IMG/VR virus record: IMGVR_UViG_3300032222_000250
Source of the DNA: an uncultured virus (IMG/VR IMGVR_UViG_3300032222_000250)
Lineage: Duplodnaviria > Heunggongvirae > Uroviricota > Caudoviricetes
Direction: 5' to 3' (one strand)
DNA: 20,000 nucleotides
In this document: piece by piece, positions 1 through 20,000 of the stretch
Numbering within the stretch: the stretch's first letter is position 1
How the letters are laid out: every line of letters starts with the position of its first letter
The notes under the pieces: model-generated
The model's database searches: none
What the model was told of the DNA's origin: nothing
What the model saw: the letters and a program-made list of their open reading frames with translations, nothing else
Program-made: the position numbers and the translations under genes

Positions 1-390
1 AAGTTTTTGACGTTCAGGGATAAGTTATCAAAACCTGATTGGGTTGAACATTTTAATAAGATATCTCATTTTAGATTGGGGGATTTTGGTGATGTAATTG
101 ATGAGTTTGATAGTCCTACTACATACTTCTATGTGGACCCTCCATATTGGAAGACAGAGAACTATTATTCTAATCACGACTTTGATGTGGACGACCACAA
201 GAGACTTGCGGACAAGTTAACATCAATAAGTGGAAAATTTTCTCTTTCATATTATGACTTTGATTTACTATCTTTGTGGTATCCAAAAGAAACTTACACA
301 TGGGAAATGAAGGAGTTTGCTAAGGCGGCTTCAGCGACCAAGGGTAAGACACAGAACATGGGTCAAGAACTTTTAATAATGAATTATTAA
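1..390 (+). CDS. Dam-like (D12 class) DNA adenine methyltransferase, C-terminal part (5' truncated by window edge)
   Basis: Frame open from base 1. FYVDPPY catalytic motif IV, followed by 'F...DHKRLA', 'KFSLSYYD' and terminal 'ELLIMNY', typical of the D12/Dam family. Confidence 0.88.
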   Translation, partial: KFLTFRDKLSKPDWVEHFNKISHFRLGDFGDVIDEFDSPTTYFYVDPPYWKTENYYSNHDFDVDDHKRLADKLTSISGKFSLSYYDFDLLSLWYPKETYTWEMKEFAKAASATKGKTQNMGQELLIMNY

Positions 391-409
391 AAAAACCACA
401 ATTTATAGA

Positions 410-417
410 TATTTATA
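410..417 (+). promoter_or_regulatory. TATTTATA motif, putative phage-specific (late) promoter
   Basis: Same motif sits just upstream of starts at 7056, 12264 (+) and 6745, 6946, 16081 (-). Confidence 0.55.
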
Positions 418-434
418 TGACAAAAGGTAAAGAA

Positions 435-1793
435 ATGAGATTTCAAGATTTATTGAAGACGGTTATTGTTGAACAATCAAGAATGGATGTCTTGGCGGAC
501 AAGCTTACTAAAGCCGAAAAGGGTAAGAAACCCTTATTAACTCCTGAGGAGTTATTTGCATTGGTTGTGGCTGACCCACAGACTAAAGTTGCTGAAGGTG
601 TTGACATAGATAATTTTGATGGTGACTTTTCTGTTGTCAAAAAAGTTGGACCATATGCTCAATGGATAATCAAAACTTACCTTAACCAACGTCCAAAAGA
701 TGAGGAAGGACAATTCCGTGATTTATCTGATAAAATGGCGGCAAATGCGGCTAAAATTATGAGAGCTCAATTCATGGAGGACCTTTATAAAATCACCGCT
801 GACTTACAAAAGTTTGACAGACATAAGGGTAAAATACCTTCAGAATTAAGAGATATCAATAAGTTAACACCTGAAAAACTTTATGACTTGGTTAAAGATT
901 TCTCAATGGAGAAAACCAAAGCATCTAAAGAAGAAAAGAAATTGGCATCTCAAACTTATGAGCATCCAGGTGGAGAGATTGTATTCCGTGGTCCTAATTG
1001 GACAATCGCTAAAGTTGAAGACAAAGGTCAGTTGGGTAAAGACGCGGCTTGTTTCTATGGTGGTAATCAGTTGGAACCAAGTAAAGGTGAAACAAGATGG
1101 TGTACATCAGCACCTGGTTTAAGTTGGTTTGACCGTTACATTAAAGATGGTCCTTTATATGTTGTTATCCCTAACGAATCAGGTGGAAAGGTAGGTCAAG
1201 TATCAGGTCTTCCAGCTGAAAGATATCAGTTCCACTTCCCATCTAATCAATTTATGGATGTTCATGACCGTAGCGTTGACTTGGTTCAATTATTAAATGG
1301 TCCAATGAAGGAATTAAAACCTTACTTCAAACATGAATTTGCTAAAGGTTTATCTAAAGATGCCAAATCTGGTAAAGAATTGGTTGTTGATTACCCAAGA
1401 GATTCTTCATCTAAGTATGTTGCCTTGTATGGTTGGGATGATTTGTTTAAGAACATTGACCCTGGTACTGAAAGAATTGATTTTACAAACTCTTCAAACG
1501 AACCTTTGGATTTATCATTCCCTAAAGAGTTAGCTAACTTGAAAAACCTTCAAACTTTTTATGTTGAAAAGGGTTTGAGTAAAGTTCCTGATGAATTGAA
1601 AGACCTTAAGAATCTTGAGTTCTTATCACTTCCAAACAACCCTAATTTGAAAGAACTTCCTGAATGGATTGCTGACCTTCCAAATTTGATTGCGTTGTCT
1701 GTTAAAGGAACTAATCCTGATTTGAAAATACCTGAAAGACTACAACAACGTTTTGTTGAGAATGGTGGTGAAGTTTGGTTCGTTCAAAACTAA
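435..1793 (+). CDS. Phage protein with central 'CFYG..ETRWCT' domain and C-terminal leucine-rich repeats
   Basis: ATG 435 (MRFQDLLK..) preferred over 417, which overlaps the TATTTATA motif. C-terminal LRR-type repeats (LANLKNLQTF, LKDLKNLEFLSLPNNPNLKELPEWIADLPNLIALSV). Central domain aligns by eye with 7056..8846. Confidence 0.75.
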   Translation: MRFQDLLKTVIVEQSRMDVLADKLTKAEKGKKPLLTPEELFALVVADPQTKVAEGVDIDNFDGDFSVVKKVGPYAQWIIKTYLNQRPKDEEGQFRDLSDKMAANAAKIMRAQFMEDLYKITADLQKFDRHKGKIPSELRDINKLTPEKLYDLVKDFSMEKTKASKEEKKLASQTYEHPGGEIVFRGPNWTIAKVEDKGQLGKDAACFYGGNQLEPSKGETRWCTSAPGLSWFDRYIKDGPLYVVIPNESGGKVGQVSGLPAERYQFHFPSNQFMDVHDRSVDLVQLLNGPMKELKPYFKHEFAKGLSKDAKSGKELVVDYPRDSSSKYVALYGWDDLFKNIDPGTERIDFTNSSNEPLDLSFPKELANLKNLQTFYVEKGLSKVPDELKDLKNLEFLSLPNNPNLKELPEWIADLPNLIALSVKGTNPDLKIPERLQQRFVENGGEVWFVQN

Positions 1794-2083
1794 TGTTTAT
1801 GAATGTAGATGTTGAAATCTATTTAAAACAAATTTTTCATTTTTTTGATGTCAATCCTGACCAATTAAAAATATTGATTGGTGATATGAGCAAAGACAAA
1901 TTCTATGACAAGATTAAAGTCAAAGTGTATGAACATGCTGATAAAGGTGATGAACTTGAATTAACCCGAAAAGAAATGGTTGATTTAATATTTGAATTAT
2001 TCAATGAAACACACAAGACAGATGTCAAAGTAAAACAGTCACCATTTATGAAGACTGGTTTTGGTTTGGTTGGTTTAAACTAA
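1793..2083 (+). CDS. Hypothetical protein
   Basis: TAATG stop/start overlap at 1791-1795 (alternative ATG 1799); fills the gap between genes. Confidence 0.75.
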   Translation: MFMNVDVEIYLKQIFHFFDVNPDQLKILIGDMSKDKFYDKIKVKVYEHADKGDELELTRKEMVDLIFELFNETHKTDVKVKQSPFMKTGFGLVGLN

Positions 2084-2100
2084 TTTTTTTATTATCTTTG
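2069..2100 (+). promoter_or_regulatory. Bacteroidetes-type sigma-A promoter (GTTG-N20-TATCTTTG)
   Basis: TATCTTTG at 2093-2100, TTG at 2070-2072, ATG 4 nt after the -7 box. Confidence 0.7.
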
Positions 2101-2104
2101 TAAA

Positions 2105-3784
2105 ATGGAACCATTATTAAAAAATGTGTTTGAAGAATTTCATTGTAGAAAATTCTATGACCATTGTGATATACAAAGAGATTTTGACTTGGCTAAAAGT
2201 ATTAAGAATGATGGTAAGAAAAAACGTTATTTTTTTAGACCTGATGGTCGTTTAAATACAATTGATAAAGAAACTTATTTAGAAAACTATGGAAATAAGT
2301 TATGGAACATTCATCACAATAGAGTTACATTAGTTTTAGAAGACAATGAGGATAAAGTAAGTATTAAGGCGTATTTCTATATAAAGTATAGAACGGAAGG
2401 AAAACATTATTTTGTGACCAATAAGAGAGTTGAATTTTTAACTTTTAATAAAAAAAGTAAAATTGTTTATGTTGGTATAAAATACAATAAAGGTAAACAA
2501 TCATATGTTAGGTCCAATGCTTGGAATGGTATGATTAATGATTTTTTTAGTAGATTATCTGCTTTATGTAAGACACATTTTCCTAATGATGGTGAAGGGA
2601 TGTTTATTAATTATTCTAATGTTTTTTTTAATAAAGTTTTTGGTTATGAAAAAAACATATCTGAAAATGGTAAATTTAATCCTACCAACTTACTTATAAC
2701 AAATTATCTTACATTACACAATGTTGTAGTACCCAACAACTATTTGGCATTTTTTAACAATGGGGAGACTATGACAATGAAAGAGTTAAGAAAATCACAT
2801 CTTAACTTAATTGAAGCCGCGGAAAAAAAATATGGTTTAAGTGGTAAAAAATTCCATCGTATTTTACATTTGGTGAATTGTATTAATTCAAATCTTATTA
2901 ATTTCGTTCAAAATATTGTTTCACCAAAATATCTTAAATCACGACCTGATGATGAAATTTTAGGATTGTTTCAGTATAGAGATTACTTTGATGTAAGAAA
3001 TTACACAAGACTTTTAAACAGACACATTACTGATAAAGAAAGAAATAATGTTTATACATGTCTTGTTAATGCTGTTATGAATGGTGGTAGTGTCTATACC
3101 TTTATGGACCATATTAAATTTTACCTTACATTAAAATTACGGTATAATGAAGATGTTATATGGAGAAGTAAAACTAATAGTGAGTTTACGGTTGAACATA
3201 TAGAATATTCAAATAAAATAGCTCTTCATAGAGATGGTGAATGGAATAGAATATACTCACAACAATTCTTTGATGGTATAGGTAAAGAGATAGCCACACC
3301 TCAAGGTGCTGTGTATTATCCTATTTTGTTTACAAAACAATACGAATATTTTGACGAATCAGAACATCAATCAAATTGTGTTAAAACTTATCACAAAAAC
3401 GTACACTGTTTTATTATATCGTTAAGGGAGGGTAGTTCTGAATCAAAAGAAAGAGCAACCATTGAATACCGATGGAATTACTCTAATTCAAAATTTGAAA
3501 GAAAACAAAGTCTTGGAAGGTTTAATAAAAATTTGGATTCCAAATGGAACTTCGCACTTGAAGAACTTGATAATCAAGTTATGTTGGCTGTTAAACATTT
3601 TAAGTTTGAAGATTTTAAAATGACAAAAACAACACAAACAGAAACCATCAAATACAATGTGGTTAAAAATTCTATGAGTGAATATAGATTACTACAGGAT
3701 GGTATTATAAACACAAATGACAATTCAGAAATAACCAATGAAGAATATTTACAAAATATTATCATGTTTGATTTGGATTTCTAA
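2105..3784 (+). CDS. PcfJ-like domain protein
   Basis: C-terminal 'ESEHQSNCVKTY...FIISLR...RATIEY...QSLGRFN' matches the PcfJ-like pattern (ExxxxxNCVxxY, ISLR, TIE). Confidence 0.75.
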   Translation: MEPLLKNVFEEFHCRKFYDHCDIQRDFDLAKSIKNDGKKKRYFFRPDGRLNTIDKETYLENYGNKLWNIHHNRVTLVLEDNEDKVSIKAYFYIKYRTEGKHYFVTNKRVEFLTFNKKSKIVYVGIKYNKGKQSYVRSNAWNGMINDFFSRLSALCKTHFPNDGEGMFINYSNVFFNKVFGYEKNISENGKFNPTNLLITNYLTLHNVVVPNNYLAFFNNGETMTMKELRKSHLNLIEAAEKKYGLSGKKFHRILHLVNCINSNLINFVQNIVSPKYLKSRPDDEILGLFQYRDYFDVRNYTRLLNRHITDKERNNVYTCLVNAVMNGGSVYTFMDHIKFYLTLKLRYNEDVIWRSKTNSEFTVEHIEYSNKIALHRDGEWNRIYSQQFFDGIGKEIATPQGAVYYPILFTKQYEYFDESEHQSNCVKTYHKNVHCFIISLREGSSESKERATIEYRWNYSNSKFERKQSLGRFNKNLDSKWNFALEELDNQVMLAVKHFKFEDFKMTKTTQTETIKYNVVKNSMSEYRLLQDGIINTNDNSEITNEEYLQNIIMFDLDF

Positions 3785-3802
3785 AAATTATCAGTATCTT
3801 TG
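3772..3802 (+). promoter_or_regulatory. Bacteroidetes-type promoter (TTTG-N19-TATCTTTG)
   Basis: TTTG 3772-3775 and TATCTTTG 3795-3802: full consensus, upstream of the 3837 operon. Confidence 0.75.
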
Positions 3803-3836
3803 TATAACAATCTAACAACATAAAAACATATAAGAA

Positions 3837-3989
3837 ATGGCTAAGAAACCCGCAAAATCAACCTCAAGCTTCTCATTGAAGTACAAAGAAAAGGCAAAAG
3901 TATCTCGTCCTGGTGTCCACGCAAAAACAAAGACATCCAAACACAAACAATCCAAGAATTATAAAAAAGCGTATCGCGGTCAAGGTTAA
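3837..3989 (+). CDS. Small highly basic protein (50 aa) ending KNYKKAYRGQG; not in the ORF track
   Basis: Manual translation MAKKPAKSTSSFSLKYKEKAKVSRPGVHAKTKTSKHKQSKNYKKAYRGQG*. A-rich leader after a promoter; TAATG coupling to the next gene. Confidence 0.85.
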   Translation: MAKKPAKSTSSFSLKYKEKAKVSRPGVHAKTKTSKHKQSKNYKKAYRGQG

Positions 3990-4309
3990 TGGATTACCCT
4001 GATAAAATAGAAAGAGTAATCCTACATCTTGAAAAAGAAAATGGTGTTCCCCTATCCGAAATTGAGGTGGGGGAACTTACCATTGTGGATGAAATTTTCA
4101 AAATGAAACAAATATATTTGGATATTACGTCTAGTGGAAATATTACTAAAGGGGTTTACGAAACAAGTGCATCTTTCTATATTTATATAAGACAAATCAA
4201 CCCATCATTTTATGCTCTAAAGATATACTTTAGACCTGAACAATATGATGAAGTGATATTTTTTATAACAAGATTAAAGAAAAAACAAAATGCAAGAACT
4301 AACAGCTGA
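3989..4309 (+). CDS. Hypothetical protein
   Basis: 106 aa ORF, translationally coupled upstream and overlapping the thioredoxin start. Confidence 0.75.
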   Translation: MDYPDKIERVILHLEKENGVPLSEIEVGELTIVDEIFKMKQIYLDITSSGNITKGVYETSASFYIYIRQINPSFYALKIYFRPEQYDEVIFFITRLKKKQNARTNS

Positions 4310-4586
4310 ACAATTGAGAGAGAAGATGGAATCTGGTGAAAGATTCATAATTGATTACTTTGCCACTTGGTGTGGACCATGTAAAATGTTAAGTCGTATC
4401 TTGGAAACAAGTGGTGACAAATTGGGTGTTCCAATTTACAAATTTGATGTAGATTCAGACCGTACCTTTACAATGGAACAAAACATCCGTAGTGTACCAA
4501 CACTTAAACTTTACGAAGGTTCTTCAGTAGTTAAATCTCACACAGGTATTCTACAAGAATCTCAATTTGAAACATTTGTAAACTAA
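4290..4586 (+). CDS. trxA: Thioredoxin
   Basis: DYFATWCGPCK active site, 'IRSVPTL' cis-Pro loop, 98 aa. Confidence 0.92.
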   Translation: MQELTAEQLREKMESGERFIIDYFATWCGPCKMLSRILETSGDKLGVPIYKFDVDSDRTFTMEQNIRSVPTLKLYEGSSVVKSHTGILQESQFETFVN

Positions 4587-4858
4587 TGAAACATGTGTTA
4601 GTTTTCACGATGGATGGATGTCCACATTGTTCTGACTTCAAAGATATGTTAACCAAAGAGGGTATTGAATATATTGAAGCAGATATCAATGAAAACGAAG
4701 AAGAGTATAATTTGTTTGTTAAAGTAACTGATAATGAATATGTACCGGCAATAATGATTATTGAAGAAGGTACAACAGATGCTAAGTTTTATGCACCTGA
4801 CAGAGACTTTCAAGAGTTGGAAGAAGCGGTTACCCTTATTCGTGAACAAATTGCGTAA
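4586..4858 (+). CDS. Glutaredoxin/NrdH-like redoxin
   Basis: VFTMDGCPHC motif, 'YVPAI' cis-Pro motif, 90 aa, TAATG overlap with thioredoxin. Confidence 0.88.
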   Translation: MKHVLVFTMDGCPHCSDFKDMLTKEGIEYIEADINENEEEYNLFVKVTDNEYVPAIMIIEEGTTDAKFYAPDRDFQELEEAVTLIREQIA

Positions 4859-4864
4859 CTCTTT

Positions 4865-5671
4865 TTAAAAGAGAATTAATTCATCCATCTTATAATGTTC
4901 ATTCCATGGCTTGTCGGCTATTGGTAAAAACAAATCATCATTAATATCATAGTCAATGATTGCTTCGTCAATTTTATAATCACATAAAACATCAAGAGCG
5001 ACTGATGATAGTTTTTGATTGCTCCATCTTGAGTTTGTTCTTATTTTGAACATAGTATCATTCATTGTAAATGTTTCAGGTGTTTCACCCCAAGTATGGA
5101 TGTCCATCACTTTTGATTTTGATACCCTGAACAGGTTGTAGGCGATAAACTCCATTGAGTATAGTTTCTTTCTTAATTCTTTTGAGTAACCGTGTGGGTA
5201 TTGACTGTGATAAGTAGAACTTGAAAGATATGTTAAACTGTTGTCATCAAAAAAGAATGAAGATACGTTTGAGTAATCCTCACCAATACTAACAATATTA
5301 CTTGATTTATAATCTTTTTCAATGTATGTACTGAGTTGATATTCATTATACAATGGTCTTGGGGTATTGTAGAACCTGTGCCAGTTTTGATTGTATGATG
5401 ATGATGTGTTGTATCTGATATTATCAATGAATCTTAATTTCGTACTTGGAAAATCATATTTGTATTTTTCTTTAAACATTTCAAATTGTTTTGGTAGGTT
5501 AAAGAATTCATTATCAGATGTAACTGAACCTGACACAACCATAATGGATGGAAAATAATATGATACTTGGAAGGTGTTTTCGTTAATTAAACTATCACCA
5601 ACTTGTTCTAATAAATGATTTGCAAAATGATTAATAATTCCTTCTATAGAATCGGGGTTGATTAAATTCAT
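4865..5671 (-). CDS. Hypothetical protein, possible degenerate S-adenosylmethionine synthetase (MetK)-like fold
   Basis: 268 aa ORF. N- and C-terminal segments parallel the MetK N- and C-domains by eye; catalytic signatures absent (see findings). Confidence 0.5.
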   Translation of the reverse strand: [268 protein letters not shown]

Positions 5672-5716
5672 ATTGGTAAAAACTTATGAATTTAATTTGA
5701 TAGTATAAAGGGTTAA

Positions 5717-6745
5717 TTAAATTTCAACGTATTCATTATAAGATTTTTTAACATCATCAAAATCTGGATAATCAGGAATTCTAAAATCAATACGGTCAAG
5801 ACCATCATTAAATAATTCGTTTAACATTTCCTTGAAAGAACCATAATATTCAATTGGGTTGTAGTTGTTTTTCCAATTCATGAAAAATTCTCTGAATAAA
5901 TAATCAAATGTGTTGGTTACATCAATTGCGTAAGTCCAAATATCATTTCCGGCACGATTGGTACCTACATTAACCATCTTACCTGAATCACCAAAAAACC
6001 CTTCTAATCCACCATATACATTTTTGGATAACTCATCTTCATATGCTGTGTTAAATGCATTCCAATATGCACTTTCCATATCACTTCTTAAATCAGGAAA
6101 AAAATTCTTTATAATATATTTGGTAGTTTTCTCATCTTCTAATAATTCAGTAATATTATCGGCAGTAATACTTAAAGTTTCAGGTTGACCTTCAATTTCC
6201 CAAAGTTCTTCTAAAAATGATGTTTGTTCAATATCATCTGAAGTTAATGGTGGTAATTCGGAAACAATTTTATTTGCCAATAAACTTTTATTATTGTCAT
6301 TCAATGTTTCTATACAATCATCATAAAAATCATTAATAACATCATTAAAATGTTCATTGAAATCCTCATTAAAAACTGTTTCAGCAGCATTACGAGCGGT
6401 TCCATCTCTTCCTCTATCATCAAAGGCCGTCAATAAATCATCTTTATCTGTTAGCCAAATAATTCTATCATTCTGAACAACTAAATCACTTTCTAAAAAC
6501 TCACTAATAAAATGTTTAAAATACTCAAATTTATCAGGTGCTGCTTGGTATTGTTCCCAAATCAATAAGTCTTGTAATCCTTCATCAAAAAAGAATTGAT
6601 TTTTTGGGTCCAAATAATGTTCTTCAGGATTACCTTTTGATAAAACAAATCTTATGAATTGTTCTGGTCCACCAAAGTTTTTGGCGACACCAATGGGATT
6701 ATCATAAAATTTATCTATTAGGGCTGATATTTTATCTTCCATCAT
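5717..6745 (-). CDS. Acidic hypothetical protein
   Basis: Long D/E-rich ORF. Start reassigned to MMEDK (6745 or 6742) because the longer start lies inside a terminator hairpin; TATTTATA at 6755-6748 just upstream. Confidence 0.8.
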   Translation of the reverse strand: MMEDKISALIDKFYDNPIGVAKNFGGPEQFIRFVLSKGNPEEHYLDPKNQFFFDEGLQDLLIWEQYQAAPDKFEYFKHFISEFLESDLVVQNDRIIWLTDKDDLLTAFDDRGRDGTARNAAETVFNEDFNEHFNDVINDFYDDCIETLNDNNKSLLANKIVSELPPLTSDDIEQTSFLEELWEIEGQPETLSITADNITELLEDEKTTKYIIKNFFPDLRSDMESAYWNAFNTAYEDELSKNVYGGLEGFFGDSGKMVNVGTNRAGNDIWTYAIDVTNTFDYLFREFFMNWKNNYNPIEYYGSFKEMLNELFNDGLDRIDFRIPDYPDFDDVKKSYNEYVEI

Positions 6746-6756
6746 AATATAAATAC

Positions 6757-6785
6757 AAAAAAAATGGGAAGTTTTCACTTCCCAT
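6757..6785 (-). terminator. Rho-independent terminator
   Basis: ATGGGAAG-TTTTCA-CTTCCCAT inverted repeat followed by a T-run on the minus strand, just downstream of the 6946-6797 ORF. Confidence 0.8.
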
Positions 6786-6796
6786 ATTAAAGAGTA

Positions 6797-6946
6797 TTAT
6801 TTTTTTTGATTGTAATACTTTTGGACCGTCTTTTTAATTGCTTGTTGAATTGTTTGACTTTGATTTTGTCCTCTGTTAATTGGTTGACCCTGTGGTTGTG
6901 CTGGTGGTTGTTGCACAATACCGTTGTTTTTACATCCGCATCCCAT
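6797..6946 (-). CDS. Small Gln/Pro-rich protein (49 aa) starting MGCGCK; not in the ORF track
   Basis: Manual translation MGCGCKNNGIVQQPPAQPQGQPINRGQNQSQTIQQAIKKTVQKYYNQKK*. TATTTATG upstream (6981-6974) and a terminator downstream. Confidence 0.8.
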   Translation of the reverse strand: MGCGCKNNGIVQQPPAQPQGQPINRGQNQSQTIQQAIKKTVQKYYNQKK

Positions 6947-7035
6947 AGTTTTATATTATTAAGGTTTATTATACATAAATAGTTGTTTAATACAATCTGT
7001 TTATTAAGTTTGTGTGTATATTACAAGTTTATCAA

Positions 7036-7043
7036 TATTTATA
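7036..7043 (+). promoter_or_regulatory. TATTTATA motif, putative late promoter
   Basis: 12 nt upstream of ATG 7056 in a divergent intergenic region. Confidence 0.55.
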
Positions 7044-7055
7044 GTAAATTGAATA

Positions 7056-8846
7056 ATGAAATTTATTAATTTGTTATTAGAGGGAAGAGAAGATGACTTC
7101 AAAAATACTTACGGGAAAAAGTTTTCTCCCGAAAAGTTAGACGCCATTATTAATATGGTTAATGAAATTCCAAATGGGTCAAAGTTTTTGACTTTCTTGG
7201 GTAAAACATTACCTCAAACAATTCCTGATGGACTATTAGATGAGAAAGTAAAAGATACTTTAAAGAAGTTTGTTTCTATTGGTCCCAACTTACAAATCAA
7301 AGATATTAATCAATACAAAACATTTGCTGAATTATACTCGGCAATTCAAGAATATGAAACTAGAATAAGAAGAACTGTTAAGTCTGTTGATGGTGCGGAT
7401 ATTGTTTTTGAAAATGACCAATTTACCGTTGTTGCACCACTTACAACATCAGCGTCTTGTTATTATGGTGCAGGTACCAAATGGTGTACAGCATCAAGTG
7501 CCGATAATACACACTTTAACAACTATATGAAGGATGGAAAATTGTTTTACATATTAGATAAAACAAAACCAACATCTGATAGATTTTATAAGGTTGCTTT
7601 GTTAAAGAAATTTGATGGTGATGAAAGTTATTTTGATGCTCCTGACCAAAAATTCACTAGTGGTTGGATTATGGGTACAAATGAACTTGCTCGTATAAAA
7701 CAGTATATTGATTTATATATCAGGGAGAAATATTCTAAGGAACTTGAAATTTGGGGTGATAAAGAAAAGGCAGCAATTGAAAGAAAAAGATTACAGAGAA
7801 TAGAACAACAAAGAATTGAAAATGATTTAATCGCATCTGCTAATCAAAGAAGAGAAGATAATGAGTGGAGTATGGATAATATATCTCAAGGTGATATGGG
7901 TTCTTGTGCTTACGCTCTTTTTAAGTTTTTAATTAGTGAAGGAACGATTGAAGCAAAAACACCTGAAAATATAGAAAGACTTCAACAAGCCAAACAACAA
8001 TTGGAGGTACTTCAAACAAGACTTGACAATGAAGAGAATGCTAATGAAGATATTGATTTAGTTTCTGAGATTGAAGTTTTGGAAGATGAAATCACTGAAT
8101 TGGAAAAGTTAAAAGATGTTTATGATATGTTACCTATTGGTGATTATGTTTTAAAAGAATTTACTACAACAGATTTTCAAGGTAGATGGAAAGTTGGTGA
8201 TACTAGTGATACTGAAAGAGAAGCTGTACGATATGTAAAAGATATGTTGGATGATGTGGGTTATGATGGTTTTAACCAATCATTTATTATGGAACATTTT
8301 GACGATGATAGCTTTAAAAATTATTTAAGAGAGTTTTTTGAAGAGGATGTTTATAATAATCCTGAGGTTTATTTAGATGATAGTGATAAAGAATTGAGTC
8401 GTAGTCAAGAAGCTAGAATTATTGAATTAAAACAAATGGTTTCAGATTTAGAGTCTGAAAGAAATAATTTAGATGATGAGGATGAAGATTATAGTGATGA
8501 ATACGATAGAATAGGTGGTGAGATTGATGAGGCAAATAATGAAATTGAAGAAATTGAATCAGACCCTGATGGTGAATATGATAGTAATAAGTTAGATTCT
8601 ATAGTTTTAGATAGAATATCTGAATATAGATATGATGCTAAAGATTTTTATGAAAATTATTTGGGTGGTGATGACTTTGAAAATTGGATAACATCTAACG
8701 GTTTTATTGATGAAGATGAGTTTGCTCAAGCGGTTGTTGATGCTGATGGATATGGTGCAACTTTGAATAACTATGACGGAAGTGAAGAAAGTGTGTCTTT
8801 TGAAGGTGAAACTTACCACATTTTCTATGATGGTGACTTTCATTAA
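7056..8846 (+). CDS. Phage protein with 'CYYGAGTKWCT' domain, coiled coils and very acidic C-terminus
   Basis: 596 aa. N-terminal domain paralogous to 435..1793; heptad E/L-rich segments follow. Confidence 0.8.
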   Translation: MKFINLLLEGREDDFKNTYGKKFSPEKLDAIINMVNEIPNGSKFLTFLGKTLPQTIPDGLLDEKVKDTLKKFVSIGPNLQIKDINQYKTFAELYSAIQEYETRIRRTVKSVDGADIVFENDQFTVVAPLTTSASCYYGAGTKWCTASSADNTHFNNYMKDGKLFYILDKTKPTSDRFYKVALLKKFDGDESYFDAPDQKFTSGWIMGTNELARIKQYIDLYIREKYSKELEIWGDKEKAAIERKRLQRIEQQRIENDLIASANQRREDNEWSMDNISQGDMGSCAYALFKFLISEGTIEAKTPENIERLQQAKQQLEVLQTRLDNEENANEDIDLVSEIEVLEDEITELEKLKDVYDMLPIGDYVLKEFTTTDFQGRWKVGDTSDTEREAVRYVKDMLDDVGYDGFNQSFIMEHFDDDSFKNYLREFFEEDVYNNPEVYLDDSDKELSRSQEARIIELKQMVSDLESERNNLDDEDEDYSDEYDRIGGEIDEANNEIEEIESDPDGEYDSNKLDSIVLDRISEYRYDAKDFYENYLGGDDFENWITSNGFIDEDEFAQAVVDADGYGATLNNYDGSEESVSFEGETYHIFYDGDFH

Positions 8847-8889
8847 TCTTTAGTATTCATAATCCATAAACCTTTTTTATTATTAGTTT

Positions 8890-9618
8890 ATGGAAGACAA
8901 AAAACAAATAAAATTTATACTCCCCTCAGATTGGTTTTTAAAAGACCCAATTGATTTTGAGCACAAGGAATATGTATTAAATTCGTTTTTGATGAAAGTG
9001 GAGGATGCTTTATCAAGAGGTGAAATTTATCCGTTCTTTACTGAGATATCGCTTCATATGGCATCCATTGGAAGTTTTCTTAAATCAAACAAATATGTTT
9101 TTATTAATAAGGAATTAAATTCCATTGATGATGAGATTATGTTATATGAACTCAAATCAAAAAAGACAAGAAAGAAATTTACAACAGAGGAGTTAGAAGA
9201 GATTAAACAAATACTTGAATATTCCCAAGAAAAATTACTTCAATATTTTACAATCTGTAAAGGTATATGGGAATTGTCTTACCAATCAACATCAATTAAA
9301 TTAAGAAAGAATAAAAAGAATTTACCACTTCATAATTCATATGTGGTATATCAAGATTTATTTAACAAAGAGGTTTATGTTTGGCAAGGAAAGTTTGAAC
9401 AACTATCTAAGAAAAAACACGACACCAAAATAGATTTCAGTTTAATATATAAAGGTCACGATAAAAAATTCACGGAAGTTATCCGTGAGTATTCAGATAC
9501 AAAGAGTTTGGAGTATCCAATCTTTGAAGCGTTCTCAACACAGAACCTACCATTGGAACATACATTATTACCTTTATTTAAGAGGAAAGTACAATCTTAC
9601 TTCACACAGTCAGTATGA
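8890..9618 (+). CDS. Hypothetical protein (PIDFEHKEY motif)
   Basis: 242 aa ORF, ATGA overlap with the next gene. Confidence 0.8.
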   Translation: MEDKKQIKFILPSDWFLKDPIDFEHKEYVLNSFLMKVEDALSRGEIYPFFTEISLHMASIGSFLKSNKYVFINKELNSIDDEIMLYELKSKKTRKKFTTEELEEIKQILEYSQEKLLQYFTICKGIWELSYQSTSIKLRKNKKNLPLHNSYVVYQDLFNKEVYVWQGKFEQLSKKKHDTKIDFSLIYKGHDKKFTEVIREYSDTKSLEYPIFEAFSTQNLPLEHTLLPLFKRKVQSYFTQSV

Positions 9619-10016
9619 GTACACCATCTCACTATGAAAAGGCTGAGACTAAATTCAGTTTGCTACCTTACGCAAGTAATGTAGGGTCACCAGTCATTGT
9701 TGTTGAAGACACAGACCAATTTAAAAGAAAACAAGTTACCAAGTTTAATAATTTTGTTGATAAGAGATTTAGTGAATTAAAATCTGAAATGGAAAAGTTG
9801 GTTGACGCTTATAAACTCAATGAATTTATCTTTAGTATTGACCTTAGGTTTGAGCCAATAGTGGGTGAAACTTATTATGTGTATCAGAATGAAAAAACTA
9901 TTAATTTTTTATCAATGATAGCTCCACATGAATGTAAATTTTTGTATATTTGTAGTGTTAAACTAAATACTGAAGGTCAATGGGTTTTAATAGACGGTAC
10001 TTTTCCAAAGAGTTAA
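9615..10016 (+). CDS. DUF2452-like protein
   Basis: 'LPYASNVGSPVI' and 'FEPIVGETYYVY...LSMIAP.E' motifs recalled for DUF2452. Confidence 0.65.
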   Translation: MSTPSHYEKAETKFSLLPYASNVGSPVIVVEDTDQFKRKQVTKFNNFVDKRFSELKSEMEKLVDAYKLNEFIFSIDLRFEPIVGETYYVYQNEKTINFLSMIAPHECKFLYICSVKLNTEGQWVLIDGTFPKS

Positions 10017-10192
10017 TTTTACGTGAGATAGACAAAGAATATCCACTAAAAAAGTATTTCGCTTCTGACGCTTGTATATTTACAGATAGTGTGTCCCATC
10101 AAGCATATGAATTACATAATAAAGGTGTTTCTGACAAAGAAATAAAAGAATTTATTTTAAAAAACTCAACACCCTTGATTGAACAAAATTAA
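9980..10192 (+). CDS. Hypothetical protein (MGFNRRY)
   Basis: 70 aa ORF overlapping the upstream stop and filling the gap. Confidence 0.7.
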   Translation: MGFNRRYFSKELILREIDKEYPLKKYFASDACIFTDSVSHQAYELHNKGVSDKEIKEFILKNSTPLIEQN

Positions 10193-10210
10193 AAACATAT
10201 ATTTTATACT

Positions 10211-10447
10211 ATGAAAACACTAAAAAATTCCAAGACAGGTGAAATCAAAAGATTACACGACAAAGCCGCTCACAATTTAGTAATGCAAACTTTCTTGGGT
10301 TGGGGATATGCTCCCAAATCCGAATGGAAAAAAGATAAGTCTGTGGTAACTGAAGAAAGGCCGGATAAACAGACAAAAAAATCTAAAGATGAAGGACAAA
10401 AAAGTGTGTCTTACGGAAAAGGAAGTTCTAGAAAATCCAAACGATAA
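10211..10447 (+). CDS. Hypothetical basic protein
   Basis: 78 aa ORF with K/R-rich tail; degenerate TTG-N20-TATATTTT promoter upstream. Confidence 0.75.
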   Translation: MKTLKNSKTGEIKRLHDKAAHNLVMQTFLGWGYAPKSEWKKDKSVVTEERPDKQTKKSKDEGQKSVSYGKGSSRKSKR

Positions 10448-10504
10448 TGTTTTGGGTGAACTTGTAAGAAAGAAATTTTGGAGTTTAAAAAAACATAAAA
10501 CAAC

Positions 10505-10687
10505 ATGGATGACAAGACTAAAAAATTACTTAACTCTAAATTGAGACAACCAGTACACATCAGTTACATTTCAAAATACATTTTGAAGTTGACTGATAAA
10601 GAAACTAAAGAGATACTGGATAAATTGATTGATGAAGGTGTAATTGACGAGTCACCATTGGCATCAAGTTATTATGTAAATAAATAA
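10505..10687 (+). CDS. Small hypothetical protein, possible winged-helix fold
   Basis: 60 aa; helix-turn-helix-like 'ISYISKYILKLTDKETKEILDKLIDEGVI' then a short beta hairpin. Confidence 0.65.
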   Translation: MDDKTKKLLNSKLRQPVHISYISKYILKLTDKETKEILDKLIDEGVIDESPLASSYYVNK

Positions 10688-10689
10688 GT

Positions 10690-10869
10690 ATGAAAGTTAA
10701 ATTAGAAAAGTGTGTGAGTTGTGGACGTGAGACGGGTTATTCTATTAATGACCATATAGATTCTCGTAAGACTTATGTAGAAGGTGCTGGACAACTATGT
10801 GCTGAATGTTTCAAGGAGGTGTACAATAAAGTACATAAGAAAGATGTTGACAATGATGAGAAATCATAA
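10690..10869 (+). CDS. Small zinc-finger protein (59 aa, CxxC...CxxC); not in the ORF track
   Basis: Manual translation MKVKLEKCVSCGRETGYSINDHIDSRKTYVEGAGQLCAECFKEVYNKVHKKDVDNDEKS*; starts 2 nt after the previous stop. Confidence 0.85.
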   Translation: MKVKLEKCVSCGRETGYSINDHIDSRKTYVEGAGQLCAECFKEVYNKVHKKDVDNDEKS

Positions 10870-11341
10870 AAGAATTATCCTTGTTGGAAAGGCAGCTTCA
10901 GGTAAAGACCACCTGAGAAAGAAGTATGAGTCACGTGGATTCAAATACGCTGTGAGTTATACCACAAGACCACCAAGAGAAGGTGAAGTTGATGGTAAAG
11001 ATTATTTCTTCTTAACAGATGAAGAAGCAACCAAAATGGTTGAATCAAATATGTTTTATGAATATGTTTATTTCAATGGTTGGTTGTATGGCACAACAGT
11101 AGAACAGTTTTATAGTGATGACTTATTCATTATGACACCTGCAGGTATTTCACACGTTAAACCTGAAGATAGAGTTAATTCATTTATTATATATACGGAT
11201 ATTGATATTGAAACAAGAGAGATTAGATTAAAAATGAGGTACATGCCTGGTGATAGTTTGGAACGAAGAATTCAGGCTGATGAGGTGGACTTTACAGGTT
11301 TTAATGATTATGATTTAAGAATAACAAACGCAGATTTTTAA
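10853..11341 (+). CDS. gmk: Guanylate kinase-like nucleotide kinase
   Basis: P-loop GKAASGKD, 'VSYTTRPPREGEVDGKDYFF' and 'YFNGWLYGT' guanylate kinase signatures. Start at 10844, 10853 or 10856. Confidence 0.88.
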   Translation: MMRNHKRIILVGKAASGKDHLRKKYESRGFKYAVSYTTRPPREGEVDGKDYFFLTDEEATKMVESNMFYEYVYFNGWLYGTTVEQFYSDDLFIMTPAGISHVKPEDRVNSFIIYTDIDIETREIRLKMRYMPGDSLERRIQADEVDFTGFNDYDLRITNADF

Positions 11342-12213
11342 TGGAAAATTTTATAGGAAAAGTAGTAAACGGTGATTGTCGTGAAGTGATGAAAACTATG
11401 GAAGAGGGTTGTGTTGACCTGATTGTAACCAGTCCTCCATATGGAGTTGGAATTGCTTATGATGTTCACGATGATGATATGTTGATTGAAGAGTATTTGA
11501 AGTTCACTGAAGAGTGGATGACCGAAGCGTTCAGAGTGTTGAAAGATGATGGTCGTATCGCAATTAACATTCCATATGAAATCAACCGTCAAGCAAAAGG
11601 TGGTCGTGTATTCATGGTGAGTGAAGTGTGGCAAATCATGAAAAAGATTGGTTATAAGTTCTTTGGGGTTGTTGACCTTGAAGAAGAATCACCACACAGG
11701 AGCAGAACAACCGCATGGGGTTCTTGGATGTCTCCATCAGCACCATACATCTATAACCCAAAAGAGTGTGTTATATTGGCTTACAAGAAGAAACACATTA
11801 AAATTGTCAAGGGAGTTCCTGAATGGGTTGGTGAAATGGGTGAGGTTGAAGATAAGAACGGTGTGATGAAGAACAAAATGATGTATACCGAAACCCAAAA
11901 ACGTGAGTTTATTGATTTGGTGTTTGGTCAATGGCATTACTTTGCCGATACAAAAAGTATGACCAAAGCAACATTTTCAATGGACATACCAACCAAAGCA
12001 ATTAAGATTCTTACCTATAAGAATGATGTTGTTTTGGACCCGTTTGCTGGTAGTGGAACTAGTTTAGTTGCAGCTGAAACTTTGGACCGTAGATGGATTG
12101 GTATTGAACTCAGTCCCAATTATGCTGAGGTTGCCAAGAAACGAGTCAACGTATTTGTTGAAGGTAGACGACAACAAGTAATAAATTTTGAAGAAACTAC
12201 AACCCTCACTTAA
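11341..12213 (+). CDS. Orphan DNA methyltransferase, N4-C/N6-A family, beta class
   Basis: LIVTSPPY (motif IV) N-terminal and VLDPFAGSGT (motif I) C-terminal. SPPY suggests m4C. Confidence 0.92.
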   Translation: MENFIGKVVNGDCREVMKTMEEGCVDLIVTSPPYGVGIAYDVHDDDMLIEEYLKFTEEWMTEAFRVLKDDGRIAINIPYEINRQAKGGRVFMVSEVWQIMKKIGYKFFGVVDLEEESPHRSRTTAWGSWMSPSAPYIYNPKECVILAYKKKHIKIVKGVPEWVGEMGEVEDKNGVMKNKMMYTETQKREFIDLVFGQWHYFADTKSMTKATFSMDIPTKAIKILTYKNDVVLDPFAGSGTSLVAAETLDRRWIGIELSPNYAEVAKKRVNVFVEGRRQQVINFEETTTLT

Positions 12214-12232
12214 TAGTGGGGGTTTATTTTTT
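12201..12232 (+). terminator. Rho-independent terminator
   Basis: AACCCTCACT-TAAT-AGTGGGGGTT hairpin followed by a T-rich tract at the end of the MTase. Confidence 0.75.
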
Positions 12233-12243
12233 ATATTACTTGA

Positions 12244-12251
12244 TATTTATA
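12244..12251 (+). promoter_or_regulatory. TATTTATA motif, putative late promoter
   Basis: Between the terminator and ATG 12264, 12 nt spacing as at 7036. Confidence 0.55.
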
Positions 12252-12263
12252 TAGAAATATAAT

Positions 12264-13418
12264 ATGAAAATTGTTATTAACGAATCTGACTTAAAAAAAG
12301 TAATCAATACAATTAATTCAGAAGAACACGCCATTACTGAATTAAAAGAAAGATATTCTAATATGTCGGATGATGATAAAGAATTGTGTGTTTCATTAAT
12401 TGAATATTTTAATCCACATCTTAAAGTACAATTAAATGAGGCTCAATGGTATAATACAGTATTAGACATCTTGGGCGTAGTAGACCCATCGCCAATACTT
12501 GACACAATAAATGGTATTTCATATTTAAAACAAGGTGATAAATTTTATGCAATGTTATCTTTTATAGCCGCAGTTCCTATTATAGGTGATTGGATTGGAA
12601 AAGGATTTATGTTAACAGGTAGAGGTTCTAAAATTGTTAAATCAACTGATGCTGCTTTAAAAGTTGCGAGTAAAGGTACTCCCCAAGCTATAAAATTAGC
12701 TACCAAGATGATAAAGGATATTAGTAAAGAAAGTGGTTTGATGGCAAAATTATTGGGAACTGTAAGACAGTGGGTACCAAAATTAATTGACATTATTGAT
12801 AATATTCCATTAGGTAAATTAGGACAACCACTAAAAAACACAGTAAAAGATTGGTTAAGATTATTTTCAAAGGCAGGTGCTGGTTCAGCAAAAGCTGTTG
12901 AGTTAGCAAAAACATATAAGGGTTTGACTAAAACAGATGCTATTAAGGTATTAACTGATATGAAAGCGGCCGTAAATGCGGATACAAGATTGTTAAGAGA
13001 TTTTGGTGGTGAGGCTGCAAAAGGTTTGTCAGGTATTAAAAATTATAAGATGTCGGGAATGCCAAGATTGTTTGGAAACAAAGCAACAAGAAGTTTAATG
13101 AGAAGAACAAAATTTTGGACAGGTTTCTTGGATTATATTGGTTTAGGAAACTTTGTTGGTCCTGATGAAACAATTAGACAAATGGGTCCAAAAGAGTTTA
13201 ATGAAAAAATGGAAGAATATGCTAGAACCGCAGGAGCCAAACAGAATTGGGAAGATGATTTTAAAGACGTTCCTGAAGAAGAGGGATTGTATACTGAACC
13301 TGATTTTGATGGTAATGATAATAGTCAACCAACAAAGGCGCCAACTAATTATGAAGAACAAGGTAAAAACTTCCTAACTAATTTATTATTTGGACCTTTA
13401 ACATCAAACATTGTATAA
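12264..13418 (+). CDS. Protein with pre-toxin TG-like helical domain, possible virion/ejection protein
   Basis: 'VLDILGVVDPSPILDTINGISYLKQGD...AMLSFIAAVPIIGD' resembles the PT-TG motif; A/G/K-rich helical middle; N-terminal 'INES' motif. Confidence 0.6.
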   Translation: MKIVINESDLKKVINTINSEEHAITELKERYSNMSDDDKELCVSLIEYFNPHLKVQLNEAQWYNTVLDILGVVDPSPILDTINGISYLKQGDKFYAMLSFIAAVPIIGDWIGKGFMLTGRGSKIVKSTDAALKVASKGTPQAIKLATKMIKDISKESGLMAKLLGTVRQWVPKLIDIIDNIPLGKLGQPLKNTVKDWLRLFSKAGAGSAKAVELAKTYKGLTKTDAIKVLTDMKAAVNADTRLLRDFGGEAAKGLSGIKNYKMSGMPRLFGNKATRSLMRRTKFWTGFLDYIGLGNFVGPDETIRQMGPKEFNEKMEEYARTAGAKQNWEDDFKDVPEEEGLYTEPDFDGNDNSQPTKAPTNYEEQGKNFLTNLLFGPLTSNIV

Positions 13419-14821
13419 TGAAAAAATTAATTAAAGAATCGGGATTACGTGATATTAAAGCTTTGGCTAAAAGATATCCAAAAGCTAAAATATATTTTCA
13501 CCAAGATTTAGATGGTGTTACAACAGCAATTGCAATGAAGAAATACTTGGAGGATAACGGTATCAATGTAGTTGATTCGGAAATCATTCAATATGGTGAT
13601 AAAGAATTCTCAGTTAAAAAACTTGATGCTAATGGTGACACAATGCCAGTTCTTGTTGACTTTGCACATGGTAAACCAATGTTCGTTATTCATACTGACC
13701 ACCACGATAGACAAGCAGGTGCTGAAGAAACAGGTGCAACATCATTCAGACCATCACGTTCAAATGTGGAAACAATATCACAAGTGGTATCACCAAAAGA
13801 AATATTCCCTGAAAAAGACTTAAGGTTAATTTCAACGGTAGATTCTGCTGATTATGCAAAATATGATATTACACCTGAACAGGTAATGAATTATATTTTT
13901 AAACTTGATAAAGATAAAAATTTATTACAAAACAAATTTGCAATGGGATTGGTTTTAAACAAACTAATCTTGGCATTTAAGAATAAGCCGGGCTTTATGG
14001 AAAATTTGGTAATCAATTCTGAACCATCTTTATATTCAATCTTAATGCAAGTTAAGAAAGAAATGGGTGAAAGAAGATTACCAAGTCCTGAAACGTTAGA
14101 CAAGAATAAATCAGAGTATGTTAAACAAATGGAAACATCACCAAACGTCAAGGTGATTGATAACATTATTGTACAATATGGGGGAGGTAGTATGTTCAGT
14201 CCTGGTTCATACGATAGATACACACCATTTAAGAACAACCCTGAAGCGGACTTCTTGGTAATTGCTTGGCCACTTGGATTACTACAAGCATCATGTAATC
14301 CATTTAAAAAGGAACGAGAACTTAAAGGGGTTAACTTGGGAGATATTGCTCAAGAAGTGTTAGAAAAACACGAAAACCAACTTAAAAGTAGAATTGTTCC
14401 ATTATCAACTATCAAATATATATCTGAAGGTTCCATAGGACCAGAGTCTGTTGGATTTACATTTAAAGATTTTAAAGCTCTTTATGGTGATAAATTCAGT
14501 GGAATGGAGAATGGCGATGCGTATTTGAAGATAATTGAAAAGTTGATGGATAAACCCACAAAAGACTTAACTGATAAGGAATTTGAAATCCTTGACAAGT
14601 TTGGTGTTAGTGCGTGGGATTTAATCCAAGCCAATTCAGGGGGACATAAATGTATTACAAACATTTCAGGTATTAACTATCTTGGTAGAAGTAATAGACC
14701 TCCAAGTGGTCAATACAGATATGACCCTGAAAAAAGCGGAGCTGCATACATTAATGTATTGAAGAAGTTACAAAGTGAATTTGTGAACAAACTTCAAGAA
14801 AAGATTAACGAGAGTAAGTAA
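13418..14821 (+). CDS. DHH-family phosphoesterase
   Basis: Motifs YFHQDLDG, VLVDF, TDHH, 'VDSAD' and C-terminal SGGH (DHHA1-like). Confidence 0.82.
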   Translation: MKKLIKESGLRDIKALAKRYPKAKIYFHQDLDGVTTAIAMKKYLEDNGINVVDSEIIQYGDKEFSVKKLDANGDTMPVLVDFAHGKPMFVIHTDHHDRQAGAEETGATSFRPSRSNVETISQVVSPKEIFPEKDLRLISTVDSADYAKYDITPEQVMNYIFKLDKDKNLLQNKFAMGLVLNKLILAFKNKPGFMENLVINSEPSLYSILMQVKKEMGERRLPSPETLDKNKSEYVKQMETSPNVKVIDNIIVQYGGGSMFSPGSYDRYTPFKNNPEADFLVIAWPLGLLQASCNPFKKERELKGVNLGDIAQEVLEKHENQLKSRIVPLSTIKYISEGSIGPESVGFTFKDFKALYGDKFSGMENGDAYLKIIEKLMDKPTKDLTDKEFEILDKFGVSAWDLIQANSGGHKCITNISGINYLGRSNRPPSGQYRYDPEKSGAAYINVLKKLQSEFVNKLQEKINESK

Positions 14822-15365
14822 CCCAATTCTTTTTGTAGTTCTTGTTTGATGAGCAATAACTTGCGTACTCATTAACTATTGGACTACCAGTGTTATAACC
14901 ACCACATGATAGTGCCCAACTATGGTAGGTGTTGTATCTGGCTCTCAACATCTTCATACTCACCATTACATTCAATTCAATGTTTCTTGTAAGTTCTTTT
15001 TGACTAACATGTCTACCAGCATAAGGGTGTGCGTACTTTGTGATGATTTGCATTGGACCCACAGCGTTTGCATATGATACTTGGTATGGGTTATAAGACC
15101 AATGAAATGGTCCTTGATAATGTGTTTCCCTGTAAGCCACGTTGTAAGCAACGTATTTAGGTACACGATACATCTTAGAGTATTTCTCAATTGAGTTATA
15201 CATCCTCAGACATACTGGAGATGTAGGTTCAGAACCTAACATCTCCAAATAGTCTTCCTCTGCTTGTTCTTGTATTTTTTCAATACTGTAGATTGCCGCT
15301 CCAAGAGCTCCAAATATTACAAAGAACCAAAGGAATATTGCGGTTTTAAAATCTACATTTTTCAT
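14805..15365 (-). CDS. Lytic transglycosylase (SLT domain) with N-terminal membrane anchor
   Basis: Catalytic 'AYRET', 'AVGPMQI', 'NIELNV', 'GGYNTG' motifs; hydrophobic helix at about residues 9-27. Confidence 0.85.
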   Translation of the reverse strand: MKNVDFKTAIFLWFFVIFGALGAAIYSIEKIQEQAEEDYLEMLGSEPTSPVCLRMYNSIEKYSKMYRVPKYVAYNVAYRETHYQGPFHWSYNPYQVSYANAVGPMQIITKYAHPYAGRHVSQKELTRNIELNVMVSMKMLRARYNTYHSWALSCGGYNTGSPIVNEYASYCSSNKNYKKNWVTYSR

Positions 15366-15367
15366 AA

Positions 15368-15715
15368 TTATTTTACAGGTGGTGTTTGGTTTGGATTGTG
15401 TTGACCCCAGATGTTACGAGCATAAAGGGTGAAGATAGTTTTACCAATCTCATTATCATAGATGGTGTAGTTCCCGGTATTTTTATCAATCAACATAAGT
15501 CTTTGATTTTCGTCAACCGCCAAGATGATGTCTTGTTTTTCTACTACTACCATTTTTGATGGCATTTCAACGGTCTTAATTTGTTTATAGTAGAACCCTA
15601 CTCCAAATCCTATGCCAAGTCCGCCAAGTACTAATACAACCCAAAAAACGTGACTAAAGAACTTCTTAATTTGTTCTGATGCTTTTGTCCAATAAACTTT
15701 CAATTTGTTTTCCAT
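15368..15715 (-). CDS. Single-pass membrane protein
   Basis: TM segment VFWVVLVLGGLGIGFGVGFYY. Start reassigned to MENKLK (15715) from the promoter position. Confidence 0.8.
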   Translation of the reverse strand: MENKLKVYWTKASEQIKKFFSHVFWVVLVLGGLGIGFGVGFYYKQIKTVEMPSKMVVVEKQDIILAVDENQRLMLIDKNTGNYTIYDNEIGKTIFTLYARNIWGQHNPNQTPPVK

Positions 15716-15719
15716 AACC

Positions 15720-15751
15720 CAAAGGTATGGCAAAAATTAAAGATAATCAAC
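15720..15751 (-). promoter_or_regulatory. Bacteroidetes-type promoter (GTTG-N20-TACCTTTG)
   Basis: Minus strand GTTG 15751-15748, TACCTTTG 15727-15720, ATG 4 nt later. Confidence 0.7.
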
Positions 15752-16081
15752 CCTGTCTCCGATTTTGATACCAAGACTCCTGCATGTATTGGCAGGCAGT
15801 TCCAATACAAAACCACCGTCACCTTCATATGTTTCACATTCTTCTGTATCACATGGTGGGCAGTTAGGGGAAATATCATTAATAATATTTTTTTTGATAA
15901 AGACAATATCAAGGGGAACAACACAATTTTTCATCCAAAAACTCTGTGTTGTATCTTCAGGCATTACAAATAACATCCCATCAAAGTTACTGAAACTCTG
16001 ACCCATCATACCCAAACGAATTTTTTCGGGTGTAGATACCACTTTACAATTAAATTTATTATTATTAATGGAAATATACAT
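15737..16081 (-). CDS. DUF192 family protein
   Basis: 'GMMG...GMLF...FWMKNC..PLDIVFI...VLEL...GIKIGD' DUF192 signature. Start at MYISINN avoids overlap with the NUDIX gene. Confidence 0.88.
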   Translation of the reverse strand: MYISINNNKFNCKVVSTPEKIRLGMMGQSFSNFDGMLFVMPEDTTQSFWMKNCVVPLDIVFIKKNIINDISPNCPPCDTEECETYEGDGGFVLELPANTCRSLGIKIGDRVDYL

Positions 16082-16100
16082 ATAGTGATAAATATAAGAT

Positions 16101-16508
16101 ATGAAGAAATCAGCCGGAGTAATTGTTAAATGGGACAATAAATGTCTTTTATGTAAAAGGAGTAATGTTGAAACTTATTCAGGGGAATGGAGTATTCCTG
16201 GTGGTAAGGTAGAACCTGATGAGGACATTATAGATGCTGCTCATCGTGAGTTCTATGAAGAAACAGATAAGAAACTAACGGGGGATTTGGAATTCCTTGG
16301 GGTTATGGGTAGAATGAACCGTAAGGGAACCAAACAATCATCTATAATGTATGTGTTTACAACTAATGTGGATGAACCAATACATCCTGACTTGGAAAAT
16401 GCTGAGTACGGGGAAGAACATTCAGAGTGTGGATACTTTTCAATTGATGATTTGCCTGAACCAATCGGTGAAAATTTAATGGAATATTTAAAAAATGTTC
16501 TAAAATGA
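16101..16508 (+). CDS. NUDIX hydrolase
   Basis: Nudix box GGKVEPDEDIIDAAHREFYEET. Confidence 0.92.
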   Translation: MKKSAGVIVKWDNKCLLCKRSNVETYSGEWSIPGGKVEPDEDIIDAAHREFYEETDKKLTGDLEFLGVMGRMNRKGTKQSSIMYVFTTNVDEPIHPDLENAEYGEEHSECGYFSIDDLPEPIGENLMEYLKNVLK

Positions 16509-16598
16509 TTTGACAACTGAAAAAAAGTTGTTATGTTTTTATAACTTTGGTAAATAGGAATATATTTATTACTTACCAAATAAAAAAAACAAAGTTTA

Positions 16599-16630
16599 TT
16601 TGACAGTTTGAAAAAATAGTCTTAACTTTG
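16599..16630 (+). promoter_or_regulatory. Bacteroidetes-type promoter (TTTG-N20-TAACTTTG) for the large ncRNA
   Basis: TTTG 16599-16602, TAACTTTG 16623-16630, A-tract upstream; no ORF downstream. Confidence 0.8.
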
Positions 16631-16638
16631 TGAAACAA

Positions 16639-16670
16639 TTGAGAATAACATCTCAAAACGTTCTTTGAAA
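16639..16670 (+). promoter_or_regulatory. boxB-like hairpin plus boxA-like antitermination element
   Basis: TTGAGA-ATAACA-TCTCAA hairpin (16639-16656), then GTTCTTTGAAA (16660-16670), matching the boxA seen in bacterial rRNA leaders. Confidence 0.6.
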
Positions 16671-16671
16671 C

Positions 16672-17460
16672 GCCAACTTCACCCCCTTAAATGAAGTTTG
16701 GTTTGTATCTTCGGCGGTTTAGCGTCGATTAAGATAACCCCGGTAACGGGACTATAGGGAGGAAAAGTTTCAACGGCTTAATACTTCGGTGTCACGAAAG
16801 TGGCTCACAACTAAACAAATTACCTACAGATAAATTCTCATGGGCGACAGCTGAGAGAAAGTATCTATTCTGACTACGTGAGTGTCAGGGTTGAGATGGA
16901 GACATCAATAGGAATAGGTAAAGGTGATGGTTCGACTCAGACGCCAATCTGATGTAGGGCTAGGTACCAGTTTATCATAGGTGTCCAAAGAGCAATCTAA
17001 CGACATCAAGATAAATCGTAGTCTTGGCGGATTACAGAAGGTTGAGTGGTATTTCCTTCTTCAAAAGAGAAGCTAGCCACCTCAGAGCTCAACCTTCATA
17101 GACTCACAATGTTGAATTCTCGTTGATAGAAGAATCAAGATAAAAAGGAGAAGTCTCTGAGCGATTGAACTGAAAGTCACCTAATTCCTTGGGTAGAAAT
17201 ACCAACGAGGAAATTGACAGGACCCCAAGTCCTTCAGTTTTGACTAAGAAAGTCCTAGTACCTGGGCACGGGTTTAGAGAGTCCGCAAGATTCTATAGAG
17301 GCAAGTAGTAGTTGAGTAGGTTTAATCGAAACGTGTGATTGTCGTAAACAATCGGTGATGACTTGATACTTGTGGCAACACGAGTGGACACGAGAGGAAA
17401 CCTTGGTCGGTATAATCTCTACAAAAGACAGGTCAACGAAACATGTAGTCTCAATGTTTT
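16672..17460 (+). ncRNA. Large structured non-coding RNA (~800 nt), GOLLD-like candidate
   Basis: No ORF of 60 aa or more on either strand; GC visibly above the flanks; many GNRA/UUCG-capped hairpins on the + strand; long-range 10-bp helix 17037-17046/17088-17097; bounded by a promoter and a terminator. The family assignment rests on size, context and recalled motifs only. Confidence 0.8.
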
Positions 17461-17494
17461 AGCCAACCTCACATAGGATAGTATCCTATGTCCG

Positions 17495-17529
17495 ACCCCG
17501 AATGAGAAATTGTTCGGGGTTTCTTGTTT
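17495..17529 (+). terminator. Rho-independent terminator of the ncRNA transcript
   Basis: ACCCCGAATGA-GAAA-TTGTTCGGGGT then TTCTTGTTT; preceded by the palindrome ACATAGGATA-G-TATCCTATGT (17471-17491). Confidence 0.8.
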
Positions 17530-17554
17530 ATATGGATTTTTATTACTATATTTG
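17523..17554 (+). promoter_or_regulatory. Bacteroidetes-type promoter (CTTG-N20-TATATTTG)
   Basis: TATATTTG 17547-17554, ATG 4 nt later. Confidence 0.68.
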
Positions 17555-17558
17555 ACTT

Positions 17559-18128
17559 ATGAAAGAACAAGATGTGGTAATCGATTATAAACAAATTGCT
17601 GAAAATCGAGCAAAAAATAAAAACCAAGTCGAAGATGGTTTATGTTTTGATAATTTTTTGGCAGCATGTTATGTTAAATGTTCATCACAATCTTATGGTC
17701 CAAAAATTGAAAAACGGATTATTGATGAATATGGGTTTGAAAAAATACCATCTAAAAAAGGTGAAGGAGATTTGTTATCGTCAAAAATAACTTCATTTCC
17801 GGGTTTTAATTTTGGAGAAGGAAAAAAAACAGAATTAAAAGTTTCGTATTTGTCATCAAACAAATCGTGGAATTTAATTCAAATTAGACCATATGAAAAT
17901 TTTGATTTTTATGTTTTTTTACTTATAAATCCTTATGATGGTTGTAAATTTGAATGGTTCATTCTTAAAAAAGAAGACGTAAACCATAATAATTTTAAGA
18001 TGAATTCAATTCACGGAACAAAAAAGAGTAATTTAGAAAATAAAAACATTGAGTATAAAATAAATGCTACAATTGGTAGTGATAATTATAATAAACTAAA
18101 AGAACTTAATTTAATTAAAAATGTATAA
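17559..18128 (+). CDS. Putative type II restriction endonuclease (PD-(D/E)XK fold)
   Basis: 'GPKIEKRI...GEGDLL...TELKVS...QIRP' fits an E...D...ExK nuclease pattern; overlaps an MTase by 8 bp. Confidence 0.6.
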   Translation: MKEQDVVIDYKQIAENRAKNKNQVEDGLCFDNFLAACYVKCSSQSYGPKIEKRIIDEYGFEKIPSKKGEGDLLSSKITSFPGFNFGEGKKTELKVSYLSSNKSWNLIQIRPYENFDFYVFLLINPYDGCKFEWFILKKEDVNHNNFKMNSIHGTKKSNLENKNIEYKINATIGSDNYNKLKELNLIKNV

Positions 18129-18903
18129 CGTATTAAATGTAAATTTTTTTGACGAAATAAAAAATGTTGAAAGTGACTCTATAGATTTAATTTTGACCGA
18201 CCCACCATATGGTATATCGCACAGTGATGGTTTTATAAAACAGTCTAAAAATAGTAAAGCAAAGACCCACACAATTATTGGGGATAATCCAAATGATTTA
18301 GATTGGGACATTATTTTATCAGAATTTTATAGAGTGTTAAAACCAAATAAAATGTGTTATATTTTTGGAAGAACTGATATGTTTATAAGAATTGGTCAAA
18401 ACATAATCAATTCAAAACTTAAATATTGTCATGATTTTATTTGGAGAAAGGGTGATATGAATTATGGTAACTTAGGTATTATGGGTAATATACATGAAAT
18501 GTGTATAGGTCTTGCTAAAGGTAATCCTGAAAAATCCAGACCTTTATTGATAAATGGTGAAGAAAAAAAAAGATATAAAGCAGAATATTCTGGTAAAGTT
18601 TCAAGTAAAGAGTATTATGGACATCCTACCCAAAAACCAATCGGACTATTAAGTTATATAATATTGGGTAGAACTGATGTTGGTGATTTAATATTTGACC
18701 CATTTGTTGGTGCTGGGTCTACAAATATTGCTTGTGAGATAACAGGACGAAATTCATTATCATTTGAATTAGACCAAACATTTTATGATTTGACATTGAA
18801 ACGAATAAATGATGAGGAACACATGAAGATGTGTAGAAAACAAATTGAAGGTGGTTTGGTATATTCTGAGTGTGGTTTATTATCGTTTAATAAATTTGTG
18901 TAA
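18121..18903 (+). CDS. DNA methyltransferase, N6-A/N4-C family, beta class
   Basis: LILTDPPY, HPTQKP and IFDPFVGAGS motifs. Confidence 0.92.
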   Translation: MYNVLNVNFFDEIKNVESDSIDLILTDPPYGISHSDGFIKQSKNSKAKTHTIIGDNPNDLDWDIILSEFYRVLKPNKMCYIFGRTDMFIRIGQNIINSKLKYCHDFIWRKGDMNYGNLGIMGNIHEMCIGLAKGNPEKSRPLLINGEEKKRYKAEYSGKVSSKEYYGHPTQKPIGLLSYIILGRTDVGDLIFDPFVGAGSTNIACEITGRNSLSFELDQTFYDLTLKRINDEEHMKMCRKQIEGGLVYSECGLLSFNKFV

Positions 18904-18913
18904 ATGATTATAT

Positions 18914-18941
18914 AACCCCAATCACAAGTTGGGGTTTTTTT
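18914..18941 (+). terminator. Rho-independent terminator
   Basis: AACCCCAA-TCACAAG-TTGGGGTT plus T-run. Confidence 0.82.
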
Positions 18942-18943
18942 AA

Positions 18944-18951
18944 TATATTTG
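18944..18951 (+). promoter_or_regulatory. Bacteroidetes-type -7 element TATATTTG
   Basis: ATG 18956 lies 4 nt downstream; no clear -33 box at consensus spacing. Confidence 0.55.
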
Positions 18952-18955
18952 TATC

Positions 18956-19480
18956 ATGGACTTATCATATAAAGAAAAAGGTAAAGATGTAAGACATAGT
19001 CCTTTAAAACATTATGTTACGGGTGATGGAACGTCAGTTGCCATCTATCAAGGTTTTCGTGGGGAAAATCCTGATTTAGATTTTATTGTTAAATACAAAA
19101 CGCCAGGTCAAAGATTACGAACACCAAGTCACACACATTGGATTGTGGACTTATTGGTTAAGTGTGAATACAGTAAGCAAATTGTTGGTGAGTATGTTCA
19201 AACTATGTTGGACTATTATGATAGTACTGAACCATTTAGTACTGTTGAAGAAAGAAACAATTACGAGTTATCTTTATACCCAACTTTTGATTATGATAGT
19301 TTGAACCAACATGGGTATTATTCTGTTGAAACATTAACGGCATTTATTGAGTTGTTTACCAAATGTGAAAAACAAACCACAGATGCGTTTATGTTTAAGA
19401 CGTTACTTGAATTGGTAAAAGATTATTGTGACGGTAAGAAAGATTTTTATCAGGTAGTTGGATATTCAAAGAGAGTTTAG
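18956..19480 (+). CDS. Hypothetical protein (RTPSHTHW motif)
   Basis: 174 aa ORF with its own promoter element. Confidence 0.8.
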   Translation: MDLSYKEKGKDVRHSPLKHYVTGDGTSVAIYQGFRGENPDLDFIVKYKTPGQRLRTPSHTHWIVDLLVKCEYSKQIVGEYVQTMLDYYDSTEPFSTVEERNNYELSLYPTFDYDSLNQHGYYSVETLTAFIELFTKCEKQTTDAFMFKTLLELVKDYCDGKKDFYQVVGYSKRV

Positions 19481-19488
19481 TATCTTTG
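19457..19488 (+). promoter_or_regulatory. Bacteroidetes-type promoter (GTTG-N20-TATCTTTG)
   Basis: GTTG 19457-19460, TATCTTTG 19481-19488, ATG 19493. Confidence 0.7.
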
Positions 19489-19492
19489 TGAT

Positions 19493-20000
19493 ATGAAATT
19501 CCCAATGGCCATATTAGATGACTACACAAAAAGGGGTTTGTTGTTCAAACAGACACACCGTAGTTTGCCATTATCCATATGGAACTATACACCGAACGTT
19601 CAGTACGGTGACTTGTGGGACGATGTTACATTGTCATGTCGTGGATTGGTTACAGATAACAGAGGTAATGTAATTGCCCGACCATTCAAAAAGTTCTTCA
19701 ACATAGAGGAGAACAAACACGTACCAACATCTGACTTTGAGGTCTTTGAAAAGATGGACGGTTCTTTGGGAATCATGTTCAAGTACAATGGTGAGATGAT
19801 ATGTGCCACTCGTGGTTCATTTACTTCAGACCAATCAAAGTGGATGACCGACTTTGCTATGAAGTACAACTACCAAGACATCATTGTTGAAGGGTACACT
19901 TATTTGTTTGAGATAATCTATCCTGAGAATAGAATCGTGGTTGATTACAACGGTGAGGAGCGTTTGGTATTACTTGGTATAATCAACACTGAGACTGGTG
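19493..20000 (+). CDS. T4 Rnl1-like RNA ligase (3' truncated); not in the ORF track
   Basis: Manual translation MKFPMAILDD...IWNYT...CRGLV...IARPFKKFFN...FEKMDGSLG...ATRGSF...YLFEIIYPENRIVVDY. KxDGS is nucleotidyltransferase motif I. Confidence 0.9.
   Translation, partial: MKFPMAILDDYTKRGLLFKQTHRSLPLSIWNYTPNVQYGDLWDDVTLSCRGLVTDNRGNVIARPFKKFFNIEENKHVPTSDFEVFEKMDGSLGIMFKYNGEMICATRGSFTSDQSKWMTDFAMKYNYQDIIVEGYTYLFEIIYPENRIVVDYNGEERLVLLGIINTETG

Follow-up and report, generated by a model that had tools for sequence, protein, structure and literature searches.

The locus described here raises the question of whether a phage can have a long untranslated RNA made by placing a leader of the host's ribosomal RNA (rrn) type in front of the gene. 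The window, by which we mean the whole 20-kb stretch of DNA from an uncultured freshwater phage that was analyzed, contains a gap of about 1 kb without a long open reading frame (ORF), and this gap contains a leader and an RNA gene. The earlier note on this DNA had read positions 16599-16670 as an rRNA operon-style leader on a phage noncoding RNA, and that reading is supported by the identity of its boxA word with host words, by the order of promoter, hairpin, and boxA, and by conservation. Antitermination through boxA and the Nus factors is textbook knowledge, and so is its use by lambdoid phages. Our analysis supports the conclusion that 16599-16670 probably serves a GOLLD gene of this phage as its promoter and 5' leader and that it is built like the rrn leader of a presumed Bacteroidota host. 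We presume that the host belongs to the Bacteroidota, the promoter type and the boxA variant being the only indications.

The GOLLD gene and its leader

The gap is bordered by a NUDIX hydrolase gene (16101-16508) on one side and by a gene with no assigned function (17559-18128) on the other. The surroundings are phage-like and include two N6/N4 DNA methyltransferases, a guanylate kinase, an SLT lysozyme domain, and a T4-type RNA ligase. Within the gap, the plus strand at 17037-17457 matched Rfam family RF02032 over the full model (1-416 of 416), with 298.1 bits and an E value of 8.7e-85 against a gathering score of 150. This match identifies the RNA behind the leader as a member of the known family GOLLD, so that the phage noncoding RNA of the earlier note is not a new one. 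GOLLD RNAs are among the largest RNAs of bacteria and phages, and they build RNA-only cages.

The Rfam match covers the 3' domain of GOLLD. The 5' region, the variable half outside the Rfam model, occupies 16699-17036 on the plus strand, the segment that separates the leader from the Rfam match, and an Rfam search of it at E values up to 1 returned insignificant matches only (STnc150, E 0.21; Ocean-VII, E 0.07). The interval from the leader to the 3' domain is approximately 340-400 nt. A terminator scan found an intrinsic terminator on the plus strand at 17494-17531, with a 12-pair stem (17494-17521) followed by a T-rich tail, which was called strong and is also present in the fold of the whole transcript. 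We place the GOLLD transcription unit at about 16635 to about 17531. Published GOLLD RNAs are described as up to ~800 nt long, the 3' half being conserved and the 5' half less so, and env-38 GOLLD is laid out as 1-420 and 421-833 (PMC12286853); the unit in the window fits this published 5'/3' layout. Among cultured phages, blastn found no match to 16500-17560 and megablast found no match to the whole window.

Several other features of the neighborhood were observed. The two N6/N4 DNA methyltransferase genes (11341-12213 and 18121-18903) are paralogous and bracket the GOLLD region, the T4-type RNA ligase 1 gene (19493-19999) starts 2 kb downstream of GOLLD, and the 20-kb window has no tRNA genes. 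Inside the GOLLD 3' domain, at 17219-17233, there is a terminator-like hairpin with a U-run, the sort of chance stop signal to which a polymerase, once modified, would have to be indifferent.

Upstream of the RNA, the plus strand at 16599-16630 exactly fits the Bacteroidota sigmaA pattern TTTG-N20-TAACTTTG. The -33 element (16599-16605) is TTTG at 16599-16602, also readable as TTGACA at 16600-16605, and the -7 box is TAACTTTG at 16623-16630, recognized by its match to the consensus TAnnTTTG and conserved in related loci. TAnnTTTG at -12 to -5 is the mapped sigmaA consensus reported for Flavobacterium psychrophilum (PMC9723704), and from this placement, that is, from the position of the -7 box alone, we predict that transcription starts on the plus strand at about A16635. 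The sigma-70 reading of the same sequence is mediocre, with TAACTT as the -10 element, and a sigma-70 scan did not list TTGACA at 16600-16605. The consensus host-type promoter claimed previously is thus present as an exact Bacteroidota -33/-7 fit but is not a sigma-70 consensus. When we searched the window with the pattern TTTG-N18-21-TANNTTTG, there were 3 matches against 1.16 expected, and 3 or more matches occurred in 26 of 200 shuffles, a result that is not significant alone.

The 6-bp hairpin that had been described lies on the plus strand at 16639-16656, with a stem of TTGAGA/TCTCAA (16639-16644/16651-16656) and a loop of ATAACA, and the MFE and centroid folds agree on it. It starts about 5 nt past the predicted transcription start and is "boxB-like" by position; the small leader fold has a z score of -2.25. 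The word GTTCTTTGAAA is likewise present, at 16660-16670 on the plus strand, as the sole exact copy in the 20 kb. It would lie 26-36 nt past the start predicted from the -7 box, and when the whole transcript is folded, the centroid structure leaves it single-stranded. The word fits 10 of the 11 positions of the boxA consensus GYTCTTTAANA, which is a gamma-proteobacterial one (PMC5725501). Allowing up to one mismatch, GTTCTTTGAAA has 5 matches in the window against 1.64 expected. The statistics of the window alone are not compelling, and the case therefore has to rest on comparison.

Past boxA, and still ahead of the RNA body, the fold contains a second hairpin on the plus strand at 16675-16698 (AACTTCA/TGAAGTT with a 10-nt loop). 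Its stem is retained in L123, a locus closely related to the window that comes from a contig of 232,874 bp; there the loop has one additional T. Nothing recognizable as boxC follows boxA in the window. In a search for a leader-trailer helix, the best duplex, between 16635-16720 and 17426-17500, had an energy of -13.3 kcal/mol, and shuffled sequences paired more strongly on average (-20.6).

A second promoter at GAAGTTTG (16693-16700) or TTGGTTTG (16697-16704) was considered and rejected as the main promoter; these candidates are without the TA of the -7 consensus. On the other side of the leader, the segment after the NUDIX stop codon (16509-16549) contains TTGACA (16510-16515), a weak hairpin (CAACT/AGTTG), a T-rich run, and a second TAACTTTG at 16542-16549 that is without a correctly spaced -33 TTG. 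This segment could be the terminator of the NUDIX gene together with an upstream second promoter that resembles rrn P1.

Conservation of the leader in related viruses

Three patterns that lie inside the 3' domain served to pick GOLLD loci out of viral contigs, and nhmmer profiles were used to confirm GOLLD. Because the patterns were taken from the 3' domain only, the selection was blind to the leader. In set 1, 12 of 119 loci were GOLLD, and 9 of the 12 had enough upstream DNA. All 9 carry GTTCTTTGAAA, GTTCTTTAAAA, or GTTCTTTGACT, placed 448-508 nt ahead of the 3' domain; the corresponding distance in the window is 377 nt. The 107 non-GOLLD loci of the same set, taken as background, gave 2 matches to GTTCTTTRAAA in 452,344 nt. 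Set 3 contained 66 GOLLD loci among 120, 41 of them with at least 750 nt of upstream sequence. In the region from -750 to -350, GTTCTTTRA was found in 38 and GTTCTT[AT]RR in all 41 of these loci, compared to 3 matches in 82,000 nt of control sequence (the antisense strand and downstream regions).

The third collection, set 2, showed where the motif is missing. A boxA-like word was present within 1 kb upstream in 4 of the 12 GOLLD loci with flanks and missing over the same distance in the other 8, and 7 of these 8 belong to one Streptococcus pneumoniae/mitis prophage lineage with 40% GC that is 98-99.8% identical, in the best full-length matches, to temperate phages of S. pneumoniae/mitis. Since these prophage GOLLDs have no boxA, GOLLD can be made without the leader, and the absences in set 2 indicate that the leader is a fixed trait of one GOLLD clade and not of GOLLD generally. 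Judged by its sequences, the leader-bearing clade is one of low GC with Bacteroidota-type promoters. The expected conservation upstream of homologous RNAs was therefore borne out at 9 of 9 and 41 of 41 loci but does not extend to the GOLLDs of Streptococcus prophages. These Streptococcus GOLLDs (L303, L314, L322, L342, L355, L356, and L372) adjoin terminase genes, and some have a tRNA gene upstream.

The hairpin is also conserved, as a structure more than as a sequence: its stem reads TCGGA/TCCGA, CAGGA/TCCTG, TCAGT/ACTGA, TGAGA/TCTCA, and other variants in relatives. In an alignment of 43 distinct leaders (A1), 95.3% of the cells were paired, and compensatory changes were found in 4 of the 5 pairs (22 cells). 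The covariation score was equaled by 0 of 500 shuffles, and every slid register collapsed. This covariation is good but not independent evidence, because the leader sequences are related. The comparative counts and the hairpin covariation confirm, at the level of sequence, that the leader is more than chance.

Related loci share the architecture seen in the window, with a -33 TTG, a -7 TAnnTTTG, TAAAACAA, a short hairpin, and boxA. A scan of viral contigs for this module with TTTGTRAAACAA-N8-38-GTTCTTTRAAA matched at least 122 viral loci and at least 124 modules. The number of independent events is smaller than these counts suggest, because many of the loci are closely related; there are 54 distinct leader sequences among the 124 modules listed. 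Nearly all of these 124 modules have a TTG or TTTG some 20 nt ahead of the -7 box. We then asked what lies behind the module. Among the matches listed, 66 modules had at least 1000 nt downstream, of which 59 stand before GOLLD, 6 before tRNA arrays, and 1 before sequence with no ARAGORN call, where Rfam gave a tRNA-like match. For 20 loci picked for differing downstream sequence, Rfam gave same-strand GOLLD in 12 and tRNA arrays in 6; of the 2 loci without an Rfam match, one was short and one was a chance match to the pattern. No protein-coding gene was found behind the modules examined among the matches listed.

A tmRNA gene also has this leader word. A 232,874-bp relative (G042) contains the exact 11-mer exactly twice, once in the GOLLD leader and once before a tmRNA (L409, 1488-1901; RF00023, 63.7 bits versus 47). 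The tmRNA begins 5 nt after the exact GTTCTTTGAAA, which itself comes directly after a TATATTTG -7 box. ARAGORN did not call the tmRNA on L409, although Rfam finds RF00023 there. In the material examined, the module precedes only noncoding RNA genes, namely, GOLLD, tRNA arrays, and tmRNA. Five tRNA-array leaders (L122, L128, L137, L165, and L190) keep boxA and are missing the hairpin, which shows that the two elements are separable, and in L024 a copy of boxA follows a tRNA inside the array.

Some relatives have more than one such unit. A second full promoter-hairpin-boxA module is found near GOLLD in L181 (where the two modules are 213 nt apart), L174, L207, and L079 (where the second module is 722 nt before the GOLLD 3' domain). 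This second module leads an unclassified RNA of ~200-260 nt just upstream of GOLLD, which begins like "...ATTGGTTA[CT]AGAAACAGTCTAGGTCCGTAGGGCTACTG" and belongs to no Rfam family at gathering thresholds. In the tRNA-array leaders L128, L165, and L201, a promoter-like unit of TTTG and a -7 box follows within about 30 nt after boxA, giving tandem promoter/boxA units.

The module pattern matched 29 loci in bacterial genomes, almost all of them by chance as judged from context; promoter-like context was found only at L258, a GOLLD locus, and at L266. The strict pattern misses host rrn leaders, and we therefore compared the rrn leaders directly.

Host rRNA operons and environmental transcripts

We sampled the Bacteroidota because the promoter type points to that phylum. 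There was a 16S match in 25 of 41 Bacteroidota genomes, and 27 full-length 16S loci with flanks, from 23 genomes, were scanned over the 400 nt before 16S and over the 16S-23S spacer (ITS). A boxA-like regular expression matched 13 of the 27 16S leaders, from 12 of the 23 genomes, and 23 of the 27 ITS regions, from 19 of the 23 genomes and with 25 matches in total. It had 0 matches on the antisense strand of the same leader and ITS regions. In 11 of the 23 genomes the 16S leader had no match, some of these leaders being incomplete. The exact phage 11-mer, GTTCTTTGAAA, is found in the 16S leaders of 5 of the 23 genomes. Other leader words of the hosts are GTTCTTTGATA, GTTCATTGAAA, and GTTCCTTGAAA, and the spacer words are GTTCTTTGACA or GTTCATTGACA. 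The alignment with Bacteroidota 16S leader and ITS boxA sequences that the earlier note had proposed as a check thus came out in favor of its reading, with the identical word in leaders and variants of it in the ITS.

The layout is shared as well as the word. In most boxA-bearing host leaders, a folded hairpin ends no more than about 10 nt upstream of boxA. TAnnTTTG lies 29-124 nt upstream of boxA in 8 of the 13 host leaders, and in three host genomes this distance is 29-50 nt, compared to 37 nt in the phage. From the shared word and the shared layout we infer that the phage cassette copies the host rrn leader. NusB and Rho domains were found in all five Bacteroidota genomes sampled for them.

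Four metatranscriptome runs, from four studies, have contigs that cover 16698-17437, which shows that the body of GOLLD RNA is present in RNA libraries. Six metatranscriptome runs from six studies of freshwater and riverine samples contained 40-48% of the sampled words of 16400-17700, and fourteen DNA runs, mostly from lake water, contained 63-94%; one of these DNA runs may be where the window came from. The RNA contigs have no coverage of the leader (16635-16697) or of the flanking genes (16400-16575 and 17500-17700). They start at 16698 (X18), 16708 (X16), and 16710 (X15), and the X16 contig has loose letters that are recognizable as an Illumina adapter. Because these are contigs, with no DNA run alongside and with scattered ends, the uncovered leader is a sign of neither processing nor a downstream start. 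A low-depth X15 contig over 16598-16638 was set aside as belonging to a relative; its continuation has another hairpin and contains the word GTTCCTTGACT.

Proposed mechanism, alternative readings, and known systems

We propose that host sigmaA RNA polymerase would initiate about 5 nt past the TAACTTTG -7 box and that the nascent RNA would form the short hairpin first and then expose the single-stranded boxA GUUCUUUGAAA. By analogy with rrn operons, host NusB-S10 would bind boxA and, acting with NusA, NusG, and accessory factors, would turn the polymerase into a fast, Rho-resistant elongation complex that aids RNA folding. So modified, it could pass through ~800 nt of untranslated, highly structured RNA, and related phages may apply the same leader cassette to other stable RNAs, the tRNA arrays and tmRNA. 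In Escherichia coli, boxA RNA is described as the site of NusB-NusE, in an rrn order of boxB, boxA, and boxC (PMC4807359, PMC10250234), and NusB-NusE with NusA, NusG, and SuhB is described as a Rho-resistant complex that assists rRNA folding (PMC4807359, PMC10250234, PMC6614801, PMC8632103). It is from this E. coli biology that we infer Nus-factor binding, antitermination, protection from Rho, and help with folding. On that analogy we consider it probable that, to obtain full-length, correctly folded GOLLD, the phage enlists the rrn antitermination and chaperone complex of its host and that its relatives do likewise for tRNAs and tmRNA.

The same elements could be read in other ways. A strong stable-RNA promoter might be followed by a 5' processing or stability signal, in which the hairpin would protect or mark the 5' end and the boxA word would be read by a maturation nuclease or by another host or phage protein instead of NusB-S10, with no antitermination involved. 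The hairpin begins only ~5 nt past the predicted start, where 5' stabilizers are typically found, and the five hairpin-less tRNA-array leaders that carry boxA (L122, L128, L137, L165, and L190) would also suit such a signal. We nevertheless think this unlikely: the word is the boxA kept in Bacteroidota 16S leaders and ITS, and its occurrence there on the sense strand only is the signature of an rrn antitermination element, while a processing or stability signal would not need to be a letter-perfect copy across GOLLD, tRNA, and tmRNA genes. It is less likely still that the 11-mer acts in the DNA, as an operator or downstream promoter element for a host or phage regulator shared with rrn promoters. 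At 26-36 nt past the predicted start, it would be in reach of promoter-proximal regulators, and it includes the palindromic inverted repeat TTCnnnGAA, but the host word recurs in the 16S-23S spacer, remote from promoters, and the L024 copy comes after a tRNA within an array. The strand specificity of the host word (25 sense matches versus 0 antisense) is also not what would be expected of a palindromic DNA site.

The structural role that the 11-mer might have in mature GOLLD, by pairing with or contacting the 5' domain, would account for its universal presence at a fixed distance in this GOLLD clade and for its position a few nucleotides before the first conserved 5'-domain sequence. We regard this as quite improbable, since the module also leads tRNA arrays and tmRNA, where there is no GOLLD, the GOLLDs of Streptococcus prophages are without the word, and the 11-mer is predicted to be unpaired. 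The motif was also not found in five supplementary files of the GOLLD cryo-EM paper, although this tells little about the env-38 locus because the constructs may start past the leader. Finally, promoter-, hairpin-, and boxA-like words might simply have come together in AT-rich intergenic DNA, and the window itself offers some room for that, with its 3 promoter matches against 1.16 expected and a fold z score of just -2.25. The 9 of 9 and 41 of 41 GOLLD loci, set against 2 matches in 452 kb and 3 in 82 kb, and the covarying hairpin refute chance, to which we assign a negligible probability.

If, as we favor, the leader is of the antitermination type, one of the closest known systems is the bacterial rrn leader and spacer signal. 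The two have in common the order of promoter, hairpin, and boxA, the Bacteroidota rrn-leader word GTTCTTTGAAA itself, and a long, untranslated, highly folded RNA behind boxA, and the reuse of the phage cassette before tRNA and tmRNA genes recalls the tRNAs carried in rrn operons. They differ in that the phage leader is phage encoded and drives GOLLD, with no boxC recognized and no leader-trailer helix found, and in that it has a single promoter, not a proven P1/P2 tandem. The rrn antitermination complex (NusB-S10, NusA, NusG, and SuhB) has been characterized in E. coli.

Like a lambdoid nut site, this leader would use a host boxA on a phage transcript to modify the host RNA polymerase. In the lambdoid nut site, boxA is followed by boxB, and phage N protein binds boxB and passes the terminators of protein-coding operons (PMC2724277). 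In the window the hairpin precedes boxA, so that the boxA-then-boxB order of a nut site is absent; the phage leader has the rrn order, and its target is a noncoding RNA. The leaders of suhB and other non-rRNA genes are similar in having boxA outside rRNA operons. Those leaders serve mRNA regulation in gamma-proteobacteria, and the account of them by Baniulyte et al. (2017) states that noncoding RNAs were left out of consideration (PMC5725501).

With published GOLLD the locus shares the full-length model match, the size, the phage context, and the variable 5' half. The accessible text of published GOLLD descriptions mentions tRNA neighborhoods but no promoter, leader, or antitermination signal. 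In the cryo-EM paper that describes env-38 GOLLD as a 14-mer RNA nanocage (PMC12286853), the accessible text contains neither "antitermination" nor "leader," and the only promoter it mentions is that of T7, on the templates for in vitro transcription. Among open-access papers, which do not include the original 2009 description of GOLLD, we found none that links GOLLD to boxA or to antitermination, and the open-access literature likewise yielded no report of boxA leaders on phage stable-RNA genes or of Bacteroidota boxA leaders.

A host rRNA-type leader suggests that GOLLD, tRNAs, and tmRNA are fed through the fast, Rho-resistant, and fold-assisting machinery of rRNA transcription, and it offers a concrete handle on the biogenesis of GOLLD. 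The use of boxA by a phage for a noncoding RNA would add to the lambda-type use on mRNA operons, and the cassette may represent a compact natural expression unit for long structured RNAs in Bacteroidota. A wider reading is that Bacteroidota phages run a "stable-RNA regulon," in which an rrn-derived cassette stands before every structural RNA, the host rRNA complex makes these RNAs, cotranscriptional folding and assembly of the GOLLD cage depend on it, and the leader is later trimmed as in pre-rRNA. We offer this reading tentatively and are inclined to doubt it as a whole; if true, it would take in GOLLD, tRNA arrays, tmRNA, and at least one unclassified RNA of ~200 nt. A by-product of the comparison is a first comparative picture of the Bacteroidota rrn boxA: the 16S leaders have the form GTTCTTTGA[AT]A or GTTCATTGA[AT]A, and the spacer form is GTTC[TA]TTGACA.

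Follow-up and report, generated by a model that had tools for sequence, protein, structure and literature searches.

A very probable two-domain GOLLD RNA gene on a freshwater jumbo phage fragment with Bacteroidota-type promoters

Positions 16635 to about 17525, on the plus strand of the window (the whole 20,000-nucleotide stretch of uncultured-virus DNA analysed here), very probably form one GOLLD RNA gene carried by a fragment of a freshwater jumbo phage with Bacteroidota-type promoters. The GOLLD family is already catalogued and structurally solved, and this stretch is a further member of it. Because the family, its fold and its cage architecture have been published, the find is mainly a correct annotation. 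It also assigns an abundant GOLLD lineage to freshwater phages that are large and have Bacteroidota-type promoters (at least 120 IMG/VR loci matched) and supplies a covariation-backed map of the variable 5' domain together with four long-range pairings.

The identification comes from a cmscan search of the whole window against 4,227 Rfam families, in which the sole match was GOLLD (RF02032) on the plus strand at 17037-17457. The match scores 298.1 bits, where the gathering score is 150 (E 8.7e-85), covers positions 1-416 of the 416-position model without truncation, and was recovered at the same 298 bits on the source contig record. An earlier reading of this DNA, made from the letters alone (the sequence-only reading), had proposed a GOLLD-like RNA or a new class and had named an Rfam search as one way to decide. 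The GOLLD half of that proposal is borne out; the new-class option is excluded because the match is full-length, and the novelty of the stretch is lowered just as that reading had foreseen. The idea of a new class had rested solely on size and ornate folding, and we found no point in its favour. Since GOLLD alone among the 4,227 families reaches its gathering score, there is next to no chance that the stretch is a large RNA unrelated to GOLLD, or instead a ROOL or OLE RNA, a group I or II intron, RNase P or tmRNA; for tmRNA, moreover, ARAGORN also found none. We looked for each of these in the whole window, and ROOL, OLE, RNase P, tmRNA and the group I and II introns all gave no Rfam match at gathering score.

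The Rfam GOLLD model describes the conserved 3' half of the family only, and therefore the roughly 400 nucleotides before 17037 are the expected place of the 5' domain. Published GOLLD RNAs are laid out as a variable 5' region of about 400 nucleotides, a variable linker and a conserved 3' region, 700-900 nucleotides in total (PMC12286853; here and below, published work is cited from excerpts of the papers). This two-domain build is present in the window, with the linker contained in the 3' domain (Table 1). By nhmmer, the 5' domain is homologous along its whole length in uncultured relatives. Relatives of the RNA were found only among uncultured viral contigs and not in GenBank phages; a blastn search in 'distant' mode with 16500-17560 against 50,697 GenBank phage records gave no match. 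A literature search judged by titles, with the 2009 founding paper outside its scope, returned nothing linking GOLLD RNA with Bacteroid* and nothing on GOLLD in jumbo phages.

Table 1. Positions of the RNA gene, its parts, its signals and two neighbouring genes in the window
Feature	Position	Strand	Basis or remark
NUDIX hydrolase gene, upstream neighbour	16101..16508	+	Pfam PF00293, E 8.9e-21; PHROG 1198
-33 element TTTG of a predicted Bacteroidota-type sigma-A promoter	16599..16602	+	conserved in relatives
-7 box TAACTTTG, consensus TAnnTTTG	16623..16630	+	TA and TTTG invariant in alignment A2, whose search pattern contained the TTTG and not the TA
GOLLD RNA gene, predicted primary transcript of about 891 nt	16635..17525	+	start from promoter, end from terminator
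Variable 5' domain	16635..17036	+	homology and covariation; forms the cage cap in solved GOLLD structures
5'-terminal hairpin, 6 bp, 6-nt loop	16639..16656	+	minimum-energy fold
Pairing of a 5'-domain hairpin loop with the 5' flank of the linker	16878-16882/17103-17107	+	5 pairs
Loop-loop pairing within the 5' domain	16942-16947/17024-17029	+	6 pairs
Conserved 3' domain	17037..17457	+	Rfam RF02032; forms the cage ring in solved structures
Pairing of the internal loop of the first 3'-domain hairpin with the 3' flank of the linker	17081-17087/17155-17161	+	7 pairs
A-rich variable linker without tRNA	17108..17154	+	unpaired, low-confidence in the Rfam alignment; no tRNA by ARAGORN
3'-domain pseudoknot	17176-17181/17354-17359	+	6 pairs
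Extra 3' hairpin, 9 bp, 3-nt loop	17471..17491	+	minimum-energy fold; outside the Rfam model
Intrinsic terminator, 12-pair stem and T-rich tail	17494..17531 (scan: 17494-17521)	+	terminator scan and minimum-energy fold
T4 Rnl1-type RNA ligase gene, cut by the window end	19493..19999	+	Pfam PF09511, E 1.4e-16; PHROG 562, E 8.5e-48

The RNA occupies a gene-free stretch. None of the 92 open reading frames (ORFs) of at least 40 amino acids in the window lies inside 16580-17468, and the nearest ones, 16253..16579 and 17469..17627, are both on the minus strand. The GC content is 0.410-0.425 in windows over 16600-17399, above that of both flanks (0.315-0.372 upstream, over 14000-16599; 0.223-0.338 downstream, over 17600-19399). 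The plus strand of 16635-17525 has a folding energy of -269.3 kcal/mol against a mean of -229.8 for 20 shuffles (z -6.46), compared with -228.4 kcal/mol and z -1.87 for the minus strand, and G-U occurs among several invariant pairs in the pair counts of alignment A3. The gap in coding, the higher GC content and the plus-strand assignment had all been proposed from the sequence, and all three hold. The gene-free RNA signal is real and strand-specific.

Relatives were collected with three patterns. The first, a motif of the 3' domain, returned 119 loci, of which an nhmmer single-sequence query matched eight over the full length and one over the 3' domain only. The remaining loci of this set may have matched by chance, or may be GOLLDs too diverged for this query to recognise. 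The second pattern, combining the conserved promoter box with the 5' end of the RNA, returned at least 120 IMG/VR loci; with the third, a 14-mer from the 5' domain that does not vary, the clade of the window itself was recovered. Alignment A2 holds 43 sequences of the wider subfamily, after removal of nine near-identical ones (at least 97%), omission of one outlier (L183, with a spacing of 746 nt) and addition by hand of two intermediate relatives (L201 and L146). Alignment A3 holds 22 non-redundant sequences of the window's clade, 15 of 36 full-length matches having been removed as at least 96% identical; one member, L266, is cut at its 5' end.

The secondary structure is strongly patterned by covariation, which the sequence-only reading had proposed as a test of its RNA. 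RNAalifold on A3 gives 212 pairs in 34 helices. In A3, 95.4% of the cells are standard-paired, against 32.3-43% when partners are slid by one to three columns, and 110 pairs have changed on both sides, against 16-35 when slid; the observed values were reached in none of 500 shuffles. Because the 212-pair structure comes from the alignment on which it is scored, the counts are biased towards it, yet the gap to the slid controls and the count of compensatory pairs are both large. Helices 2-17 lie in the 5' domain, most of them with pairs changed on both sides, and therefore the 5' half is also a conserved fold. Helices 18-34 lie in the 3' domain, where 15 of 17 contain pairs changed on both sides. 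Indeed, in the helix 17162-71/17319-28, which is also part of the Rfam model, all ten pairs covary among the 43 relatives of A2.

These helices allow a judgement on the eight structural elements that had been picked out by eye from the sequence. All eight strings are present where they had been placed, and six have support from covariation: the hairpins at 16739-16750, 16791-16804, 16895-16906 and 17368-17385, the helix 17037-46/17088-97, and the hairpin at 17192-17203, which is the tip of a nine-pair helix (17186-94/17201-11). The other two are real inverted repeats without a conserved pairing of the kind proposed. In ATAC-TTCG-GTGT (16781-16792) the TTCG is instead one strand of 16758-61/16784-87, a register judged by eye, allowing for a one-base offset between the window and the alignment columns; the neighbouring columns, 252-255/282-285, are paired in 92% of the cells of A3. 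For AACTGAA/TTCAGTT (17168/17233), the conserved partner of 17162-71 is 17319-28.

A scan for non-nested covarying runs yielded four long-range pairings (Table 1). Together their 24 pairs are 99.4% paired in A3, against 34-43% when slid, and 16 of the 24 have changed on both sides. Three of the four hold in the 43 relatives of A2, at 98.7-100% paired. The pseudoknot of the 3' domain is 100% paired in both alignments, with four pairs changed on both sides in A3 and five in A2. The pairing of the first 3'-domain hairpin with the 3' flank of the linker is 100% paired in A3 (four pairs changed on both sides) and 98.7% in A2 (six), and that between the 5'-domain hairpin loop and the 5' flank of the linker is 99.1% paired in A3 (four) and 100% in A2. 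The fourth, the loop-loop pairing within the 5' domain, is 98.5% paired in A3 with four pairs changed on both sides and only 55.1% paired in A2, so that it is either specific to the clade or misaligned in the wider subfamily. The two pairings that involve the linker connect the flanks of this A-rich segment, one with the 5' domain and the other with the first 3'-domain hairpin. Several pairings of this kind bridge separate chains in solved GOLLDs (PMC12286853, PMC12990946), and as far as sequence goes the four pairings here would be compatible with contacts within a chain and between chains alike.

The 5' domain of the window is short. Counted from 16660 it has 377 nucleotides, whereas the median is 423 for the clade of the window and 479.5 for the wider subfamily, and it is the shortest among the complete sequences compared. 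The segment 16670-16711 is the most variable part of the RNA, and the block 16660-16668 and the 5' hairpin are conserved in A2. The stem of that hairpin reads UUGAGA/UCUCAA in the window and AUCGGA/UCCGAU or CAGGA/UCCUG in relatives, so both sides have changed. The segment 17098-17154, which includes the linker, is 57 nucleotides long, against 45-74 in relatives; published GOLLD linkers are disordered inside the cage (PMC12286853). At the other end, the last hairpin of the family (17440-17458) belongs to the conserved Rfam model. The extra 3' hairpin beyond it is kept in the four closest relatives, three with a differing stem and one identical (A3, by eye).

The RNA is preceded by a conserved predicted promoter and followed by a conserved terminator, both of which had been claimed from the sequence. 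TAnnTTTG is the -7 box of Bacteroidota sigma-A. In relatives the order is TTG, a spacer of about 20 nucleotides and TAnnTTTG, directly before the RNA. The TTG at -33 spacing is invariant or nearly so in the 43 relatives of A2 and is present in many of the 22 clade members (by eye), and the -7 box is found in alignments A1 and A3 too. The members of A3 were chosen by a motif internal to the RNA and not by the promoter; promoter conservation in A3 is therefore independent of selection. A sigma-70 scan of the window gave eight sites against 7.5 expected, no clear excess over chance; what is conserved instead is the pair of Bacteroidota-type boxes. In Flavobacterium psychrophilum the -7 box occupies -12 to -5 (PMC9723704), and since the G that ends the box here is at 16630, the predicted start is A16635, the very position at which the sequence-only reading had begun its RNA. 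The host sigma-A polymerase would thus start five bases past TAnnTTTG, and transcription would stop at the terminator at 17494-17521; a stem and a T-run occur at this place in the relatives of A2 and A3.

RNA from this locus is present in environmental libraries. We compared the contigs of four metatranscriptome runs, from four studies, with 16200-17900; assembled contigs carry no information on starts, ends, strand or level. About 16698-17437 is covered in all four runs, with thin cover from 16599 in one of them, and the summed contig depth is in the hundreds, or thousands in one run, and low in 16599-16712 and 17454-17510. A single contig of 668 nucleotides spans 16698-17356 and so crosses the domain boundary. 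Over 16200-16541, including part of the NUDIX gene, the contigs of the four runs give zero cover; the same is true of 17511-17900, including part of the downstream ORF, and none runs past about 17460. The bare flanks argue against DNA carry-over, and cover confined to the RNA fits a highly abundant stable RNA. Transcription from about 16635 to about 17525, as the sequence-only reading would expect, is thus seen over 16698-17437 in four of four runs, with little cover outside.

The edges of this cover raise the question of whether processing leaves a mature RNA of about 735 nucleotides (about 16700 to 17437), a core trimmed of its 5' leader, the last hairpin, the extra hairpin and the terminator. 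Contigs begin at 16698-16730 in three runs and end at 17431-17437 in three runs, sequencing-adapter letters stand at the loose ends 16708 and 17431, and depth is low in both outer segments named above. Contigs also break where strains differ, however, and the most variable part of the RNA is 16670-16711; moreover, the trimming would remove a hairpin of the conserved Rfam model at one end and the conserved 5' hairpin and 16660-16668 block at the other, and one run reaches 16599. Because contigs cannot give ends, those seen near 16700 and 17435 hint at processing no more than weakly, and we regard a trimmed core as doubtful.

Could the stretch instead hold two RNAs, an independent folded RNA of about 400 nucleotides (16635-17036) and a GOLLD made of the 3' domain only (17037-17457)? 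Rfam models just the 3' half, and decamers can form from a 3' domain by itself (PMC12990946). Against this, the single conserved promoter stands ahead of 16635 and 16635-17036 contains no terminator-like site; covariation links the loop at 16878-82 to 17103-07, which belongs to the part matched by Rfam; the RNA contigs of all four runs bridge 17037; and the family is described as a variable 5' region joined to a conserved 3' region (PMC12286853). Two separate RNAs are therefore very improbable. There is scarcely any likelihood, too, that the stretch serves the ORF at 17559-18128 as a long 5' leader or regulatory element, or that it is a decayed protein gene. The RNA does lie 34 nucleotides upstream of this ORF on the same strand, but the terminator lies between the two, the ORF carries a TAnnTTTG box of its own, positioned for leaderless initiation, and is missing from five relatives, all of which retain the RNA, and the RNA contigs stop short of it. 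Substitutions, furthermore, preserve base pairs and not a reading frame. One two-domain GOLLD gene remains the reading that we adopt.

The gene is phage-encoded: its source is an IMG/VR viral contig, of which the window is on the minus strand, and neighbouring genes match phage protein families. This contig of 74,295 bp is estimated by CheckV to be 25% complete. Five large relatives measure 233-297 kb, with a CheckV completeness of 78-99%, and carry exactly one GOLLD apiece (273-320 bits), in agreement with the jumbo phage that had been supposed. Fourteen DNA runs contain half or more of the words sampled from the stretch (nine are labelled lake water or freshwater, one drinking water and four, of one study, only 'metagenome'), and six metatranscriptome runs contain 40-48% of them. 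An RNA ligase gene lies 2 kb downstream of the RNA, and the same family is found about 3 kb from GOLLD in two of the five large relatives.

The host phylum is probably Bacteroidota, as had also been suggested, with support that is weak in one of its parts. The pattern TAnnTTTG-N4-ATG occurs five times in the window against 0.73 expected, each time at an ORF start, and none of 200 shuffles reaches five; TAnnTTTG by itself shows no enrichment there (40 against 33 expected), and the box is therefore informative by its placement only. These five leaderless starts and the conserved promoter type are joined by one GOLLD contig from a metagenome-assembled genome (MAG), which is the weak part. A search of 185,579 species genomes with the pattern of promoter and 5' end gave 47 places, one of which is a GOLLD by the nhmmer profile, on a 4.7-kb contig binned into a 'Bacteroidetes' MAG. 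In 151 sampled genomes of the phylum of that MAG, RF02032 matched the MAG alone and none of the 150 others.

Adjacency to tRNA genes or arrays is frequent but not obligatory for GOLLD, and the window does not have it: ARAGORN finds no tRNA and no tmRNA in the 20 kb, as the sequence-only reading had said of the surroundings of the RNA. Among 60 loci of relatives, three have a tRNA, a tRNA-Met just downstream, and in the five large relatives 5.5-68 kb separate GOLLD from the closest tRNA. Three weak matches to the tRNA model elsewhere on the 74-kb contig (30-40 bits, 84-123 nucleotides) were confirmed neither by ARAGORN nor by cmscan at gathering score. Because tRNAs are distant from the RNA, function ideas centred on tRNA are weakened for this lineage; the untying of its RNA from tRNA genes argues against purely tRNA-centred roles.

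By analogy with the solved members of the family, copies of the RNA would assemble without protein into a closed cage of some 10 to 14 chains, in which the 3' domains would form two rings, the 5' domains would form the caps and the A-rich linker would point inwards. Chain number differs among the solved GOLLDs, with a 14-mer, a 12-mer and a 10-mer on record. Because the window has the shortest 5' domain compared, its cap could be altered, and a different chain number is plausible. Published ideas for the role of the cage include enclosure of tRNAs, ribosomes or other molecules (PMC12286853, PMC12990946). Our best guess, made with low confidence, is that while the phage grows lytically its cage would hold or bind some component of the machinery for translation or RNA repair, and would so sustain phage protein synthesis; candidates would be ribosomes, tRNAs or tRNA fragments.

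A broader picture is possible, and we offer it tentatively. Freshwater jumbo phages with Bacteroidota-type promoters may have a GOLLD lineage of their own, solitary, driven by a strong promoter of the host type, tens of kilobases from the tRNA array, and forming a natural series of cap deletions of which the window is the shortest. If this were true, the function of GOLLD would be independent of neighbouring tRNAs, and the short-cap form would assemble with a chain number other than 14, or would be trimmed to a core of about 735 nucleotides. The natural variants in cap length could be used to probe how cap helices set the chain number of the cage.

How does this RNA compare with known systems? 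The ROOL RNAs (RF03087) are likewise large, ornate and phage-associated and form cages of RNA only (PMC12286853, PMC5737381), but they are unrelated to GOLLD in sequence and fold, and the window has no ROOL match at gathering score. Within the GOLLD family, copies in Mycobacterium and Mycolicibacterium lie in tRNA arrays, some with a tRNA-Phe in the linker (PMC12990946, citing Morgado et al. 2020), whereas the lineage of the window has a single GOLLD 5.5-68 kb from the tRNA array. The env-38 GOLLD is an RNA of 833 nucleotides that forms a 14-chain cage of D7 symmetry (Kretsch et al. 2025, PMC12286853; PDB 9MEE according to PMC12990946), with the 5' regions as caps, the 3' regions as rings and the linker inside (PMC12286853). 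Compared by description, it shares with the window two domains, a variable 5' half, an A-rich linker, a length of about 0.8-0.9 kb, a phage genome and an aquatic metagenome. Unlike env-38, which is downstream of a Met-tRNA (PMC12286853), the window has no tRNA beside the RNA or in the linker, and it has the extra 3' hairpin. Within its own subfamily it stands out by a 5' domain about 100 nucleotides below the median. For this short 5' domain the best analogy, again by description, is the trimmed 5' domain of the Streptococcus agalactiae GOLLD, although that RNA comes from a Firmicutes chromosome or prophage and ours from a Bacteroidota-type jumbo phage. The S. agalactiae RNA has 700 nucleotides and forms a 12-chain cage, and its 3' domain alone is mainly a 10-mer (PDB 9L0R and 9LMF; PMC12990946). 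It lacks several consensus helices, with the result that the chain number is changed and a cage is still formed (PMC12990946).

A gene for a T4 Rnl1-type RNA ligase lies at most 2–3 kb from GOLLD in the window and in two of the five large relatives; the other three lack it. This proximity loosely connects GOLLD with RNA repair. Between the GOLLD RNA and the ligase gene sits an AT-rich cassette (17559–18903, +; GC 0.22–0.30), encoding a 189-residue protein that has no match in any of the five large relatives, all of which retain GOLLD. It has the look of a recently inserted segment, possibly a module that resembles a restriction-modification system or carries an orphan methylase.

In three of 60 relatives (loci L161, L162 and L193), a tRNA-Met gene follows GOLLD by a few bases. 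By-eye inspection of an alignment of 43 relatives revealed a short AGCC motif directly 3' of the last GOLLD hairpin (17459–17466 in the window), which is common to L162, L193, the window and several other relatives without the tRNA. The motif could act as a signal for processing, or be what is left of such a signal. Outside the window, its 74-kb contig record (G001) has three weak hits to the tRNA model (30–40 bits, stretched over 84–123 nt), which neither ARAGORN nor cmscan at gathering score reported. These hits could be spurious, or else reflect tRNA-like elements that carry long insertions.

Coordinates of features near GOLLD, in its relatives and at candidate leaderless starts
Feature	Record	Position	Strand	Remark
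189-aa ORF of unknown function	window	within 17559-18903	+	
N6/N4 DNA methyltransferase gene	window	within 17559-18903	+	
RNA ligase gene	window	19493-19999	+	
RNA ligase gene	G002 (large relative)	157955-158479		
RNA ligase gene	G005 (large relative)	203933-204457		
tRNA-Met gene	L161	332-405	-	
tRNA-Met gene	L162	342-415	-	
tRNA-Met gene	L193	353-425	-	
Weak tRNA match	G001	9869-9980		outside window
Weak tRNA match	G001	10185-10307		outside window
Weak tRNA match	G001	11640-11723		outside window
TAnnTTTG-N4-ATG	window	2093-2107	+	long ORF starts at 2105
TAnnTTTG-N4-ATG	window	15713-15727	-	in-frame ATG, 18 nt within ORF starting 15733 (-)
TAnnTTTG-N4-ATG	window	17547-17561	+	long ORF (189 aa) starts at 17559
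TAnnTTTG-N4-ATG	window	18944-18958	+	long ORF starts at 18956
TAnnTTTG-N4-ATG	window	19481-19495	+	long ORF (RNA ligase) starts at 19493

Upstream of GOLLD, a second TAACTTTG box occurs at 16542–16549 (+), 81 nt 5' of the main -7 box of the GOLLD promoter. There is a perfect TTGACA at 16510, though its distance to the second box exceeds the usual spacing. The 16509–16549 (+) stretch could serve as an upstream promoter of low strength, or be left over from a duplication; thin contig cover in one metatranscriptome run begins only at 16599, 3' of the second box.

Bacteroidota-type -7 boxes also stand at the starts of ORFs. The arrangement TAnnTTTG-N4-ATG occurs five times in the window against 0.73 expected, and none of 200 shuffles contained at least five. 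The spacing from box to ATG is exactly 4 bases at all five sites, and four of the five ATGs are the starts of long ORFs. In Flavobacterium psychrophilum the -7 box spans -12 to -5 (PMC9723704). With boxes so placed, mRNAs from the five sites would be leaderless. The leaderless share reported for F. psychrophilum is 5.5%; the share predicted in the window is far greater.
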